A DNA stretch of 64,000 nucleotides from a virus. Below the pieces are notes generated by a model that searched no databases, was not told where the DNA came from, and was given only the letters and a program-made list of their open reading frames with translations. The stretch is taken from IMG/VR virus record IMGVR_UViG_3300027782_000035. One strand, given 5' to 3'. Shown here in pieces: positions 1 to 64,000 of this stretch. Every line of letters starts with the position of its first letter. Within the stretch, counting starts at the first letter, position 1. The position numbers were made by a program, and so were the translations under genes.

Positions 1-3000
1 ACAGGTGATGAAAACTTAAATGTAGTTGCAACAATAGTAGTATTTCCACCAGCATCTGTTGTACTCAAGTTAACATCAGTCGCTTTCATTTCCACTCTAG
101 AGAATGGTAACACTTTTGCACCAGGATATCCATTAACAACTTCTCGAATTTCTATACGGCATGGAATCTTAAGATTAGGATCTCTTGCTGCAAAGAATAA
201 ATCAACAGATGTTAAGAATGCGCCGTTTTCTTGCTGAACTAAGAATGTTTGCGCGAGTGGATCAAACCATCCAGTATCGCGAGTTAATCTTTCGTTTGTC
301 GTAACGATAGTTTGTTCATCTGAAACTTGTTGAGAAACAACATCAGCAGTTCTTGTGGAAATGATTGTTCTTTGCATAATCTCTACAAGACCATTAGCTT
401 GATACATTGTAGAGCCATTTGTAGATTCAGTTGCTGCGCGTCCTGCGGCATCAGTAGATGGACTGTCAGAGAATCTTAATTCACGTGTACCGGTTCTAAA
501 CTTTAAAATAGGATTACTTGGAATCTTAAATATGCCAAGAACTTGTCCAGTGTACGTACTAATTATGCCAGCACCTGGAGCATCCATTTGTACAAATTTT
601 ACACGAGGAATTTCTCCAGCACCGGTATACTCTCCTCTTAATTCTGCATTTTCTGCTTTTGAGAATTGATTATCAGTGCCTTTGATATTTAATACGTAAA
701 TGTAGTATTCGCCTTTGAACAATTCCTGTCCGACTACAATTGCGCTTTTTCCTGTTGCAATATTGCCTACATATTCTTTAATAACTTCGCCGTGGTTGAA
801 TGCAACTTCTACTTCTGAAGTCATGTTATTAGGTTTAATAACTTTAATAGAAATATTTGCGCTACTGGCTGTTACGCCAGTGTAATTAGTCTTTAATGTT
901 AGTGTAACGCCGCTAGTAACGCCGCTATTGCTAACAGACAATACTTCATAGCGCTGTGCTGCATCAACTACAATCGTGTCTCCAGCAGATATCTGAGTAT
1001 TAAACGATGTTCCAAGACCTTGTACAGTCGCACTTCCATTTGTAAATGTCACAGTTCCAGTCACTGGAATTCCATCAGAATAATATACTGTACGTTCTGC
1101 GTTACTTACTGCAGATCCAGCATTTCTTTCAGTGTCAAATCTAAGAGGATAGTATGTAGTAGGTGCGGCTTTAATTATAGGAGTAATTTTAATTCTAGTG
1201 CACGATTCTATGTAAGAATCTACTGGAATATTATCAAAGAACGCATACATCTTAGTCTCTGGCTTAAATCCAAATCCAGTGAATAATACTGAACGTGGTC
1301 GAATGTATGGTACTATTTGCGTTTCTACAACACGATCGTCTGCTACTCTCGAATCAACTTTATCGACAATGAAAGAGCGTGTTCCAGCGCGAGAGCTTTT
1401 TGTTTCTACTGCAGAAGTTTCAAGTGTAATTACGCGAGAACCAGCAACAGAATTTGCTTGGTCGCTCCAAACATTACGATCTGTATTTCCAATAAAATCT
1501 AATTCTTCTGCAGTGAATGTGCTACGACTTCTCCAGAATGTGCCTCCATTATTCGCACTACTTAAGATAGTCGTATCCGCCTGTGACCATGCGCCAAGAT
1601 TTTGTAATCTTGTTGCAAGTGATTTAGTTGAAGAGAAATTAACTTGCCAATTATTCCATACAGTACCTAATATTCCATCTGCTTCAGCTTTAGCCACAAT
1701 TGCGTTATATTGCCCTTCGTCATTAATTATAATATCTGGACGATGATGAGTGGAGAACCAAGTGTCAGACCAAGGATTAATAGATAGGATTCCCCTATAA
1801 GAATGCAGATTATAAGGATTTACAAATTCTGTAGTAGTAACTGCTCTCTGTTCTATTAGAACTTCTTCAGTATATGGAAGTGTTACTAAGTCTCCAGAAA
1901 CTTTATAACTTCTATCAACTGCTGAAACGTTTTCAAGCAGCGTCACTTGTTTTTGAGAGAAGAATGGTCTTAGTTCTTTGTTTTTAGAATCTATAGATGC
2001 GTTCCAATCATCAGATGACGCATTTCCAACACCTTGACCATCAAAAGAATCTACTAAGAAACCATTCTGATAGCGATCTAATCCACTAGAATCTACTATT
2101 CGCATATTCTTAGTTTCTAGTTCAGTTAAGCTTAATGCTGTATAATATTCTAGATCTTGTATTCTACGCTCTAGCTTACCAATGTCGCGCATCGTATAGC
2201 GTTTGTTTTCAGCTCTGTCAATTACTACGCCAGGCTTCTGACCATTTGTAAATGTATATGGTTCGTAAGTAATTCTAGCTAACTTCATACAATCATTTGG
2301 CACACGCGCACCAGATGAAGTACCTGGAATACCTCTTGATATAATATAATTTCCAGTACTACTCAATGAAATATCATCTATTCTAGATAGATAATTGTTA
2401 TAACTAAATGAGCCTGTACTACCATATTTTGGTAGATACTGTTCAGTGAATGTCGGTGTAGAACCAGACTGATATGGTCTAAAGTCAATAGAATCTCTCA
2501 GTGGTTGACCAGATACTGATAGGATCTGGTCATATGTCATATTAGACGCAGAGTGCGTATAAGTTCCAACTGCGTTAAATGATGATTTAGTACTTGAAGT
2601 TTTGTTTACATATTCATATTTTATTTGGATAGGACCAGCAGGTACTGTGGCTGAAGGATCTAATGTGAGCGTGCAAGATGCAAGATGAGTATCACGCTGA
2701 CCTGCGTCAAATAGATATCTGTTAGTGATATCAGTAGTATAAGTAGGACTTGCTGTGCCCCAAGCTTGACTAGACATTCTTACAGAAACTATTCTTGAAA
2801 CATATGACTGTTCAAGTGTGATTACATTAGCTTGAGCATCAATTTGTGTATTAATAGATTGCGTAGCATCTGTAATTGCACGAGTGTGTTGAATATTACT
2901 AGTGCCAACTCTTTTCATAGTTGCTAATACTTTATACGGTGTATTAGCAGCTAGTCCACCACTAATAGTTAATGTAGTACTAGTTGTAGCAATAGTCGTA

Positions 3001-5264
3001 GGAGTAACTATAGCGCCAGTTCCACTGTTTATAACGATATAGTTATCGTCATCTAATCCACTTTCAAATGTCATTCCGCCGAACGCAGTGTTATTATACG
3101 ATAAAGTTGGAGTAGCACCTGCTGTTGAATTTTGTTGTGGAAGCTGTACAACTACAATGTATTCAGCAGATGAAATCTCAGATACTGCATAATCAGGCAG
3201 TTTATAGATTAATGACGATTGCGAAGGATTATTAAGTACAGCTATTCCGGAATCTAAAATGATATCGGCTTTAAATTCAGTCGAGTTATTTGTAGCAATA
3301 GACTTAATTTCCGCGAATGAAAATCCTGCATTCATCGAAATATCGAATAGGAATGTCTTATAGTTAGTGTTACTTGAAAGATGTTTTTCAAATGCTCTGA
3401 CTCTAGCAGTGCCTACGCCAGTACCAGTTATTGTATATGTTAAACCAGTAGGTGTACCTGCAGCAGTTGTTACAGCGGTTCCACTAAGAGTTCCAATTCT
3501 GAATGTAGTTGAACCATTTGTTTCAATGATCACATACTGTGTTCCAGTTCCATTTGTGTACCCAGTAATAGGTGTTCCTGTTGGAGTTCCGGTTATAGTA
3601 ATTCTTTGTCCAATATATAAAGCTAGTCCAGAAGCACATGAAAACTGACCACTTGTTCCAGTTATTGCTACTGTTGCTAATGTTCCTCCATAATGGGAAA
3701 GAGCTTTAGTGACATAATGTAGATTTGTTCGTCCAAATGTGACTATATCTGGTAAGTATGCAGTATTATTAACTACTACATATGAACCCATAGACATATC
3801 AAATGTGGCAGTCTTTGTAGAAGAAATTGAATCTACTACAGCAGGAACAGTCGTAACAGCGTCAGTGCTACTAGCTAAACCGAGATATTTAGCTAAAGCA
3901 TTAGATCCTTGAGGAACATTTCTAGACTTATATGCATTTAAAAATTGTGTAGCTAGTTTTTCTATTTCGTAACCGCGAACATACGCTTTACCAGCTTCAA
4001 CGCCATGTGTAACCATTCCATTTAGATGTATATGATCATTTAAAGTAAAATTAGCATATTCGGAACTACCGGAAGTAAATGTTACTAAACCCTGATTAAA
4101 GTTTGGATAACGAGAATATTCCCATCTAACGCCATTATCATCTACATAATCTGCTGATCCATTTACGGCAGATGTAAAAGCAGTTGAAGGTCTAGTGTTG
4201 CCAGTCACTCCAGACTTTACAGCAACAAAATACCAAAATCCTAAACCGCCATCAGAAATTTTGATAAGATCGCCTTGAATAAACTTTTCTCCAGCAGCCC
4301 AATCTCCTCTGAGATTGTTTCTATATTCTTTAGCTTGAATATTGAATGGATCTAGTGCATAGTCTCCAGATTCATCATACGTTCTACGTGCAAGAGTTTT
4401 TTCAATCTCGGCATAATTTGTTCTATCGATCTTAAATATAACATTGCCATTTTGCAATCTTAATAGATCGATAAACTCTGTAGAAGTCTCTGAAGTTAAT
4501 GAAAGTTTTGTTAGGACTAAATCTACATAATGACGAGCTGCACCAGGCGCAGCGTAATTTGGAGATCCTAAAGCGTTGTCAAGAAGTTGTTCGTTGTCTT
4601 CTGGATAAATAACGCTTTCGTTAAATTGTAATCCAACTCTATAAGATGGACTATTCGTGTATTTGTCTAAAATAACAGTTTGTTCAGTTACAAGTACAAA
4701 CTTTTTCTTAATATAGTATATGCCGCGTTGAATCGTTGCAGCACATCCCTTTCCTATAGGAACAACAGTAGTTGCCGTTTCACCCGCAACAGTGACAGCT
4801 AATTCTGGATTTCCAGTAGGAGCAAGAGATTCTGCAACATCAAATGTGCTAATGTTATTTCCAGTAGCAGGATCTTGTACTGAATTAAGATACTTAACAA
4901 AAATAGTGGCAGGATCATCACCTTCTGGTAATGTATAATTCATTACTATTGCGCTAAGACCGGATGCGTTCTTAATCTCTAGTCCTACTAACTTACTTAA
5001 AATGGATTCTACGTTAGCGCCAGCAGAGAATGTTAGTGCAACATAATTATAATTCAAGTCATAAGCAATCTGGCCTGGGATAACCATAGCACCTTCTTTG
5101 AAGATGTGATCACCATGACGACGAATTTGCTCTTGAAGAATTGTTTGAAGCTGTGTTAGCTCTCGCGCCTGTACGGCATAACCAGGTCGAAAAAGAATTT
5201 TATGATATTTGTCATCTTCGGAATAATCGTCGAAGAATGGTTCAATAGAAAAGTCTAGTGCCAT
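1..5264 (-). CDS. VrlC/DUF4815-family large virion structural protein (runs off left edge)
   Basis: Absent from the ORF track because it is truncated. Manual translation from ATG at 5264 gives MALDFSIEPFFDDYSEDDKYHKILFRPGYAVQARELTQLQTILQEQI...; a later WFDPLAQTFLV motif is typical of T4-like VrlC proteins. Confidence 0.85.
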   Translation of the reverse strand, partial: MALDFSIEPFFDDYSEDDKYHKILFRPGYAVQARELTQLQTILQEQIRRHGDHIFKEGAMVIPGQIAYDLNYNYVALTFSAGANVESILSKLVGLEIKNASGLSAIVMNYTLPEGDDPATIFVKYLNSVQDPATGNNISTFDVAESLAPTGNPELAVTVAGETATTVVPIGKGCAATIQRGIYYIKKKFVLVTEQTVILDKYTNSPSYRVGLQFNESVIYPEDNEQLLDNALGSPNYAAPGAARHYVDLVLTKLSLTSETSTEFIDLLRLQNGNVIFKIDRTNYAEIEKTLARRTYDESGDYALDPFNIQAKEYRNNLRGDWAAGEKFIQGDLIKISDGGLGFWYFVAVKSGVTGNTRPSTAFTSAVNGSADYVDDNGVRWEYSRYPNFNQGLVTFTSGSSEYANFTLNDHIHLNGMVTHGVEAGKAYVRGYEIEKLATQFLNAYKSRNVPQGSNALAKYLGLASSTDAVTTVPAVVDSISSTKTATFDMSMGSYVVVNNTAYLPDIVTFGRTNLHYVTKALSHYGGTLATVAITGTSGQFSCASGLALYIGQRITITGTPTGTPITGYTNGTGTQYVIIETNGSTTFRIGTLSGTAVTTAAGTPTGLTYTITGTGVGTARVRAFEKHLSSNTNYKTFLFDISMNAGFSFAEIKSIATNNSTEFKADIILDSGIAVLNNPSQSSLIYKLPDYAVSEISSAEYIVVVQLPQQNSTAGATPTLSYNNTAFGGMTFESGLDDDNYIVINSGTGAIVTPTTIATTSTTLTISGGLAANTPYKVLATMKRVGTSNIQHTRAITDATQSINTQIDAQANVITLEQSYVSRIVSVRMSSQAWGTASPTYTTDITNRYLFDAGQRDTHLASCTLTLDPSATVPAGPIQIKYEYVNKTSSTKSSFNAVGTYTHSASNMTYDQILSVSGQPLRDSIDFRPYQSGSTPTFTEQYLPKYGSTGSFSYNNYLSRIDDISLSSTGNYIISRGIPGTSSGARVPNDCMKLARITYEPYTFTNGQKPGVVIDRAENKRYTMRDIGKLERRIQDLEYYTALSLTELETKNMRIVDSSGLDRYQNGFLVDSFDGQGVGNASSDDWNASIDSKNKELRPFFSQKQVTLLENVSAVDRSYKVSGDLVTLPYTEEVLIEQRAVTTTEFVNPYNLHSYRGILSINPWSDTWFSTHHRPDIIINDEGQYNAIVAKAEADGILGTVWNNWQVNFSSTKSLATRLQNLGAWSQADTTILSSANNGGTFWRSRSTFTAEELDFIGNTDRNVWSDQANSVAGSRVITLETSAVETKSSRAGTRSFIVDKVDSRVADDRVVETQIVPYIRPRSVLFTGFGFKPETKMYAFFDNIPVDSYIESCTRIKITPIIKAAPTTYYPLRFDTERNAGSAVSNAERTVYYSDGIPVTGTVTFTNGSATVQGLGTSFNTQISAGDTIVVDAAQRYEVLSVSNSGVTSGVTLTLKTNYTGVTASSANISIKVIKPNNMTSEVEVAFNHGEVIKEYVGNIATGKSAIVVGQELFKGEYYIYVLNIKGTDNQFSKAENAELRGEYTGAGEIPRVKFVQMDAPGAGIISTYTGQVLGIFKIPSNPILKFRTGTRELRFSDSPSTDAAGRAATESTNGSTMYQANGLVEIMQRTIISTRTADVVSQQVSDEQTIVTTNERLTRDTGWFDPLAQTFLVQQENGAFLTSVDLFFAARDPNLKIPCRIEIREVVNGYPGAKVLPFSRVEMKATDVNLSTTDAGGNTTIVATTFKFSSP

Positions 5265-5276
5265 GTTTTTTTTCTC

Positions 5277-8144
5277 TTAAAAGCTAATTAGCGTTGATGC
5301 TACGAGTGTCTGTTCTGCTGATGAAGTAAACTTAGATCTGTTATCAATGTATACCAATTCCCCAGAATACTTGTTGAAATCAGGTTTGTTTATTGATGAT
5401 ATGGAGATACTATAACTATTACTTCCCGATATTTTATACACAGAATCACCAGTTGAAGGTAGATAGTTATCGTTTAACATCACTAACAAATAGTATTTAT
5501 CATCAATCTGAGACTTCTCAATGAGAGTAAATTGTTTAATTGATCCGGAAATAGAATAATAGAGCGTATCATCTAATGACAATTGCGAATACGTAGTAGT
5601 ATTAAGTGTATTTACATCACACGTAAATACGGCGCAAGGAGATCCAACTGCATTTCTATAAGAAGAATCTTCTGCAAAGATCTTTGGGTCTTTTAGAATA
5701 GTAATTTGACGATAATCGTTAGTAACATCAACACCTTTGTTTGTTTCTTTTGCAATCTTAGTCACAAACATAATTGTACTAGAATATAATTCTGACACTG
5801 CGTCTTTACCATGACCGCCTGGAGGAGAGATGATTGGTCTTAGTTGTGCTCCAGAACCTCCACCTCCACTTATACTTATTGATGCTATTGTATAACCAGA
5901 TCCTGCATTAGTTACGTTTATAGATACGATTTTACCGTTCGATATAACTGGAACTGCAGTACATCCACTACCATTTCCATTAATAGTTAGTACAGTATTA
6001 GAATCATAACCGTTTCCGCCATTTTCCACCTTAATTACATATATGGCGCCATCGACTGCTAATAATTCTACGTTAGACTGTTTAGTATCTAAATCGCCAA
6101 CACCAAACCCAAGTAAAATTGATGCTTTACTAAATCCAGAAACATATCCTTGATCATTACTAGGACTTCCGACTAAATCTGTATAGGGATTTTCAAGGTT
6201 TCCTTCTATTCTCTTTTTGCCAATAACTTCTATTTGCGCAAACGTATAACCAATCCCAGGTTTTGTAACAACATATCCACCGATTTCTCCTGCAGAAGTA
6301 AGAAGAGGAATTATCTCAGCTTCATTCTTCTGAGTAGAAGCGTTTAAGTTACAGGTAAATCCACTAGATGCTCCGCTACCATTATCCATAAGGGGCCCGG
6401 CAACAACGTTAGTTCCACTAGATCCTAATGTATTACCAAATATAAGAGGGAATGAGTAACCATAACCACCATCATTTACTGTTAAAGTGTCTACTTCGTA
6501 CGCTGTAATTCTATTAAAGGTTAATCCAGTAAATGTCCTAGCTGCAATAGTGTCAGTAGCAATTGCGCTTCCATCTATATTTGCAAGAGTAAATGTTGTA
6601 GAACCATTTGTCACAGTAATTTTATAAGTTTTTGGAGTCGTATATCCTGTTATAGATCCGGTTCCCGTATTAGTTCCGCTTATTACAACTTCTTGATTTA
6701 TCGCGAGAGATGTTGCAGTACAAGAGAATTGGCCCGTGCCAACAGTGCCAGCCGTCACGACTCCCGCTATTCCCATAGTCGTTTTTGTTCTAAACGCAGT
6801 ACTCACTGATGGGAATTTTCCGTATGGAAGATCTGGCGATGGCCATGTAAATAGATCACCGGCAGGTTTATTAATAAATGTTCCTCGATTAATTAAAGTT
6901 ATTGTCTTCAAGGAATATGGATTCTCTTCGTTGTAACCATCGCCAGTAACTTTAAGTTGCGTATACGCAGTGCTATATGTAACGTTATCATAATTTATAA
7001 TATATTCAAAACCACTACCTGCATTTTCAGCTGTATATGCTAATGTTGGAATTGGTTGACTTTCATATCCAGTTCCTGGATTTGTAATTATAACTTGATT
7101 TACAGCGCCGCTTGCTGTATATACTTGTGCAGTAGCACGAGTTCCACTATTTGGAGCAGGAAATGTTAGAGTAACACGCGGAATATAAAATTGAAGTCCA
7201 GTTAACGATGCCCCATTGCTAGTAACTATTGCAGCACCTGCCGATGTTGTTAACGTAAATGTTGTAGAACCGTTAGTAGCACTAATCTTATATGTAGTTC
7301 CATTTGTGTACCCATTAATAGGTGTTCCTGTTGGAGTTCCGGTTATAATAACTTGTTGATTCATTGCAAGAGATGTTGCAGCACAAGAAAATTGACCCGC
7401 GGTATTCGTTACAGATACGCTTGAAAGAATACTATCAGGGAATCCTACACCAGGAGTTTTAACAATGATATTTTTAATGCTCCACGTATTTGCAATGTAT
7501 CCTTTTCCTTTATTAGCAATAGATACAGTTTTAATCGCGCCACGTGAATAAAACTGATTTGTTAATGCCGTGGTTACGGGCATATGCGTTTTAGTTAAAA
7601 ATTTATTTCTTAACGAAAGAGGGATAGTATACATGAATTGCCATATATATCCATCATTCAATTCTATAGGCTCCACTGATGTGCCGGTTGGCATATGAGC
7701 TGAACCAACATTATTGTTATTATACAAACACTTGTATACGTTGAACTCAGTCGTTAAGACATAAAACTTTGCTTGATCTAAAGATGTAGCACCATTGTAC
7801 GATATGTTATCAGATGAATAATCGTCATACATATCGTACGTAAAACCAATGGACCAATTAATCCTATCAACAACAATGGCAACGTCGTTAGAATCAATAA
7901 GTTTAGCATATGTCATATTCTTGCGCGTTTCAAGTTCATACGGATATGAATCTGCAGGCGCAGGTGGAGAATCCTCGCTTGAAACAACGTACGTCTGATT
8001 ATTAGGATCAGTCGCAGTTACAGTTGGCCAAGGTTGAGGTCTTCCAAAAACATAGTAAAACCTAGATACTCGAGAAATAACCTCGAGAAATAATGATTTA
8101 GCGATATTAGTTTTTAATGAAAACTTTAATAGATTCGTTGCCAT
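5277..8144 (-). CDS. gp8: baseplate wedge subunit gp8-like with inserted beta-rich domains
   Basis: YDMYDD..FYVLTTEFNVYKCLYNN..DGYIWQFMY and PPGGHGKDAVSEL motifs; YSGELVYIDNR at C-terminus. Confidence 0.85.
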   Translation of the reverse strand: MATNLLKFSLKTNIAKSLFLEVISRVSRFYYVFGRPQPWPTVTATDPNNQTYVVSSEDSPPAPADSYPYELETRKNMTYAKLIDSNDVAIVVDRINWSIGFTYDMYDDYSSDNISYNGATSLDQAKFYVLTTEFNVYKCLYNNNNVGSAHMPTGTSVEPIELNDGYIWQFMYTIPLSLRNKFLTKTHMPVTTALTNQFYSRGAIKTVSIANKGKGYIANTWSIKNIIVKTPGVGFPDSILSSVSVTNTAGQFSCAATSLAMNQQVIITGTPTGTPINGYTNGTTYKISATNGSTTFTLTTSAGAAIVTSNGASLTGLQFYIPRVTLTFPAPNSGTRATAQVYTASGAVNQVIITNPGTGYESQPIPTLAYTAENAGSGFEYIINYDNVTYSTAYTQLKVTGDGYNEENPYSLKTITLINRGTFINKPAGDLFTWPSPDLPYGKFPSVSTAFRTKTTMGIAGVVTAGTVGTGQFSCTATSLAINQEVVISGTNTGTGSITGYTTPKTYKITVTNGSTTFTLANIDGSAIATDTIAARTFTGLTFNRITAYEVDTLTVNDGGYGYSFPLIFGNTLGSSGTNVVAGPLMDNGSGASSGFTCNLNASTQKNEAEIIPLLTSAGEIGGYVVTKPGIGYTFAQIEVIGKKRIEGNLENPYTDLVGSPSNDQGYVSGFSKASILLGFGVGDLDTKQSNVELLAVDGAIYVIKVENGGNGYDSNTVLTINGNGSGCTAVPVISNGKIVSINVTNAGSGYTIASISISGGGGSGAQLRPIISPPGGHGKDAVSELYSSTIMFVTKIAKETNKGVDVTNDYRQITILKDPKIFAEDSSYRNAVGSPCAVFTCDVNTLNTTTYSQLSLDDTLYYSISGSIKQFTLIEKSQIDDKYYLLVMLNDNYLPSTGDSVYKISGSNSYSISISSINKPDFNKYSGELVYIDNRSKFTSSAEQTLVASTLISF

Positions 8145-8153
8145 TTAATTTAA

Positions 8154-8639
8154 TTAGCTAATTGTGATTGTCCAATTGATAGTCAATGCATCAGCAGCAG
8201 CTTTGGTAACTACGCTGAACACTGTACGGCAAAGCATGGTTCCATTAGTAACAGCTGTAAAAATACCAGCTTCTGTTAAAGCAACAGGGACCGTAGGAAT
8301 ATTTGCTGCGAATGTGGTAGAATATTTAACAGTCTTAGATGTTGCAACATCAGTGCCGGTGGTTTGACGAGCATAACCGTTACCAGACACTTCAGTACCA
8401 AGAGTTGAATCGCCTCCAACGCCTGAATTGACTGCGGTAGCGCCAGTACCAACGCCCATATGGGTCATAGAACCAGTTGGACTTGACGCGAATCTAGTAG
8501 CGATCCACGCTTTTCCACCATCAACAATAGTATTAGAGAAGTATTTTTCTTCTTTAATTTTGCCATTTGCATCAACTAGAATAATACCGACCGTGCCTTG
8601 AAGCTGCAGCGAATCTTTGTATTTTGGAATTAAAATCAT
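8154..8639 (-). CDS. putative virion structural protein (tail-collar-like)
   Basis: 161 aa; THMGVGTG..LTEAGIF..LTINWTITIS pattern; lies in baseplate operon. Confidence 0.55.
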   Translation of the reverse strand: MILIPKYKDSLQLQGTVGIILVDANGKIKEEKYFSNTIVDGGKAWIATRFASSPTGSMTHMGVGTGATAVNSGVGGDSTLGTEVSGNGYARQTTGTDVATSKTVKYSTTFAANIPTVPVALTEAGIFTAVTNGTMLCRTVFSVVTKAAADALTINWTITIS

Positions 8640-8677
8640 TTGAGTTTCTCCTATTAGGAATTAAAAGTTTGTAGACG

Positions 8678-11600
8678 TTAGTCTAGTAAAGATCCAGGGC
8701 TGAGCAAATCTGTAGCAACACCGTACTCCTCTGCTGCATATGGATTTGCAACTATTGCACCTGCCATAGTTATATTTATTGCTTCTGTAAGACCCTTAAC
8801 TGAATTCATAACAATTGGGTCTGTCAGAGCAACGGTTTCGCTCATATTAGAGCTGTATGTCAGGACCAAGCCGCCGTTATCCGAAGACGTAGCACCTGAC
8901 GTGAATGGTTTTGAAAGAGTATTAGATAATTTTGACGTCGTTAACACTGGCATCAAAGTCATGTAATCGAGTAGAGTCCAGGTTTCAATAAACAATGGAA
9001 ATGCACTAGCCGATCCATATTTGCCATCAAACGTATTGCCGCGGCCTTGAGCTAATGCATTTGTCTGAAGCTGAAGCGATGTCATTCTATAAACTTGTCC
9101 ATTGCTGGGTGCAGTACCTACCGGTAGGTTACCATTTGCGCGATCGAACGTGAATTGTGCAGAACATGTAACAGTTTTAGCTACTACATCTATAGCAGTT
9201 ATCTTCCATCCATATCCATTTAGAATATAATAATAACTAGTAACGTCATATGAAGTATCTCCGTCTTCGCTTACTAAATCTCCTCCGGTAAATCCACTAC
9301 ACCATAAGTAATCTCCAACTGCTGCATTCAAGTTTGTAACATCACTCGAATTTGCAAAGGTGAACGTGCGTGTTCCAAAACTGTCTGAAGGATGCGTATA
9401 ATACCTGCTCACACCGCCTAAAGCATCTCCAGCAGCAGTTCTAGAAGAAGTCATCGATACGGTGTATGTTGCACTCTTAGGTTTGTAAGCAGTTACAATA
9501 TTTTCAATAACCTCACTTGCTATGTAATCCAAGGGAAAAGTCTGGCCTGAAAAATTAGTGTAAGTATTACCATTGCTAAATGTTGGAGTGTTTAGAGCAC
9601 CAAGTGGAGTAGAAGAATTTCCAGTAGTAGATTTACGCCTTGGAACATATAGACCATAACCAGTAAAGTCTTGTGTGCTATTTCCGTCAAGTGCTATTAA
9701 GTTACTACTAATATCAGAGAAGAATGATATGTTATCTGCTCGTGTTGCCGGCGTAGTATCGAACCCTGGAGAAAGTACGGTGTCGGTGAGTGGTTTAGTA
9801 GAACTCTTTATCATCGATACGACAGTAGCATTACCATTTACATCATAAATATTACTACCCTGAGCGAACGCAGTATCGCTGAAGTTAGGAGTAATACCTT
9901 TATACGGTGAATCTTCAAATGCTTGTGGGTCATTTATATTCTTTGCTAACGTATTAATGAATCCATTAATATCGCTTGCGCTAAATGCACCTGATGCTTC
10001 AATAGCTCTAGTCAGAGATGCTATAGAACCTAGAGTTATACTTTCATTTGGCATACCAAGAACAAATGACTTTGCTATATCTTCTGAATTATTTAGATTT
10101 ATAGTTTCAGTTAAACCCTTAAGTACATTTCGCACAAGGTCTATGTCCGAGAATAATACGCTGTCGCTTGCATTAATGATAGATTCTTTTATAATATCGG
10201 TGACTTGAGCAGATACGCTTTCTGTGAGTTCTTTAGAAGGAATTAGTGTAGGCGTACTATCAGTTGCCGTAAAGCTAAATGGTCCAAGTCGTAATAATGG
10301 TAAAATGAAGGCGATAGTAGATGCTAAACTTATATCATCGTCTACTCTCTTAATACTAGACATGCTGGATATCGCTGAACTAGAAGTTACAGGACTATCT
10401 TTACCAAGAGCAATACTCTTGGAACTTATACCAGAAGTTGGAGTTGTAAGAGGACTATCTTTACCAAGAGCAATATCCTTGGAACTTATACCAGAAGTTG
10501 GAGTTGTAAGAGGACTATCTTTAGCAAGAGCAATACTCTTGGAACTTATACCAGAAGTTGGAGTTGTAAGAGGAGTAGTTTTATTTAATATTGCGTTTAA
10601 CACTGCTCCAGACAATACTGATGTTACTGGTGATGAAACATTCTTTATCGCTTCTTTAGCAACTTCATCAGCAATAGATTGTGCCAAAGGAACAAACTTT
10701 TCTAGTATTTTACTCGATATACCTGATGTCGATGCAACACTACTCGATTCAATTTTTGTGAGTTCCTTTGCTACTATTTGAGTTACTATGTCTGATACAC
10801 TATGAGATAGATTTTTAATAAACTCTTTTATTATAAGATCATCAAGTGTTTGGGGACTAGTGGGTTGTTTGTAAAAATGCTTTACTATTTCAGTCGTTAA
10901 TGCAGAAGCTACACTAGAAGCAATCTTCTTGAAAAACAGTGAAGCTGCTCCTTGCGAAGAATATACAATGCTAGCGCCAGCTTCTGGAGACACAACCCAA
11001 TCTTGTAATATTTGTGAATACGTAGTCGTATAACTAGAATAAGATTCTCCTCTATCGCTAATACTAAATGTGTCTGCGCCATCGGTTGGCAATTGTAGTA
11101 CAGATTGAACGAGAACAGATCTAGCCGCAACGTTAATGATGTTGGTTATATTATACTCGGCAAATAATTTCATTCCGGCCGGATGTATTAATGCCTTTAC
11201 GATATCTGCGTATTTTCTAAGTTCTTCTTCTACTTTAATAACATAAGAAAATGCCTGATAATACTCTCCATCGTGAATATACATCTCATCAGATATAAAC
11301 CCATCAGATGTAGAATAATAACCTGGATATTTTGCAACTGCACCTAAATCGACTTGAATGATAGCTAAATCTTCTTTTATAGAATTATCGCTCTCATCAT
11401 AAAACGATCCTACAACTTCACCAACGTATGATCCATCTGCGAAAAGACGATCTGATGAATAGCTAGTTGACGCAATAGGAATATTCGTATCATCATAGAA
11501 ATATATCTGACGTGATGCATATCCGTAATTTGCTGTATTATCTAAAGGATCAGTATATGCGGGAGTCCACGTTGGTGTTGGATGATTTAGTCTAGCTGGA

Positions 11601-12451
11601 TGAACATATTCATATGCAATATCTCGAACGCTCGATAGATATGAATAAAATGTACTTACATAATCTAATCCAAATTTAATAAGCTGTATTGCCTTTATAC
11701 CACCATTCGAATCTATCTTTGTCACTTTAATAGTGCAACCTTGACCAAGTGCCGTCTTTAACGAGAAGATATCTCCGACCTTAAATCCACTTCCTGGCTG
11801 AAATATAGACACTTTAGAAGGACACGGCAAAACTACACCAGTATATGTTACACTGTCAATAGTTACAGACGCTATAGAACCTACTGTAATATTATTCTGA
11901 TATTCTCTTTCAATGAATACTTCGAATGTATCATTAGTGTATTCGGCGACGTTAGAAACATAAGTGGTAATGACTTTACTAGAAGTCGTTATCGTTATGA
12001 ATTTTCCTTCTAATGGAAATAGATTTTGCGTTGTGCCAGTAACTTTTAAGAAAATAGAAACATCTTGCTTCCATTTGCCATCCGACACTCGTAGTATTTG
12101 CGTGGAAGGATAAAATAATTCTGCTTCTTTTTCAAATAATGTTCTGAATAGGAACTTATAAGATTCTTCACTACCTCGTGATAGATAAAAATCACGTATA
12201 TTTTTCAATAAAAGACGCTTGTCAGAAACATTGTTTAGAGGAATGTTTTTAGCTAACTCCGATTTAAAGCTGTCAATAAATTCATCTAGCGAAGTATCTA
12301 TGTCACGAATTTTCTCGAGCTCTACGACTTGAGATTCTTGCATAAACTCATAATAGAGTTTAACAAATTCTACTAATAGTGGATAATTTTCTCTAATATG
12401 TTCAGGAAACTGTCGCTGAACTATATTGGATAATTTTGCTTTGTTTGACAT
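8678..12451 (-). CDS. gp7: baseplate wedge initiator gp7-like with long repetitive C-terminal extension
   Basis: QFPEHIRENYPLLVEFVKLYYEF, FYLSRGSEESYKFLFRTLF, YYQAFSYVIK..HPAGMKLF motifs; follows gp6. Confidence 0.75.
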   Translation of the reverse strand: MSNKAKLSNIVQRQFPEHIRENYPLLVEFVKLYYEFMQESQVVELEKIRDIDTSLDEFIDSFKSELAKNIPLNNVSDKRLLLKNIRDFYLSRGSEESYKFLFRTLFEKEAELFYPSTQILRVSDGKWKQDVSIFLKVTGTTQNLFPLEGKFITITTSSKVITTYVSNVAEYTNDTFEVFIEREYQNNITVGSIASVTIDSVTYTGVVLPCPSKVSIFQPGSGFKVGDIFSLKTALGQGCTIKVTKIDSNGGIKAIQLIKFGLDYVSTFYSYLSSVRDIAYEYVHPARLNHPTPTWTPAYTDPLDNTANYGYASRQIYFYDDTNIPIASTSYSSDRLFADGSYVGEVVGSFYDESDNSIKEDLAIIQVDLGAVAKYPGYYSTSDGFISDEMYIHDGEYYQAFSYVIKVEEELRKYADIVKALIHPAGMKLFAEYNITNIINVAARSVLVQSVLQLPTDGADTFSISDRGESYSSYTTTYSQILQDWVVSPEAGASIVYSSQGAASLFFKKIASSVASALTTEIVKHFYKQPTSPQTLDDLIIKEFIKNLSHSVSDIVTQIVAKELTKIESSSVASTSGISSKILEKFVPLAQSIADEVAKEAIKNVSSPVTSVLSGAVLNAILNKTTPLTTPTSGISSKSIALAKDSPLTTPTSGISSKDIALGKDSPLTTPTSGISSKSIALGKDSPVTSSSAISSMSSIKRVDDDISLASTIAFILPLLRLGPFSFTATDSTPTLIPSKELTESVSAQVTDIIKESIINASDSVLFSDIDLVRNVLKGLTETINLNNSEDIAKSFVLGMPNESITLGSIASLTRAIEASGAFSASDINGFINTLAKNINDPQAFEDSPYKGITPNFSDTAFAQGSNIYDVNGNATVVSMIKSSTKPLTDTVLSPGFDTTPATRADNISFFSDISSNLIALDGNSTQDFTGYGLYVPRRKSTTGNSSTPLGALNTPTFSNGNTYTNFSGQTFPLDYIASEVIENIVTAYKPKSATYTVSMTSSRTAAGDALGGVSRYYTHPSDSFGTRTFTFANSSDVTNLNAAVGDYLWCSGFTGGDLVSEDGDTSYDVTSYYYILNGYGWKITAIDVVAKTVTCSAQFTFDRANGNLPVGTAPSNGQVYRMTSLQLQTNALAQGRGNTFDGKYGSASAFPLFIETWTLLDYMTLMPVLTTSKLSNTLSKPFTSGATSSDNGGLVLTYSSNMSETVALTDPIVMNSVKGLTEAINITMAGAIVANPYAAEEYGVATDLLSPGSLLD
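10391..10574. repeat. 3 x 60-bp near-perfect in-frame tandem repeat (PLTTPTSGISSKSIALGKDS)
   Basis: Unit aggactatctttaccaagagcaatactcttggaacttataccagaagttggagttgtaag repeated with 1-2 substitutions. Confidence 0.95.
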
Positions 12452-14283
12452 TAGTTTCTACTTGATGTAAACTTATAATTAGTTCCGCCAGCATATGTTC
12501 CAGAAGACTGTAGATCCTCAACAACGCTAACTGTTATTCTGTTATCAGGTATATTTACGATTTGGTTTCTTATTGATGCTACGTCGTATGATTGTGTCTT
12601 TATAATAAAGTAAAAGTTAGCATCTACTAAATTAACAATTGTCAAACCTTTGACATATATGTAACCATTTTTATAATCAATTGTTCCTATGGCGGGATTT
12701 TTAATAGACTTCTCGCCAGTTCCTTCTATGATCGTATATAGACGAATATTGCCAACCCCGTCATCGTCTAGGTAATATATGATATCAGTAGAGTCTATAT
12801 AAAATCCAGTAGTAGAAAATGCTTCTTCTGGAACAGATGCACTATAGATAGGATTTACTAGATTAAGTTTATATTCTGAATATGTATTATATTTAGGTAT
12901 AACTTCGCAATAAGCTTTAAACGTTGTTATACTACTTTCTATCGACTGATCTGTAGCATCTATTACAGAAGAAAATTTTGACATTCTAAAAACACCGTCA
13001 AACTTTTGTAAGTACGTATCATTGTAATTCTGAATAGCGTTAGTCACTGCTGTAATGAGTTGATCTGCAGATCTAGTTGTCTTATTCTTATTATAATACA
13101 CAGTTGTGTTAACTACCAAATCAATATACGAAGGATCTACAATTTGCGGTGACACAGAAACTATATTTCTAGATTTCAATATAGTTTCTGTAATATATGT
13201 TTTTTCAGATGGTGTTAAATATGGTTGATTCCTAGGCTTAATTGAAATAAACACTCTTCCATATTGAGGAGGATTATTATCCTCTCCACCCCATACACTG
13301 ATAGAATCTAAATTTGGATATAGTCTTGTAATGATAGAACTATAATCATTCGGCGTAACAGCCCTATTTTGATTATAATATGTTTTAGAAACATTGTATT
13401 TAATTTGGTCAACAGTTTCTTTATCTTGTCCACCGAGTGCAGATGATAGTGTAGAAGATGTAACGACACCACCTATTCCTTCACCAGTATATGTGAATAG
13501 AGAAGCACCATTTGGAGCATCTTTGCTACAAACCAAATATTGAACTGTCACAATATTACCTATTGCAATTGGTGTGCCTAAGCCATTTGAACCAAATGAA
13601 ACTTGATATGTAGAATCTTCAAGTTCTTTTATATAATACACTTTGCTATCAGGCGTTAAAGAAATGATATCACTAGCTAGTGTATATTTTTCATAGTCAG
13701 GTTGTTCACCAGTAAGTTGTACTGTAACGGATAAAGTTGAAGTATCAACGTCTGAATTTGGAAGAACAAATTTCTGATTTAATTCTGTGCATATGAACAC
13801 GAATGTCTGAGGTATTCCTTCATAAATTTTTACAGAAGGATAATAATAAATGTTAGCATTTCTTTCAGCTACATAATCTTGTAAAGTGTAAAACACATAA
13901 GGAATGCTATTATAAGTCGTAGAAAACGCCGAAAATTTAGGAATATATTTTAACTGTGCAGTCGCGTTTTGCTGATTTACTGTGACACTTAATGTAGCCT
14001 CAGAACTCTTTGCCGAGGTTGGCGTGTACGCATAATTATTAGCTATAGATACTACACTACTTCTCTTACTAGCTGAATCGAGAAACATTTCGTTAACAGC
14101 TAAGTTAGTGTAAAGCGCGTTATAATGCGTATTATAAGCAAGCAAATCGATTACCGTAGAAAGAGCAGATCCTTCGAAATCATAATCACTAAACTGTGAT
14201 TGACCTCGCATAAAAGTCTTTAGGTTTTCTCGTATCTGATTGTAATCTAGTTCAGATACTTGTATTCTGTTATTGGTGCTCAT
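12451..14283 (-). CDS. gp6: baseplate wedge subunit gp6
   Basis: ELDYNQIRENLK..DYDFEGSALS..LAYNTHYNA..EMFLDSA; QNRAVTPNDY; WGGEDNNPPQYGRVFISIKP. Confidence 0.95.
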   Translation of the reverse strand: MSTNNRIQVSELDYNQIRENLKTFMRGQSQFSDYDFEGSALSTVIDLLAYNTHYNALYTNLAVNEMFLDSASKRSSVVSIANNYAYTPTSAKSSEATLSVTVNQQNATAQLKYIPKFSAFSTTYNSIPYVFYTLQDYVAERNANIYYYPSVKIYEGIPQTFVFICTELNQKFVLPNSDVDTSTLSVTVQLTGEQPDYEKYTLASDIISLTPDSKVYYIKELEDSTYQVSFGSNGLGTPIAIGNIVTVQYLVCSKDAPNGASLFTYTGEGIGGVVTSSTLSSALGGQDKETVDQIKYNVSKTYYNQNRAVTPNDYSSIITRLYPNLDSISVWGGEDNNPPQYGRVFISIKPRNQPYLTPSEKTYITETILKSRNIVSVSPQIVDPSYIDLVVNTTVYYNKNKTTRSADQLITAVTNAIQNYNDTYLQKFDGVFRMSKFSSVIDATDQSIESSITTFKAYCEVIPKYNTYSEYKLNLVNPIYSASVPEEAFSTTGFYIDSTDIIYYLDDDGVGNIRLYTIIEGTGEKSIKNPAIGTIDYKNGYIYVKGLTIVNLVDANFYFIIKTQSYDVASIRNQIVNIPDNRITVSVVEDLQSSGTYAGGTNYKFTSSRN

Positions 14284-14672
14284 CTAGTTCTCTCTAGGAT
14301 TAAATTGATGTTTAGTGGCGTTTCCGTATTCTTCAACTTAAACGCTATGCTGATGTATGCAGTATTATTTTCTGGACTAAATTTAACTGAAATGTTAAGA
14401 AGATTTACTCTTGGTTCGTAATTAACTATCGTATCTGCGATAGTTCTTTCTATCATAGAAGTTAAAAGCGGTGAGATTGGTTCAAAAAGAAGACCCTTGA
14501 CTTGACATCCAATATCACTTCTAAATGGTCTTTCAAAGTTTTGGGTAAGAATTAGATTTCGTATAGACTGTTTCACTGCATCTTCATCATAACGCGTGAC
14601 AACATCTGACGTTGCTGGATGCAAGCCAAAATTGAAGTCTAGATCTGAAAATGTTCTTGTATTTCGTGCCAT
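14280..14672 (-). CDS. gp25: baseplate wedge/sheath initiator gp25
   Basis: FSDLDFNF..AVKQSIRNLILT..ERPF..YEPRV. Confidence 0.95.
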   Translation of the reverse strand: MARNTRTFSDLDFNFGLHPATSDVVTRYDEDAVKQSIRNLILTQNFERPFRSDIGCQVKGLLFEPISPLLTSMIERTIADTIVNYEPRVNLLNISVKFSPENNTAYISIAFKLKNTETPLNINLILERTR

Positions 14673-14691
14673 ATTCTTTTATTTATTTGAT

Positions 14692-14720
14692 TTTACAGGA
14701 CATCCAAGCTGTGGTATAAT
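14692..14720 (+). promoter_or_regulatory. sigma70-type promoter antisense to PAAR/gp5
   Basis: TTTACA-N17-TATAAT with extended -10 TG; no credible + strand ORF downstream. Confidence 0.6.
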
Positions 14721-14735
14721 GTATCTTCGATACTG

Positions 14736-15047
14736 TCAGTTACTAAAAACTCTAGGTGCACCGGAAATAATAGTGTTATCTCCATACTTGTCACCAATAC
14801 GACCTATCTTTTTTCCATTAGCAGAAACCCGAGAAGAAAAACTACTTAAAGTGGATATGTCTGGTACGCAGCCAGACTTATTGTGTACTCCTACTAAATC
14901 ACTAGCTACGACAATAGGACTTCCCATTGCAGTGACTCTAGTCTGACTAGGAACTCCGGTATTTGTAGTCATTGGCTGTCTACACTTATATCCTATTCCA
15001 TCAGGAGAAAATACAGAATCTGTGCCGGCACGAGCTACTGCTGGCAT
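14736..15047 (-). CDS. PAAR-repeat spike tip protein (gp5.4-like)
   Basis: MPAVARAG..H..SSRVSANGKKIGRIGD..IISGAPRVF; downstream of gp5. Confidence 0.85.
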   Translation of the reverse strand: MPAVARAGTDSVFSPDGIGYKCRQPMTTNTGVPSQTRVTAMGSPIVVASDLVGVHNKSGCVPDISTLSSFSSRVSANGKKIGRIGDKYGDNTIISGAPRVFSN

Positions 15048-15610
15048 TATATTGTTCCTTTAGCTAATGCAATTGCAAATCCCTGCAACGCTGGTATATA
15101 GTTCCAATATACATCTTGCAAAATAGTTATAGTTTCTTGTTCTTGTTGATTTAAGTTATTCATATATTTGAAAGCTATGACGTATGGTACATCATATAAT
15201 ATTTTAGTGGATGGAGGAGACCAACGCACAACTGCTAGTATCGGTTCGGTTGTATTACTCGGTAACACTTTTAAAGTATTATCTTTCATAACAAATTGAT
15301 AAAACGAATCTGTGAACACTTGCGTTGGAGATCCACTTATACGTATCTTATCTCCATTCTTGCTTATGCTAATTCCAGAAGGAGCATTAGTATTTACTAT
15401 ACTGGTGACTGGAACATCTGAATAGGTAATCTCTTCGCCTATACCTATTCCTAATTGAATTCCTATGTCAATTGAAAATTGACCACCATCTTCATATGCT
15501 CCTTCTAAAGCATTTGCTGGCAGGCCAGCGCCTTCAATATCGTTATATCTCGAAGGAATCGCTGGAACTGGAAAGCCAGCCGCATTACTCTTAACTATTC
15601 TAAGTGCCAA
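15047..15610 (-). CDS. hypothetical virion-associated protein
   Basis: 187-aa ORF coupled between gp5 and PAAR. Confidence 0.6.
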   Translation of the reverse strand: MALRIVKSNAAGFPVPAIPSRYNDIEGAGLPANALEGAYEDGGQFSIDIGIQLGIGIGEEITYSDVPVTSIVNTNAPSGISISKNGDKIRISGSPTQVFTDSFYQFVMKDNTLKVLPSNTTEPILAVVRWSPPSTKILYDVPYVIAFKYMNNLNQQEQETITILQDVYWNYIPALQGFAIALAKGTI

Positions 15611-18320
15611 GATATGCTAATCCCATCTTATAGGTCTTATCATTTAAGAACGTGCGTAGATCTTTTCTACCAGTCCCCAAGTTGTTATAAGATATGTGCA
15701 ACCAATTAATTCTTTTACTATCCTTATTACCATTTATACCAGGATCGCGATACTCTAACAACATCTGATCGTAAGGTAGTATAGATGCTAACTTTACAGC
15801 TGCATCATAATTAGCCTTATACCCATAATTACCACCAATTGATATATCGACAGCACTACCAGTCATATGTTGAGAAGTTGGAGAGCCGCCATCAACTTTG
15901 GAACTTCTATAGCAAGACGTCATAACCCAAGACTTATTTACTGGACCGAGCGTTTCGTTCAATGGTCCTAAGATATTAACGCATAGCGCTTTTAGATTAC
16001 ATACGAGATCTTGTGTAGTGTAATCTTTTATCGGTGAGCCATATCTTCCAGGAGTCATTGAGTATTGACGAAGTACTTGGGCCATCGTCCAATTGTGTCC
16101 TGTTTTATCAGTGTGAAGTACATACGATGATGGGAATGATGACATGCCGTAAATAACATCACATCCTGGATTTGTGCTCCTTGCTGTATTTTCTGGCTTA
16201 GCGGTAGTCTCTATTTCGTTAGTTGCAGGTTTCTCTGCTCCAGTATCTCTATTTGAGTGATAATCCCTAGCATTATCTGACGTATTTTCTTCAGGAGTTT
16301 CAAATAATATTTCTTCTTCTAGATTGCGCGGAGGAGGTTTTAATTGCTCGAAAGTTTGTGAACTCTTAGTTCCTGCACTAATCGGATTACCTAAACCAGA
16401 TGTTTCTGCTGAGGCAGCACCTTCTGCAAGACGAACAAGAGCACCTTCAATATTAGCGTTACCGCCGGCATTAATTTCCATATTACCGCCAGACGTAAGT
16501 TTATTAGAGCCAGCAGTATATACATTGAAATCGCCAGTCGATTCAATGTTAACAGTAGAACCTTTCATAGAAAGGGTGCCGCCAACATTGACATTCATAT
16601 CAGAAGCAACATTTATACTACTGCTTCCGCCTATGTTAATTTTTGCATCACCGGTAACATCAATCGATGCATCAGCATTTACTAAAAGTCTTACGTTTCC
16701 ATTAACTGTTAAATTGCAATCACCGCCAACGTATACATATCCATTACGCTCCATGATATAATAACCATCGCCGACTATGCGATTTACTTGCGAACCATTA
16801 GCATCTATCTCGGTGTAGGTTCCTTTGCGGTGATAGAAGTGAACGCGTTCATTTTCTGGAGTATCGTCAAACTCCATAAGATGTCCTGATTCAGTTTCCA
16901 TTACTTTGTTATACGGATACTTTGCGTTATATGGAATATCTGGTTGTGTCCAACTGAAACCTCCACCAGTTTCAACTCCTTCCATTCTCTTACCATCTTT
17001 ATATTCGACTACAGTGCCGGCTATTTTTCCACGCGCTAAACGATTGGTATCAGGTTCTCCAATATAAGACCGTAAAGGATATTTCATATTAGGATCGTTA
17101 AATCCAATATTCAAATTCTGTTGTCGATCGGCAGGCAAGCCATTTGACGCAAGTGGCACTCCTTGAGCTTCATCGCCAGGTTTTGTAGATTTATCAGTCT
17201 GCTCTGGCGGAGGTGCTGCTTCACCTAGAAAGTATTGATAGTACGCGCGTTTTTTCTCATAGCCACCAGTACCAGCATCGTTACCCACGGCTCTAAGCGC
17301 TTTTTCTAAATAAGAAGGATCATCTGGCGATACTGATACTCTACGCTTCATATATGCAACAGCTGTATCAGCAGAAACATCATAATCTGTATTAAGTAAA
17401 TCTGGTTGAGAAATAATGTCTACACCAACTAGCTTTGCGTATACACCATAATTAGCTCTACCAGTTATTTGTATGAATCCTCTACCATAAAATCTACCAC
17501 CATCACCAGGCACGCTATTACCAAGCGATTTGCCATTGTTTTCTGGTGCATATACTAAGTCAAAGAATGACTCTCGCGTTCCCTTCCATCTAGCATATCT
17601 TTCTGCTAAATCTGGTTTATTAGCAAACGTATAACCAAAGACTTTCATCAATGTCGCAGCGGATGCATAATAGTATCCCTCTGCTTGAGGTATACATCCG
17701 CTTTCTCCCATTGCAATTCCTAGCAAAGAAGCTCTTCCATATTTTCCAGTAAACCCAGCTTTATCCATTGCTTTATTTAAAGCATCTATACCTTTTTTGG
17801 CGCTAGCACCTGGCACCTTCATCGACTTACTTGTAGCTGTAGTAACAGGAGTCGAAGGAGGAGGTGTTTCAGGTGTTGTTGTAGTAGGAGCTGTAGTAAC
17901 TGGATTGCCATTTCCATCTGTCACTATGTTGCCAGAGCCGTCTGTTACTACATCACCTTTTGGTGTTGATTCAGTTTTTTCTGGAATTCCATCTATAGAA
18001 ATAGATTCATCCTGATCTTCATCTATTGCTTTATTTTCTTCTTGAGGTATACCTCCAACGGTGCCAAGTATTATAGGTTGCTGAAGTTCATCCGGATCTC
18101 TGAACATTATAACAACCCAAGATCCTTCTACGACGCCAAGAGGAGAATATCCTATTCCATTTATAGCAGCAGATGTAATTGGCTGAAGAGGATATGCCCA
18201 AGGCAAATCCTCGGTTGGAAGTAAAGTCTTATCGTGCGTATGAATACCAACTACACGAACTTGGCATCTACCAAGTTTAAGAGGATCATTTCTATTTTCA
18301 ACGCATCCGGTATATAACAT
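15600..18320 (-). CDS. gp5: baseplate hub/tail spike gp5 with GH19 lysozyme-like and M15 peptidase-like domains
   Basis: N-terminal VENRNDPLKLGRCQVRV..LPWA OB fold; YGRGFIQITGRANY (GH19); YPYNKVMETESGH; beta-helix repeats; C-terminal SCYRS..SQHMTGSAVDI..WLHISY (M15). Confidence 0.9.
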   Translation of the reverse strand: MLYTGCVENRNDPLKLGRCQVRVVGIHTHDKTLLPTEDLPWAYPLQPITSAAINGIGYSPLGVVEGSWVVIMFRDPDELQQPIILGTVGGIPQEENKAIDEDQDESISIDGIPEKTESTPKGDVVTDGSGNIVTDGNGNPVTTAPTTTTPETPPPSTPVTTATSKSMKVPGASAKKGIDALNKAMDKAGFTGKYGRASLLGIAMGESGCIPQAEGYYYASAATLMKVFGYTFANKPDLAERYARWKGTRESFFDLVYAPENNGKSLGNSVPGDGGRFYGRGFIQITGRANYGVYAKLVGVDIISQPDLLNTDYDVSADTAVAYMKRRVSVSPDDPSYLEKALRAVGNDAGTGGYEKKRAYYQYFLGEAAPPPEQTDKSTKPGDEAQGVPLASNGLPADRQQNLNIGFNDPNMKYPLRSYIGEPDTNRLARGKIAGTVVEYKDGKRMEGVETGGGFSWTQPDIPYNAKYPYNKVMETESGHLMEFDDTPENERVHFYHRKGTYTEIDANGSQVNRIVGDGYYIMERNGYVYVGGDCNLTVNGNVRLLVNADASIDVTGDAKINIGGSSSINVASDMNVNVGGTLSMKGSTVNIESTGDFNVYTAGSNKLTSGGNMEINAGGNANIEGALVRLAEGAASAETSGLGNPISAGTKSSQTFEQLKPPPRNLEEEILFETPEENTSDNARDYHSNRDTGAEKPATNEIETTAKPENTARSTNPGCDVIYGMSSFPSSYVLHTDKTGHNWTMAQVLRQYSMTPGRYGSPIKDYTTQDLVCNLKALCVNILGPLNETLGPVNKSWVMTSCYRSSKVDGGSPTSQHMTGSAVDISIGGNYGYKANYDAAVKLASILPYDQMLLEYRDPGINGNKDSKRINWLHISYNNLGTGRKDLRTFLNDKTYKMGLAYLGT

Positions 18321-18321
18321 C

Positions 18322-19599
18322 TTACGCCTTACTCAAATCAGTTAATGTAGAATTCTTTATTAGTTCTAAAGTGCACGTGTGATTTTCTCTATTAATGTAA
18401 TGACTTACTGCTGATACTAAATAGCGACCTGATATCATTAAATCGCGTGGGTCAGAGTCTGTCTTAACGATAACACCAGCTTTGGGTATATTTAATTCTA
18501 CGACTTGCCCAATAGTGTAGTCTGTTCTGCCAAGCACTTCTATAGTAACTCTAAATTTATTTAGATTCTGAAAGAAAGACATTCGCTTTTGAACAGTCTT
18601 AGCATTAGTAACATCAGTAAAGTTATTAAAATTGTTATAATATCTAGGCATCGTAATCATAGTACTAGAACTATTCGTAGTAGCATATTTTGAATAACCT
18701 GGATTGGGATTAAGCAACGTAGCGGGCAGAGGATCTTTCTTAACTGAATAATCTTTTGCAGTATATTTTTTAGTCACAATATCATAAGAAATCATTTTAG
18801 ATTTTAATCTACCTGTCTGAATATCATTCATATAGTCTGTGACAACTGGAATGCTTAATCCTAAGACTCTCTTATAATCTTCGCTAGGATCTTTTACACT
18901 ACCAACTCCACCAGATGTATCTACTTCTGTTCTTGTATAATTATCCTTAGTGAAAGTATGGTATGTCTTATCCATAAGCAAATCGTCTATAGCTTTAAAA
19001 TTAAAGCCTTCTCTATTTTCGTAAAATAGATATGAAGGAGACTTCTTCTGACTTACTGCGTTTGTTGAAAGATAATTTATACATTTTACTGGCGACCAAA
19101 ATGCTGCAACAAACTTAGTTACGTTTGATGTAGTTTGTACCAGTGTTTTCTTCTTCGTATTCAATCCTTCTTTTCCAAGAAGCTTAAATACATTTTCACT
19201 TATGCTTCCAGAATATGCTTTACTAATTTTATTATTAGCATCAACAAGATATTCTTCGGATATAGCCTTTATGATATACACAACTTCTCTTTCCTGAGTA
19301 TACTCACGATCTTCTATCTTGTAAATATAAAACTTGCCAATTATTGGCTTATCAGTTCCTGGAGTAACTATATCGATATCTACATATTCTTCTCCAATAA
19401 ATGGAAAAAGATTTAAGTAATCGATCGATTCTCTCAACACTATAGAAAGCGTAATGAAACTAGAAAATATATCTTCGTAGATCGATATACTTTCTACCTG
19501 ATTAATTACGTTTGCGACTTGACCATTAAGAGAGTGAAGTCTCACTTGTCTTAATGATACATCACCTGCAAATCTTAGGCTAGTAGTACTATCTTGCAT
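18322..19599 (-). CDS. baseplate hub/tail protein (gp27-like)
   Basis: IYEDIFS..PFIGEE..YLFYENREGFNF..SGRYLVSAVSH pattern; between gp53 and gp5. Confidence 0.65.
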   Translation of the reverse strand: MQDSTTSLRFAGDVSLRQVRLHSLNGQVANVINQVESISIYEDIFSSFITLSIVLRESIDYLNLFPFIGEEYVDIDIVTPGTDKPIIGKFYIYKIEDREYTQEREVVYIIKAISEEYLVDANNKISKAYSGSISENVFKLLGKEGLNTKKKTLVQTTSNVTKFVAAFWSPVKCINYLSTNAVSQKKSPSYLFYENREGFNFKAIDDLLMDKTYHTFTKDNYTRTEVDTSGGVGSVKDPSEDYKRVLGLSIPVVTDYMNDIQTGRLKSKMISYDIVTKKYTAKDYSVKKDPLPATLLNPNPGYSKYATTNSSSTMITMPRYYNNFNNFTDVTNAKTVQKRMSFFQNLNKFRVTIEVLGRTDYTIGQVVELNIPKAGVIVKTDSDPRDLMISGRYLVSAVSHYINRENHTCTLELIKNSTLTDLSKA

Positions 19600-19600
19600 A

Positions 19601-20620
19601 TTATGGTGTTACTAGTGTTTGGTATTCTCTTACGAATTGATCTATAAGATTACGAGAAAGTAGTTTTATTCTTCGCTTAGATTCGTTCTTTCGAGTTTCA
19701 AATTCTACATTTGTTATTGGGTTATATACATCACTTATTTGAAATGCATTAGCGCCTATGATAAAACTTCCAACACCTATGTACAAGTAACTATTGTTTA
19801 ACTCGACAAATCTAACTCCGTTCACCGAAACAGAATCACCTGTGCTTAATTTACCTTTTTGAATTGAGATCTGGGCTGTAGATACACTTGAAGTTGAAAA
19901 TATTAAGCCAGTAAAATTAGCACCAAATAATTGACTGGTTGTTATAGCGCTATCTGCTTGAGTGACTAATGTAAAAGATGTGCTGCCATTAGTTTCAGAT
20001 ATCTTATACAAGGTGCCAGGAACGTATCCATTAATAATACCTGTTCCAATATTATTTCCAGTTATAGTGATAGTTTGACCAATAGAAAGCAAAGTGGGGT
20101 CACACTCAAACTTTCCATTGCCAAATGAACCGCTTATTCTAACGTTTGAAATTCCAAGTCCAGTAATCTTAGCAGCTACACCAGAACTAGCGCACGTTAT
20201 AATATCATTTATCTTTAATGATGAATATACAGAAGTAGGAAATTTAAGTGAAGCTGTAGCTTCGCTCACGATTCCATTCTTTTCATAATGATGAATGTTA
20301 TAAATCTTATCTTCGCCATAATTGTCGATACACAATTGTATTAGTTCAACATTAGTCAAAGGGAAGTCGCCAACATAATCATATCGCTGATTCACTAACA
20401 TAATAACCCAATGCAATTCTGGATTACCATATACTTTTTCTGCTATGATTTCTGGCGTTTCGCCTTCTTGCATATCATATTCATCATATATAGTTACATT
20501 TTCTAATGCTTGTTTTCTAACTCTAACGTTAGTAGTAATGTCAGTTAGAATCTGAAGTGTATTTTCAGAATTCGCTTTTGGAAAATCATAATATATTTGC
20601 GGAAATTGTTTGAAGTACAT
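19601..20620 (-). CDS. gp53: baseplate wedge gp53 (LysM-like) with inserted domain
   Basis: MYFKQFPQIYY..GETPEIIAEKVYGNPELHWVIMLVN..NESKRRIKLL. Confidence 0.9.
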   Translation of the reverse strand: MYFKQFPQIYYDFPKANSENTLQILTDITTNVRVRKQALENVTIYDEYDMQEGETPEIIAEKVYGNPELHWVIMLVNQRYDYVGDFPLTNVELIQLCIDNYGEDKIYNIHHYEKNGIVSEATASLKFPTSVYSSLKINDIITCASSGVAAKITGLGISNVRISGSFGNGKFECDPTLLSIGQTITITGNNIGTGIINGYVPGTLYKISETNGSTSFTLVTQADSAITTSQLFGANFTGLIFSTSSVSTAQISIQKGKLSTGDSVSVNGVRFVELNNSYLYIGVGSFIIGANAFQISDVYNPITNVEFETRKNESKRRIKLLSRNLIDQFVREYQTLVTP

Positions 20621-20621
20621 A

Positions 20622-21788
20622 TTAGGTGTATTTCTCGATTGTTTCCTTCGATAGAAGCATAAGTTCTTTGAAGGTAAGTGTTATGTTTATCTGAGTTGGC
20701 ATACCATTTGGAAAGGTATTAAATACGCCGTTTGGTGTATAGTTAACATTCATTTCAGTTAGAACACATGATGTGTGACGATGAATGTTAAGGTTTTCTT
20801 CGGTGCCCTGATAATAAACTATATCAAACTCAGACGGATATATGTACAAGAATGCATCAGAGCTTTTAAACTCCGGATGCATATGATACTTAAACGCTCT
20901 AATGATATTCTGAACATTTAGTGCTTCCGACTCAGAGCGTGGAGCAAATTGATATTCAAATGAAAACGTTCTAAAATCGACGTTCTTAAATGCTTGTTCT
21001 TTCTTAGGGTTAGCTGCTACACCTGCTGCTAATGCCATTTCTTTACCCATAGGTGCATTATTAATTGCTAATGCTGCGAGTATCTCCCCTGCAACTCCAC
21101 CAGTTCTTTTAACGTCTGCATTCCCGGTTAAAGTTTTTCCGATTTCGCTTCCCACTTTCGCCAGCATTGAAAATGCTGCAGTGTCTTCTTCTCCCCACCC
21201 AGCAGAATATCTTACTGATAACTGATTGGGAATATACAATCCAATAGCGGCCTTTAATCTTTTCTGTGGACGAGAGAATGTTGGTTCTTTCTTTTGGCCT
21301 TCTGGCACTTCAGCATTATTTGCTGAGTTTGCTATAGCAGCTGTTCCAAGAAGACCTACCCCTGCACCAACTGCTACACCTGTGCCACCTTTAACGCCTA
21401 GTGCTTGAGTTACTACTCCACCTGTTGCGCCACCTGTTGCAGCTGCTGCACCAGCAGCTTGAGCCGTTGTTACTTTTTGTCCCAACAATTGACTGCGTAA
21501 ATCACGTTGAACACCTTCTACCGTAGTAACTTGACTTCCCGACGCAAATACGCGAGAATCTACAGAAGTGTTGATATAAAATATTACACGACTACTGTTA
21601 TATTGTGGAGACGACATCAAGTCTTCGGGATACGATAATCCTTTAACATTATACTTACCGCTTTCGAAAGTAGAGGCAATATAATCAAAATTTGGTGCAA
21701 ACGGAGTCGTATCCTTACCGATCTGATTATTTTGTGCATCTACAGCTATTTGCTGGTCGACTTTTCTTATATCTGCTTGTGACGCCAT
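20622..21788 (-). CDS. gp48: baseplate tail-tube cap gp48
   Basis: LYIP..NPKKEQAFKNVDFRTFSFEYQFAPRS..YPSEFDI..CVLTEMNVNYTP..GMPTQINITLTFKE. Confidence 0.9.
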   Translation of the reverse strand: MASQADIRKVDQQIAVDAQNNQIGKDTTPFAPNFDYIASTFESGKYNVKGLSYPEDLMSSPQYNSSRVIFYINTSVDSRVFASGSQVTTVEGVQRDLRSQLLGQKVTTAQAAGAAAATGGATGGVVTQALGVKGGTGVAVGAGVGLLGTAAIANSANNAEVPEGQKKEPTFSRPQKRLKAAIGLYIPNQLSVRYSAGWGEEDTAAFSMLAKVGSEIGKTLTGNADVKRTGGVAGEILAALAINNAPMGKEMALAAGVAANPKKEQAFKNVDFRTFSFEYQFAPRSESEALNVQNIIRAFKYHMHPEFKSSDAFLYIYPSEFDIVYYQGTEENLNIHRHTSCVLTEMNVNYTPNGVFNTFPNGMPTQINITLTFKELMLLSKETIEKYT

Positions 21789-21793
21789 AGTGG

Positions 21794-21801
21794 TATAAAT
21801 A
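21794..21801 (+). promoter_or_regulatory. T4-type late promoter TATAAATA
   Basis: Exact TATAAATA about 30 nt upstream of gp4. Confidence 0.8.
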
Positions 21802-21830
21802 TAGTTAGTTGTATAGTCTATTTATTATAC

Positions 21831-22250
21831 ATGTATCATAAAAGAAAATACGTACCATTAAATCCCAAGAAGTATGCTGGTGACCCATCGAATATCGTAA
21901 TGAGATCGAGTTGGGAGACTAGGTTTGCTATATGGTGTGACAAGAATCCCTCTATAGTTAGATGGAGTTCTGAGGAAACCGTGATACCTTACGTATCTCC
22001 TCTTGATGGTAAAATTCATAGGTATTTTGTAGACTTTAAGATAGAAACCGTTAATAAGAAAACATACTTAATAGAGATTAAACCTAAGGCACAGACTATA
22101 AAACCTCAGGGAACCCGACAGACGACAAAGTTTCTAAAAGAAGCTACTACTTATTTAGTAAATCAGGCGAAATGGGAATATGCAAGCCGATATTCAAAGG
22201 ATAGAAATTGGGAATTTATTGTCCTAACGGAAGATGAACTAGGAATCTAA
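21831..22250 (+). CDS. gp4: head completion protein gp4
   Basis: PKKYAGDPSNIVMRSSWE..WSSEE..HRYFVDF..IEIKP..VNQAKW. Confidence 0.95.
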   Translation: MYHKRKYVPLNPKKYAGDPSNIVMRSSWETRFAIWCDKNPSIVRWSSEETVIPYVSPLDGKIHRYFVDFKIETVNKKTYLIEIKPKAQTIKPQGTRQTTKFLKEATTYLVNQAKWEYASRYSKDRNWEFIVLTEDELGI

Positions 22251-22831
22251 TGGCAGACAAGAAACAAACCTTGCAAACGATTTTCGAAAAACATAAATTC
22301 GATCAATCGATTGCAACTCAATCTAAAACCTGGTTTCAGCAACAGACTTTGTTGCTCGCGCGCAAGAGAATAGATACTAATAAGTTATTCACGCAACAGA
22401 GAGTAGTTACCAAACTAGTTCCCGGCAAGCTTTATATGTTTTATTATGATCCCAAATACAAGAATGAATTACCATATTATGATAGGTTCCCTCTTGTATT
22501 TCCATATTCAGCTACTAAAGATGGATTCATGGGATTAAACATGCATTATTTATCGCCGTACCATCGAGTGTTTTTAATGACAAAATTAATGCAGTTCGCT
22601 AATAATAAAAACTTCGATGATACAACTAGAATAAAGTATTCATGGAATTTAATATCAGGCATGAGTAGATTTAAGTTAGCAGAACCATGCATAAAGCATT
22701 ACTTAAAACCTCATGTAAAATCAATGTTTATTGAAATCCCTGGAGATCAGTGGCATACTGCAATGATGTTACCACTAGAAAAATTTGTAGGAGCCAATAA
22801 GATGACAGTATTCGGAGACTCATTAACATGA
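22250..22831 (+). CDS. gp2: DNA end protector gp2
   Basis: PGKLYMFYYDPKYK..LPYYDRFPL..GLNMHYL..CIKHYL. Confidence 0.95.
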   Translation: MADKKQTLQTIFEKHKFDQSIATQSKTWFQQQTLLLARKRIDTNKLFTQQRVVTKLVPGKLYMFYYDPKYKNELPYYDRFPLVFPYSATKDGFMGLNMHYLSPYHRVFLMTKLMQFANNKNFDDTTRIKYSWNLISGMSRFKLAEPCIKHYLKPHVKSMFIEIPGDQWHTAMMLPLEKFVGANKMTVFGDSLT

Positions 22832-23586
22832 ATCAATTAAACGATTTTATAGCCAATGTAAAACAGGGAATGGCTAAGACTAGCTATTTCACGGTTGAAC
22901 TGTTGCTGCCTTCAAAACTTGTCAATGAAAAACAACCAATTCGTGAAAACCTTAGAGCTATTCAACTATTTTGTGATCAAACACAATTGCCGGGGATATC
23001 ATTTGGTACAGCTCAGGTTAGATCACATGGAGAATTCAAAGAAGTTCCATATGAGAAATTATACGAAGCAGTTACTATGAATTTTTATGTAGATAAAGAA
23101 CTAAATGTCAAATACTTATTTGATTCTTGGATGGATATTATTCAAGATGGAACTAGTAGAACTTTTAGTTATCCAAATACTTATACGTCTGATAAGATGA
23201 GAATCATAGTAGAAGATACAGAAGGTCAAGGACGATACGAGGTTAACCTCTTTAGATGTTATCCTAAATCCATTGCACCTATTCAATTAGACTATTCTTC
23301 TAAAGATGTGATGAAACTTCAAGTTACTTTCACATATCAATATGCAACATATGAAAGACTAGCACAACAAGGCTCTGATTCTTCTTCTTCAATGGAAGGA
23401 ACCGCACGTCAGTTACCTAACTATAACTATGGATATCCTTCAGAAACAGTAATTCCCGATAATTACTTTACTGATTTTAGAGGATTCCAAGATGAGTTCA
23501 ACGACTTCTCACTCGATGGAGTTAGAACTACCGATTCCACTGAAAACATTGGAGTATTTACGGGCTTTGGTGGAATTTTTAGTTAA
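22828..23586 (+). CDS. tail tube initiator gp54 / gp19-like protein
   Basis: FCDQTQLPG..VPYEKLY..FYVD..FDSW..YPKSIAPIQLDY..LQVTFTY tube-fold motifs. Confidence 0.8.
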   Translation: MNQLNDFIANVKQGMAKTSYFTVELLLPSKLVNEKQPIRENLRAIQLFCDQTQLPGISFGTAQVRSHGEFKEVPYEKLYEAVTMNFYVDKELNVKYLFDSWMDIIQDGTSRTFSYPNTYTSDKMRIIVEDTEGQGRYEVNLFRCYPKSIAPIQLDYSSKDVMKLQVTFTYQYATYERLAQQGSDSSSSMEGTARQLPNYNYGYPSETVIPDNYFTDFRGFQDEFNDFSLDGVRTTDSTENIGVFTGFGGIFS

Positions 23587-23598
23587 TGTGTAAAAATT

Positions 23599-24003
23599 AT
23601 GAATATAGATGATAAACTGAGTCAAGTGTTCGAGATAGAACCTATAATTAAAAGTGAAGTGATAACTCACCAAGATATTGTTACGCATAAGAATGATAAG
23701 CTAGAATCAGACTATGAGACTACTCGAACAAATTTGCATGTGCTATTAATACAAGGACAAGACGCATTAAATCACGCGTTAGAAGTTGCTAAGGCTAGTG
23801 AACATCCTCGAGCTTTCGAAGTTGTGGGAGGTCTAATGAAACACGTAGCTGATATAAACACACAGCTTTTAGATCTTCATAAGAAGAAGCAATCTATCGA
23901 AGCGCCTGATAAGAAAACGCAAACCACTACCAATAATTCTATCTTTGTTGGTAGTACAACTGAATTGAGCAAAATGCTTAATGATTTAAGAAAAGGAAAA
24001 TAA
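23599..24003 (+). CDS. gp16: terminase small subunit gp16
   Basis: DYETTRTNL..ALEVAKASEHPRAFEV..TNNSIFVGSTTEL. Confidence 0.9.
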   Translation: MNIDDKLSQVFEIEPIIKSEVITHQDIVTHKNDKLESDYETTRTNLHVLLIQGQDALNHALEVAKASEHPRAFEVVGGLMKHVADINTQLLDLHKKKQSIEAPDKKTQTTTNNSIFVGSTTELSKMLNDLRKGK

Positions 24004-24004
24004 C

Positions 24005-24718
24005 ATGGCTTTACCAGTAATGTCACAAGTGACATATGAATTGACTATACCGTCTACTAAACAAAAAATAAAATATAGACCTTTCCTAGTTAAGGAACAA
24101 AAAGATTTATTAATTGCACAGCAGAGCGATGATGAAAAGGTAATGATTGAAACTCTTAAGAATATCATTCGTTCATGCACGCTAGATAAAGTTGAAGTTG
24201 ACAACTTGGCGATGTTCGATATTGAATATATCTTTACTCAGCTTAGAGCTAAGTCAGTAGGAGAGTATTCTGATCTTACGTTTAATTGCCTCGAGTGCAA
24301 TGACCCAAAAGCAAAGATGAATGTTAGTATTGATTTGACTACTCTAACGGTAGAGTTTAATGAAAAGCATAAATCAATTATTCCTCTTTTCGATACAGTA
24401 GGAATAAAGATGAAGTATCCGGGTTTGGCACTCTTTGATAAGATGAATAAACTCGAAGGTAATCAAGTGGATATGATATTCGATGTCATAATTGAATGTA
24501 TAGATTCGATATACGACGAAGATACTGTATATCCAGCGCATGAACAAAGCAGGGAAGAATTAGAAACGTTTATCAACAATTTAACACAGGATCAGTTTCA
24601 AAAAGTTCAAAACTTCTTTGAAACAATGCCTAAGCTAGAAAAAGAAATAGAATTTGATTGCCCAATGTGTAAATACCACCATCAACATGTTGTTCGAGGA
24701 TTAAGCGGTTTTTTTTAA
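24005..24718 (+). CDS. gp26: baseplate hub assembly protein gp26
   Basis: YELTIPS..YRPFLVKEQK..FDIEYIFTQLRAKSVGE..FFETMPKL..GLSGFF. Confidence 0.95.
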   Translation: MALPVMSQVTYELTIPSTKQKIKYRPFLVKEQKDLLIAQQSDDEKVMIETLKNIIRSCTLDKVEVDNLAMFDIEYIFTQLRAKSVGEYSDLTFNCLECNDPKAKMNVSIDLTTLTVEFNEKHKSIIPLFDTVGIKMKYPGLALFDKMNKLEGNQVDMIFDVIIECIDSIYDEDTVYPAHEQSREELETFINNLTQDQFQKVQNFFETMPKLEKEIEFDCPMCKYHHQHVVRGLSGFF

Positions 24719-24900
24719 TAGCTCTTTGTCATGATAACTTAGCAAACTATTATAAAATGAATTTTGCGCTCATGCAGTATCATAAATATAGTTTGTATGA
24801 CATTGAGAGTATGTTACCATTTGAGCGCGAAATATATGTTGCAATGTTAATCAAATTCTTAGAAGAAGAAAAAGAAAGACTAGAAAGACAGAAAAGATGA
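24718..24900 (+). CDS. gp51: baseplate hub assembly catalyst gp51-like (probably reached by -1 frameshift from gp26)
   Basis: Absent from ORF track; frame IALCHDNLANYYKMNFALMQYHKYSLYDIESMLPFEREIYVAMLIKFLEEEKER..; conserved part begins before the first ATG. Confidence 0.8.
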   Translation: MALCHDNLANYYKMNFALMQYHKYSLYDIESMLPFEREIYVAMLIKFLEEEKERLERQKR

Positions 24901-27119
24901 AAACAGTCATAAGCAAGCAAAATGTACAAGAAGCTTCGAGCGCAAGCGTGCTGAAGGCTGAAGAAGTCGCTAAAAAATCTAGTGATCACATAGAAGCGGT
25001 TAATGTCACTCTGAAAAAAGGTCTTATTGAAGACAACGGAACTAGTTTAAATTCAAACGTATATAAGCTCTTTAAGGAAGTAGAAAAACAAACTAAGATT
25101 ATTAAAGAGAACAAAGATAAAGCGCCAACTATAGGCGCTGCAAAGGCTGAAGATATTACTAAAAAGTCTATGGGCCTGGAACAGTTCAAGACTATCGGCG
25201 AAAGAATGAGCGATTTCGGTAAAGGATTTAAAGACTTCTTTACAGTTAAGGGCTTCTTAAATAAGACTGGAATAGTCGATAAAGATAGTACCGGCATTGT
25301 TGGCACGGCCGTGAATCGCCGAGCTGCTAAGAAACAATACGTCGAAGATAGAATGAAAGTAGATCCTAACTACTTGAATCTTGCTAAAGGAAGTACTGAG
25401 AAAGAAAAGAAAGCTAACGCAAGAAAAACTTTCGAAAATCAATTTGATAAACAGCAGGAAATCAAAAAGCAACAAAGACAAAATGAAGGCGAAATATCTA
25501 GTCTTCAGAAAAGTGGTTATACTGAACAACAGATTAAAAGAAGTGGACTTTTAAAAACAAGAGAAGGTCTTGCTGAAAAACTTACTGCAGTAGATTCTAG
25601 AGTTCGTGACAATGCAGGTAGCGGAAATACCAAGAAAGACCTTGAAGTAGAATCTAAGAAAAAGCAGAAGACTACTGATACCATAAAAGAAGCTATGGAG
25701 TTTTCTGATGAAGGCCAAATAGAAGCTCAACGTAATTCAGAAACTCAGACTGCACTGCTAGCAAAGATCGAAGAAAACACTCGCTCTCTCCTAGGAAACC
25801 GTCGCGCATCATCAGCTGGCAAAGCCGATACCGGCGACAGCGGCGGTGGATTGCTTGATACTATTATGGGATTCCTTGGCCAAGGATTTATGACAGCGAT
25901 CAAGTTCTTGTTCAATCCTAAGAACTTGCTAAAAGCCTTTACTAGATTCCTAGCGCCTGCACTCATAATAGGCGCACTAGTAAATGGAATAATGGATGGC
26001 TTTAATAAATTCATGGAGACTGGCGATATTGGAGAAGCTCTTATTGCAGGTCTTGGTGGAATACTATCGTTCCTAACATTTGGGTTGTTTGATGCAGACA
26101 CTATTAGTTCGCTCGTAGACTGGTTCAGTAGCTTCGTTACTGACTTTATCATACAACCAGTTAAAGATTTCTTTGGATTTCTAGGTGATTCTTTTGACAA
26201 GTACATCGCTCAACCAATTATGGGAGCATTTAGTTCTATTAAAGATATAATGGGAACTCTCCTTGATGCTTATCTATGGTTACCGAGAAAAGTACTAGGA
26301 CTAATTGATGAATATATTGTAACTCCACTTAAAGAAGTATTTGCACCAGTGACAGATTTCTTTAAGAAAATTAAAGATCAGATATTTGGTTTCCTAGAAG
26401 ATTTTGGTATACCTGAAATTGGTTTCACTATTCCTATTATTGGCAAGAAAGTTTCTATCGGTCCGTTCTATCCATTCCGACCAAATGAAGGGACTGCAAA
26501 TGTTGGTGGTGGTACAGAATTATCTCAGACCTCTAGCGCAAGCGGAGAGACAGAGACATTTAGAAATAGTGTAGTTTCTACTGAAAAAGACGCTTCTTCA
26601 GTATTAGTTACCAATGAAAAAAGTTCTATTAATGCAAAGGGCGAATCTAAAACTGAATTTGGTGAGTCATTTGCACGATTTGATGTTAAAACTGGAAAAG
26701 CTTTATACTCTCCTGGCGCTGGAGGTGAAGCTGTTGATATCTCGGCTTCTACATTTAGAAAAGTAAAGTCAGCAGCAAAAGATGGTGCTGATACTGCTAA
26801 ATTAGATGAGATAGTAAAAGAAGACAAAGCGTATGAACAACTAAGCTTTTGGGATAAGCGCAAAGTTGATGTTGGATACGTTAAAGCATCTGATCTATTA
26901 GCAGCACAGCAAGGTACTGGAAAGTCAGATGTAGTATACAATAAGTCTTCTGATAACGCAGCGGCTGCAGCCGCACCTCCTCCTGCTATGGCACCAGTCG
27001 TTGTCAATGCACCAACTAATGTAAGCAATAGTAGACAAAATATAGCAATGCCTCAAGCTATACGTAATCCTGATAACGGATTTAATAAGTACGCTGGCTC
27101 GCGCGCAGTAATGCTATAA
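24897..27119 (+). CDS. tape-measure/baseplate hub protein gp29-like
   Basis: 740 aa; coiled-coil N-terminus, hydrophobic/aromatic repeats, PVVVNAPTNV tail; follows gp26/51. Confidence 0.7.
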   Translation: MKTVISKQNVQEASSASVLKAEEVAKKSSDHIEAVNVTLKKGLIEDNGTSLNSNVYKLFKEVEKQTKIIKENKDKAPTIGAAKAEDITKKSMGLEQFKTIGERMSDFGKGFKDFFTVKGFLNKTGIVDKDSTGIVGTAVNRRAAKKQYVEDRMKVDPNYLNLAKGSTEKEKKANARKTFENQFDKQQEIKKQQRQNEGEISSLQKSGYTEQQIKRSGLLKTREGLAEKLTAVDSRVRDNAGSGNTKKDLEVESKKKQKTTDTIKEAMEFSDEGQIEAQRNSETQTALLAKIEENTRSLLGNRRASSAGKADTGDSGGGLLDTIMGFLGQGFMTAIKFLFNPKNLLKAFTRFLAPALIIGALVNGIMDGFNKFMETGDIGEALIAGLGGILSFLTFGLFDADTISSLVDWFSSFVTDFIIQPVKDFFGFLGDSFDKYIAQPIMGAFSSIKDIMGTLLDAYLWLPRKVLGLIDEYIVTPLKEVFAPVTDFFKKIKDQIFGFLEDFGIPEIGFTIPIIGKKVSIGPFYPFRPNEGTANVGGGTELSQTSSASGETETFRNSVVSTEKDASSVLVTNEKSSINAKGESKTEFGESFARFDVKTGKALYSPGAGGEAVDISASTFRKVKSAAKDGADTAKLDEIVKEDKAYEQLSFWDKRKVDVGYVKASDLLAAQQGTGKSDVVYNKSSDNAAAAAAPPPAMAPVVVNAPTNVSNSRQNIAMPQAIRNPDNGFNKYAGSRAVML

Positions 27120-27120
27120 C

Positions 27121-27145
27121 AAAAAGGGAGGCAAAAGCCTCCCTG
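27121..27145. terminator. terminator hairpin between convergent gp29 and gp32
   Basis: aaaa-gggaggc-aaaa-gcctccct; U-tract on the - strand. Confidence 0.75.
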
Positions 27146-27170
27146 TATCTATCCACTCTTACGTGGAGTA

Positions 27171-28073
27171 TCACTCTTCCATAGCAATCTTCTTGAAGTA
27201 ACTCATCGCTTCTTCATCTGTACTATTTGATACAATCTTCACTGCTGGCTTCTTAACTTCGCGAACAGGAGGAGTGTAATCATCATCATCTTCTCCGCTT
27301 AGTGTAGCAGCCGTTGGCGTTGGAGATGCATCAGAATTTAGAACTGATGCAAGCTTACGCGAAAGTTCTTCATAAGACTTGAAGTTTTTACGATCCAAGA
27401 AGTCTTTCAATAGGAATTGCTTCTTAGAGATAATCATAATCTCGTCGTCATCTCCAAGAGCTGAAGGCTCCGTGAAAACAGACTGATCGTAATTAGGATA
27501 ACCATCAACCTTGCGCATACGAAGTTTGAAGTCTGCACCGTCCCAGTAATCAAACACGTTTACAGGTGTTTCATCTTCAAAGGTAGGCTTAGCTTTATCC
27601 ATGATCTTGTCGAAGATCTTTTTACCAAACTTAAACAGCATCACACGTCCTTCGTTTTCTGGATGCTTAGGATCCGAGATAACGAGAATGTTTGCGAAAT
27701 AAGCTAGGCGACGCTTTTGCTTGCGTGCAATTTCCTTATCAGCATCAGCACCAGAATTCCATAGGCGACTATTAAGTTCGCCGACAGGATCGTTCTCGCC
27801 GATAGTTGTAAGAGAATTTTCGATGTACCATTTCCCAGTCGGGCCTTGGAAGCCGTGATTGAAGATACGAACCCAAGGGAGTTCATCACCTTCTGTGCGT
27901 GGGAGGAATCGAATAGTTGCCGTACCATTACCTGCTTTGTCAGCTTCTAGCTTCCAAAAGCGATCATCTTGGTAGGATTTAGAATCGCTTTGAGGATTAG
28001 CGATCTTGTCAAACTCCGATGCAATTTTACCGAAGTCCATCTTAGCGTTTTTACGAAGTGTAGTAATATCCAT
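27171..28073 (-). CDS. gp32: single-stranded DNA-binding protein gp32
   Basis: DDRFWKLE.DKAGNG.A.IRFLP..HGFQGPTGKWYIENSLTT..FKFGKKIFDK; acidic tail. Confidence 0.97.
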   Translation of the reverse strand: MDITTLRKNAKMDFGKIASEFDKIANPQSDSKSYQDDRFWKLEADKAGNGTATIRFLPRTEGDELPWVRIFNHGFQGPTGKWYIENSLTTIGENDPVGELNSRLWNSGADADKEIARKQKRRLAYFANILVISDPKHPENEGRVMLFKFGKKIFDKIMDKAKPTFEDETPVNVFDYWDGADFKLRMRKVDGYPNYDQSVFTEPSALGDDDEIMIISKKQFLLKDFLDRKNFKSYEELSRKLASVLNSDASPTPTAATLSGEDDDDYTPPVREVKKPAVKIVSNSTDEEAMSYFKKIAMEE

Positions 28074-28075
28074 TT

Positions 28076-28282
28076 TTATTTCCTTTTACGTTGTATTTGC
28101 GTTGTATTTGCGTTGTATTCATAATCTAAATCATCAGAATCGTCATACTTATAGTAATCTTCCTCCGACCATTTATTTATAACGCGCATTCCTTCATCTG
28201 ATAGATTTTTGGAATGTTTACTCTTGTAGCTTTTACGGCTACGCTCTTCATCATCGCGATGCTTATAAATTGTGCGTCCCAT
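28076..28282 (-). CDS. hypothetical protein
   Basis: 68-aa ORF filling the gp59-gp32 gap. Confidence 0.5.
   Translation of the reverse strand: MGRTIYKHRDDEERSRKSYKSKHSKNLSDEGMRVINKWSEEDYYKYDDSDDLDYEYNANTTQIQRKRK
28174..28181 (-). promoter_or_regulatory. late promoter TATAAATA upstream of gp32
   Basis: tatttata on + strand, about 100 nt before gp32 start. Confidence 0.55.
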
Positions 28283-28283
28283 T

Positions 28284-28886
28284 TTATAACTCTGAAAATT
28301 CTTCCTTAAAGTTTCGATAGATTAATTGTACCTTATTAGAATCGTATTTTACAAACTTTTTTATCTTATTCAAGATCCGAAGTTCACAATCCCAATATCT
28401 TCCAATAGATCTCCAACTAGGTAAAAAGTTTTCAAACTCATCTAACAAAACTACAGTTTCTAAGTGTACGTGCCCGCCCACATACAGTTTAAGCAATTCA
28501 GGCACATTATTATCTATAAGAAATAGACTTTTATACCCCAGCTCAGACTGTTCTAAATGTCGACCTATTTCATTCAATTGCTGTTTAAATAGGTGACTTC
28601 TAGATTCTTTACGCGATATCCAAGTATCATAATATTGATCTGATTCGGAAGAATATATAACTCCCGTGTTACCATATGCAAAGTTTGCAACAAAGTATTC
28701 AATCAGTTGTCTTGGTTCGTTAAACTTGCGTCCTATCTTTTCAAATAGGAATTTATCATTTCTTTTTTCAAATGTTGCCAGTGATCCTGACACTCTGCCA
28801 TCAGATTCGAATACATCATAACGATCTGTAGTAAAGTGTAACTTTATAGCCATAAAGAACTTGTAAGTTCTAAAACCATCAATCAT
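28284..28886 (-). CDS. gp59: helicase loader gp59
   Basis: GFRTYKFFMAIKLHFTTDRYD..FEKRNDKFLFEK..YFVANF; adjacent to gp32. Confidence 0.92.
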   Translation of the reverse strand: MIDGFRTYKFFMAIKLHFTTDRYDVFESDGRVSGSLATFEKRNDKFLFEKIGRKFNEPRQLIEYFVANFAYGNTGVIYSSESDQYYDTWISRKESRSHLFKQQLNEIGRHLEQSELGYKSLFLIDNNVPELLKLYVGGHVHLETVVLLDEFENFLPSWRSIGRYWDCELRILNKIKKFVKYDSNKVQLIYRNFKEEFSEL

Positions 28887-29028
28887 TTATATTCTTTACG
28901 TATTCAATTATGTTAGTATACCACTGCACTGCATCATCCTCGTAATCAAAATGAGGACTTAGATGTTTCCCATCTTCCTCATCTATATAATAATAGACTT
29001 GATTAGTGTCATCACATATTAATTTCAT
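28879..29028 (-). CDS. small hypothetical protein (49 aa)
   Basis: Manual ORF MKLICDDTNQVYYYIDEEDGKHLSPHFDYEDDAVQWY.., overlapping both neighbours. Confidence 0.55.
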   Translation of the reverse strand: MKLICDDTNQVYYYIDEEDGKHLSPHFDYEDDAVQWYTNIIEYVKNIND

Positions 29029-29453
29029 GCTCTTACAGCTACTATCTTATCACTCATGTCCTCACCAAATGACATGTTCTCGCGAAACACTTTAGCTAAT
29101 CCTTTTCTACCTAGAGATTCAACTGCAACTAAAACACAGAACTGATTTGTGCGTTTGTGAATTTCGTCTTCATTACCTTGTTCTAATCCTTCAGCGACCG
29201 CTAGCATCTCAGCCATTAATACAATCTCGGAGAATTTAGGATCTTCTACATCTTCGCATTGATCAATTAGATATTGAACTTCTTCATCGTTTAGTCTTGC
29301 GAAGAAATCACCAATAGACATATACGGATTTTGCATCATGTCAACTGCCATACAACGAATTATGCGTGACATATTTTTATCAGAGATGATGTTTTGATAG
29401 TTAATTGTAAACGGAACATCAGCATCAAAATCTTCAAATTTGCTTTCACTCAT
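29025..29453 (-). CDS. hypothetical protein
   Basis: 142-aa ORF in operon. Confidence 0.65.
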   Translation of the reverse strand: MSESKFEDFDADVPFTINYQNIISDKNMSRIIRCMAVDMMQNPYMSIGDFFARLNDEEVQYLIDQCEDVEDPKFSEIVLMAEMLAVAEGLEQGNEDEIHKRTNQFCVLVAVESLGRKGLAKVFRENMSFGEDMSDKIVAVRA

Positions 29454-29694
29454 TCCATTTCTCCGTTTGGCTAAAAGATTTTTCCTGCATAGTTAACTCT
29501 TTGAATATTTTCCTAGGACTAGCACACATAATACACTTTGGATTACCACAATCTAAAGCATGATGCTTGTGTAGCTTATGCGGTTCTTTAATAGTAATGC
29601 CGTGAGATTTAGCTATCTTTACTTGTTTTTCAATGTGCACTTCGTCGTCATGAAGACGCTTACTGTGTTTCAATTTGGAATGTTCGTCACTCAT
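29446..29694 (-). CDS. hypothetical protein with His/Cys motif
   Basis: HKHHALDCGNPKCIMC. Confidence 0.65.
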   Translation of the reverse strand: MSDEHSKLKHSKRLHDDEVHIEKQVKIAKSHGITIKEPHKLHKHHALDCGNPKCIMCASPRKIFKELTMQEKSFSQTEKWNE

Positions 29695-29703
29695 GCTAAC
29701 CTC

Positions 29704-29919
29704 TTAAACGTCTAGTGTTGCTTGCTTTGGTAGCAAGTTTGCCTCTCTCATATCCATTTGAATTTTATCTTTTAATGGTTTATTGATAAGATGTTTTATG
29801 TCATCTGGTTCAAGAAAATTTTCTTTGCAGTATTTCAGTACTGCATCCATATGTGACATTCTACTTTTATTCGCTATCTCTTCGATGTGAATGGAAAATG
29901 CTGATGCGCCTTTGAACAT
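29704..29919 (-). CDS. gp33: late transcription co-activator gp33
   Basis: FSIHIEEI..SHMDAVLKYC..LINKPLKDKIQ..ANLLPK..LDV; upstream of gp59/gp32. Confidence 0.85.
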   Translation of the reverse strand: MFKGASAFSIHIEEIANKSRMSHMDAVLKYCKENFLEPDDIKHLINKPLKDKIQMDMREANLLPKQATLDV

Positions 29920-29920
29920 A

Positions 29921-30187
29921 TTATGGTTTCTTTAAATAGTATTCTGCTGTTTTAATAGACATATTTACATCTGAGTACTCTTCAGATTTTGCGTTATATA
30001 ATCTCCACACTGGATCAGTGTTCTTAGACGCGTTCATTTGTTCATCAAACATGTCGAGATATTTGTTGAACCAGCGATCTAGTCTACTTCGATAGTTAAT
30101 TAGATTAATGTAGATCTTTTGAATTTCAGACTTATCATTAAAGGTATGTGCCATAACGATTTGTGATTCGATTTGTTTTCTGTTCAT
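29921..30187 (-). CDS. hypothetical protein
   Basis: 88-aa ORF behind an early promoter. Confidence 0.6.
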   Translation of the reverse strand: MNRKQIESQIVMAHTFNDKSEIQKIYINLINYRSRLDRWFNKYLDMFDEQMNASKNTDPVWRLYNAKSEEYSDVNMSIKTAEYYLKKP

Positions 30188-30192
30188 AAGTT

Positions 30193-30221
30193 ATTATATA
30201 CCAGTTGTGAATATATGTACA
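30193..30221 (-). promoter_or_regulatory. phage early promoter (TGTACA-N17-TATAAT)
   Basis: Member of a 16-copy family, all with a 17-nt spacer. Confidence 0.7.
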
Positions 30222-30566
30222 TCAGCCACGACGCATTTTTGCTATCTCAATAGCTTCCTCGTCACTAAAGACTGGAACAGCGTTTGATTTGTGTAGAGTA
30301 CCAATGCCAATCATTTTAGTACCAGTGTAATACATCGTAGGCTTAGACGAAGCAATACCTTGACCAGTGTCACGACTTGGAAGACGTGGACCAGTGTCGC
30401 GAACATGGGGCTTTGGATTTAGAATAGACGCAGAGGCGACAATATTAGACGCAAGCTTTTTCTTGGGCTCGTATTTCTTGACAATAGCTTCCCACTCAGC
30501 AACAAGTTGACGTTGCACTGCTGTAGGTTTCTTTGGCTTGCGTTTGGGGATTGATACGTAAATCAC
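30222..30566 (-). CDS. conserved phage hypothetical protein
   Basis: YTGTKMIGIGTLHKSNAVPVF..IAKMRR C-terminal motif. Confidence 0.7.
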   Translation of the reverse strand: MIYVSIPKRKPKKPTAVQRQLVAEWEAIVKKYEPKKKLASNIVASASILNPKPHVRDTGPRLPSRDTGQGIASSKPTMYYTGTKMIGIGTLHKSNAVPVFSDEEAIEIAKMRRG

Positions 30567-30790
30567 GAGATGATATCCTGAACAATGTACTTAGCTTCAG
30601 AAACAGACTTGCACTTATCGCCATTTACTACGATGTTACGAAAATTCATAATCTTAACTTTGATACCAGGAACTTCAAGCATGCGAAATTCTGGAGTTTT
30701 TTGCTTAACTGGCATTGTACCAGTTGCAAAGAACAATGTGTCCCATAATTCATCAGCTGCAATTTTACGCTGAAAGTGTACGTTAATCAT
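30563..30790 (-). CDS. hypothetical protein
   Basis: 75-aa ORF directly after the promoter at 30796-30824. Confidence 0.6.
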   Translation of the reverse strand: MINVHFQRKIAADELWDTLFFATGTMPVKQKTPEFRMLEVPGIKVKIMNFRNIVVNGDKCKSVSEAKYIVQDIIS

Positions 30791-30795
30791 AATAT

Positions 30796-30824
30796 ATTAT
30801 ACCTCAAACACGAATATTTGTACA
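30796..30824 (-). promoter_or_regulatory. phage early promoter
   Basis: TGTACA-N17-TATAAT. Confidence 0.8.
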
Positions 30825-30834
30825 GGGTTGTACG

Positions 30835-30910
30835 TGGTCCGGCGTAGAGGAATCGAACCTCTATAATGACTTTAGAAGAATCATGTCCTATCCGTTGAAC
30901 GAACGCCAGA
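30835..30910 (-). tRNA. tRNA-Arg(TCT)
   Basis: Cloverleaf, loop CT-TCT-AA, GGTTCGATTCC T arm, encoded CCA; own promoter at 30918-30946. Confidence 0.9.
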
Positions 30911-30917
30911 TAATTAT

Positions 30918-30946
30918 ATTATATCAAATATGCGAATATTTGTACA
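30918..30946 (-). promoter_or_regulatory. phage early promoter for tRNA-Arg
   Basis: TGTACA-N17-TATAAT. Confidence 0.8.
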
Positions 30947-30949
30947 GGG

Positions 30950-31609
30950 CTATTTTATTTTTTTCTCTGTAGTTTTCTTTGCGGGAGCCTTTTTCCTAGG
31001 TGCTCTCTTTGGCTTTTGAGATTCTTCAAATTCTTTAGATTTAGTTACAAGTCTTTTCTCAAGTCTTTTTACAACTTCTTCACCATCCATCCATATATCT
31101 TTATTCTCAAGCATAGATTTAATTTCCTGCTCTGTCATAAAATCTTTATAGATTTCATTCATCAAGCGTGCAGACCATTTTCTTTCATGCTGAAGTTGGT
31201 CAAACATTTCTCCACCTTTGCCAAACACTCCAGCGGAATAATTATGGAACATGAATACCGAATGAGGAGTTACTTCAAAGTTATCAGCACATAAGAAAAC
31301 CATAGTTGCTGCAGAGCAGCATGCGCCTTCAACAGAAGCTATAATAGTTGCTTCACTTTCGCCAAGCACTCGCATAAACTGAATTGCTGTGAATAAATCT
31401 CCACCTGGAGAATTGATATAAATCTTTACGATGTCAGTTTCTTCAGCATGGCGAATTAAATCAAACCATTCCATATATGTATCAGCTTCTTCAATTTCTC
31501 CACTTAAATAAAACTCATGCAAGTGTGCAATAGGTTTAGGCGGAAATTGACCATTAGAATGTATTTTCGGTTTACCAAGTTCAAGAACGTCGCCCATAGT
31601 GTACTCCAT
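30950..31609 (-). CDS. clpP: ClpP-like protease
   Basis: IYINSPGG, ACCSAAT (catalytic Ser), FMFH, DIWMDGEE. Confidence 0.85.
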   Translation of the reverse strand: MEYTMGDVLELGKPKIHSNGQFPPKPIAHLHEFYLSGEIEEADTYMEWFDLIRHAEETDIVKIYINSPGGDLFTAIQFMRVLGESEATIIASVEGACCSAATMVFLCADNFEVTPHSVFMFHNYSAGVFGKGGEMFDQLQHERKWSARLMNEIYKDFMTEQEIKSMLENKDIWMDGEEVVKRLEKRLVTKSKEFEESQKPKRAPRKKAPAKKTTEKKIK

Positions 31610-31651
31610 GTTGTTTGTAATATTATATATTAGTTACGAATATAGTAACAA

Positions 31652-31897
31652 TCATTTCTTAGGAGTAGACAAAGTTCCTCCAGAAAAAGAATATGCCACA
31701 CAAACTGCATCATCTGTGCGCGCATACGAGCATCTAACTGTAAGAGGATTAATGCCAGCTGAAATAGCTTGTTGAATATTTGTGGCCATTAGATTTCTAT
31801 CGTTAACGTAATAGTGTATAGATCCAATAACTAAGAATAATAGAACTAGTGTGATACAAATGACTACAACAGAATCAATCTTTAGAAAATCTTTCAT
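31652..31897 (-). CDS. small membrane protein
   Basis: N-terminal TM helix. Confidence 0.6.
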   Translation of the reverse strand: MKDFLKIDSVVVICITLVLLFLVIGSIHYYVNDRNLMATNIQQAISAGINPLTVRCSYARTDDAVCVAYSFSGGTLSTPKK

Positions 31898-32445
31898 ATG
31901 CTTGTTCCTTTTTTAACATAAAATATGTGGCGACCGATAGTGGTTCTATGCTCGACGTTTTTCCATTTAGGATTTACATAATCGGCGTGATAAAATATAG
32001 CTCCGTCAGTTGGATCTTTTATCTTATCTACATTAGCATATACGAATGATGCTAAATTTAAGATATGATAATATAACTGATCTCCTCGTTGAGCTAGTAC
32101 ATTGTCAAGAAACATCTTGCGTTCCTTATCTTGGCAATACCAAGAGAATTGACACGTGCTTTTAGTCTTTTGTGTAACTACCTCGCATATAGAAGATGGG
32201 AATTCTTGGTTCCTAGTTCTATTAATAGTTACAAATGCTACTGCAATCTTACCAATATCTGGTTCGTGTGCAGATTCGAAATAAATGTTTTCAGCTAAAC
32301 ACCTAATCTCTTTTTGAGTACTTGGTGTAAATGAATTGAATGTAACTTGTAAGTCAGACGGTTTAGAATGTGATATCGCGTACATATATGCGATAAATAT
32401 CGTCACTAATGCTATAGCAGTTATAGCAATAATTTTTTTATGCAT
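31894..32445 (-). CDS. cell wall hydrolase, SleB/Hydrolase_2 family
   Basis: CLAENIYFESAHE..VAFVTINR..CQFSWYC..GAIFYHADYVNPKW..IGRHIFY; N-terminal anchor. Confidence 0.92.
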   Translation of the reverse strand: MHKKIIAITAIALVTIFIAYMYAISHSKPSDLQVTFNSFTPSTQKEIRCLAENIYFESAHEPDIGKIAVAFVTINRTRNQEFPSSICEVVTQKTKSTCQFSWYCQDKERKMFLDNVLAQRGDQLYYHILNLASFVYANVDKIKDPTDGAIFYHADYVNPKWKNVEHRTTIGRHIFYVKKGTSI

Positions 32446-32463
32446 TATATTGTCTCCTAGAGT

Positions 32464-32488
32464 AAAAGAAGGGACGAACGTCCCCTCT
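32464..32488 (-). terminator. rho-independent terminator
   Basis: GGGAC-GTTC-GTCCC followed by TTCTTTT on - strand. Confidence 0.65.
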
Positions 32489-32496
32489 AATCCCGA

Positions 32497-32772
32497 TCAG
32501 GTGGACTTTTTGCTATTAGTCTTTATATCTAGTGGGATGTTTGAAACAAAACCATTAAGTGCCGTTGCTTTGACAATAATTTCTTGTTCAGTTGGGATAG
32601 CAGGAAAACCTGGATGATCAGGAATTGTGCCTCCATTGAGTTTAGCAGATTCGACTTTCATATGCCAGTCGTTGCTAATTTGTTCACGCTTACCGAAATA
32701 TTCATCGTTAAGCATGTCTTTCGCCATTTTTAGTAGTTCAAGGCGAATCTCGAACGGGGTCATATTACTCAT
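32497..32772 (-). CDS. conserved phage hypothetical protein
   Basis: MTPFEIRLELLKMAKDML..PTEQEIIVKA..FVS; AAGGAG SD. Confidence 0.75.
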   Translation of the reverse strand: MSNMTPFEIRLELLKMAKDMLNDEYFGKREQISNDWHMKVESAKLNGGTIPDHPGFPAIPTEQEIIVKATALNGFVSNIPLDIKTNSKKST

Positions 32773-32853
32773 ATTATACTCCTTGTGTGTTTATGAGTTG
32801 TGTGTAATGATGGTTTTATTGGGATCCATCAACCCATTATTATTTATTACTTC

Positions 32854-33033
32854 TTATTTCTTAGCTTCGGCTTTCTTCTCTACCTTCTTCTCATCTTTCT
32901 TAGCATCTGCTTTTGCAGGTGCTGGAGCAGTAGTTGCAGCTGGTGCAGCAGCAGGTGCTGGTGCTTTGGCTGGCTCTGCAGCGAAAGAGGTCAAAGCGAA
33001 TGCGGACAAAATTGTAGCGATCAATGTTTTCAT
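32854..33033 (-). CDS. secreted Ala/Pro/Lys-rich small protein
   Basis: Manual ORF MKTLIATILSAFALTSFAAEPAKAPAPAAAPAATTAPAPAKADAKKDEKKVEKKAEAKK; signal peptide; AAGGA SD. Confidence 0.75.
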   Translation of the reverse strand: MKTLIATILSAFALTSFAAEPAKAPAPAAAPAATTAPAPAKADAKKDEKKVEKKAEAKK

Positions 33034-33181
33034 ATCATTTCCTTAGAAAATTAAAAAGTTAAACTATCAAATTCATCAGCTTCGTCACTATCGTTTCAGT
33101 ACAAGATACTAAGGTATCGGTGGCTGGCGAATAGCAAGGACTAACTAAAGATAGGTTTTGAAGAGACCTATAACTCTCAAA

Positions 33182-33631
33182 TTAAAACGAGTATTTCAAA
33201 CCAACTGCAATTTGATTACCATCAAATGCATTTACACTTTTCTGACCTTCTTGACGGCGCCAATCAATCGTTGCGGCCAAATTCTTGGCAACAGGAACAG
33301 AACCACCGACACCAGCAGTAACGGCATAACCATCAGCACCAGTTTGATTCATCAAATATGCAACGCCACCTTTTACTGCAACAGTAACAGGTCCGACTTT
33401 CGTAACATCATATGAACCAACTAAACTATAACGGTCTTGGTCATTTGTCCCTTGAACGAAACGAGTGTAACCGGCTTCAACACCAATAGCACCAAATTTT
33501 TCACCTAAAGTAATACCATAACCTGTGCGGTCGGCACTACCAGAATAATCACGGGTACCGTTTACACCAACTTCTACTGCTGATGCTGATAATGCCAAAG
33601 TGGCCAATGTTGCAAATAAAACTTTTTTCAA
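33182..33631 (-). CDS. outer-membrane beta-barrel protein (8-stranded, OmpA-TM/Lom-like)
   Basis: Signal peptide, amphipathic strands, C-terminal VGLKYSF beta-signal. Confidence 0.85.
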   Translation of the reverse strand: MKKVLFATLATLALSASAVEVGVNGTRDYSGSADRTGYGITLGEKFGAIGVEAGYTRFVQGTNDQDRYSLVGSYDVTKVGPVTVAVKGGVAYLMNQTGADGYAVTAGVGGSVPVAKNLAATIDWRRQEGQKSVNAFDGNQIAVGLKYSF

Positions 33632-33654
33632 AATAAACTCCTTGTTGTTAATAG

Positions 33655-33990
33655 TGGTTAGTTATTCTGTTACGAGGAAACTAACCGAAACCCTAAGCTG
33701 CGTTTAAGCTGCTAATGCGAACTGTGAGTCGTTTGCGTTTACTTTTTTTGCTTGATTAACGGTCATCGCCTACCGTGTTGCCGTCGCCACTATCTAGCCC
33801 TGTCGAAACTATGCAGGCCCATCAGAAAGACACTTATGTTTAGTTAACCCTTTATCCCTTACCCACTCAAATCTAATAAAACAGGTTGGGCATAATGCAG
33901 TATATCTATGTTTCATAATTATCTTTTTGGTGGACCTGGGGGGATTCGCACCCCCGTCCAGAACTCCTTCGCTTTGAAGGGATTACAACA
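33655..33990 (-). ncRNA. ssrA: circularly permuted (two-piece) tmRNA
   Basis: Segment ..GGACGGGGGTGCGAATCCCCCCAGGTCCACCA (ends 33928) lies upstream of the segment starting GGGCCTG (33820); G3:U70 pair; tag GCAAACGACTCACAGTTCGCATTAGCAGCTTAA = ANDSQFALAA; outer ends approximate. Confidence 0.9.
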
Positions 33991-33992
33991 AT

Positions 33993-34559
33993 TCAATAAC
34001 TGACTGATAACCTATCAGTCAGTGTAAACTCTCTGTCTCTTACAAATGCAGTCAAAATATATTTTGACCCTGCGATCACACTTTCACCTTGATGAATCAT
34101 TGGTTCTTGTGTGTTGTATTTATAAACAACACAACTGCCACGCCGGGGTTTGATTCTCAAATTGTTTTTGGCAAAAACTGTGCAACCACCTTCAAAATCA
34201 TCATTGAGATACATGATCATTGTGGCTGTTCTTTGCGACGCAAAGCCCGACGTCAAGTCTGTGTGCCAATTGAAATAGTCTCCAACATCATATCTAATGA
34301 GAGGCATGGGTTCAATTTGCTGGATATTTTTAATATTAAAAAAATCTGCCACTCGCTTGGTCAACAAGTCAAAGTACTCATCATTGCCATATTCAATTCT
34401 GTGAGTTTTGCATTTTCTAATGTCATGGTATTCCAACTGACCGTTACGATGAACTTGACCATTTTTCCAATCGTAGTGCTTGGAAAAAATCTTGACAAGA
34501 TCTTGATCACTCAGCCAATTGTCATACTGCACAATTGAAGAACCATGGTGTGTTATCAT
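33993..34559 (-). CDS. 2OG-Fe(II) oxygenase (prolyl-hydroxylase-like)
   Basis: RY..FNWHTD..RTATMIMYLNDDFEGG..HQG..GSKY. Confidence 0.9.
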   Translation of the reverse strand: MITHHGSSIVQYDNWLSDQDLVKIFSKHYDWKNGQVHRNGQLEYHDIRKCKTHRIEYGNDEYFDLLTKRVADFFNIKNIQQIEPMPLIRYDVGDYFNWHTDLTSGFASQRTATMIMYLNDDFEGGCTVFAKNNLRIKPRRGSCVVYKYNTQEPMIHQGESVIAGSKYILTAFVRDREFTLTDRLSVSY

Positions 34560-34642
34560 TGCACTTTTCTCTTTACTTCATACAGCAATATAGTTTATTA
34601 TATATTATATATTATCAATGATTATTGTGGAAATTAATTTTA

Positions 34643-35296
34643 TCAATTTCCTTTAAGCTTAAAGTACTCTTCACGCAACTCAAGAAATTTTCCAATCCAA
34701 TCATCACGCTTTTCGATAAACACTGAAGCTTCTGGTTGTTCATCTACTGTCATAAGGATAACTAGTCTATCAACAGGAATCCCAGTACGCTCCTCAAACA
34801 TTACTGCGTACGCAGACGTTTGCATAAAATACCCATGAATATCGTCTCGAGCTTTAGCTCTCTTAGAGGTCTTAAAATCAATGACAGACATTCTTCCATC
34901 GTATTCTGCAATACAATCTACAGTTCCAGCAACTCTTAGATGATCTGAATATAATTGGGTTTCAAGACAGTGCACATTATCTATTCTGCACAACTCAGGT
35001 ACAATTGAATTCCACGTTTCGACCTCAAACATGTCGCAGTTGACGTCTTTGTTATTGAGGAAGTCTTCGCAAAGTGAGTGAACTCTTGTTCCTCGCTTTG
35101 TTGCTTTAGCGGAGACGCGGTTTGCTTCTTCCTCTCCGACTCGCTTTCGCCATGCGAAGATTGCTTCCTTTCCGTGCAATCCTGTGACGGACGTGACGGA
35201 AGGATAGGCTTTACCGTTTGGTGTTTGGTAGACTCTACCTTTGTCGGAATCAATACGCTTGAGTTTAGCGATATCATGATGTATATGTGTTATCAT
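34643..35296 (-). CDS. PD-(D/E)XK exonuclease
   Basis: YPSVT..WRKRVG..RGT.VH..AGTVDCIAEY..IDFKTS..Q.SAYA. Confidence 0.9.
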   Translation of the reverse strand: MITHIHHDIAKLKRIDSDKGRVYQTPNGKAYPSVTSVTGLHGKEAIFAWRKRVGEEEANRVSAKATKRGTRVHSLCEDFLNNKDVNCDMFEVETWNSIVPELCRIDNVHCLETQLYSDHLRVAGTVDCIAEYDGRMSVIDFKTSKRAKARDDIHGYFMQTSAYAVMFEERTGIPVDRLVILMTVDEQPEASVFIEKRDDWIGKFLELREEYFKLKGN

Positions 35297-36048
35297 TCAA
35301 TATGGTCTTCATATTTCAATTTTGCAAGGATGTAATCCTTAACTAGGGAACTGCGAACAATGTCGTTTACAGTAAATTCAATTTTCGTAAACGCATCCAT
35401 ATGATATGCAATATCAAAGAATTTTAAGATACCACTTACGTCATTCTTCTTTTTATTTAGATCAGTCTGACGATAATCGCCACACCAAATAATTTTAGAG
35501 CGATAACCAACACGAGTCATAACAGTATCGATTTCTTCAAATGTCATATTTTGCATTTCATCCACGATAATAATAGCGTCATCAAAAGACATACCGCGAA
35601 TGAATGATGTAGAGATAAACTCTATATGGTTTTGTTCCTCTAACCTATCCCATGCATCTCTTCGACCAAAGAGAGTTTCACATATCTGACGATATGGTTG
35701 CTGATAGATTTCCATTTTCTCATCAACACTACCAGGAAGATGTCCAATTTCACGAGATTGAACAGCAGAACGAACAATGATTATTTTACTGAATGGATTT
35801 GATTTATCGAGAACTTCTTCAATTGCTTTATAAAGTGCACAGAATGTTTTACCAGTTCCTGCTACTCCATGAAGTGCTACAAAATAATCTCCTCTTTTAT
35901 AGGCATCAAAAAATATTTTTTGATTATCAGTAAGAGGCTGAAAAGTTTTAAGATCATCTATTCTTATCTTGAGAGAATTAGTAGATCTAGTCGGTCTTTC
36001 ACCTTGTTCATTATCAACTATTTTCAGAGGCGGTTTCTTAATAGCCAT
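35293..36048 (-). CDS. phoH: PhoH-like ATPase
   Basis: GVAGTGKT, IGHLPG, SFIRGMSF, IVDEMQN, TRVG, GDYRQTDL, DIVRS. Confidence 0.95.
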   Translation of the reverse strand: MAIKKPPLKIVDNEQGERPTRSTNSLKIRIDDLKTFQPLTDNQKIFFDAYKRGDYFVALHGVAGTGKTFCALYKAIEEVLDKSNPFSKIIIVRSAVQSREIGHLPGSVDEKMEIYQQPYRQICETLFGRRDAWDRLEEQNHIEFISTSFIRGMSFDDAIIIVDEMQNMTFEEIDTVMTRVGYRSKIIWCGDYRQTDLNKKKNDVSGILKFFDIAYHMDAFTKIEFTVNDIVRSSLVKDYILAKLKYEDHIE

Positions 36049-36066
36049 GTCTTCTCCTGTTAGTTG

Positions 36067-36306
36067 TTAGATTACATTCATTTTTTTCAGGTCGCTTCCT
36101 GGTGTCCTTTGATGTATTCTCTGTAGAACGTCTCTGAAGCCCGTGTCACGACCACGGCCAAGCCTTACTGAATCGCCAATTGCTGGCGCAGTAATGACAG
36201 ATTCAAGATGGGGATTTTGTTTTAGATATTCTTCTCGAGCAGAGATTGACATTATCTGATCAAATTGTTCGAGAGTGTCTTTGTTACGGAAGGTGTAAGT
36301 GGGCAT
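36067..36306 (-). CDS. FmdB-like small protein
   Basis: True start likely MPTYTFRNKDT..EYLKQNPHL. Confidence 0.7.
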   Translation of the reverse strand: MPTYTFRNKDTLEQFDQIMSISAREEYLKQNPHLESVITAPAIGDSVRLGRGRDTGFRDVLQRIHQRTPGSDLKKMNVI

Positions 36307-36940
36307 TCTTAGATTCATAAAGAGGCATTGATATAAAGCGATCCTTTTTATCATCACGTAGGATGTAACAGGCATCTCCATATAAGGTATTTATACCATC
36401 AGCAAACCACGTAGGCATTGGAGAGTTGGTCCAACGAGACATTTTTACTTTGTCGTTGAGATAGTAATTGCGATAAGATGTAATTGAATCGCCTAGAACT
36501 TTATAATCTTCCGGCATTGCAGGAGTAGGTTCAGTAAACTCGCCATCTGGAATATTGCAAGGCTTAATTATTGATAGAGTATCGAGCAACAAATCGCGTT
36601 CAACTTTGTGAACTTTATTATAACGATACGTGTATTCCTTGCAGCATTCATCAAGAAGTTTAGTAAGCCAAACGTAATTTGCTTTTGACTTTCTTACCCA
36701 TACTGCCGAAGGATGATTGATATGAGTAGCCTTATACAATGTATAATCACGGCTATCACCTAGTGTCCAGAATTTCTTTTTTCTTCCTGAATCAGAAAGA
36801 CCAATGAGTTCTACACCATCAAGAACACGATGAGCAGTAGAAAGTAATTGAGCATATTCAAGAATCATTTTTACGACATGTTTGTCGTTGTGCATTTTAG
36901 CGCACAGTTCAGGATCATTGTCTAAATAGAAGATGTTCAT
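36284..36940 (-). CDS. pyrimidine-dimer DNA glycosylase family protein
   Basis: MNIFYLD..HNDKHVVKMILEYAQLLSTAH..THINHPSAVW..YRNYY. Confidence 0.8.
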   Translation of the reverse strand: MNIFYLDNDPELCAKMHNDKHVVKMILEYAQLLSTAHRVLDGVELIGLSDSGRKKKFWTLGDSRDYTLYKATHINHPSAVWVRKSKANYVWLTKLLDECCKEYTYRYNKVHKVERDLLLDTLSIIKPCNIPDGEFTEPTPAMPEDYKVLGDSITSYRNYYLNDKVKMSRWTNSPMPTWFADGINTLYGDACYILRDDKKDRFISMPLYESKNAHLHLP

Positions 36941-36957
36941 TTTTCTTCCTCAAGTTT

Positions 36958-37455
36958 TTAGTTACCACCATTCCACTCCAAGTTGAGACGTGCTAATTCG
37001 TTAATAGTAGCGTCTATATCATGATGTAGAATAGCCGTACCACCTGCAGTACGATATTTTTCTACTACATGCTCGGTGTCATCAACCAAGATATTCCAAG
37101 GTGAAGCAAACTCAGCTTTCTTAGATCCACCTGGAACAATGTTAGCTTTGTACATGATACTGTTATTGCGAAGCCAAGCATTCTTTTGGGCAGTCACACA
37201 CTCATGATGCTTTTGACCACCTGACGATGATAAGATCTCAACTGGAACTTTAAGTTCATGTATGAACTGTAGAAGCTTGTCAGCATTTGGCATTTTAGGT
37301 TGTTTTACGAAGTTACCACCAGTAACGTATACATCCCAATTCTTCCAGAATTCTTTCTGACGGCGTTGAACATCAGAAGGTCTTTGTCCAAACAGCGACT
37401 CGTACTGAGCAGTAAAATCGGCGATTACGCCATCCATGTCAAGATATATTTTCAT
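36958..37455 (-). CDS. HAD-family 5'(3')-deoxyribonucleotidase
   Basis: IYLDMDGVIADF..ILSS..K..W..ILVDD..GGTAI. Confidence 0.85.
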   Translation of the reverse strand: MKIYLDMDGVIADFTAQYESLFGQRPSDVQRRQKEFWKNWDVYVTGGNFVKQPKMPNADKLLQFIHELKVPVEILSSSGGQKHHECVTAQKNAWLRNNSIMYKANIVPGGSKKAEFASPWNILVDDTEHVVEKYRTAGGTAILHHDIDATINELARLNLEWNGGN

Positions 37456-37480
37456 ATTATAATTATAACACTACTATGAA

Positions 37481-37765
37481 TTATGGTACAGGCTTATTTC
37501 TTTCTGTATCAAAATAATATTCAGAATGTTCTACTTCCTCTTCAGTTTCTTCCGATTGTCCAACCCAATCTGGAAATTGCTCGTCAACGAAATCAAGATG
37601 ACCATCGAAGTAGAAGCCGCATCCTCTTAGAAATGTTTCAAACTTTTCTAACATTTGAGGTAGAGCAATATCACCTTCAAATTCGATTGTCACAGTTTCC
37701 TTTGGAGAGGAAGTATGCATTCCTGTATAACCAGGATATTCTTGCTTAAGTGTATATTTTGTCAT
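37481..37765 (-). CDS. hypothetical protein
   Basis: FETFLRGCGF motif. Confidence 0.65.
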   Translation of the reverse strand: MTKYTLKQEYPGYTGMHTSSPKETVTIEFEGDIALPQMLEKFETFLRGCGFYFDGHLDFVDEQFPDWVGQSEETEEEVEHSEYYFDTERNKPVP

Positions 37766-38205
37766 TTTACAATATCTCCATTTTCATCGATTTTAGTAAC
37801 TAATTTACTTACTTTAAGTTCATCTTCCCAGCTTTTTAGATAGTCGTTATCTTCATTAAAAACTCGAAGGTATTCTTCTCTATCGATTACTCGATGAGAT
37901 ACAATTTGTTCACCAAGGTGTTCTTGAGAGAATTCTTCAGCTTCATTCATAGTCACAGTATCAAGCGCCCATTCTTTCTTCCCCTTTGGTACTTCTACTA
38001 CATAACGCATACGAAATGTAGATACACATTCAACCATCACTAATTCTGTTTCCATTTCTTTCTTTCTTAAGATCCAAGTGCCATCTTCATTATCAATCCA
38101 TTCGACAGTATCGCCGATCTTCCATCCAAGTTCATCAAAAATTTTATCACCGAGTGGAAGAATCAACTCACCATTTTCATCTTTTTCAATAGTAACTATA
38201 GTCAT
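37762..38205 (-). CDS. AbrB/MazE-like N-terminal domain fused to hypothetical domain
   Basis: GELILPL..ELGWKIGDTVEWIDNEDG. Confidence 0.6.
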   Translation of the reverse strand: MTIVTIEKDENGELILPLGDKIFDELGWKIGDTVEWIDNEDGTWILRKKEMETELVMVECVSTFRMRYVVEVPKGKKEWALDTVTMNEAEEFSQEHLGEQIVSHRVIDREEYLRVFNEDNDYLKSWEDELKVSKLVTKIDENGDIVK

Positions 38206-38615
38206 TTAGTTTGCTCCGCTAACAGTTTATAACCTTTTCCAGTTGGATGCACTCCATCTGAACTCATGTGATTCATAGGCCTAGACAATATGACATCTCC
38301 ATACTCAACTGCAATTTTTGACATTGCTTCATGAGGAATAGGCTTACGATCTTTTCCAGGATCAATCCAAAAGACACGTTTACCTTTTATAGATTCACGC
38401 ATCTTTCTAAGTTCCTTTTCCGTTTTAACACCTTTATGATCATTAGCTCCAAGACTAATGATAATAGTTTCACGATAGTTGGCAGCAGCTTCAGAAAGAT
38501 AATCCTTATTCCACTGCCAACTATTCCAACCACCTTTAGCGTATGCTACGCACTCTTTACGTTGAATAGCTACGCCAACTGCGATACTATCGCCAATAAT
38601 CATACAATCAATCAT
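38202..38615 (-). CDS. SGNH/GDSL hydrolase
   Basis: IGDSIA, SLGAND, DGVHPTGKGY. Confidence 0.85.
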   Translation of the reverse strand: MIDCMIIGDSIAVGVAIQRKECVAYAKGGWNSWQWNKDYLSEAAANYRETIIISLGANDHKGVKTEKELRKMRESIKGKRVFWIDPGKDRKPIPHEAMSKIAVEYGDVILSRPMNHMSSDGVHPTGKGYKLLAEQTK

Positions 38616-39529
38616 ACTTCAATACACTTTAATTCAAAATGATCAGCACGACCTTCGTAGTTGATATAACCACGAGGATTACAAACAATGCGAGTAGATC
38701 CAACCATATAATCAAAATCTTCGTGAGTGTGGCCGTGAGTCCACAATTTGATTTGCGGATGATCGAGAATAAACTCTGATAGATCTGAAGAGTAGCCACC
38801 ATTCATAATTGCTTCTTTAGCATATCGAGGATGAGTAGATAATTTACTTGGAGCATGATGTCCAGCTACAACAAACTTTTTATCGTGCTTTCCTTCTACG
38901 ACTGTACGGATATATCCAACAGTATACTTAAAATCTTCTACTGCATCTTCAGGAGAGAAGTGTGCATCACGAGTTTTGAACTCGGCCTGTGTCATTGCAC
39001 GGCCGTCTTCTCCATAGCGCACTTTTCCGTTCTCGTCTAATAGAGGAACGTAAGTTTTGTATGAAACTTGACGACTTGAATTATCAACGCATCGGAAGTC
39101 GTTCATCATACGTGTCATGGCATGTAGAGTGAGAGGATCTTCCTTGTTCATATCAGTCCAAAGAGTTGCGCCAATGAAAGTTACATCATCGATAACTTTG
39201 CATTCTTTATCGAGAAGATAAACGTTACTAAGCATGTTAGATTCTAACATAGACTTGAGTTTAGTTGCACTTTTGGCAAAGTCACCATTGTAGTGCTCGT
39301 GATTCCCCATGATATAGACAACATGGGGAAATTGAAAAGAACAACGCTTGAAGAAATCTACAATGCGATTACTACGAGCGCCTTCTAGGATGTTGTGTGG
39401 GTCAGGTCGACCAATGTCGGCAACAACACAGATGTCACCGCTGAGAATCAGCACATCAGCGTTCTCAGTGTTTTGTAAATTGATATCACCAAATTCAAGA
39501 TGAATATCGGATGCTAATGCTATTTTCAT
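38612..39529 (-). CDS. calcineurin-like metallophosphoesterase
   Basis: SDIHLEF, LSGDI, GNHEHY, HHAPS, HGHTH, NPRGY. Confidence 0.9.
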   Translation of the reverse strand: MKIALASDIHLEFGDINLQNTENADVLILSGDICVVADIGRPDPHNILEGARSNRIVDFFKRCSFQFPHVVYIMGNHEHYNGDFAKSATKLKSMLESNMLSNVYLLDKECKVIDDVTFIGATLWTDMNKEDPLTLHAMTRMMNDFRCVDNSSRQVSYKTYVPLLDENGKVRYGEDGRAMTQAEFKTRDAHFSPEDAVEDFKYTVGYIRTVVEGKHDKKFVVAGHHAPSKLSTHPRYAKEAIMNGGYSSDLSEFILDHPQIKLWTHGHTHEDFDYMVGSTRIVCNPRGYINYEGRADHFELKCIEV

Positions 39530-39535
39530 AGGTTA

Positions 39536-39564
39536 ATTATACCATAGTCATGAATATTTGTACA
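39536..39564 (-). promoter_or_regulatory. phage early promoter
   Basis: TGTACA-N17-TATAAT. Confidence 0.75.
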
Positions 39565-39702
39565 ACGATTATTGTTGAATTCTAATCTTAGTGAGAAGAA
39601 TTCTAATTTGTTCTTGAAGCTCAGGGTTCGATTCATGCGTTTTCAAGTAGAGAAGTTTATCAATGAGAGCTGCTCTTATTATCTTAGCTTCTTCAGGAGT
39701 CA

Positions 39703-40365
39703 TTAGTCCCACAGTCCTTCATAGTACTTGCCAAACAAGCGAAATCCATTTGTCATACGTGTTTGATGCGCATCCATACCTTCTTGATCAACTTTGAAAG
39801 TATCATTAGGACCACTGCGCATTTCGAAGTATTTGGCATTTTTCTTCTCAACTTCGTTTCCGTCTTTGTCGACAGGCACTATCAGCATATCATGGTTTCC
39901 AGAATAATACTGATCAGTCCAATCGCAATCGGGATGTTTCTGTTCGAAGGCCCAAATCATTTCGTCCATGACCCAATCCCAACGTTTGAAGTGATTATCA
40001 TCAGTATCGTACTCATTTTCCTTGGCAGGAGCGCTAGTAGACTTCAATTCTACGGGCACATCCTCATCGTCAACGTTTGGAGCACCATGTTTATCGGTTT
40101 TAAGCTGTTTTAGCATTGGAACGATGATTCGAGTAAGGGTTCCATCCATATTCCAAGTGTCATAACGGTCAATTTTGACGTATGCAACATGGGGATGCAC
40201 AAAATCGAGGAATTTTTGCCATACGCGGCAAAAAGGCTCTAGTCGATTGGACCATTTTTCGATCATAGGCTCATCATAGTCAATTTCGCGCCAAAAAATC
40301 ACTTTTTCAAGAATAGTGTAGGGCGAAAGCCAGTGATTTCTGTAATTCGAAAAGTAAATTTTCAT
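39703..40365 (-). CDS. conserved phage hypothetical protein
   Basis: DTWNMD..WDWVMDEMIWAF..GFRLFGKYY.LWD. Confidence 0.75.
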   Translation of the reverse strand: MKIYFSNYRNHWLSPYTILEKVIFWREIDYDEPMIEKWSNRLEPFCRVWQKFLDFVHPHVAYVKIDRYDTWNMDGTLTRIIVPMLKQLKTDKHGAPNVDDEDVPVELKSTSAPAKENEYDTDDNHFKRWDWVMDEMIWAFEQKHPDCDWTDQYYSGNHDMLIVPVDKDGNEVEKKNAKYFEMRSGPNDTFKVDQEGMDAHQTRMTNGFRLFGKYYEGLWD

Positions 40366-40375
40366 TTTTATCCTT

Positions 40376-40660
40376 TTATAACATTCTAATCAAACCAATA
40401 GTATCTATTGTCGTCAACAAGACATAGTTAGTAAGCATCCCAAAAGATTTCCGAGTATAAGCAGCCCAAGCATACATGGCGCAACCAGCAATCCAAGCAG
40501 GATAAAGAGCAAGAAGTGGGGGATGAGGGACAGTAAGAGCCATAGTGATAGAGCACCCAATACTAATAGCCCAAGCAAGCAACTCAATAACAAAACGAAA
40601 CTTATTACTGTACCAGTCATTGCGAATCCATTCAAATGTAGGTCTAAAGAGTTCAATCAT
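40376..40660 (-). CDS. small multi-pass membrane protein
   Basis: Three hydrophobic segments. Confidence 0.65.
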   Translation of the reverse strand: MIELFRPTFEWIRNDWYSNKFRFVIELLAWAISIGCSITMALTVPHPPLLALYPAWIAGCAMYAWAAYTRKSFGMLTNYVLLTTIDTIGLIRML

Positions 40661-40666
40661 TAACCT

Positions 40667-40978
40667 TTATCTCCATGTTCTATGTCTCTCGGCAACCCAC
40701 TCGCTGCCATCATATTCCTCGATGTACCAATTCACATCTTCAGGAATCTCGACGATACTAAGTTCGGCGCTATCGCCATTGGCTTCTTCACCTAGCTTCT
40801 CGACGATCTCGATTAGAAGAGGGTCGTCGCGGCAGAGTTCGCGCTCGTGAAAGTTAGAATAGTATCCCCATCTTTCCCACTTACCAGGATCGATATTTTT
40901 CTGCACGCAGTACATGTCTTGAGCCTTTTGCGAAAGACCGAATCCGCCATGGCACGCGTTAATAACGATTTTTTTCAT
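40667..40978 (-). CDS. conserved phage hypothetical protein
   Basis: KIVINACHGGFGLS..RDDPLL..IEEYDGSEWVAE. Confidence 0.75.
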   Translation of the reverse strand: MKKIVINACHGGFGLSQKAQDMYCVQKNIDPGKWERWGYYSNFHERELCRDDPLLIEIVEKLGEEANGDSAELSIVEIPEDVNWYIEEYDGSEWVAERHRTWR

Positions 40979-41202
40979 ACTTCTCCTCCGTAGTATCTAA
41001 TGATATTTTTCAAAGAATAGATCAGCTGGTGATTCCTAACAACGTCTTCCTCGTGAAGATACTGCCCATCCTCGATGTGAGCGCGGAGTTCTTCTTTGAG
41101 ATAGTCGTAGTGATCCTGAAGACTAAGCCTCGTGATACTTTCAGCAGTGTCGCTATCAATTTCGATTTTTCTATTCATTTGATTTCCATAACGTGAGACC
41201 AC
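40975..41202 (-). CDS. hypothetical protein
   Basis: ORF coupled to neighbour; start uncertain. Confidence 0.55.
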   Translation of the reverse strand: MVSRYGNQMNRKIEIDSDTAESITRLSLQDHYDYLKEELRAHIEDGQYLHEEDVVRNHQLIYSLKNIIRYYGGEV

Positions 41203-41244
41203 CTCGCAACACTTAATAAGGTCGGGGGATTTTTTTATAGTTTA

Positions 41245-41490
41245 TTATATACCATTCTCGATTATTTGTACACCGAATTGATTTGTTTCTACAGCCCAGT
41301 GTACTACCTTCCAATCATCAAGCATACTATCATCCGACATCAGATGTGCCTTATCAGCTTGAATCATCATATAGATCCAGTTGCGAGCCCAAGCGCATGC
41401 GAGAATTTGTTTCTCAGACCAAGTTTCAACAACATGCTGGCCCTCCTCGCCGGGAAATGATATCGTCCAGTACTTCATGGATTCACCCAA
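41245..41490 (-). CDS. hypothetical protein
   Basis: ORF in early operon. Confidence 0.6.
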   Translation of the reverse strand: MGESMKYWTISFPGEEGQHVVETWSEKQILACAWARNWIYMMIQADKAHLMSDDSMLDDWKVVHWAVETNQFGVQIIENGI

Positions 41491-41705
41491 TAGTTTTCAA
41501 TGTTAAACTCCACATCGCCGACTTCTTTTTCTAAGTCTGCATCAGGGATGTCATCTTCGATAGAGTAAACCTCACGAATATACTCATTCCTGTATGCCAT
41601 AGCTGATTCCTTGGTCTTGAAGACTCCGAGGATATTATCGCGCTCGTAATCATTCTCATCAAACTTTATGAGAATGAATACTTTTTCATTAAGAACAAAC
41701 TTCAT
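41475..41705 (-). CDS. hypothetical protein
   Basis: ILGVFKTKESA motif. Confidence 0.6.
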   Translation of the reverse strand: MKFVLNEKVFILIKFDENDYERDNILGVFKTKESAMAYRNEYIREVYSIEDDIPDADLEKEVGDVEFNIENYWVNP

Positions 41706-41986
41706 TCTATAACTCCAAAATGTTCTTTAATCTCGTCCCTAATCTCTTTCAATGCGGCATAGGTCCATTCACACGCCATTTCACCAGCGGCACTGTTACC
41801 AACAGGAATTTGATGTGTTTCAATCTTGTCAATACATTCTTTCACAATCAACTCGGCGAATTTTTCTAACTGTAGCTCACGCTGTTGTTTTGACACAGGA
41901 TTATCTAAAAAGTCAACTGCATCTTTGGTTTCATACAATGCATCGACGGTAGCCTCTTCCCAAAGTTGTTTAATTCGTTCGTTCAT
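41702..41986 (-). CDS. small phage protein, MNERIK..FAELIV.EC..HFGV family
   Basis: Paralogous to the C-terminal half of 42329-42778. Confidence 0.7.
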   Translation of the reverse strand: MNERIKQLWEEATVDALYETKDAVDFLDNPVSKQQRELQLEKFAELIVKECIDKIETHQIPVGNSAAGEMACEWTYAALKEIRDEIKEHFGVIE

Positions 41987-42168
41987 AATTTTAAGTCCCT
42001 CATCCAAACTTCACCATCAATAATTTCAAAGTCACCACGCATATATCTCTCACGAAGCATTCTACGATGTTCTTTACGTTCTTTCTTTTTGGCCAGATAT
42101 CCAGTAGACTCAAACCAAACTTGTAAGCAATGGCGTGTTTGTTTGGTACGCTTTACTTTCATTTTCAT
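41983..42168 (-). CDS. small basic hypothetical protein
   Basis: ATGA-coupled on both sides. Confidence 0.55.
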   Translation of the reverse strand: MKMKVKRTKQTRHCLQVWFESTGYLAKKKERKEHRRMLRERYMRGDFEIIDGEVWMRDLKL

Positions 42169-42328
42169 TCTTCAACTCCAGACTGTTTCAAGACCAATTT
42201 AAATTCAATTGAATCAATTTCAATCGGCACAGAAACTTTTTCTTTGATCAGTTGGTGTCGTCCTTCAGTATTTGTTCTACCAAGCAAGACACCATTATAA
42301 TATACTTCCCATTCGTATCGCTCGTCAA

Positions 42329-42778
42329 TCATTCTTCACGCTCCGCTACTCCGAAATGATCAAGAACATATCGACCAATAGAGTCGTGCGCATGGTTCTG
42401 TTGATGGATTGTTGCAATATCAGCGCATTCACGAATAATAGCCTCAGCAAATATTTCCAATTGACGCTCACGTTGTTGTTTTGATACAGGATTATCTAAA
42501 AAGTCAACCGCATCTTTAGTTTCATGCAGTGCATAAACAGTGGCTTCATCTAACAGTTCTTTAATTCTCGTTTTACCCATAGAATAATTCCGAGCTTTAG
42601 CAAACTCTTCATATTTCTTTTGAGTGCCAATACTATATCCACCATCTCCGGCATATAGATCGGCACCTGCTTTAATGTTCTCGTTCTCGCATGCGTCCAA
42701 CCTATCATATACGGATCTGATACTATTCTCGCACCGTTCTATTTCTTTTTCTAAATCAGCCATTCTTTTTTCATTCAT
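42329..42778 (-). CDS. fusion protein ending in MNERIK-family domain
   Basis: Shares ETKDAVDFLDNPVSKQQRE with 41702-41986. Confidence 0.7.
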   Translation of the reverse strand: MNEKRMADLEKEIERCENSIRSVYDRLDACENENIKAGADLYAGDGGYSIGTQKKYEEFAKARNYSMGKTRIKELLDEATVYALHETKDAVDFLDNPVSKQQRERQLEIFAEAIIRECADIATIHQQNHAHDSIGRYVLDHFGVAEREE

Positions 42779-43137
42779 TCTTCAACTCCAAATACTTCTT
42801 CTTCTACCGCCGTCAACAGGATGTTGGCAAACTCCTGACAAAAGATACTAAACCAAAGAGTATTCAATACTTCCTCAGGAGCACCAGCTTCGATTGCAAT
42901 TGTCTTTAATTCTTCGTTCATATAATTCCGATCACGTTCCGTTTCAAGGTTAAAATTTCTGGCGGGTTTTTTTTAAAACCCTTTTACAGGAATAAAATTC
43001 CTGCGGGATTTTTTTACCACAGTGTCAAATCAACTTGAATTCCGTTTTCAGCTGAAAAACTATGGAAGGACGCTATAGGCCCAGTAGCAGGAGCGGCCAC
43101 TTTATTTTTTAATACTGACCATTGCAAGTACCGGGGG

Positions 43138-43329
43138 CTAGCTCAAGTACTCGGTGTGAGCAGGGCTGTCGAGATAGTCTTCGTCCTTGGCTACGCTAGC
43201 GACCCACTTCAGCGCTTCGGCATGAGGGATCCTATACTCTAGCGCGATCTCCTCGGCGATACGATCGTAGTCACCTATCTGATATAGGCGATTCTCGATC
43301 TGTGCGTGAATTTCACTCATCTTGCTCAT
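43138..43329 (-). CDS. hypothetical protein
   Basis: ORF in GC-richer early block. Confidence 0.6.
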   Translation of the reverse strand: MSKMSEIHAQIENRLYQIGDYDRIAEEIALEYRIPHAEALKWVASVAKDEDYLDSPAHTEYLS

Positions 43330-43331
43330 GA

Positions 43332-43550
43332 TTACTTGCCTTTCGTTCCATAAGCTTGCTTGTTCTTGGCGCCTTTAGGACGTCCACGGCCGCGGGCTGG
43401 AGCATCGAAGACTTTGGCCTCGATGTTCATTTCAGCTAGCTTACCGGAGTATGCCTCAGCTGCTTGATGTACCAGACCGCGGGAGGTAATGGTAACCACT
43501 CCACCAGTGGCTTTGGAGATGTAGGTGGATCCGACTTTGAGTACTTGCAT
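43332..43550 (-). CDS. small AT-hook protein
   Basis: RGRGRPKG; AAAGGA SD. Confidence 0.65.
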   Translation of the reverse strand: MQVLKVGSTYISKATGGVVTITSRGLVHQAAEAYSGKLAEMNIEAKVFDAPARGRGRPKGAKNKQAYGTKGK

Positions 43551-43610
43551 GATATATCCTTTGTATAGACAGGGGGTGGTCTGGAGACCAGGGGTGGTAG
43601 CAACCAGTGG

Positions 43611-44537
43611 TTAGTTGCAGAGAATGTAGGTAGCCATGCCTTTCCAGTTTTTGTTGCCAGAGGCACGGATCTTAGTGACCGAGATCAGAGTGCGGAGGCT
43701 GATTTCCTTAGCATCATCTTTGAGGGAAGTGATAAGTTCCAAAGCATCTTTCTTCTGATCAGCAGTGAATTCTGGCATGAATTCGTCTGATTGAGCGATG
43801 ACTTCCATGCGTTCGATCTTCTGGTCTTCGGTCATAGTCAGGTCAACCATCATGCTACGTGAGCGGATAGCCTGGTCAATCTTGTCTTGGGACAAGTTGC
43901 TGATGAAGATTACACGACCTTTGAATTCGAAAGATCGTGGAAGATCGTCGTCCTTACCAAAGCCGGTTTCTGCATTCCAAGAGATGATACGCTTGCCGTA
44001 GGAGTCCAAAGCAGACTTGAGCAAGTTCAGCGCAACTGGATCTTTGAGGATGCTGTCGCAGTCGTCGAACACGATCACAGAGTCTTTGTTCTCGTAGAGA
44101 GTACGATAGAGGCCCTTAGGAGTAGAGTAGCCTTTGACCGAGGTGAAGGAATTCTTGCGATTCAGAACTGAACCAACTTCCAGAGCACCTGCATCAGACA
44201 GATCTTTCAGACCTGACTTGACAAGAGTCTTGTTCACAGTGTAGGTCTTGCCGAGGCCACCTTCACCGGTGATTACAGCCGAGGGAGTTAAGCCTGAGGC
44301 GATCATGTTAACCAGACCTTCAACGAATTCGAAGCGCTCGTTGATGTCGAACTTCTCAGCCTTGGATTCTTTCTTGGATCCAACGATCTGCTCGAAGGTC
44401 TTCTTGTCGCCAGTGATTTTCTTGTACATGTATTCGATGTAGTCCTGTTTGCCAGTAGAGAATTTGTTACCGTTGATTACACAAGTGAACTTGTTAGAGG
44501 TTTTGTTGAAGGTAATCTGAACGTTTGCCTGAGTCAT
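43611..44537 (-). CDS. AAA+ ATPase
   Basis: Walker A GEGGLGKT, Walker B VIVFDDCD, IFISN, AIRSR. Confidence 0.9.
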   Translation of the reverse strand: MTQANVQITFNKTSNKFTCVINGNKFSTGKQDYIEYMYKKITGDKKTFEQIVGSKKESKAEKFDINERFEFVEGLVNMIASGLTPSAVITGEGGLGKTYTVNKTLVKSGLKDLSDAGALEVGSVLNRKNSFTSVKGYSTPKGLYRTLYENKDSVIVFDDCDSILKDPVALNLLKSALDSYGKRIISWNAETGFGKDDDLPRSFEFKGRVIFISNLSQDKIDQAIRSRSMMVDLTMTEDQKIERMEVIAQSDEFMPEFTADQKKDALELITSLKDDAKEISLRTLISVTKIRASGNKNWKGMATYILCN

Positions 44538-44568
44538 TTTGTGGTCCTTTTCTTGATTTGTTAGAGTA

Positions 44569-44631
44569 ATTCTATCAAATAACGTATTTTCTGTACACCG
44601 TTTCTGCAGAAGTTGACTAAATTAGTCAACT
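44569..44631 (-). promoter_or_regulatory. early promoter plus upstream palindrome (PeSL-like cassette)
   Basis: TGTACA-N17-TAGAAT plus perfect AGTTGACTAA-A-TTAGTCAACT at 44611-44631. Confidence 0.8.
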
Positions 44632-44730
44632 ATTGTCAGGGTTGCATTGTAACCAGAAAGTAATAAAAAAGCGGGCCGAAAAACAGACCCGCAAGAACGG
44701 TTGCCTGAAGCAACTCGACCACAAAACGCT

Positions 44731-44967
44731 TCATACACGCTCCTCGATGATCATCTCGCCAAGGATGTATTTTGCCACATTCATCTGCTTGCGGACGTGT
44801 TCTACTGAACGAGGACCTGCGCCCATCGCCAGCATTTCCTGGCAGTCCGACAAGATGCCCATCACGACCATCTCCATGCCGGAGATACGTGCCGTTAGGG
44901 ATTCCATGTACTGCGTGCGGATGTCTTCCTGAGACATGCCGTAGCAGTTCTTTTCGAATTCATTCAT
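44731..44967 (-). CDS. hypothetical protein
   Basis: Start likely MNEFEKNCYG after AAAGGA SD. Confidence 0.65.
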   Translation of the reverse strand: MNEFEKNCYGMSQEDIRTQYMESLTARISGMEMVVMGILSDCQEMLAMGAGPRSVEHVRKQMNVAKYILGEMIIEERV

Positions 44968-44997
44968 GTGAGGTCCTTTGCTCGATTTGTTAGAACA

Positions 44998-45057
44998 ATT
45001 ATACCTCAGGACGTATTTTCTGTACACTCTTTTGTGCAGAAGTTGACTAAATTAGTC
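44998..45057 (-). promoter_or_regulatory. early promoter plus palindrome cassette
   Basis: TGTACA-N17-TATAAT; agttgactaaattagtc. Confidence 0.75.
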
Positions 45058-45283
45058 GGGTATTATTATGAATACTTTGGTTTTCAAGACGCCGCGCTGC
45101 GAAGGTCACCTGCATCGACGGATAAATACGGCTCGCGTCCACTCGTTTACCACTTTTTACCACTTTCTACCACCGAATAGGTGTCACCACCTGATACTAC
45201 ATACACCGAATTCTGCTAATAGTAGACTAGATCTCTTCTCAAGAATCTCATTCAACTTTATGAATGTCTTCACGCGCTGGTTT

Positions 45284-45598
45284 TCATAGGTCGCTTTCTT
45301 CTATTAGTTTGATTGATGTCTTTGTGTCTTTCAACTTCTCTACAAAGCCTGAATAGATCGAGGCTGAATAGGAACTCATGCCATAGTTACTCTTGACACA
45401 GGTATAGACGCTTCCTGATTCGTTCTCGATTTCGTAGAATGTGCCCTTGTCGTGGACTGCTGTGATGCCAGAACTTAGGCGCCACGCATCGGAACCGGCG
45501 AAGCCACCGTACCAAGCTGATAGGATCTTACGAATTGGAATGTCACCGAGTGTGGAGAACTCTAGAATGACCCAACGATCAGGATGATATAAACTCAT
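45284..45598 (-). CDS. conserved phage hypothetical protein
   Basis: YHPDRWV..WYGGFAGSDAWRLSSGI..SGSVYTC. Confidence 0.75.
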   Translation of the reverse strand: MSLYHPDRWVILEFSTLGDIPIRKILSAWYGGFAGSDAWRLSSGITAVHDKGTFYEIENESGSVYTCVKSNYGMSSYSASIYSGFVEKLKDTKTSIKLIEESDL

Positions 45599-45692
45599 GC
45601 TTATTTCTTCTCGTTCTTCTTGGGTTTTGGATGTCCCTGCTTGTGATATCTGCCGGGACCACGCTTGGTTGCTGATGGATTCTTGCTGTGAC

Positions 45693-45935
45693 TCATGTTG
45701 ATTTCCTTTTCTTTAATGTGTTACCCTTAACACGGATGATGTTGATGATCCTATCGTCATGCTTGATGGGAAGATCAAGCATGACTGAGACCATCAGGCC
45801 TTCTTCCTCGGATCGCATTCCTTCGAATCCTGTCGTGCCGACGAAGGGAATGCCCTCGTACTTGCCTTCGACTCGATCTCCAAGGATGAAGCTACCTTTT
45901 GGACGATTCTTTTCAAAGTACTCTGCGAGATTCAT
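45693..45935 (-). CDS. hypothetical SH3-like protein
   Basis: Real start likely MNLAEYFEKNR..GDRV.G..GIPFVGT. Confidence 0.6.
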   Translation of the reverse strand: MNLAEYFEKNRPKGSFILGDRVEGKYEGIPFVGTTGFEGMRSEEEGLMVSVMLDLPIKHDDRIINIIRVKGNTLKKRKST

Positions 45936-46149
45936 GAATAATCCACTCCTCGATCCCGGCATAGTAACCAGTGTCCTCGTCATAGAATTCAAATTCCTCT
46001 TCAGCAAGTACGACATCGGAGCCAAAGTATTCAACGAGCTCGTCGAGATGCTCCTTTGCGTCTTCCCTTGAGCTATAGACATTCTTAATGGGATTGAAGT
46101 CCATGTATGGATCTACGCACTGCTCAATGACAATATAGACTTTAGGCAT
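45913..46149 (-). CDS. hypothetical protein
   Basis: KVYIV..VYSSREDA motif. Confidence 0.6.
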   Translation of the reverse strand: MPKVYIVIEQCVDPYMDFNPIKNVYSSREDAKEHLDELVEYFGSDVVLAEEEFEFYDEDTGYYAGIEEWIIHESRRVL

Positions 46150-46432
46150 ATTCTATCTCCATAGTTTCGTACACACGATCTACAGCTTCACCTTTCAGAC
46201 CGCCAATGTGCCAGCCATACTCACCTCGAGGTGTATAGATTTCCTTCCAGTCGTAGATCGTGGCGATCGTACCATCGCGGAACTTGATGCACCATTCGCA
46301 GGTCACCTTGTCGCCGCTGTCTTCGGGTCCGTAGGTCGGAGCACCGAATACTCGCACGAGTTCGTCGTACGTAGTGACAATGCGGCCTTTGAGAGAGGTG
46401 CCATTTACTAGCTTAGTCTTGGTGAACTTCAT
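46142..46432 (-). CDS. conserved phage hypothetical protein
   Basis: GTSLKG..TYDELV.VFG.P..DKV..EW..ATIYDWK..WHIGG. Confidence 0.75.
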   Translation of the reverse strand: MKFTKTKLVNGTSLKGRIVTTYDELVRVFGAPTYGPEDSGDKVTCEWCIKFRDGTIATIYDWKEIYTPRGEYGWHIGGLKGEAVDRVYETMEIEYA

Positions 46433-46719
46433 GCATGCCGCTCCTGAACATAGACATCGATGCGTTGGGCATCTTCCATTTTGATTGATTTGATCCACTG
46501 AAAGCGATACTTCGCTGCGGCAGGGTTACCCTGCCCGAGACGTGGCTTGAGGCATACGCGATAGATCACAGGCTTTTCGCCGGTCCACTTTGCTCGCTGC
46601 TTGGCTAGCGTGTTCGAGGTACGTACGGTTTTGCGTACGATGTCGATTTGTTGTATATCGTTCACCGACATAGGATCTGCCGTGAAGATGTAGTTAGGAG
46701 TACGAGGTTTGATTTTCAT
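46429..46719 (-). CDS. hypothetical protein
   Basis: Follows promoter at 46726-46754. Confidence 0.65.
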   Translation of the reverse strand: MKIKPRTPNYIFTADPMSVNDIQQIDIVRKTVRTSNTLAKQRAKWTGEKPVIYRVCLKPRLGQGNPAAAKYRFQWIKSIKMEDAQRIDVYVQERHA

Positions 46720-46758
46720 GATTAAATTATATCAGGTTGACGAATATTTGTACAGGGC

Positions 46759-47076
46759 TTAAAGAGAAAGTTCCTGCGCACCGTAGGTGATCTTGCCCTC
46801 GTACTCCCATTGGCTACGCTCGAAATCTGTGAGGTAGTCATCAGCCACGATTTCCCAACCGATGATCTGCTCGCGGTACGCATCGTTATCTTGCTCGATC
46901 TTGGGACGTAGAGCCATCACAGTCTCTGTGACACGGTTGAAGTCCTTGAAGTTCTTCAGCACGTAATCACTGCCACCCTTCGCCTTCCAGTAGGCGTTTT
47001 CGCCGGTGCCGAGGGAACCGTCCTCGTTCCAGGCGTAGTTTTCGTAAACTTGAGTGGTGATGAGAAGTTTTGCCAT
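46759..47076 (-). CDS. conserved phage hypothetical protein
   Basis: KLLITTQVYENY..YWKAKGG. Confidence 0.75.
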   Translation of the reverse strand: MAKLLITTQVYENYAWNEDGSLGTGENAYWKAKGGSDYVLKNFKDFNRVTETVMALRPKIEQDNDAYREQIIGWEIVADDYLTDFERSQWEYEGKITYGAQELSL

Positions 47077-47178
47077 GTTTGCCCTTTGCTTGATTTGTTA
47101 GAACAATTATATCAAATTAACGATTTACTGTAAACAACTTTGTGAGTAGTTGACTAAAACTAGCTGTATACTTCGGTA

Positions 47179-47373
47179 TTACAGTTTTTCAAGTTCAAGG
47201 TAGACTGCCTCACGTACCGCAGTGTCGGTCGCTTCGCCAAAGCCTTCCTTTTGTGACAGCTCGTAGAGTTCCATTTCAACTTGATCCCAATTCATATTCA
47301 GGATCCTAGCGCTACGTACGATACGAGCGACTGCATCATTACCAAACACAGTGAACATTGCGAAGTCATTCAT
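47179..47373 (-). CDS. hypothetical protein
   Basis: MNDFAMFTVFGNDAV..EATDTAVRE; AAGGAG SD. Confidence 0.65.
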   Translation of the reverse strand: MNDFAMFTVFGNDAVARIVRSARILNMNWDQVEMELYELSQKEGFGEATDTAVREAVYLELEKL

Positions 47374-47374
47374 A

Positions 47375-47647
47375 TTAAGCTCCTTTACGCAGCATGCTTG
47401 CTGGCACCAAGTAACGACCTGAAGTACTTTCAACCACGACTTTTGTACGCTTTACTTCGCGAACCTTACCAGTCACACGATTGCCAAACTTACTCGAAGT
47501 GTAAGTCACTGTGTCACCTGGCATGAAGTTAAACGTAGCCGTACGATTGTTCATACGTTGCTTTTCCTTGACGACTGTCACGATCTGACGATTCAGTTTC
47601 AAGAGGTCTTCGATAGTCATTGCATTCATTTGAGTTGCTGTAAGCAT
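47375..47647 (-). CDS. hypothetical SH3/KOW-like protein
   Basis: PGDTV..GKVREVKRTKVVV..VPASML. Confidence 0.65.
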   Translation of the reverse strand: MLTATQMNAMTIEDLLKLNRQIVTVVKEKQRMNNRTATFNFMPGDTVTYTSSKFGNRVTGKVREVKRTKVVVESTSGRYLVPASMLRKGA

Positions 47648-47676
47648 TTGGGTTCCTTTTTTGATTTGTTAGATAG

Positions 47677-48117
47677 ATTCTATCAAATAGACGATTTATT
47701 GTACACCGTTATTTAATAGTTGACTAAAACAGTCGGGTATTAGTCGCCTGAGTCGATTTCATAAGATGAAACACAGTGTTTGCAGGTGTAACGAGTAAGA
47801 CAACGTCCAATCGTAGTACTGGTGTATTCATGTTTGCAAGGCGTTCCATCCTCACGGAGAGGCACCTGACCACTTGGACGACCGTACATGGTCTGTCCTC
47901 CACAGTTGTTACAAGGGAGCGTATCAGTCTCCTTGTCATAACCAGCATATACGTCCTTGTAACGTTGTTCGAAGTCGAACAGTCCACGACGCTTTGAGCC
48001 ATTACACACGGGACAGATCCCGTACTCTTTTTGAAGTTGTATTTGATTTTCCATAGTAGTATTCTATCAAATAGACGATTTATTGTACACCGTTATTTAA
48101 TAGTTGACTAAAACAGT
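47677..48117. repeat. 57-bp perfect direct repeats (47677-47733 and 48061-48117) flanking one ORF
   Basis: attctatcaaatagacgatttattgtacaccgttatttaatagttgactaaaacagt in both copies; contains promoter and palindrome half. Confidence 0.95.
47740..48054 (-). CDS. Zn-finger protein (CxxCxG motifs)
   Basis: CPVCNG, CNNCGG, CKH..CKHC. Confidence 0.7.
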   Translation of the reverse strand: MENQIQLQKEYGICPVCNGSKRRGLFDFEQRYKDVYAGYDKETDTLPCNNCGGQTMYGRPSGQVPLREDGTPCKHEYTSTTIGRCLTRYTCKHCVSSYEIDSGD

Positions 48118-48128
48118 ATACTATTTCA

Positions 48129-48320
48129 TCAGATGAAATTCGACCCTAAAAGGAAGGATTTGAATTCTTGAATACTTTGGTTTTCACCTTGGACTGTAAA
48201 ATATCCAAGTTCAAGATCTGATTCATTTTCGATGATTCGTAAATCCAAAGTATTCAGATCATCGAAAATAGTAGAAACGTATTCTAAAAGAATTACGAAA
48301 GAAAATTTACAATTTGACAT
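48129..48320 (-). CDS. hypothetical protein
   Basis: Follows promoter at 48340-48368; GGAG SD. Confidence 0.55.
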   Translation of the reverse strand: MSNCKFSFVILLEYVSTIFDDLNTLDLRIIENESDLELGYFTVQGENQSIQEFKSFLLGSNFI

Positions 48321-48372
48321 TTTTTACTCCGAAAAGTAGATTATATCAAATTGACGATTTATTGTACACAGG

Positions 48373-48651
48373 CTACTCACGACTCCACACGGCGCCATCA
48401 TCAACAAATTGATTGGATGTAAGATGCGGTGCATTCATATCTGGTGGAGATACCGGAGCATCACGGTCCTCATCCCAATTCAAACTCCAAGCACGCTCTT
48501 GGCCTGCATCAGTGTACAGCATCTTATCACGCATCTTTTGCTTGTACTCGTCATCACGCCCCATGTTAGAACACGTCTTCGAACAGAATGTCCCCTTCTT
48601 TCGATGCGTTAGACTACACGTTGGACACACTTTCTCTCTATATTGGCCCAT
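48373..48651 (-). CDS. small Zn-binding protein
   Basis: MGQYREKVCPTC..FCSKTC; GGAGGG SD. Confidence 0.65.
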   Translation of the reverse strand: MGQYREKVCPTCSLTHRKKGTFCSKTCSNMGRDDEYKQKMRDKMLYTDAGQERAWSLNWDEDRDAPVSPPDMNAPHLTSNQFVDDGAVWSRE

Positions 48652-48664
48652 AAACCCTCCATAA

Positions 48665-48672
48665 TATAAATA
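48665..48672 (+). promoter_or_regulatory. late promoter TATAAATA driving the + strand auxiliary operon
   Basis: Exact motif at the strand switch. Confidence 0.75.
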
Positions 48673-48705
48673 TGTATAATCCCGACAATATAGAAAGTGT
48701 GTTAA

Positions 48706-48948
48706 ATGCACAAAAGAATCGCTACAGCGGTGCTTTTTGTCATGGTAATATTATGTCTAACTCAAGCAAGTTCATCTTCACCATTATATGGAGGTGATAA
48801 ACCTAATGTAGCAAAAGAAATTCCTTCTAGAGAGAAAGAAGTAAAACTCAATTACGGTGTTGCTGAATGTGTTAGAACTGCTTGGATTGGTGATATTAAT
48901 AGGACACTAATTTGTGTCGAGTACCGCTACAAAAAAGAAGTTAAGTAA
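48706..48948 (+). CDS. secreted hypothetical protein
   Basis: Signal peptide. Confidence 0.6.
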   Translation: MHKRIATAVLFVMVILCLTQASSSSPLYGGDKPNVAKEIPSREKEVKLNYGVAECVRTAWIGDINRTLICVEYRYKKEVK

Positions 48949-49718
48949 TGGATCCGCTAACGCTATTCGCTCTTGCTAATGGTGCAGTATCTGCGATCAA
49001 GGCCGGGTGCAAACTTTATAAAGACATCAAAGGTGCAGCTGGAGATATTAAGGATGTACTCAAAGATCTAGATGAGCAGTTTCATGGTGCATATGCAGCA
49101 AAGGGAAAGACACCTCCACCTGCTGCAGTCAAACAACTGAATGAAGAAAAAGCGAGAATAAAGGATTTAAATCAGAAAGATTCAGGTGACATTTATTTCG
49201 AACTTGGTCAACATCTTGGTGCTTTCTTTGACAATCAAGCAAAATGTATAGCAGTATTTGAAGCAGAAGAAAAAAGATCATATGATTTATACACTGGTGA
49301 TTCTTCTGTAGGTGCTCGTGCCCTACAAAGAGTACTGATGAAAAAGAAACTCGAACAAATGGAAGTAGAGTTACGTGAGGTAATGATATATCAAAGTCCA
49401 CCAGAACTTGGCGCTCTATGGACAGAAGTGTTACAGCAGTCTAAGATACTAAATGCAAGACAGGCAATTGCATTAAAGAAACAAATTGAAGCGCAACATA
49501 AACAAGATGTTGAACATGCTAAATTTATGAAAAAGGTGTATACAGTAACTTGGTGGGTATGTGGATTTATAGGAATATTATTACTAGCTTTTGCCATGAT
49601 GGTATTCGTTGCTCAAGATAGAATGCAAAAGTATCCTCAGTTGGGTTATGAGTTATTTCCAAAAACTGAGAAACAAAGAAGACAGGAAGCCATGCCTAAA
49701 GAATATATTGGAAGATAA
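48948..49718 (+). CDS. coiled-coil membrane protein
   Basis: MDPLTLFALA..; C-terminal TM helix. Confidence 0.7.
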   Translation: MDPLTLFALANGAVSAIKAGCKLYKDIKGAAGDIKDVLKDLDEQFHGAYAAKGKTPPPAAVKQLNEEKARIKDLNQKDSGDIYFELGQHLGAFFDNQAKCIAVFEAEEKRSYDLYTGDSSVGARALQRVLMKKKLEQMEVELREVMIYQSPPELGALWTEVLQQSKILNARQAIALKKQIEAQHKQDVEHAKFMKKVYTVTWWVCGFIGILLLAFAMMVFVAQDRMQKYPQLGYELFPKTEKQRRQEAMPKEYIGR

Positions 49719-49719
49719 T

Positions 49720-50001
49720 ATGAAAGCACTAGCATTATTAATACTTGGTTTTTCGCTATCCGTTCAGGCGCAAGTACAAACATTTACATACAACTATCAA
49801 GTGATTTGTGGTCCAACGATCCCAATAATAGAATTTCTTTCTAAAACACAAAAAGAAGAATTGACTTGGATAGGATCAGATATTTCAGATGGATCATCAT
49901 ATTCTTTATGGGAAGATAAAGACGGTAACTGGACACTACTAAAAAAAGGTAGAGAAATTGCTTGTATCATAGGTTCTGGTACAAAACCAAAGATTATATA
50001 A
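49720..50001 (+). CDS. secreted hypothetical protein
   Basis: MKALALLILGFSLSVQA signal peptide. Confidence 0.65.
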   Translation: MKALALLILGFSLSVQAQVQTFTYNYQVICGPTIPIIEFLSKTQKEELTWIGSDISDGSSYSLWEDKDGNWTLLKKGREIACIIGSGTKPKII

Positions 50002-50022
50002 CAATAAAAAAGGAAGACTAAA

Positions 50023-50374
50023 ATGGCAGAAGAAAACAAAAAAGAAGATCAAAAAGGTGCATTCATTGAGAAACTACTATTTGCGCTATTACCACTATTA
50101 ATCGGTAGCACTGGCTATCTAATTAGTGCATTGGGCGCAATTCAACATGATGTTACAATTCTAAATCAAAAAGTTAGTTTGGTTGTTACAACAGATAACA
50201 AGCAAGCAAGCAAGCAATAGTGGTGCTGAATTGGCACGTGAAAAACTACGTCAAGACTTGGAAAAAGAAATTCAAAAGAACCGTGATGCTATCATGGAGA
50301 ATCGTCAACACATTGCTATCCTTGAAGATAGACAGGGCATGACACAAAAGAAAATTCCTTCAATGAAGGAATAG
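50023..50374 (+). pseudogene. membrane/coiled-coil protein split by a frameshift at (CAAG)4
   Basis: Removing one CAAG unit at 50199-50214 fuses ORFs 50023-50220 and 50183-50374 (..TDNKQASNSGAELAREK..). Confidence 0.7.
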
Positions 50375-50378
50375 TAAC

Positions 50379-50765
50379 ATGGCCTACTCAGATAAAGTGT
50401 TAGATCACTATGAAAATCCACGCAACGTGGGTTCTCTAGACAAAGACGATCCAACAGTTGGCACTGGTATGGTTGGCGCACCAGCATGTGGTGATGTGAT
50501 GAAATTACAAATAAAGGTAGATGAAAATGGTATTATTAGAGACGCTCGTTTCAAGACATATGGCTGCGGTTCGGCCATCGCTAGTAGTTCGTTGGTTACA
50601 GAGCTTGTTCGTGGGATGCATATTGATGATGCTTCTAATATACGCAACAGCCAAATTGCCGAAGAACTAGCATTGCCTCCAGTTAAAATCCACTGCTCTA
50701 TACTTGCAGAAGATGCAATTAAAGCAGCTATCCACGACTATCAATTAAAGTGTGCATGCTCATGA
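50379..50765 (+). CDS. iscU: Fe-S cluster scaffold IscU
   Basis: MAYSDKVLDHYENPRNVG, APACGD, GCGSAIASSS, LPPVKIHC. Confidence 0.97.
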   Translation: MAYSDKVLDHYENPRNVGSLDKDDPTVGTGMVGAPACGDVMKLQIKVDENGIIRDARFKTYGCGSAIASSSLVTELVRGMHIDDASNIRNSQIAEELALPPVKIHCSILAEDAIKAAIHDYQLKCACS

Positions 50766-51073
50766 TTACCTTAACAGAATCCGCAAAAAAACAAATTGAT
50801 GAAATCCTAATGGACGATGCATCAATGAAATATGTAAGAGCATTTATTTCTGGTGGGGGATGCTCTGGTTTTAATTATGGATTTACTCTTGAAGAAGATA
50901 AAGAAGAAGATGATCTTATCATAGACAACCTTATAGTTGATGCTATGAGTATGCAATACTTTGATAATGCTACGATCGATTATACAAGCGACAAACTCAA
51001 AGGATCGCAGTTTGTTATATCAAACCCAAATGCAAAATCAACATGCGGTTGTGGAAGTTCGTTTAGTGTATGA
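50762..51073 (+). CDS. A-type Fe-S carrier IscA/ErpA (HesB family)
   Basis: GGGCSGFNY, NPNAKSTCGCGSSF. Confidence 0.95.
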   Translation: MITLTESAKKQIDEILMDDASMKYVRAFISGGGCSGFNYGFTLEEDKEEDDLIIDNLIVDAMSMQYFDNATIDYTSDKLKGSQFVISNPNAKSTCGCGSSFSV

Positions 51074-51924
51074 AATACCGCACGATATTCATAAGTGATG
51101 TTCACTTGGGTACGCGTGATTGTCAAGCAGCTAAGTTAAATAATTTCCTCAAACATAATACGTGTGATACTCTATATTTGGTTGGGGACATTATTGATGC
51201 TTGGAAAATTCAGCAGAACAAGTGGCGTTGGAAACAATCTCATACTAATGTAGTTCGTAGAATCCTTGGTCACGCTAAACGTGGCACAAGGGTTATATAC
51301 GTTGCAGGTAATCATGATGAATTCTTAAGACCGATGATCCCATACGGATTTTCTTTCGGTCTGATTGAAATTAAAAACCAAACAGAACATATCGGCGCAG
51401 ATGGTAAACATTATCTAATAACACATGGCGATCTATTTGATGGTATTACTCGCCTTGCACCATGGCTTGCGTTTCTTGGTGATAAACTCTATGACTTGGT
51501 TCTTGACTGGAACTCTCGTTTCAATTGGGTTCGTCATAAATTTGGATTTGGGTATTGGTCGCTGAGTAAATACTTGAAGCATAAAGTTAAGAAAGCGTCT
51601 GACTTTATGTTTCAGTTTGAACGTAATCTTGCTGGTTATTGTAAGAAGCGAGGATACGATGGAGTCATCTGTGGTCATATACATCATGCTGAAATCAAAG
51701 AGATCGATGGCGTTATATATATGAATGATGGTGACTGGGTTGAGTCATGCACTGCTCTTGTTGAGCATCATGACGGTAAATGGGAAATTATAACTTGGAC
51801 CAAGGAGAACGACCATGAAAGTTCGCAAGATAGTAAAGAAGATGTATCAAGCGTGCATGAGCCACAACAAAATCAAAGAAAAGAAGATGTGGTTGAAAGC
51901 GTTGAAGAAATCACTAAAGCATAA
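51070..51924 (+). CDS. LpxH/PlcP-like metallophosphoesterase (putative phospholipase C)
   Basis: FISDVHLG, LVGDIID.W, GNHDE, HGD.FD, CGHIHH, NDGDWVESCTALVE; paired with a GT4. Confidence 0.85.
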   Translation: MKYRTIFISDVHLGTRDCQAAKLNNFLKHNTCDTLYLVGDIIDAWKIQQNKWRWKQSHTNVVRRILGHAKRGTRVIYVAGNHDEFLRPMIPYGFSFGLIEIKNQTEHIGADGKHYLITHGDLFDGITRLAPWLAFLGDKLYDLVLDWNSRFNWVRHKFGFGYWSLSKYLKHKVKKASDFMFQFERNLAGYCKKRGYDGVICGHIHHAEIKEIDGVIYMNDGDWVESCTALVEHHDGKWEIITWTKENDHESSQDSKEDVSSVHEPQQNQRKEDVVESVEEITKA

Positions 51925-51942
51925 ACATACTCAAGCAGTTCA

Positions 51943-52944
51943 ATGACCAAAAAGATTTTAATTATAACTGATAACTTACCTGATCAAATCAATGGTGTTG
52001 TTACGACCTACAAGAATATTGAAGCATGTGCGATTCGCGATGGCTATACTGTGGATTATGTTGATCCCAGGTGCTTCCGCTATGTTGATTGTCCTGGCTA
52101 CAACGAAGTCAAGATTACCTTTCCATGGAAGATATGGAAGAAGATTGAGGAGATTAATCCAGATCATATCCACATCGCCACAGAAGGTACTGTGGGTTTG
52201 TGGGCTAGAGCATATCTTTCAAAACATAATATTAGGCACAATACTGCTTACCATACTAAGTTTCCTGAAGGTTTAAAAAAGCTGTTTGGCATACCAGAAT
52301 TTGTAACATGGCGATTTGTTCGTTGGTTTCATAAACACAGTGGTAAAGTGTTAACTACTACTGAGACAATGGTTAAAGATTTAAAGGCGCATGGTTTTGA
52401 TGGTGAGGTGATTTCTTGGACTCGTGGTGTTGATAGAGAAATCTTTAATCCATCTTACAGGCATGACAATATTACGGGAAAATATCTACTCTGTGTATCT
52501 CGTGTGAGTAAAGAAAAGAATCTAGAAAAGTTCTTTGAGTTGGATTATCCTGGATACTACAAGATTATGGTTGGGGATGGACCAATGCTTGAAACATACA
52601 AGAAGCAATATCCTGATGTAATCTTTACTGGATTCAAGACTGGCGTAGATCTGGCAAGATACTACGCAAATGCTGAAGTGTTTGTATTTCCCAGTCAATG
52701 GGAAACCTTTGGCATTGTTATGATTGAAGCAATGGCATGTGGCACTCCAGTTGCTGCATATCCATGTGATGGTCCACTTGATGTTATTGATGACAGCATA
52801 ACTGGATACATGGATGAAAATTTAGCAGACGCAGTTTTTATGTGTATGAAATTAGATAGAGAGAAAGTGTTAGAAGGTAGTCAGCGTTGGACATGGGACA
52901 ATGCTTGGAAAATCTTTAAAGAAAATCTAGTAGACAAAACATGA
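51943..52944 (+). CDS. GT4 glycosyltransferase (Agt-like diacylglycerol glycosyltransferase)
   Basis: TD..QINGVV.T, HIATEG..G, AYHTKFPE, W.RGVD, RVSKEKN, FPSQWETFG.V..EAMACG. Confidence 0.9.
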   Translation: MTKKILIITDNLPDQINGVVTTYKNIEACAIRDGYTVDYVDPRCFRYVDCPGYNEVKITFPWKIWKKIEEINPDHIHIATEGTVGLWARAYLSKHNIRHNTAYHTKFPEGLKKLFGIPEFVTWRFVRWFHKHSGKVLTTTETMVKDLKAHGFDGEVISWTRGVDREIFNPSYRHDNITGKYLLCVSRVSKEKNLEKFFELDYPGYYKIMVGDGPMLETYKKQYPDVIFTGFKTGVDLARYYANAEVFVFPSQWETFGIVMIEAMACGTPVAAYPCDGPLDVIDDSITGYMDENLADAVFMCMKLDREKVLEGSQRWTWDNAWKIFKENLVDKT

Positions 52945-53588
52945 AAACTCTTGCATTGTTTATGCGTCATCCAGAATGTTCTACGGATTGCGCTTATGCA
53001 ATGGTACATGCGTTATCCTCTGAGTACCAGATAAGAATATTCGAAGAGAAGGAGTTGGATGATGATAATTTCTTTGAGCATCTTGATGTTATTGCTTTTC
53101 CTGGTGGCATTGGTGATAGCGACACTTATCCTAATTTCTTCACTCGAACAAGAGCGAATCGAATCGCCGAGTTCATATCAGGTGGTGGTTGCTATCTTGG
53201 TATCTGCATGGGTGCTTATTGGGCTGGAAGCAGGTACTTCGATATACTTGATGATGTCAATCCCATTCAATATATAAAGCAACCAAACGCAGAAGTTAAA
53301 AGAAGCTACTCAACAGTAGCTTCTGTGACATGGGCAGGTCAACAAGAGAAAATGTTTTTCTATGATGGCTGCACTTTCGAATGTGATGAAACAAAGTTTA
53401 AAACAATTGCAACATATTCAAATGGTGATCCTATGGCTATCATACAAAATAGGATAGGTTTGATAGGATGTCATCCTGAAAGTGAAGAGTATTGGTACAA
53501 AGATCACGTATACATAGATAAACACTGGCACCGTGGAACACATCATCAATTGCTATTGAATTTTGTCAATACTTTGGTGCAACAATGA
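52941..53588 (+). CDS. class I glutamine amidotransferase-like (BPL_N) protein
   Basis: FPGG, YLGICMGAY, GCHPE. Confidence 0.8.
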   Translation: MKTLALFMRHPECSTDCAYAMVHALSSEYQIRIFEEKELDDDNFFEHLDVIAFPGGIGDSDTYPNFFTRTRANRIAEFISGGGCYLGICMGAYWAGSRYFDILDDVNPIQYIKQPNAEVKRSYSTVASVTWAGQQEKMFFYDGCTFECDETKFKTIATYSNGDPMAIIQNRIGLIGCHPESEEYWYKDHVYIDKHWHRGTHHQLLLNFVNTLVQQ

Positions 53589-53606
53589 AAGAAAACAAGG
53601 ATTAAT

Positions 53607-54029
53607 ATGTATCAATATAAAGCAAAAATATTAAAAGTACTAGATGGCGACACCGTTGAAATTGATTTAGATCTTGGCTTTAACATCGTTCTTGCAAATC
53701 AGAAAGTTCGTTTAGCAGGAATCGATACACCTGAATCACGCACAACAAATCTAGAAGAAAAACCAAGAGGTCTCCTATCAAAGAAAAAGCTTCAGGAAAA
53801 ATTGCCAGTAGGAACATGGGCTATTATCGAAACGCTTAAGTCTGATAATAACGACGATAAGTTCGGGCGTATCTTAGGAGTGTTCATTGCCGCTGATGGA
53901 ACTCGCGTCAATCAATGGCTGATTGATAACAACTACGCAGTAGGGTACTTGGGCGAGAACAAAGAGCTTGTTCAAGAAGCTCATCAGAAGAACAAACAGA
54001 TACTCATACAGCGCGGTGAGTTGAAATAA
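53607..54029 (+). CDS. SNase-like thermonuclease
   Basis: VLDGDT..VRLAGIDTPE..DKFGRILG. Confidence 0.9.
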   Translation: MYQYKAKILKVLDGDTVEIDLDLGFNIVLANQKVRLAGIDTPESRTTNLEEKPRGLLSKKKLQEKLPVGTWAIIETLKSDNNDDKFGRILGVFIAADGTRVNQWLIDNNYAVGYLGENKELVQEAHQKNKQILIQRGELK

Positions 54030-54038
54030 AAAGGAATT

Positions 54039-54740
54039 ATGATAGAATTACTATACACCCTGATTGTAACTCACATCACTATCATATGTGTAACAGTGTA
54101 TCTACATCGTGGTCAAGCTCACCGCGCTTTGGAGTTTCATCCAATATTAGAACACTTCATGCGCGGTTGGCTTTGGTTAACAACTGGAATGGTAACTAAA
54201 CAATGGGTTGCCATACATCGTAAACATCATCGTTATAGCGATATCGAAAACGATCCTCATAGTCCTCATGTCTTTGGAATATATAATGTATTGTTTAAAG
54301 GTGCTTATCTCTATCATGAAGCATCAAAGGACAAAGATATGGTTAACACATACGGCGTTGGTACTCCTACTGATTGGATGGAGCACAACGTATACAGCGC
54401 TCACTCTCGACTTGGCATTGGCGTTCTCCTTCTGCTCAATACGTTAGTGTTCGGATGGTGGGGAATTCTTATATGGGCAGTTCAAATGATATGGATTCCA
54501 TTCTGGGCAGCTGGCGTGATTAATGGAGTAGGGCATTGGATAGGGTATAGAAATGGACATACGAAAGATCATAGTCGCAACATTAGTCCTTGGGGTATTG
54601 TTATTGGTGGCGAGGAGTTGCATAACAACCACCACATGGACCCAGCGAGTGCCAAGCTCAGTGAAAATTGGTGGGAGTTTGATGTAGGTTGGATGTGGAT
54701 TAAGATATTCGAATCACTACGATTAGTGAAGGTGAAATAA
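54039..54740 (+). CDS. desA: acyl-CoA/acyl-lipid delta-9 fatty-acid desaturase
   Basis: His boxes HRGQAH, HRKHH, GEELHNNHH; DPHSP. Confidence 0.92.
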   Translation: MIELLYTLIVTHITIICVTVYLHRGQAHRALEFHPILEHFMRGWLWLTTGMVTKQWVAIHRKHHRYSDIENDPHSPHVFGIYNVLFKGAYLYHEASKDKDMVNTYGVGTPTDWMEHNVYSAHSRLGIGVLLLLNTLVFGWWGILIWAVQMIWIPFWAAGVINGVGHWIGYRNGHTKDHSRNISPWGIVIGGEELHNNHHMDPASAKLSENWWEFDVGWMWIKIFESLRLVKVK

Positions 54741-54763
54741 AAAAGGACCCGTGAGGGTCCTTT
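54741..54763. terminator. bidirectional terminator
   Basis: aaaaggaccc-gtga-gggtccttt between convergent genes. Confidence 0.8.
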
Positions 54764-54783
54764 GTGATATCTGGGTCTGTGCG

Positions 54784-56211
54784 TTAGATATCGTAACGTT
54801 CTACCATCAATGCTTTTAACATGATAGCTTCTGGAGTAAACTCTTCAGTGTTACCCGAAAGTACTGCATTCAAGATTGAAGGTGAGAATCCAGAAATTAG
54901 TGCAGTTCCACTCTTATCGAATTTTACTGGCACATTGCCTTTTGCGTTCAAGTTCCAGAATACAACCTTTGGAAGGTCGTACCCTGCTGCTTGGTACTTA
55001 TGTTCAATCATCTGCATTGCAGAGTGATCAAATTTAGCACAAGCATCGAACTGCATGTCGGACATAATCAGAAGCATCTCTGGCATTTCTTCTTGAGGAA
55101 CGCCACCTTTAACTGCAGTGCTAAGGATTTTATCGAAAGCTTTATGCAAGTTGGTATTCATTGCCCAGTCAGACTTAATCATTTGTTGAGCCTTCTGAAC
55201 TACGTTACCCTTTAGGTTCAATAGTTGTGGATTGGCCGAGAATGTCAAGAACGTATCCTTGAACACACCTTTGTTCTTGTCGGCAACATACAATCCCAAA
55301 GAGACTGCAACGTCTAAACAGGAAATAGCTGAACCAGAACCAAAGCCACCAACTGGACATGTCATAGATCCAGACACATCAACTAATGCAAGAATGTTTG
55401 CATCCCCAACATAGTTAGGTAGTGCTTCCCATTGCTTAACGACTACGTCTAGTTCATCCTTGGTGAATGAAACAGAACTAAAGCGATTGGTTACACCTTT
55501 CAATACGTCGTATGGATACACGGCACCGGCATTAACCTTAACTGTTGGATCAGTTCCCTTCACCAAAGCTTTTACGTATTCGCCATACTTTGGAGTGTTA
55601 CGTCCAAAAGCTTTCTTATAACGAGCATGAGCTACTGAAGGTACGTGTGAGAAGTTAATGTCATCCCATTCTTTAGCGCACATCTGAGATTCCACAACCT
55701 TAGTCAATTCAACCAAGGACTTACGATAGAACTTTGGAGACATACCAAAGAATGTGCGGATCTCTGCTGCTAGAGGTCCTTGACGAGGAGTCCACTTAGC
55801 GGCCAAACCATTACGTTGGCGCAGTGCTTCGCCCAACATAGTAAAAGCTTGGGCTTTCAATTCTTTGTTTTTAAAGACAAAGATATCGTCCCAACGTCCT
55901 AGTTCTGGAACCTTTGGTAGCAGCTTAGCTGCAAGGTCAGGACGATGAGTGTCAAGGTAACCTAGAATGTCGCGGAAGATCTTACGTTCTCCAGCTCCTC
56001 CGCGCACATCACGAACCCATTGAGTGATACGCAACGCTATATCTTCATTCTCAACAAGAGCTGCGACGAATTCTTTCGTCACATCTTTACCCCGTGATGC
56101 TCCTATTCCAAAGAATAGGTCTACACACTTATTAGCTGTAGACTTACGAGCTTTCATACCATTTTCAGTACGAGCTTCTTGATTCTTAACTGCTTCTACG
56201 AATGTTGACAT
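54784..56211 (-). CDS. TROVE/DUF2828 vWA-domain protein (Ro60-related)
   Basis: TENG, RDVRGGAGER, GRWDD, AAKW.PR, MIDAS DVSGSM, SDMQFD, VFWNL, SGFS. Confidence 0.85.
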   Translation of the reverse strand: MSTFVEAVKNQEARTENGMKARKSTANKCVDLFFGIGASRGKDVTKEFVAALVENEDIALRITQWVRDVRGGAGERKIFRDILGYLDTHRPDLAAKLLPKVPELGRWDDIFVFKNKELKAQAFTMLGEALRQRNGLAAKWTPRQGPLAAEIRTFFGMSPKFYRKSLVELTKVVESQMCAKEWDDINFSHVPSVAHARYKKAFGRNTPKYGEYVKALVKGTDPTVKVNAGAVYPYDVLKGVTNRFSSVSFTKDELDVVVKQWEALPNYVGDANILALVDVSGSMTCPVGGFGSGSAISCLDVAVSLGLYVADKNKGVFKDTFLTFSANPQLLNLKGNVVQKAQQMIKSDWAMNTNLHKAFDKILSTAVKGGVPQEEMPEMLLIMSDMQFDACAKFDHSAMQMIEHKYQAAGYDLPKVVFWNLNAKGNVPVKFDKSGTALISGFSPSILNAVLSGNTEEFTPEAIMLKALMVERYDI

Positions 56212-56231
56212 AATGAACTCCTTTTCAAATC

Positions 56232-56289
56232 AACAGGTTGCTTATTTTTCAATTAAAAGTTGAATTTTTTAATTTGCTGGACGCAACCT
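56232..56289 (-). ncRNA. candidate CAGCA-motif RNA 1
   Basis: Terminal stem AGGTTGC/GCAACCT, GTCCAGCAA, internal TTCAA-CTTTTAA-TTGAA hairpin, 3' GTT. Confidence 0.55.
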
Positions 56290-56295
56290 AAAATA

Positions 56296-56433
56296 AACAG
56301 AATAGTTTTCTACTTTTTAATTTTCTAGTATCGAAACTAGCCGGAAAGAACTCGAAACTTACCGGAGATTACCGAAGCAATCAACCTAAGGATGCGCTTG
56401 GAAGCGCAAGTTTTAAATTGCTGAACCTATTCT
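56296..56433 (-). ncRNA. candidate CAGCA-motif RNA 2
   Basis: Stem AGAATAG/CTATTCT, GTTCAGCAA, four internal hairpins, 3' GTT. Confidence 0.55.
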
Positions 56434-56439
56434 AAATTT

Positions 56440-56655
56440 AACGGGATGATCGGGTTAGTCGTATATGGTTCTTAAACCTCGGTGCTCCTTGCGGTAAACC
56501 CCACCGTAATCAGATAGACTACTATCATATTTCTGTCTTTCCAGTGTCAAGTTTAGTTCAGGTTTATTCCCTAGTCGCGTAATTACACATTACTGTGGTC
56601 CTCCTGTAGCGACACTTCTAGTACTTTATAGTTTTTGAAGTGCTGTAATCATCCC
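56440..56655 (-). ncRNA. candidate CAGCA-motif RNA 3
   Basis: Stem GGGATGAT/ATCATCCC, TACAGCAC, 3' GTT. Confidence 0.5.
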
Positions 56656-56665
56656 AAGTTTTTTT

Positions 56666-56694
56666 ATTATATATCACTCACGATTATTTGTAAA
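56666..56694 (-). promoter_or_regulatory. early promoter for the RNA 3-2-1/TROVE unit
   Basis: TTTACA-N17-TATAAT. Confidence 0.75.
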
Positions 56695-56713
56695 TCAAAT
56701 GAGTCTATATTTC

Positions 56714-56788
56714 TGGTACCTTGTGACGGTTTCGAACCGCCGACATCCCACTTGTAAGGAGGGCGCTCTACCACTGAGCTAACAAGGC
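56714..56788 (-). tRNA. tRNA-Val(TAC)
   Basis: Cloverleaf, CT-TAC-AA, CCA. Confidence 0.9.
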
Positions 56789-56795
56789 ATAATCT

Positions 56796-56871
56796 TGGGC
56801 AGACGTTACGGACTTGAACCGTTCCTACGAGTTTCACAGACTCGTGTGCTAACCACTACACTAAACGCTGC
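56796..56871 (-). tRNA. tRNA-His(GTG), irregular acceptor stem
   Basis: CT-GTG-AA, G-1:C73, bulged acceptor. Confidence 0.8.
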
Positions 56872-56876
56872 ATATA

Positions 56877-57004
56877 CCATATAGAAACACACTGTGGTGC
56901 TTGAATCCGTGATAGCCCCTCTCTTCCTGGCCGGTCCTTGCACTGTCTAGAATTGGCAAGTATTTCGGTGTTCCAGTGTAGCTACTCAATGTGTTTTTAT
57001 ATGG
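56877..57004 (-). ncRNA. tRNA-appended long-stem element A
   Basis: CCATATAAAAACACATTG...CAGTGTGTTTCTATATGG. Confidence 0.55.
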
Positions 57005-57076
57005 TAGAGGTACAGGGAATCGAACCCTGATTAATAGGTTAAAAGCCTACTACTTTAGCCGTTAAGTTATACCTCC
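57002..57076 (-). tRNA. tRNA-Lys(TTT)
   Basis: CT-TTT-AA, CCA. Confidence 0.9.
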
Positions 57077-57226
57077 ATTGGTATTTGTTTTTGTGCTTTA
57101 CGTAATGCCTTATTAGACTTACGATGAACACCTGCTTTACGGAAAAGTGCAAGTCGAACGAAGCAGTTACGTTCGCGCACGATTGTCTTTCGTTTACTCA
57201 TCTTCATTCTCCTTGTTAATAATTAG

Positions 57227-57300
57227 TGGAGCGGGGTAGGAGAATCGAACTCCTCGCTTTAGCTTGGAAGGCTAGGGTATTACCACTATACGAACCCCGC
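57227..57300 (-). tRNA. tRNA-Gly(TCC)
   Basis: CT-TCC-AA, U73, CCA. Confidence 0.92.
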
Positions 57301-57301
57301 A

Positions 57302-57577
57302 TTATACTTTAATTGTACTCCATTGACGAAGTTTTTCTCGTTTTGCTTCACGAGCTTTTTCTATCCAAAGAGCACCAATGATATCGTGCTCAATAAGTAA
57401 GTCGATCATACACAGAAGATCACCAACTTCTTCCTCAAGATGTTCGCGGTTAGTAACGCTGTTATATTCAGCATCTATACCAAACCTAAACACCTTGCTG
57501 ATAGCTTGGATAACTTCAGCGCATTCCTCTTGAGCGATCAAGAGAATTTCTTTTCCATTGTCATTTGTGTTTTTCAT
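57302..57577 (-). CDS. MazG-like NTP pyrophosphohydrolase
   Basis: EECAEVIQAISK..EEEVGDL; promoter at 57584-57612. Confidence 0.8.
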   Translation of the reverse strand: MKNTNDNGKEILLIAQEECAEVIQAISKVFRFGIDAEYNSVTNREHLEEEVGDLLCMIDLLIEHDIIGALWIEKAREAKREKLRQWSTIKV

Positions 57578-57620
57578 ATTGTAATTATACCACAAACACG
57601 AATTAATGTACACCGTTATT

Positions 57621-57696
57621 TGGAGCGGGCGATCGGGTTCGAACCGACGACATTTACCTTGGCAAGGTAATGCTCTACCAACTGAGCTACGCCCGC
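57621..57696 (-). tRNA. tRNA-Gly(GCC)
   Basis: TT-GCC-AA, CCA. Confidence 0.95.
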
Positions 57697-57697
57697 A

Positions 57698-57904
57698 TTA
57701 ATTGTCTACTACTGTGTACGTAGGGCTAACTATTACATACTTAGCACGCTGCACATTCACTTCAATGATAGGAACACTATTAGCTTCATTCGTTGCTTTA
57801 ACAAAAGCACGTGCTTCATGTTCAGTGTCAAAATATATGGTACCATCTACATTCATAGATGTTTCATCTTCACGCGTAATCAATACAACTTTATATGGTT
57901 TCAT
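57698..57904 (-). CDS. hypothetical protein
   Basis: 68-aa ORF filling the gap between tRNAs. Confidence 0.55.
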   Translation of the reverse strand: MKPYKVVLITREDETSMNVDGTIYFDTEHEARAFVKATNEANSVPIIEVNVQRAKYVIVSPTYTVVDN

Positions 57905-57917
57905 AATGTTTCTTATT

Positions 57918-57991
57918 TGGCATCCCTCCAGAGACTCGAACTCCGACTAATGGTTTTGGAGACCATCGTGCTGCCATTACACCAGAGAGAC
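57918..57991 (-). tRNA. tRNA-Trp(CCA)
   Basis: CT-CCA-AA. Confidence 0.9.
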
Positions 57992-57994
57992 ATT

Positions 57995-58077
57995 TGGTAC
58001 CCGAAGCCGGACTCGAACCGGCACGCACTAGGCGGGAGATTTTAAGTCTCCTGTGTCTACCATTCCACCATTCGGGC
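57995..58077 (-). tRNA. tRNA-Leu(TAA)
   Basis: CT-TAA-AA, variable arm. Confidence 0.92.
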
Positions 58078-58356
58078 TTATTTCTTAACTAACGGATTCT
58101 CGGAATCTAGCGCATCTTCATTCTTAAATACAACCTTGGCGCTACCAACAGTGCCAGGCATATCTAAAATACAATCTTCAGTAGATAACACATCTTGATA
58201 TTCATTCTTAGCTGTGCCTGTATTATCTTCATCAAGATTATCACGCCTAAAGATAGCGTCCCAACGAGTATTATACTCTTCTTGACTTACGCTAAATGGA
58301 CGTGGATTTGATCCTTTACCTCCGGGATTTCCCGTCATATCAAATGTTGCTGTCAT
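58078..58356 (-). CDS. hypothetical protein
   Basis: GGKGS.PRPFSVS..WDAIF motif; AGGAG SD. Confidence 0.65.
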   Translation of the reverse strand: MTATFDMTGNPGGKGSNPRPFSVSQEEYNTRWDAIFRRDNLDEDNTGTAKNEYQDVLSTEDCILDMPGTVGSAKVVFKNEDALDSENPLVKK

Positions 58357-58364
58357 ATGAACTC

Positions 58365-58487
58365 CTATCTACCTTGTCCTCGATATCTTTTTGTGCGTTT
58401 ACGCGTTTTGTTAAGAGTACTAGTCTTACTTCCGTTTTGACAAGTTTTCTTAACAATTTTTCTACGTGAACTCGTGCCTTTACTCAT
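58365..58487 (-). CDS. small basic protein ending RYRGQGR
   Basis: Manual ORF MSKGTSSRRKIVKKTCQNGSKTSTLNKTRKRTKRYRGQGR; AAGGAG SD. Confidence 0.65.
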   Translation of the reverse strand: MSKGTSSRRKIVKKTCQNGSKTSTLNKTRKRTKRYRGQGR

Positions 58488-58499
58488 AATTATCTCCTT

Positions 58500-58574
58500 T
58501 GGTGCTGATGGCGGGACTCGAACCCACGACCTCTTCCTTACCAAGGAAGTACACTACCACTGTGTTACATCAGC
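58500..58574 (-). tRNA. tRNA-Thr(GGT)
   Basis: TT-GGT-AA. Confidence 0.92.
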
Positions 58575-58585
58575 AAATTATAAAA

Positions 58586-58662
58586 TGGTCGGAGTACAAG
58601 GATTCGAACCTTGGACCCCCTGGTCCCAAACCAGGTGCGCTACCAGACTGCGCTACACTCCG
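58586..58662 (-). tRNA. tRNA-Pro(TGG)
   Basis: TT-TGG-GA. Confidence 0.95.
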
Positions 58663-58674
58663 TAAAACTATATA

Positions 58675-58750
58675 TGGTAGTTGAGGTGGGACTCGAACCC
58701 ACGATAGTCACCGTATGAAGGTGGTGCATTAGCCACTATGCTACTCAACC
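58675..58750 (-). tRNA. tRNA-Met(CAT), probably elongator
   Basis: TT-CAT-AC. Confidence 0.85.
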
Positions 58751-58759
58751 ATATAAACT

Positions 58760-58834
58760 TGGTGCCGGATGTCTGGTTCGAACAGACGACCTATCGCTTA
58801 CAAGGCGATTGCACTACCACTGTGCTAATCCGGC
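58760..58834 (-). tRNA. tRNA-Thr(TGT)
   Basis: CT-TGT-AA. Confidence 0.9.
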
Positions 58835-58840
58835 GAAAAC

Positions 58841-58917
58841 TGGTAGCGGAGGAGGGATTCGAACCCCCGATTCTTGGCTTATGAGACCAAGCGGATAGAC
58901 CACTTCCATACTCCGCG
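58841..58917 (-). tRNA. tRNA-fMet-like (CAT)
   Basis: CT-CAT-AA; C1:T72 mismatch. Confidence 0.85.
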
Positions 58918-58923
58918 ATATAT

Positions 58924-58999
58924 TGGTGGAGGTGACAGGACTCGAACCCGCTACCTACTGCTTGCAAAGCAGCCGCTCTCCCAGCTGAGCTACACCCCC
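58924..58999 (-). tRNA. tRNA-Ala(TGC)
   Basis: TT-TGC-AA; G3:U70. Confidence 0.95.
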
Positions 59000-59007
59000 A
59001 AAAAACT

Positions 59008-59082
59008 TGGCGCGTCCTGAAGGAATCGAACCTCCATCCCAAAGTTCGTAGCCTTGTATATTATCCATTATACGAAGGACGC
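59008..59082 (-). tRNA. tRNA-Arg(ACG)
   Basis: CT-ACG-AA. Confidence 0.9.
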
Positions 59083-59089
59083 ATTATTC

Positions 59090-59144
59090 AACAGAATCGT
59101 TTTGCTTTTTTTCATAAAAAGTTTTTTATTGCTGAACCGATTCT
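59090..59144 (-). ncRNA. candidate CAGCA-motif RNA 4
   Basis: Stem AGAATCG/CGATTCT, GTTCAGCAA, 3' GTT; compensatory change relative to RNA 2. Confidence 0.55.
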
Positions 59145-59149
59145 AAAAC

Positions 59150-59225
59150 TGGCTCCCCAGCGTGGGATCGAACCACGGACACCTTGATTAACAGTCAAGT
59201 GCAACTACCGCTGTGCTACTGGGGA
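59150..59225 (-). tRNA. tRNA-Asn(GTT)
   Basis: CT-GTT-AA. Confidence 0.92.
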
Positions 59226-59379
59226 ATAAATATTTTTATGATAGACGTCAACACCGCAATTGCTCGCTTGTACAAATTTTCACAAAGAAAATACGTACAG
59301 CGTGCGTCTTACACTAACTCTAAAGAATTCAAACTTGATGAACTTCTAAGTAAACCTAAGCCTGAATTCAAACCAATCG

Positions 59380-59467
59380 TGGTGGGTGTTGATGGTAACG
59401 CTCCACGAACCTGACTTCCCATCTCTTTAGGTAACGGTTTTACAGACCGCCGACGGGGGCAACACCC
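59380..59467 (-). tRNA. atypical D-armless tRNA-Tyr(GTA)-like
   Basis: GGGTGTTG/CAACACCC-ACCA acceptor; GCGGT-CTGTAAA-ACCGT arm; no D stem; non-canonical T loop. Confidence 0.65.
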
Positions 59468-59473
59468 TAAACT

Positions 59474-59547
59474 TGGTCCCCTCGTATGGAATCGGACCAT
59501 CTTCTCTCGGTTATCAGCCGAGTGCTCTACCATTGAGCTACAAGGGG
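59474..59547 (-). tRNA. tRNA-Ile(GAT)
   Basis: CT-GAT-AA. Confidence 0.88.
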
Positions 59548-59553
59548 AAATAT

Positions 59554-59629
59554 TGGTAGGAACGATTGGACTCGAACCAACCACACGCAAATTTTCAGTC
59601 TGCTGCTCTACCTGATGAGCTACGTTCCC
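59554..59629 (-). tRNA. tRNA-Phe(GAA)
   Basis: CT-GAA-AA. Confidence 0.9.
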
Positions 59630-59635
59630 ATTATA

Positions 59636-59727
59636 TGGCGGAAAGCAGAGGAGTCGAACCCCATCCCATTTCTGAGAACCCAGTTTTCAAGGCTGGTCGC
59701 CGGACCATCCCAGCTGCATTACTTTCC
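59636..59727 (-). tRNA. tRNA-Ser(TGA)
   Basis: CT-TGA-AA, variable arm, G73. Confidence 0.85.
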
Positions 59728-59734
59728 ATAAACT

Positions 59735-59811
59735 TGGTACCCCAGAGGAGACTCGAACTCCTAAAATTTGGTTTCTAAGACCAACACGTATACCAATTCC
59801 GTCACCGGGGC
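59735..59811 (-). tRNA. tRNA-Leu(TAG), no long variable arm
   Basis: CT-TAG-AA, 77 nt. Confidence 0.85.
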
Positions 59812-59816
59812 AATAA

Positions 59817-59964
59817 TTATTGTTAAGTGTTATCCGCCGATTTGTCAAAAATGTAGCTAGCACTGACAAGCGAATAGCAGTTATATCAGGACCTGTTCCT
59901 CGCACAGTTAGGCCCGCATAGTGTAAGCGTCCTTACACGATACCTTGATAACACTTAACAATAA
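59817..59964 (-). ncRNA. structured element closed by an 18-bp perfect stem
   Basis: TTATTGTTAAGTGTTATC...GATAACACTTAACAATAA between tRNA-Asp and tRNA-Leu. Confidence 0.55.
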
Positions 59965-59968
59965 ACTA

Positions 59969-60043
59969 TGGCGGTGCCAAGGGGTAACGATCCCCTTCTT
60001 CGAGCGTGACAGGCTCGTGTGCGTCCATGAACACTTTGGCACC
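59969..60043 (-). tRNA. tRNA-Asp(GTC)
   Basis: CT-GTC-AC, G73. Confidence 0.88.
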
Positions 60044-60047
60044 AAAT

Positions 60048-60238
60048 TAGGATAAGCTACTGGGTTCCACGCCAGCCCTTAATTGAGCAGTTACTCTGTC
60101 CATCCCTTTTATTCTGATGTCTGTGTGCAGAGGGAACTGCCTATCAGAGCCTGAGGGGTTACCTCGCTAACGGTTTTCTGCCACCGGATCTCTGTCGCTA
60201 ATCAAACGCTATTTTAACGAAAATAGTAACGGGATTCT
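60048..60238 (-). ncRNA. manA-like structured RNA (tentative)
   Basis: About 190 nt non-coding, multi-hairpin, inside the tRNA cluster; resemblance to the manA motif is from memory and unverified. Confidence 0.45.
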
Positions 60239-60239
60239 A

Positions 60240-60408
60240 CCATAAAGAAACACACTGGCAAATCCCTTCCTGAGACTATTGCGTTTGCTCCGCTCACTCT
60301 TGTTTTCTCGGATTCCTTGGGCTTGAGATTAAACTCAGGAAAGCATAGGGTTCCAGCCTATGGCTAACATCCGCCCTCACCGGTACTGGGCAATGTGTTT
60401 CTTTATGG
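60240..60408 (-). ncRNA. tRNA-appended long-stem element B
   Basis: CCATAAAGAAACACATTG...CAGTGTGTTTCTTTATGG. Confidence 0.55.
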
Positions 60409-60480
60409 TACACGGTACGGGAATCGAACCCGTCTTACATACGTGAAAGGCATGTGTCCTAACCGATAGACGAACCGTGC
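60406..60480 (-). tRNA. tRNA-Glu(TTC)
   Basis: CT-TTC-AC. Confidence 0.92.
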
Positions 60481-60481
60481 A

Positions 60482-60672
60482 TGGTGGTGGTTTTTAGAGA
60501 ACCACCAAACTCAATGGCTGACCTTTGGTCATTTAATGTTTCCTGCTCGGCGTTTTGACGTGCATCCTTTTCAGGCTGACCTTCAAGGTCCATTTAATGC
60601 GTCCTGCGTTGCGTTTTGAAACAACCTTTACGTGCCTCATGCTCCGTATTTACCGTAGACTTAGAGAGGACT
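60482..60672 (-). ncRNA. tandem-motif RNA ending in a hairpin plus ACCA
   Basis: Two copies of CAAAACGC-N3-GCAGGA-N2-CATTAAATG-ACC..GGTCAGCC; 3' GGTGGTT-CTCTAAA-AACCACC-ACCA. Confidence 0.45.
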
Positions 60673-60676
60673 TTTA

Positions 60677-60746
60677 GAATTTTTAAAGAACGTTTGCTTT
60701 ATCAGCAGTAGATAGAGATTATACACCATCTACGATTTATTGTACA
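60677..60746 (-). promoter_or_regulatory. early promoter plus boxA-like element
   Basis: TGTACA-N17-TATAAT (60718-60746); AACGTTCTTTAAAAATTC (60677-60694). Confidence 0.75.
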
Positions 60747-60755
60747 CCGTTATTT

Positions 60756-60947
60756 TTAAACTCTTTCAACGGTTCCTAAAACACCGCGCGTACCGCGCGT
60801 GTATTTAGACACAGTCTGAGCCCATACAGTGTACCTAGATTTGTCAATGGGAAAAGTCTCTTGACCTTTCTTTGGTCCACGATAAGCGCACTGAGTAAAC
60901 TTAACGCCATCAATAACGATTACAGTGTCTTTAGATTTCCTAGCCAT
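60756..60947 (-). CDS. small basic hypothetical protein
   Basis: AAAGGA SD; between two promoter cassettes. Confidence 0.6.
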   Translation of the reverse strand: MARKSKDTVIVIDGVKFTQCAYRGPKKGQETFPIDKSRYTVWAQTVSKYTRGTRGVLGTVERV

Positions 60948-60977
60948 TTAAGTTCCTTTGTTTGACTTGATATAGCT

Positions 60978-61040
60978 ATTCTATCAAATTGACGATTTAT
61001 TGTACACCGTTATTTCAATAGTTGACTAAAACAGTCAACT
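60978..61040 (-). promoter_or_regulatory. early promoter plus palindrome cassette
   Basis: TGTACA-N17-TAGAAT; agttgact-aaaac-agtcaact. Confidence 0.8.
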
Positions 61041-61189
61041 TAAACCTTTAGTATTCAAAATGCATCAGGTGATCTTGAAAGGCATCGAGCTAGGGTAATC
61101 CCTATCGAGCCATCAAACGTTCATTCTGGTGCATTCTGTACACATAAGTTGTTGATTTATAAGGGCTAAAAATAGCCTTTTTATCACTT

Positions 61190-61267
61190 TGGAGCAACGG
61201 GTGAGATTCGAACTCACGGTTTTACGGATTTGCAATCCATTGCGTTGGGCCTCTCCGCCACCGTTGC
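61190..61267 (-). tRNA. tRNA-Cys(GCA)
   Basis: TT-GCA-AA, U73. Confidence 0.9.
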
Positions 61268-61268
61268 A

Positions 61269-61826
61269 TTAATTCCATACACGAGAATGTTTTGGCACTC
61301 CTGACTTTAGGTACTCCATCTGATCAGCCAGAATGTGTCGATTCTGAAGGATCATGTTTTCGTAATGATTAGGTGCGTATGGAACATATAGAAGTTCAAG
61401 CCCGCACTGATGAAGTAACTTGGCTCCTTTATGAGTGTTACACTTTACGCATGCAGTCACTACGTTAGACCATACGTTTTCACCACCTTTTGAAACTGGA
61501 ACAATGTGATCCCGTGATAGGTTGTTATTGGTAAAGAGCCCACCACAGTAAGCACATATATGCTTGTCGCGCGAGAATAAAGTTTTATTTGTTAGGATAA
61601 CACTGCCAGCACGTTCGATTGCAAATCCTTTACCACGTACAGCAATGATCGATGGAGTTTCTATAACGGACATACGGCCATCATTCTGAGTTCCTCCACG
61701 GAACGTTGCTACTACGTCACCAAGAGTCCACACTACCATATCCTTAGCGAAGTATGATACTGCGTCTTCATAGTTAATCCACTTGCGTGGTAGTCCAGAT
61801 ACGTCTAATGCTAATACATGTGACAT
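61269..61826 (-). CDS. HNH endonuclease
   Basis: RDKHICAYCG..DHIVP.S.GG..W.NVVTAC..CN..KG. Confidence 0.92.
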   Translation of the reverse strand: MSHVLALDVSGLPRKWINYEDAVSYFAKDMVVWTLGDVVATFRGGTQNDGRMSVIETPSIIAVRGKGFAIERAGSVILTNKTLFSRDKHICAYCGGLFTNNNLSRDHIVPVSKGGENVWSNVVTACVKCNTHKGAKLLHQCGLELLYVPYAPNHYENMILQNRHILADQMEYLKSGVPKHSRVWN

Positions 61827-61863
61827 GATTACTCCTTACAACTTTCTTCCTTAATTATATAGG

Positions 61864-61939
<76 letters not shown>

Positions 61940-61947
61940 ATTAAAAC

Positions 61948-62039
61948 TGGTACCAGCGGAGGGGATCGAACCCTCTCAAGAACGCTAATCTGGCGCTAAA
62001 AGGCTTATAAGACCTCTCTGACTTCCAAGTCTCGCTGGC
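61948..62039 (-). tRNA. atypical tRNA-Ile(TAT) with long variable arm
   Basis: GAGGT-CTTATAA-GCCTT; short D arm GACT-TGGA-AGTC; canonical T arm; ACCA. Confidence 0.7.
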
Positions 62040-62044
62040 ATATT

Positions 62045-62134
62045 TGGCGGAGTGACTGGGACTCGAACCCAGAAGCCTGCTTTCGCAAACCGACGGATTA
62101 GCAATCCGCTCTAATACCATTATAGGACCACTCC
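62045..62134 (-). tRNA. tRNA-Ser(GCT)
   Basis: TT-GCT-AA, variable arm. Confidence 0.9.
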
Positions 62135-62141
62135 AAAATCT

Positions 62142-62219
62142 TGGTCTGGGTAGCAGGATTCGAACCTGCAGCCTCGAAGTTCCAAACCTCGCCGTCTACC
62201 TGATTGACAATATACCCAG
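62142..62219 (-). tRNA. tRNA-Pro(TGG), second copy
   Basis: TT-TGG-AA (A37 instead of G37). Confidence 0.8.
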
Positions 62220-62225
62220 ATGAAA

Positions 62226-62307
62226 CCATATCGAAACACACTTCGGATACTGTACTAAACAGGAACTATCCACCACGGCCATGGCGCTGAAATGCATTTC
62301 AATATGG
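62226..62307 (-). ncRNA. tRNA-appended long-stem element C
   Basis: CCATATTGAAATGCATTT...AAGTGTGTTTCGATATGG. Confidence 0.55.
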
Positions 62308-62378
62308 CACCGGAACTAGGGTTCGAACCTAGGACGACAGAGTCAAAGTCTGTTGTGTTACCACTACACTATTCCGGA
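62305..62378 (-). tRNA. tRNA-Gln(TTG)
   Basis: CT-TTG-AC. Confidence 0.9.
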
Positions 62379-62395
62379 TCAATTATAAAGAATAC

Positions 62396-62470
62396 GAATT
62401 TTTAAAGAACGTTGTCAATCTTTTTGATTGACTGTAGATGTATTATACACCATCTACGATTTATTGTACA
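62396..62470 (-). promoter_or_regulatory. early promoter plus hairpin plus boxA-like element heading the tRNA array
   Basis: Promoter 62442-62470 identical to 60718-60746; GTCAATC-AAAAA-GATTGAC hairpin; AACGTTCTTTAAAAATTC. Confidence 0.75.
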
Positions 62471-62475
62471 CCACT

Positions 62476-62512
62476 AAACAAAAAAGGCCCTAGTTTTTTT
62501 ACTAGGGCCTTT
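62476..62512 (-). terminator. intrinsic terminator (attenuator)
   Basis: AGGCCCTAGT-A6-ACTAGGGCCT followed by TTTTTGTTT. Confidence 0.9.
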
Positions 62513-62540
62513 GGTTAGATTAACTTGCTTCTATCTTACC

Positions 62541-62639
62541 TTAGACCCTTACGCTCCATTCTGGAGAAAATGTGCGTGCAATCGCCTGATCATTTAGACC
62601 ATTAAATTTTACGCTATAAGATATGTAACAGAGATGCAT
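62541..62639 (-). CDS. putative attenuator leader peptide (32 aa, all 20 amino acids)
   Basis: MHLCYISYSVKFNGLNDQAIARTFSPEWSVRV*; AGGT SD; stop codon overlaps the antiterminator arm. Confidence 0.7.
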   Translation of the reverse strand: MHLCYISYSVKFNGLNDQAIARTFSPEWSVRV

Positions 62640-62668
62640 GATTACCTATTAAGTTAGGGTGTTTAATT

Positions 62669-62676
62669 TATTTATA
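62669..62676 (-). promoter_or_regulatory. late promoter TATAAATA upstream of the leader peptide
   Basis: tatttata on + strand, about 30 nt before the leader ATG. Confidence 0.7.
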
Positions 62677-62908
62677 CGCTTGAACTGGCCGATGATGAAA
62701 ATAGTTCATCATGATAGTCGATTTCATCACTTTTTTCGCCACGCCAAAATACGATAGAAGTGTCATCATGGTCTGTCACTTTGTACTGAGCGATGTCAAA
62801 ATTAAATGCTTTGCAATGAGAGATTACAGTTTCAATCGATCCTTCAAGGGATTTGGAATACCCCATCTCTTTGTCATTCTTAAAAATTTTGTACATTCGA
62901 ATTTTCAT
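62672..62908 (-). CDS. hypothetical protein
   Basis: ATGA-coupled to the ligase. Confidence 0.55.
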   Translation of the reverse strand: MKIRMYKIFKNDKEMGYSKSLEGSIETVISHCKAFNFDIAQYKVTDHDDTSIVFWRGEKSDEIDYHDELFSSSASSSV

Positions 62909-64000
62909 TTGATAACCTTTGATGAATCTGCTTTGTCTTTATCTTCACGTACCTCAATAAACACCGGCAGAAAAAGCGATTCTTCACCTTGCTTGTTTTT
63001 AATACGTGCGTTATACTTTACACTTATAATTTTATCAACAATTGATTGAGTTGTAAAATTAATTCTATCTAAATCTTTGAAGCCTGAGCCTACGTCTACT
63101 TTAATTACACCATCGTCTGATTCACAAATGAGTGCACCAAGCATTCCTTCGTATTTCCCAGTGCCAGGTTGAATGCCAACTACTTTTAGTTCGCACTCAA
63201 GTTCTCCTTTGAACTTAATCTGATGCTTAGCGCGTTTGTCTTCCCATACACCAAGCATATTCTTAAGGATGATACCCTCAAGACCTAGATCATAATACTC
63301 TTGAAACTTCTTGTTAGCTTCATCTATGTCATTGACGATATCATAGGACACCAGCCAGATTTTCTTTTCAGGTAAACGAGCATTAAATATGTTCAGCAAC
63401 GCTTGCAATGAAGCAAAGCGAGTTGAATATGGGATGTTATATACACCAGTCTTCCAGTGATCATAAGGTATAACATCCCATATCGTAGCATGCACCATTG
63501 CTGCTTCTTCTTTAGAGATAGTGCCCTTGTTAGCCTTATTCAATATGCCATTGCCGGTTTGACGATCTGTGAACTGATGATCTCCTGGAAGCATCACCGT
63601 TAATTCGCCATCAAATACACAATCGTTTCCAGCCGAAAGCTTAATGAACTCTTGGCCAAGATTTCCAAGCAATTGGATTTCCTTGCCATTACGACTACGA
63701 AACTCGACAGAACTATCAATAGCAGTGTGTCTTACAATAGCATTGAATCGCATACCATCCATCTTAAGCTGAGCCATCGCAGGCCAAGACATCTTATCTA
63801 CAAGCTTTTGATCATAACCACTTGCAAGCATGCAAGGGTACTCATGAATGAGATTAGACCAGATCTTGTTTGCTGTAGATTCTGATGCGCCGCACTTAAG
63901 ATCTTTTCCAATGATACGCTCAATAACTTTAGCATCGCTTGGCGATACCTCGCTAAGTAGCAACTTAAGATACTCAATAGCTTTATTTCCAGTTAGCTGG
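62905..64000 (-). CDS. gp30: ATP-dependent DNA ligase gp30 (5' end outside window)
   Basis: KMDGMR adenylation motif, FDGEL, WD, EGIILK, KFK, VGSG, LFLPVF..REDK; frame open to the window edge. Confidence 0.95.
   Translation of the reverse strand, partial: QLTGNKAIEYLKLLLSEVSPSDAKVIERIIGKDLKCGASESTANKIWSNLIHEYPCMLASGYDQKLVDKMSWPAMAQLKMDGMRFNAIVRHTAIDSSVEFRSRNGKEIQLLGNLGQEFIKLSAGNDCVFDGELTVMLPGDHQFTDRQTGNGILNKANKGTISKEEAAMVHATIWDVIPYDHWKTGVYNIPYSTRFASLQALLNIFNARLPEKKIWLVSYDIVNDIDEANKKFQEYYDLGLEGIILKNMLGVWEDKRAKHQIKFKGELECELKVVGIQPGTGKYEGMLGALICESDDGVIKVDVGSGFKDLDRINFTTQSIVDKIISVKYNARIKNKQGEESLFLPVFIEVREDKDKADSSKVIK

Follow-up and report, generated by a model that had tools for sequence, protein, structure and literature searches.

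The DNA considered here is a 64,000-nucleotide stretch of viral DNA (IMGVR_UViG_3300027782_000035; hereafter the window), in which a preliminary description had noted a permuted, two-piece tmRNA gene near a gene for a phage ClpP. This locus raises the question of whether a phage carries a working two-piece tmRNA, and whether this RNA forms part of a ribosome-rescue and degradation system of the phage's own. Judging from comparative sequence evidence, we consider it likely that a lytic T4-like phage from fresh water carries, in the window, a working two-piece tmRNA gene whose structural type is that of betaproteobacteria; the phage two-piece tmRNA is real and very probably functional.

Anatomy of the two-piece tmRNA gene

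The gene can be read on the minus strand as an acceptor piece, an intervening segment, and a coding piece, with the following features.

~33928..33992, minus strand: acceptor (tRNA-like 3') piece, comprising leader, T arm, acceptor 3' strand, A73, and CCA
33989-33985 and 33965-33959, minus strand: P2 5' strands of the acceptor-piece leader, GTTGT and AGTTCTG
Within the acceptor piece, minus strand: local hairpin CCUUC/GAAGG
33955-33939, minus strand: T arm GGGGG-UGCGAAU-CCCCC, with G at T-loop position 55 (33949)
33938-33932, minus strand: acceptor 3' strand CAGGTCC, followed by discriminator A73 at 33931
33930-33928, minus strand: encoded CCA
33821..33927, minus strand: intervening segment (107 nt) from the CCA end to the RNase P site, predicted to be removed
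~33650..33820, minus strand: coding (mRNA-like) piece
33820-33814, minus strand: acceptor 5' strand GGGCCTG, the first bases of the coding piece
33813-33802, minus strand: D-loop analogue CAUAGUUUCGAC
33802-33796 and 33781-33777, minus strand: P2 3' strands CAGGGCT and GCAAC, partners of AGTTCTG and GTTGT
33776-33759, minus strand: hairpin ACGGU/ACCGU, preceding the tag
33736-33704, minus strand: tag ORF GCA AAC GAC TCA CAG TTC GCA TTA GCA GCT TAA, encoding ANDSQFALAA
33713-33696, minus strand: helix 5, with one A.A mismatch
33686-33656, minus strand: 3' hairpin GGUUAG/CUAACC

The acceptor stem GGGCCUG/CAGGUCC has seven standard pairs, including G3:U70, and is followed by a discriminator A, a combination that specifies alanine identity. 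ARAGORN called a permuted tmRNA at 33613-34020 on the minus strand with the tag ANDSQFALAA, and full-length minus-strand matches at ~33992-33650 were obtained with the Rfam models RF01850 (beta_tmRNA; 144.2 bits, E value = 3.9e-44, gathering score 84) and RF04321 (tmRNA_permuted; 142.2 bits, E value = 6e-28, gathering score 47). These scores are far beyond chance, and no further Rfam match was found in 33100-34700, even at an E value of ≤1. The check with ARAGORN and Infernal that had been proposed for this locus thus returned a permuted call and two models above their thresholds. The preliminary description had placed the CCA-ending segment upstream of GGGCCTG, had claimed the acceptor stem with G3:U70, discriminator A, and CCA together with the helix-2 pairings CAGGGCT/AGTTCTG and GCAAC/GTTGT, and had read the tag as ANDSQFALAA; all of these elements are present, both pairings lie between the two pieces, and its span of 33655-33990 agrees with the gene to within a few bases. 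Counting against a working gene are the absence of the final hairpin of the RF01850 model, the lack of a detectable terminator 3' of the gene, and the mismatch in helix 5. All inter-piece helices are intact in the window.

The carrier phage and its possible host

By its gene content, the window belongs to a T4-like phage, with genes for baseplate wedge and hub proteins, gp25, gp53, gp32, gp59, the gp33 coactivator, PhoH, and DNA ligase. ARAGORN found 27 tRNA genes; an HNH endonuclease gene (61269-61826, minus strand) lies within a 26-gene tRNA array at 56714-62378. A megablast search with 24 kb of window sequence found no match among 50,697 phage records, and the sole blastn match of the tmRNA region was 69 nt in six Pseudomonas phage records. 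The closest isolates by gp6 are OM43 phage Melnitz (40.7%) and pelagimyophages. Near-identical DNA is present in contigs from runs labeled freshwater or lake metagenome; run X1 contains 0.89 of the words sampled from the window and may represent the sample of origin, and a 715-nt contig of RNA library X3 differs from the window by three letters.

Weak hints point to a Gram-negative, Pseudomonadota-like host, namely, the AND...ALAA tag, an IscU/IscA pair whose closest Atlas clusters are viral and from Pseudomonadota, and a small secreted protein ending in ...YSF that is encoded directly 3' of the tmRNA. The beta-type tmRNA gene alone does not imply a betaproteobacterial host, because Pseudomonas phage SM1 has such a gene as well. 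The IscU (TIGR01999, 224 bits) and IscA-like genes (50379-51073, plus strand) adjoin genes for a metallophosphoesterase, a glycosyltransferase, and a fatty-acid desaturase. Immediately 3' of the tmRNA, an ORF (33182-33631, minus strand) encodes a signal peptide, an alternating beta-strand-like sequence, and a C-terminal ...GLKYSF, and its product looks like a small outer-membrane beta-barrel protein; it had no family match, and of 80 related loci, 3 had a homologue.

A large family of phage-borne tmRNA genes

The exact 32-nt T-arm/acceptor end of the window's gene recurs in ~230 IMG/VR stretches, at least 120 of which were examined as loci, on contigs of 4 to 364 kb. ARAGORN called a permuted tmRNA in 90 of 120 listed loci and a standard tmRNA in none, and most loci without a call were cut by contig ends or by the 300- to 600-nt flanks used. 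An anchor-based reading, which also counted in the window and two contigs from metagenome-assembled genomes (MAGs), found 92 of 123 sequences to be complete; the remaining 31 were mostly cut by contig ends or short flanks. In these 92 family members, the spacer (intervening segment) ranged from 25 to 382 nt. ANDSQFALAA was the commonest tag (30 of 90 ARAGORN calls), followed by ANDEQFALAA (9 of 90) and many variants. Tags of 27 to 31 residues (e.g., ANVNKTVTVSGKNLKFSARSAKEALAV) were seen in L008, L038, L047, L048, L063, L077, and other loci, and some of the long-tag family members are on contigs of 286 to 364 kb.

When any base was allowed at T-loop position 55, the 32-mer was found in only two contigs among 185,579 species, each represented by one genome, in a search by exact match to which diverged cellular relatives are invisible. 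Both contigs are 20 to 23 kb long and come from Bacteroidota MAGs; their genes lie on one strand and are mostly ORFans or members of phage families, and three proteins are shared with the window. On this gene content, we read the two contigs as phage DNA in the bins. The tmRNA of the T4-like window belongs to a large, apparently phage-borne family.

Some loci had additional features. In the Haliscomenobacter MAG, a large contig (L127, G002:C1:131426-134661) gave a second match to tmRNA_permuted, at 67 bits, which adjoins a tRNA-Thr gene and was not called by ARAGORN. In L165 and L175, a second acceptor-like piece with a leader and T arm of another type lies ~900 nt upstream of the tmRNA, and the order is acceptor-like piece, 239-amino-acid ORF, and normal acceptor piece; this layout reflects either two pieces in tandem or the insertion of a gene accompanied by a duplication.

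A paired change in the T loop and D loop

The family T arm has a 5-bp stem and a 7-nt loop, UGCGAAU, with G at position 55, where a near-universal U is the norm. The U55 version of the 32-mer was found in three viral stretches, versus ~230 with G55. G55 always occurred with the D-loop sequence UAG, in which A (33810 in the window) replaces the first G of GG, whereas U55 always occurred with GG; there were eight distinct G55/AG and three distinct U55/GG combinations and none that were mixed. Phage SM1 and the Rfam consensus also combine U55 with GG. Because G18 contacts U55 in tRNA, A18/G55 may be a compensated tertiary contact, which in this case would reach across two RNA pieces. Independent switches to G55/A18 were few, perhaps one or two. 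With G at position 55, the function of the gene depends on this proposed D-loop compensation, which counts against a working gene.

A distant ClpP-fold protease and no SmpB

The neighbor described as a phage ClpP is the following gene.

30950..31609, minus strand: ClpP-fold serine protease gene, 2.0 kb downstream of the tmRNA, with four ORFs between

Its product is a distant ClpP-fold protease rather than a ClpP. NCBIfam models of cellular ClpP gave 22 to 31 bits versus cutoffs of 228 to 361, and the best NCBIfam model, "head maturation protease, ClpP-related," reached 81 bits, below its cutoff of 120. The PHROG "ATP-dependent protease" gave 223 bits, and the broad Pfam CLP_protease family was matched weakly (44 bits, cutoff 20). 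The Ser, His, and Asp residues of the protein align with those of a solved ClpP chain (6hwm_A), which we take to be the catalytic triad.

That tmRNA and protease could form a dedicated tag-and-degrade module is suggested by their proximity on the same strand, by these aligned residues, and by the LAA ending of the tag, yet we regard this explanation as very improbable. Apart from the low scores with ClpP models, tblastn of 80 family loci with up to 10 kb on either side found a homologue of the protease within 10 kb of the tmRNA in only two (25 to 28% identity, 4.3 and 8.6 kb away); the neighboring hydrolase, exonuclease, gp59, and gp33 genes were found in 20 to 22 of the 80. Pfam CLP_protease was absent from three whole records of T4-like phages, one of them 100% complete, and in two jumbo records of 342 to 347 kb it was present but far from the tmRNA. 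Neither ClpX nor SmpB was matched by any of the window ORFs run against Pfam (73 ORFs) or PHROGs (33 ORFs). The tmRNA and the protease therefore do not form a conserved unit.

SmpB (PF01668) was also missing from all five whole related viral records, three of which are at least 90% complete, in a search that gave a match in 10 of 14 control genomes. As these phages lack SmpB, their tmRNA would therefore depend on the SmpB of the host. Of the earlier proposal that the phage brings its own rescue and degradation arm, the permuted tmRNA proved genuine, but the ClpP link found no support, with a homologue in 2 of 80 loci and neither ClpX nor SmpB among the window ORFs examined. The story of a tmRNA plus a ClpP is attractive but unsupported and is corrected here.

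Selection on the helices and the tag

We aligned 60 distinct genes, comprising the window and 59 of 122 loci, and left out 17 loci without a readable 5' piece, 18 that were too short, 15 duplicates, and 13 with a spacer of >140 nt. Helices were scored on the structure read from the window, as a brute-force search for covarying columns was too noisy. Paired cells amounted to 88.4%, compared with 81.5% in shuffled alignments (0 of 500 as high) and 37 to 50% with slid partners, and the covariation score was 0.181 versus 0.084. The inter-piece distal P2 helix was 98.3% paired, with changes on both sides in three of its five pairs, and P2a was 92.3% paired. Changes on both sides were likewise seen in helix 5 and in the hairpins that precede the tag and close the 3' end, yet these three elements were only 64 to 82% paired in this alignment. 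The acceptor and T stems were invariant (acceptor stem in 60 of 60, with U:G at the third pair), but this invariance is uninformative because it stems partly from ascertainment.

The tag codons vary mostly synonymously. Ten different nucleotide versions encode ANDSQFALAA, and codon entropy across 38 distinct 10-codon tags was 0.49, 0.48, and 0.91 at codon positions 1, 2, and 3, respectively. Selection thus acts on both the helices and the tag peptide, so that the gene is maintained in two capacities, as a two-piece RNA and as a peptide template.

These patterns bear on the alternative that the RNA is an inhibitor, with a tRNA-like domain that sequesters the SmpB of the host and so blocks trans-translation there. 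Such a role has been proposed, in the portion of the source available (PMC4131195), for the RNA of mycobacteriophage DS6A, which consists of the tRNA-like domain (TLD) only. It would fit with conservation in the gene being strongest in the tRNA-like domain (invariant columns), with the unusual G55, and with the lack of SmpB in the phages. However, all 92 complete family members retain a full tag frame, from resume codon to stop, tag changes are mostly synonymous, and the helices around the tag covary. Because a decoy needs none of these, we give the inhibitor explanation only a very slim chance of being right.

A small protein gene in the spacer

The 107-nt spacer of the window's gene is not an empty sequence.

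33809..33916, minus strand: 35-codon ORF MKHRYTALCPTCFIRFEWVRDKGLTKHKCLSDGPA, beginning 11 nt after the CCA

This ORF ends 12 nt into the coding piece, where UAG in the D-loop analogue serves as its stop codon, and its product has a C-x2-C...H-x-C motif. Among 1.84 billion representative proteins, the peptide had three small relatives (94, 78, and 67% identity), and it is encoded in 25 IMG/VR loci. In 13 of the 25, the coding piece starts 90 to 96 nt after the ATG, as it does in the window. ARAGORN called a permuted tmRNA in six of eight peptide loci submitted; ten near-identical peptide loci without an ARAGORN call lie in a tmRNA-like context, as judged from inspection of L226 alone. In L236, the peptide gene is free-standing between two tRNA genes and has its own stop, and locus L220 was left out of the context reading. 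In the embedded copies, the peptide frame crosses the RNase P site.

The peptide sequence is under constraint. Across 10 sequences, M1, Y5, T6, A7, C9, P10, C12, F13, R15, F16, W18, K22, G23, L24, H27, K28, and C29 are invariant; pN/pS was 0.27 for a 25-codon core in 11 distinct sequences, and the window and L212 differ by seven synonymous changes and one replacement. AlphaFold predicted a beta-hairpin around the CPxC turn (pLDDT 71). No Pfam or PHROG family was matched at an E value of ≤0.01, and a Foldseek search against the PDB gave nothing at ≤0.001. The Shine-Dalgarno sequence is AAGGA in relatives versus AAAGA in the window. By these measures of conservation, the spacer holds a conserved small protein gene. 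More generally, among 59 distinct spacers that are 60 nt or longer, 25 have an ATG ORF of 20 codons or more that starts no further than 25 nt from the CCA, compared with 6.2 ± 2.3 spacers after shuffling (maximum of 12 in 300 shuffles).

A broader reading would join these observations, with the spacer as a gene slot policed by its own tmRNA and the family as a phage-only tmRNA lineage with A18/G55 re-pairing. The 35-amino-acid peptide would be translated from the unprocessed precursor; because its frame ends in the coding piece, RNase P maturation would leave the spacer as a message without a stop. The same tmRNA could then rescue ribosomes on the leftover spacer and tag the peptide for destruction, so that peptide output would be linked to tmRNA maturation by a built-in timer or by feedback, and the phage-only tRNA-like domain would work with whatever SmpB the host supplies. 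We consider this joint reading speculative and rather unlikely as a whole.

Leader, relic, and promoter

In the relatives L203, L195, L163, and L215, a consensus sigma-70 promoter, TTGACA-17-TATAAT, lies 7 to 9 nt before a leader of the type ATTGCTGTATGAAGCAAAGAGAAAAGTG-TTCTGG. Upstream of the window's gene, the arrangement is as follows.

34604..34633, minus strand: promoter match TTTCCA-18-TATAAT, sigma-70-like, just upstream of the relic leader
34562..34591, minus strand: relic of a tmRNA leader of the majority type, matching that of related phages at 29 of 30 nt
33993..34559, minus strand: 2OG-Fe(II) oxygenase gene, between the relic leader and the functional tmRNA, with its stop abutting the tmRNA leader
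33999..34023, minus strand: 11-bp hairpin at the end of the oxygenase-side ORF, 6 nt before the tmRNA leader

The relic leader is cut short immediately ahead of the T-arm-side TTCTGG. The functional gene has another leader type, UUGUUGUAAUCCCUUCAAAGCGAAGG, common to L026/L153, L063, L121, L213, L219, and SM1, and the coding piece matches this leader (GTTGT/GCAAC) and not the relic (GCTGT). Therefore, a block comprising the oxygenase gene and a whole tmRNA allele replaced most of an older allele. Copies of a leader 9-mer at -214 in eight loci were considered as further relics and rejected, as they are coding sequence of the exonuclease gene.

Since the inserted gene displaced the family promoter 600 nt upstream, the 5' end of the acceptor piece needs an extra cut, which counts against a working gene, and the working RNA must probably be cut from a longer transcript. 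The 11-bp hairpin (-14.2 kcal/mol, z score of -4.2, 0 of 200 shuffles as stable) is a possible processing or stability element.

The gene might accordingly be decaying or silent in the window's phage, its promoter separated and the ribosome-binding site of its spacer ORF weakened. The relic leader and promoter 600 nt upstream, the AAAGA in place of AAGGA, and the mismatch in helix 5 could all be taken in this sense. Nevertheless, the tRNA-like domain is letter-identical to that of ~230 other stretches, the tag is the commonest of the family, and the inter-piece helices are all intact; moreover, in L153/L026, L213, and L219, which have the same leader type, the tmRNA likewise lies directly behind an ORF without a promoter of its own. 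A silent remnant is therefore extremely unlikely in our view, and we continue with the reading of a working gene.

Comparison with known two-piece and phage tmRNAs

The window's gene resembles the betaproteobacterial two-piece tmRNA (RF01850; merged model RF04321, PMC11915505) in its order of acceptor piece, spacer, and coding piece, its P2 architecture, its single hairpin before the tag, and its AND...ALAA tag. It differs in being carried by a phage, in its T loop UGCGAAU (G55) and D-loop UAG versus UGG, in its coding spacer of 107 nt versus a consensus of ~18, and in lacking the final hairpin of the model. The available part of the 2025 tmRNA database paper of Miller and Williams (PMC11915505) gives only a tRNA gene and a repetitive element within tmRNA spacers. 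Judged by title and abstract, we found no literature on genes in tmRNA spacers or on the freshwater tmRNA family, and further supplements may hold more. In PMC5964084, tmRNA is named only in the reference list.

Permuted tmRNAs had been described at the outset as known from just a few bacterial lineages, a view that is outdated, as phage two-piece tmRNAs have been published (PMC9004378, in the portion available). Buchholz et al. (2022), in the same portion of that paper, described a two-piece ssrA in OM43 phage Melnitz, and Table S1 lists 53 ARAGORN-called permuted genes among 133 unique phage tmRNAs, including those of SM1, Caulobacter phages, cyanophages, crAss-like phages, and pelagimyophages. 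The tag ANDSQFALAA is absent from the Buchholz supplements. Like the window, Melnitz is a T4-like aquatic phage with its two-piece ssrA in the early region, upstream of the gene for the gp33 late-transcription coactivator. However, the Melnitz gene belongs to the alpha type (RF01849, 107 bits) and has a glutamine riboswitch (RF01739) directly downstream, whereas the window's gene is of the beta type; RF01739 was not found in the window, either at the gathering score or at an E value of ≤1.

Pseudomonas has a one-piece tmRNA. The Pseudomonas phages SM1 and PaMx31 (Samunavirus) share with the window a beta-type permuted gene, the leader motif UGUAAUCCCUUCAAAG, and an AND... tag. The gene of SM1, a cultured phage (RF01850, 111 bits; RF04321, 119 bits), differs in having the canonical U55 with a GG D-loop, the tag ANDTSFDVRLAA, and a G+C content of 57%. 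In the SM1 record (L211, KU245542.1, 53467-54735), the permuted tmRNA is unannotated and lies directly after tRNA-Arg(TCT), and the 69-nt match of SM1 recurs in five further Pseudomonas phage records. The SM1 gene is marked "Permuted" in the Buchholz Table S1, as seen in the available portion of PMC9004378.

The phage tmRNAs in the accessible part of Hudson et al. (2014; PMC4131195) are one-piece only, plus the TLD-only RNA of DS6A. On that text, the RNAs of mycobacteriophages, Bacillus phage G, and DS6A are likewise phage-borne trans-translation RNAs without a phage SmpB, but the mycobacteriophage and phage G tmRNAs have the standard gene order and the DS6A RNA has no tag.

Proposed processing and role

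The experimental paradigm for the processing proposed here is the Caulobacter two-piece tmRNA, which is of the alphaproteobacterial type, is cellular, and has a short noncoding spacer. Its precursor is reportedly cut into two base-paired RNAs by tRNA-processing enzymes, work that is attributed to Keiler, Shapiro, and Williams in 2000.

For the phage RNA, transcription, processing, charging, and benefit are inferred along the same lines. The gene would probably be transcribed in a longer early transcript, running from the promoter-like site at 34633-34604 through the relic leader, the 2OG-oxygenase gene, and the tmRNA to the next ORF. The 3' part of the acceptor piece and the 5' end of the coding piece would base-pair into an acceptor/T-arm minihelix, host RNase P would cut before G33820, and host nucleases would trim to the encoded CCA at 33928; cutting and trimming would free the 107-nt spacer, and the 7-bp acceptor stem, together with the P2 helices, would hold the two RNAs to each other. 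Host AlaRS could then charge the RNA via G3:U70 and A73, and host SmpB and EF-Tu would deliver it to ribosomes stalled on broken mRNAs. Translation would resume at GCA 33736, add ANDSQFALAA, and stop at UAA, after which host proteases may remove the tagged products. The benefit may be that ribosomes are kept free during host and phage mRNA decay, or during cutting by defense RNases, after host ssrA expression stops.

Contigs from three RNA libraries and one DNA library were compared for depth. In the RNA libraries, summed contig depth was highest on the coding piece; in library X21, this depth, which pools relatives, was 5,242 on 33737-33803 versus 16 to 108 on the spacer and 34 on the acceptor piece, and the DNA run also peaked on the conserved parts (1,080 and 994). 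Because per-contig depth pools relatives and RNA libraries can contain DNA, these peaks say nothing of expression or processing. Contig skips of ~90 to 100 nt and of ~600 nt are not splicing; they reflect relatives with other spacers or without the 2OG gene.

Implications

As two-piece tmRNAs of phages have already been published, the window's gene adds another example, and the points worth following up are the coding spacer, the relic leader, and the G55/A18 pair. The family represents a very widespread, apparently phage-borne tmRNA lineage in lake viruses that would depend on host SmpB. The paired change at two sites on different RNA pieces offers a natural test of the D-loop/T-loop contact in tmRNA. 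The "discarded" spacer and the leader of the family's tmRNA serve as landing sites for genes, and if the spacer peptide is made, precursors of stable phage RNAs can double as messengers.

What the first reader, a model, noticed from the sequence alone, without database searches (positions are those of the whole stretch)
62476..62676. Pan-tRNA-sensing attenuator: a 32-codon leader containing all 20 amino acids gates the phage tRNA array
Seen (- strand), in order: late promoter TATAAATA (62669-62676); AGGT SD; ORF 62639-62541, MHLCYISYSVKFNGLNDQAIARTFSPEWSVRV*; intrinsic terminator (62476-62512); tRNA array. The peptide has every amino acid, whereas about 4 would be missing on average even under uniform usage (20 x 0.95^32 = 3.9). 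It also samples separate isoacceptor boxes (ATA/ATT, TCT/AGC, CGC/AGG, CTC/CTA, GTA/GTC). The last codons and stop form the 5' arm of an alternative hairpin, AGGGUCU-aa-GGU-a-AGAU...AUCU-a-ACC-aa-AGGCCCU, which captures the terminator's 5' arm. Established: this is trp/his/pheST attenuation logic, but those leaders are enriched for one or a few amino acids. Inference: a ribosome reaching the stop allows termination, while stalling at any codon (tRNA cleaved by host defence or uncharged) frees the antiterminator and switches on the full phage tRNA set late in infection. The internal early promoter would give ungated early expression.
Basis: partly seen in the sequence, partly recalled or inferred. 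Interest (0 to 1): 0.95.

Follow-up and report, generated by a model that had tools for sequence, protein, structure and literature searches.

The report
Twenty-amino-acid leader attenuator before phage tRNAs
An uncultured T4-like phage places its 26-gene tRNA array behind a tiny translated test gene that uses each of the 20 amino acids and is wired to a switchable transcription stop; relatives keep this completeness, so the phage probably makes more tRNA whenever any amino acid is decoded slowly.

Summary
On the minus strand lie a T4-type late promoter, a Shine-Dalgarno site, a 32-codon ORF with all 20 amino acids, an intrinsic terminator, an early promoter and a 26-tRNA array.

I found 18 distinct homologous cassettes (16 distinct peptides, 31-35 aa) from over 20 environmental samples. 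Fifteen peptides keep all 20 amino acids, although sequences fall to 34% identity and residues change places. In 776 kb of related DNA, no other ORF of 27-40 codons (about 1,480) is complete. A phylogeny-aware null gives about 1e-5 to 1e-6.

The ORF evolves as coding sequence (pN/pS about 0.3). Its last bases and stop codon form the 5' arm of an antiterminator that covaries with the terminator and is the lowest-energy fold of the nascent RNA in all 17 cassettes tested. The cassette always precedes tRNA-Gln and a long array, while the upstream gene varies.

Best reading, at about 0.65: a ribosome-mediated attenuator auditing all aminoacyl-tRNAs. There is no expression or experimental evidence.

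Cultured vibriophages KVP40 and nt-1 carry an analogous cassette with 18-19 amino acids. This scan has noted leader attenuators before tRNA blocks on other phage DNA. I found no published account.

The parts
62669..62676 (-). T4-type late promoter octamer TATAAATA; overlaps the stop codon of the upstream 78-codon ORF
   Evidence: It is the only exact copy on this strand between 36395 and the window end, so none lies inside the array. It is conserved in all 18 cassettes, including the 8 found by routes that did not require it. The window is T4-like: baseplate gp5/6/7/8-type proteins and gp32. Use as a promoter is inferred.
62644..62647 (-). Shine-Dalgarno-like AGGT, 4 nt before the ATG
   Evidence: Every lineage has an SD-like purine motif 5-8 nt before its ATG, although the 5' UTRs differ in sequence and length.
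62541..62639 (-). Leader ORF: 32 codons plus UAA, all 20 amino acids, 11 of them single. All 20 are already present in the first 28 codons, ending at Trp.
   Evidence: pN/pS is 0.1-0.5; the two other frames carry 0-4 stops.
62587..62601 (-). Mid-ORF hairpin (5 bp, 5-nt loop; codons 13-18)
   Evidence: It is kept by compensatory changes in lineages found without using it as a search pattern (window, L095/L098, L005, L100). These changes swap Gly and Asp codons, so RNA structure shapes the peptide here. A role as a pause hairpin is only a guess.
62554..62566 (-). Second ORF hairpin (5 bp, GAA loop) over the Pro-Glu-Trp codons
   Evidence: A hairpin at this place is predicted in most lineages. 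It does not overlap the antiterminator arm.
62504..62549 (-). Antiterminator. The outer 7-bp helix pairs 62549-62543 (last codons plus the U of the stop) with 62510-62504 (terminator 5' arm). Inside it are an AA/AA internal loop and an inner hairpin at 62540-62513.
   Evidence: it is the MFE of the nascent RNA in all 17 cassettes. RNAalifold on a plain MAFFT alignment recovers it; 93.8% of cells are paired versus 87.7 +/- 1.4 in shuffles (0/500), covariation score is 0.370 versus 0.237 (0/500), and slid partners pair at 57-64%; cognate versus permuted arms, P = 5.5e-4.
62476..62512 (-). Intrinsic terminator: 12-bp stem, 6-nt loop, U-tract
   Evidence: It is present, with different stem sequences, in all 17 cassettes with enough downstream DNA.
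62442..62470 (-). Sigma70-like early promoter (TGTACA, 17 nt, TATAAT) downstream of the terminator. With the stem-loop it makes a PeSL-like composite.
   Evidence: An identical promoter is repeated at 60746-60718. PeSL description: PMC4122927.
62398..62432 (-). Hairpin (62432-62414) plus a boxA-like run (62411-62398) between the early promoter and the first tRNA
Evidence: The run is conserved in relatives, including the cassette-less L084.
56714..62378 (-). Regulated output: array of 26 tRNA genes for 19 amino acids (no Tyr found), starting with tRNA-Gln, with an HNH endonuclease ORF and small ORFs interspersed
   Evidence: Every homologous cassette with downstream DNA is followed by tRNA-Gln and a long array.

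Best explanation
This is a ribosome-mediated (leader-peptide) transcription attenuator whose leader holds one or a few codons for each of the 20 amino acids, all placed before the last four codons.

Proposed mechanism:
- Transcripts start at the late promoter or arrive from the upstream operon, and their leader is translated.
- If every codon is decoded promptly, the ribosome reaches the UAA. There it covers the last codons and about 12 nt beyond, which is the whole 5' strand of the antiterminator. The terminator then folds and the transcript ends before the array.
- If the ribosome is held at any earlier codon, or never loads, the antiterminator forms first and sequesters the terminator's 5' arm. 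RNA polymerase then reads into the 26-tRNA array.
- The early promoter downstream of the terminator supplies ungated early expression.

Shown here: the elements themselves, conservation of completeness, a coding signature, mutually exclusive and covarying helices, and linkage to the array. Inferred: use of the promoter, translation in vivo, the direction of the switch, and that tRNA or amino-acid shortage is the natural signal.
For: 1. Completeness is conserved while sequence is not. 15 of 16 distinct peptides (31-35 aa, down to 34% identity, from over 20 samples) have all 20 amino acids. 14 of 16 are complete by the Trp codon. Single-copy residues (Cys, His, Pro, Thr, Tyr, Gly, Asp) sit at different positions in different lineages.
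2. Null models. Redrawing only the changed positions along a minimum spanning tree gives eight at-risk steps, seven of which stayed complete; the joint probability is 1e-5 to 1e-6 under three backgrounds. None of about 1,480 other ORFs of 27-40 codons in 776 kb is complete.
3. The ORF is translated by evolutionary signature. pN/pS is 0.1-0.5, pooled 0.28. The frame stays open in all 18 DNAs while the other frames carry stops. An SD motif is kept in diverged UTRs.
4. The switch. The antiterminator is the nascent-RNA MFE in 17 of 17 cassettes. In 15 of 17 its 5' arm spans -6 to 0 relative to the stop codon's first base, and in L100 it lies over the stop codon. Its 3' partners are the same bases that pair in the terminator. 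Both-side changes occur at -6, -5 and -2.
5. Linkage. Downstream is always tRNA-Gln plus an array. The upstream neighbour belongs to at least six unrelated families.
6. No other exact late-promoter octamer feeds the array.
7. An analogous cassette with 18-19 amino acids heads the tRNA block of KVP40-like vibriophages.
Against:
- L007 has lost Phe and Pro, yet keeps the ORF and both helices.
- L084/L006 has no cassette at all, so it is dispensable.
- Most amino acids appear once. The abstract of PMC1183508 ties attenuator sensitivity to translation of the regulatory codons; from general knowledge, classical leaders use runs of such codons, so this design should respond only to severe shortage.
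- There is no conserved anti-antiterminator: the UTR pairing seen in the window's full-length fold is absent in L095 and L005. An untranslated leader would therefore read through.
- The terminator plus early promoter resembles PeSL borders that are generic in T4-like genomes (PMC4122927).
- The window has no tRNA-Tyr gene, and TCT codons have no cognate phage tRNA here, so the leader does not simply mirror the phage's own set.
- The vibriophage leaders lack Gly or Cys although their arrays carry those tRNAs.
Confidence: 0.65

Rival explanations
1. It is a translation-coupled attenuator that senses general ribosome traffic (ribosome supply, antibiotics, host shut-off, RNA polymerase-ribosome coupling) rather than individual aminoacyl-tRNAs. 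The 20-amino-acid content would have no sensing role.
For: The switch geometry needs only a ribosome at the stop codon. Leaders that respond to any ribosome stalling are known, for example bmrB-bmrCD (PMC4191407). Single codons give weak amino-acid specificity. The vibriophage versions tolerate one or two missing amino acids.
Against: This does not explain why completeness is kept through about 60% sequence turnover, with residues relocating. It also does not explain why none of about 1,480 control ORFs is complete, or why the regulated genes are tRNAs.
Confidence: 0.15
2. It is an ordinary small late gene whose 31-35 aa peptide has its own function, closed by a PeSL-type stem-loop plus early promoter that marks a module border. 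The amino-acid completeness is a side effect of purifying selection on the peptide.
For: pN/pS below 1 and a well conserved C-terminal half in several lineages. PeSL composites are common in T4-like phages (PMC4122927), and a second stem-loop plus identical promoter lies inside the array.
Against: Purifying selection on positions cannot explain completeness in lineages where those positions changed. Amino-acid swaps follow RNA-hairpin covariation. The ORF end copies the terminator's 3' arm in every lineage. The cassette moves with the array, not with upstream genes.
Confidence: 0.1
3. It is a non-coding structured RNA (a late small RNA or a processing signal for the tRNA precursor) and the ORF is incidental.
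For: Nucleotide conservation is higher than in the flanking protein genes. There are several conserved hairpins, and the full-length fold has z = -3.8.
Against: The frame is open in 18 of 18 cassettes, with SD and ATG kept despite indels and UTR turnover. Synonymous changes are in excess, with all four bases at one Ala third position. No Rfam family matches.
Confidence: 0.04

Closest known systems
Leader-peptide attenuators of enterobacterial amino-acid operons (trpL, hisL, thrL, ilvL, pheL) and of pheST (pheM)
   Same: Short translated leader, intrinsic terminator, and a mutually exclusive antiterminator whose formation depends on where the ribosome sits. The output is tied to the supply of charged tRNA. 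pheM already controls a gene of the translation apparatus (general knowledge; PMC1183508 and PMC3082878 seen).
   Different: Those leaders carry runs of codons for one to three amino acids and have a third (anti-antiterminator or pause) pairing. Here every amino acid is present, mostly once, no such third pairing is conserved, the stop codon lies inside the antiterminator arm, the output is tRNA genes, and the element is viral and sits under a late promoter.
Stalling-sensing leaders of resistance genes (bmrB-bmrCD of Bacillus subtilis, PMC4191407)
   Same: Ribosome-mediated transcription attenuation that responds to slowed translation in general, not to one amino acid.
   Different: Those respond to antibiotics, with no requirement on leader composition. 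Here composition (completeness) is the conserved feature.
PeSL composite motifs of T4-like phages (PMC4122927)
   Same: A stem-loop immediately followed by a sigma70-like early promoter, repeated in variable regions. The terminator plus promoter at 62512-62442 and the pair at 60799-60718 fit this layout.
   Different: PeSLs are followed by the SD and start codon of a protein gene and have no upstream ORF whose end pairs with the stem. They do not account for the antiterminator or the leader.
Leader attenuators before tRNA blocks of jumbo phages, noted earlier in this scan (unpublished AI notes e1-5381190, e1-5656129, e1-3450868 and others)
   Same: A tiny ORF plus a terminator/antiterminator in front of phage tRNA genes.
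   Different: Those leaders are described as spelled only in the amino acids of the block that follows, with several cassettes per genome. Here a single cassette with all 20 amino acids heads one near-complete array in a T4-like phage, and the match to the array is 19 of 20 in the window. I did not re-examine those genomes.
Cassette at the head of the tRNA block of KVP40-like vibriophages (found here; nt-1 record 97984-97770)
   Same: Late-promoter-like site, SD, 37-38-codon ORF with Trp four codons before the stop, stop codon overlapping a short antiterminator arm, inner hairpin, terminator, then the tRNA array.
   Different: It has 18-19 amino acids rather than 20. The terminator and arm are invariant, so there is no covariation evidence. 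Homology to the window's leader is uncertain: tblastn with two leader peptides found no significant match in the phage collection.

Membership tests
Ribosome-mediated (leader-peptide) transcription attenuator | Short ORF with ribosome-binding site in the 5' leader of the regulated genes | tested here: met
   SD plus ATG plus 31-35 codons in 18 cassettes; coding substitution pattern.
Ribosome-mediated (leader-peptide) transcription attenuator | Intrinsic terminator between leader ORF and regulated genes | tested here: met
   A GC-rich stem plus U-tract lies 14-28 nt after the stop in all 17 cassettes with enough DNA.
Ribosome-mediated (leader-peptide) transcription attenuator | Antiterminator that excludes the terminator and is masked or freed by ribosome position | tested here: met
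   Nascent-RNA MFE in 17 of 17; the arm overlaps the stop codon; it shares bases with the terminator's 5' arm; covariation and controls. The ribosome footprint argument is inference.
Ribosome-mediated (leader-peptide) transcription attenuator | Run or enrichment of codons for the cognate amino acid(s) | tested here: not met
   No amino acid is enriched; 8-12 amino acids occur once in each peptide. This is the feature that makes it a variant.
Ribosome-mediated (leader-peptide) transcription attenuator | Anti-antiterminator or pause hairpin giving termination without translation | tested here: inconclusive
   Two conserved hairpins lie inside the ORF, but neither overlaps the antiterminator arm. 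The UTR pairing in the window is not conserved.
Ribosome-mediated (leader-peptide) transcription attenuator | Read-through shown to depend on leader translation and charged tRNA | not testable with these tools
   Needs reporter, Term-seq or Ribo-seq experiments.
T-box or other curated RNA family | Match to an Rfam covariance model | tested here: not met
   Only tRNA reaches threshold. All other matches are far below gathering scores.
PeSL (promoter-early stem-loop) motif of T4-like phages | Stem-loop directly upstream of a sigma70-like early promoter, repeated in the genome | tested here: met
   62512-62442, and a second stem-loop plus identical promoter at 60799-60718; definition from PMC4122927.
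PeSL (promoter-early stem-loop) motif of T4-like phages | Followed by the SD and start codon of a protein gene | tested here: not met
   It is followed by a hairpin, a boxA-like run and tRNA-Gln.

The most novel reading that the evidence does not exclude
T4-like phages with near-complete tRNA sets run a 20-input check on decoding. A leader holds one codon for each amino acid, and a delay at any of them switches late transcription through a terminator into the whole tRNA array. This would be a homeostatic or counter-defence circuit that tops up tRNAs when the host pool is degraded or cleaved. A near-complete version is present in the cultured phages KVP40 and nt-1.
Probability: 0.55. Interest if true: 0.92.

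Novelty: new variant of a known kind. Interest (0 to 1): 0.88.

Why it matters
Why phages carry tRNA arrays, and how they are regulated, remains under debate. Recent papers tie phage tRNAs to host tRNA loss and to tRNA-cleaving defences (PMC10264068, PMC11555353, PMC11464382; titles seen). None that I found describes how array expression is controlled.

A leader that audits all 20 amino acids would be a new input logic for a textbook mechanism: an all-must-pass gate instead of a sensor for one amino acid. It would also be the first attenuator known to control tRNA genes.

The selected trait is composition, not sequence. That is unusual for a coding region and gives a clean signature for finding more such elements.

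The analogous cassette in nt-1, whose host is the fast-growing Vibrio natriegens, makes the idea directly testable.

Tried and rejected
- DNA searches (near and distant) of the leader region against 50,697 phage records found nothing. tblastn with two leader peptides gave only chance hits at E of 3 or more.
- No whole genome is held for the window.
- The search for homologous proteins refuses queries under 40 aa.
- The one metagenome scan used a pattern that turned out too narrow and missed L098- and L100-type leaders. These were later recovered by a peptide profile search and a third IMG/VR pattern. Three IMG/VR hits of the second pattern were AT-rich chance matches without tRNAs.
- Seven of the nine profile hits were long unrelated proteins.
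- Rejected: a second sigma70 promoter at 62418. The TTGACA lies 25 nt from the TATAAT and is part of a hairpin.
- Rejected: the 5' UTR to ORF-end pairing of the window's full-length fold as a conserved anti-antiterminator.
- Rejected: an exact 'leader spells the array' rule. Tyr codons occur without a tRNA-Tyr gene in the window, and Gly or Cys tRNAs occur without matching leader codons in the vibriophages.
- Not used as independent evidence: mid-ORF hairpin covariation in the 11 loci found with the third pattern, because that pattern partly enforces the pairing.

Full report
WHAT IS THERE

Read on the minus strand, the region holds these elements in order:
- the end of an ATP-dependent DNA ligase gene (63963-62908) and a 78-codon ORF (62908-62672);
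- the octamer TATAAATA (62676-62669), overlapping that ORF's stop;
- AGGT four bases before an ATG;
- a 32-codon ORF (62639-62541);
- a 12-bp GC-rich stem with a U-tract (62512 to about 62476);
- a sigma70-like promoter (62470-62442);
- a hairpin and a boxA-like run;
- tRNA-Gln (62378) and 25 further tRNAs down to 56714.

The window is from a T4-like phage. It encodes gp5/6/7/8-type baseplate proteins and gp32, and its ligase is about 41% identical to those of Vibrio and Synechococcus myoviruses. No close isolate exists. The exact late-promoter octamer occurs only six times in 64 kb and nowhere inside the array on this strand.

THE OBSERVATION

The peptide has all 20 amino acids, 11 of them once. 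The chance for a 32-codon ORF is 3.3e-3 with uniform usage and about 7e-4 with the window's base composition. It is the only complete ORF among 555 ORFs of 20-40 codons in the window. On its own this would be a post-hoc curiosity.

HOMOLOGUES

Four independent routes found homologous cassettes:
- loci next to ligase relatives;
- one metagenome pattern scan;
- a profile search of the leader peptides against 1.84 billion proteins, which found two gene calls;
- a late-promoter plus mid-ORF motif scan of IMG/VR.

Together they give 18 distinct leader DNAs and 16 distinct peptides of 31-35 residues, from over 20 samples. None of the search criteria required completeness.

Fifteen of the 16 peptides contain all 20 amino acids. 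The exception, L007, lacks Phe and Pro. Identity to the window's peptide falls to 50% (L095) and 34% (L005). In 14 of 16 the set is already complete at the Trp codon, which lies two to five codons before the stop. Single-copy residues occupy different positions in different lineages. For example, Cys is at position 4 or 21, Pro, Thr and Ser permute around a fixed Phe, and Tyr is at position 8 or 14.

STATISTICS

I linked the peptides by a minimum spanning tree rooted at the window. For each step I redrew only the positions that differ, under three background compositions. Eight steps put completeness at risk, and seven stayed complete. Their individual probabilities ranged from 0.02 to 0.72, and the joint probability of the observed pattern is 1e-5 to 1e-6.

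There are 1,496 distinct ATG ORFs of 27-40 codons. Sixteen are complete, and all sixteen are leaders.

IS THE ORF TRANSLATED?

- The frame is open in all 18 DNAs despite indels, while the other two frames carry stops: 0-3 in one and 1-4 in the other.
- Each lineage keeps an SD-like motif 5-8 nt before its ATG, although the UTRs differ.
- Substitutions are biased to synonymous sites: pN/pS is 0.1-0.5, pooled 0.28. One Ala codon shows all four third bases.
- A 5-bp hairpin in the middle of the ORF is maintained by compensatory changes that exchange Gly and Asp codons. RNA structure therefore constrains the sequence there, and the exact peptide does not.

THE SWITCH

The full-length RNA folds with the terminator formed.

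In 15 of 17 cassettes the outer helix runs from six or five bases before the stop codon to its first base. In L100 the arm lies over and after the stop codon and makes 13 pairs. The 3' partners are exactly the bases that pair in the terminator. The ORF end thus copies the terminator's 3' arm, and it changes when the terminator changes. Pairs changed on both sides occur at -6 (A-U to C-G), -5 (G-C to A-U) and -2 (U-G to G-C).

Three further checks agree:
- RNAalifold on an unfitted MAFFT alignment recovers the helix, and 3 of 8 pairs show both-side changes.
- Pair counting gives 93.8% paired cells against 87.7 +/- 1.4 in shuffles, and a covariation score of 0.370 against 0.237. No shuffle out of 500 reaches either value, and slid partners drop to 57-64%.
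- Cognate arm pairs beat permuted pairs, with P = 5.5e-4.

The stop codon is UAA in all 17 cassettes whose stop region was printed. It lies 14-28 nt before the terminator hairpin as called, which in some lineages includes extra flanking pairs, and 28 nt in the window. By the usual footprint of about 12-15 nt downstream of the A site (general knowledge), a terminating ribosome would cover the antiterminator's 5' strand but not the terminator.

LINKAGE

Every cassette with downstream DNA is followed by tRNA-Gln and a long array of up to 26 genes. The gene immediately upstream belongs to at least six unrelated families: the 78-codon family, the ligase itself, and four others. The cassette therefore belongs to the array. 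One relative, L084/L006, goes straight from the 78-codon gene to a boxA-like run and tRNA-Ser, without the cassette, so the cassette is dispensable.

MECHANISM

A ribosome that reaches the stop in step with RNA polymerase melts the antiterminator, and the transcript ends. A ribosome delayed at any earlier codon, or absent, leaves the antiterminator in place, and transcription enters the array. The early promoter after the terminator gives ungated early expression. Late in infection the only exact late promoter feeding the array is the leader's.

That the sensed quantity is each charged tRNA is inferred from the conserved completeness. It is also suggested by the universal presence of both Ser codon boxes and of both ATA and ATY for Ile before the Trp codon.

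Caveats:
- There are no expression data.
- Single codons imply low sensitivity to mild starvation.
- There is no conserved anti-antiterminator.
- L007 is incomplete.
- No tRNA-Tyr gene was found in the window.
- The stem-loop plus early promoter has the layout of PeSL borders that are generic in T4-like phages (PMC4122927). That accounts for this part, but not for the leader or the antiterminator.

BEYOND THE FAMILY

The main tRNA block of Vibrio phage nt-1 is preceded by the same architecture:
- a late-promoter octamer and an SD;
- a 37-codon ORF with 19 amino acids and Trp four codons before the stop;
- a stop codon whose last base starts a 4-bp arm pairing with the terminator's 5' arm;
- an inner hairpin and a terminator;
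- 27 tRNAs for all 20 amino acids.

The region is conserved in 50 KVP40-like records. Seven representatives have 18-19 amino acids, lacking Gly and/or Cys. In the control set, 57 of about 1,480 ORFs (about 4%) reach 18 or more distinct amino acids and 10 (about 0.7%) reach 19. This shows that the layout is widespread in T4-like phages with big arrays, and that strict completeness is a property of the freshwater clade. It also provides a cultivable test system.

COMPARISON AND NOVELTY

The mechanism class, leader-peptide attenuation, is textbook. It meets the structural criteria of that class but not the defining codon enrichment (see the membership table). New features are the all-amino-acid input, tRNA genes as output, and the phage late-promoter setting.

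Six full-text searches found no description of an attenuator in front of phage tRNA genes. Subscription-only literature is not covered.

Earlier AI notes of this scan report leader attenuators before tRNA blocks in jumbo phages on other DNA. This case agrees with them and adds the pan-amino-acid form with a quantitative conservation test. I did not re-check those notes.

Noticed in passing
L114:370-585 (Vibrio phage nt-1, record about 97770-97984, minus strand); L115-L120: Cultured KVP40-like vibriophages have an analogous promoter / 37-38-codon ORF (18-19 amino acids) / stop-overlapping antiterminator / terminator cassette at the head of their main tRNA block. KVP40's annotation places an ORF on the opposite strand there, and some records annotate the leader as a hypothetical protein.
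   Followed up: partly
window 62398-62432, and again after the promoter at 60746-60718: After each copy of the early promoter come a short hairpin and a conserved run resembling rrn boxA. The run is kept in relatives, including the cassette-less L084.
   Followed up: partly
L084:4190-4441 (= L006): A natural variant in which the 78-codon gene is followed directly by the boxA-like run and tRNA-Ser. The leader, terminator, early promoter and tRNA-Gln are all missing.
   Followed up: partly
window 34117-34124 (minus strand), upstream of 33613-34020: An exact late-promoter octamer lies about 97 nt upstream of a phage-encoded tmRNA gene, so another part of the translation-rescue machinery may be late-expressed.
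   Followed up: no
window 54787-56211 (minus strand): A 475-aa protein directly after the array matches PHROG 850, 'RNA-binding protein' (E = 3e-139). A homologously annotated gene lies near the array in Vibrio phage D482.
   Followed up: no
window 56714-62378; L110:1417-1509: Neither ARAGORN nor Rfam finds a tRNA-Tyr in the window's array, and tRNA-Ser(UGA) is also absent. Related arrays carry Tyr (L110) or Ser(UGA) (L097, L004). Array content varies between relatives while the leader stays complete.
   Followed up: partly
L098:2599-2736 (also L099, L107): An in-frame ATG overlapping the ligase stop codon extends the leader to 45 codons, which is how the gene caller reported it. On transcripts coming from the ligase operon, the leader could be translationally coupled to the ligase.
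   Followed up: no
window 61269-61826 (minus strand): A 185-aa ORF sits inside the tRNA array. Its counterparts in L098 and L100 carry HNH endonuclease domains, so it is probably a homing endonuclease, as in the nt-1 array.
   Followed up: no
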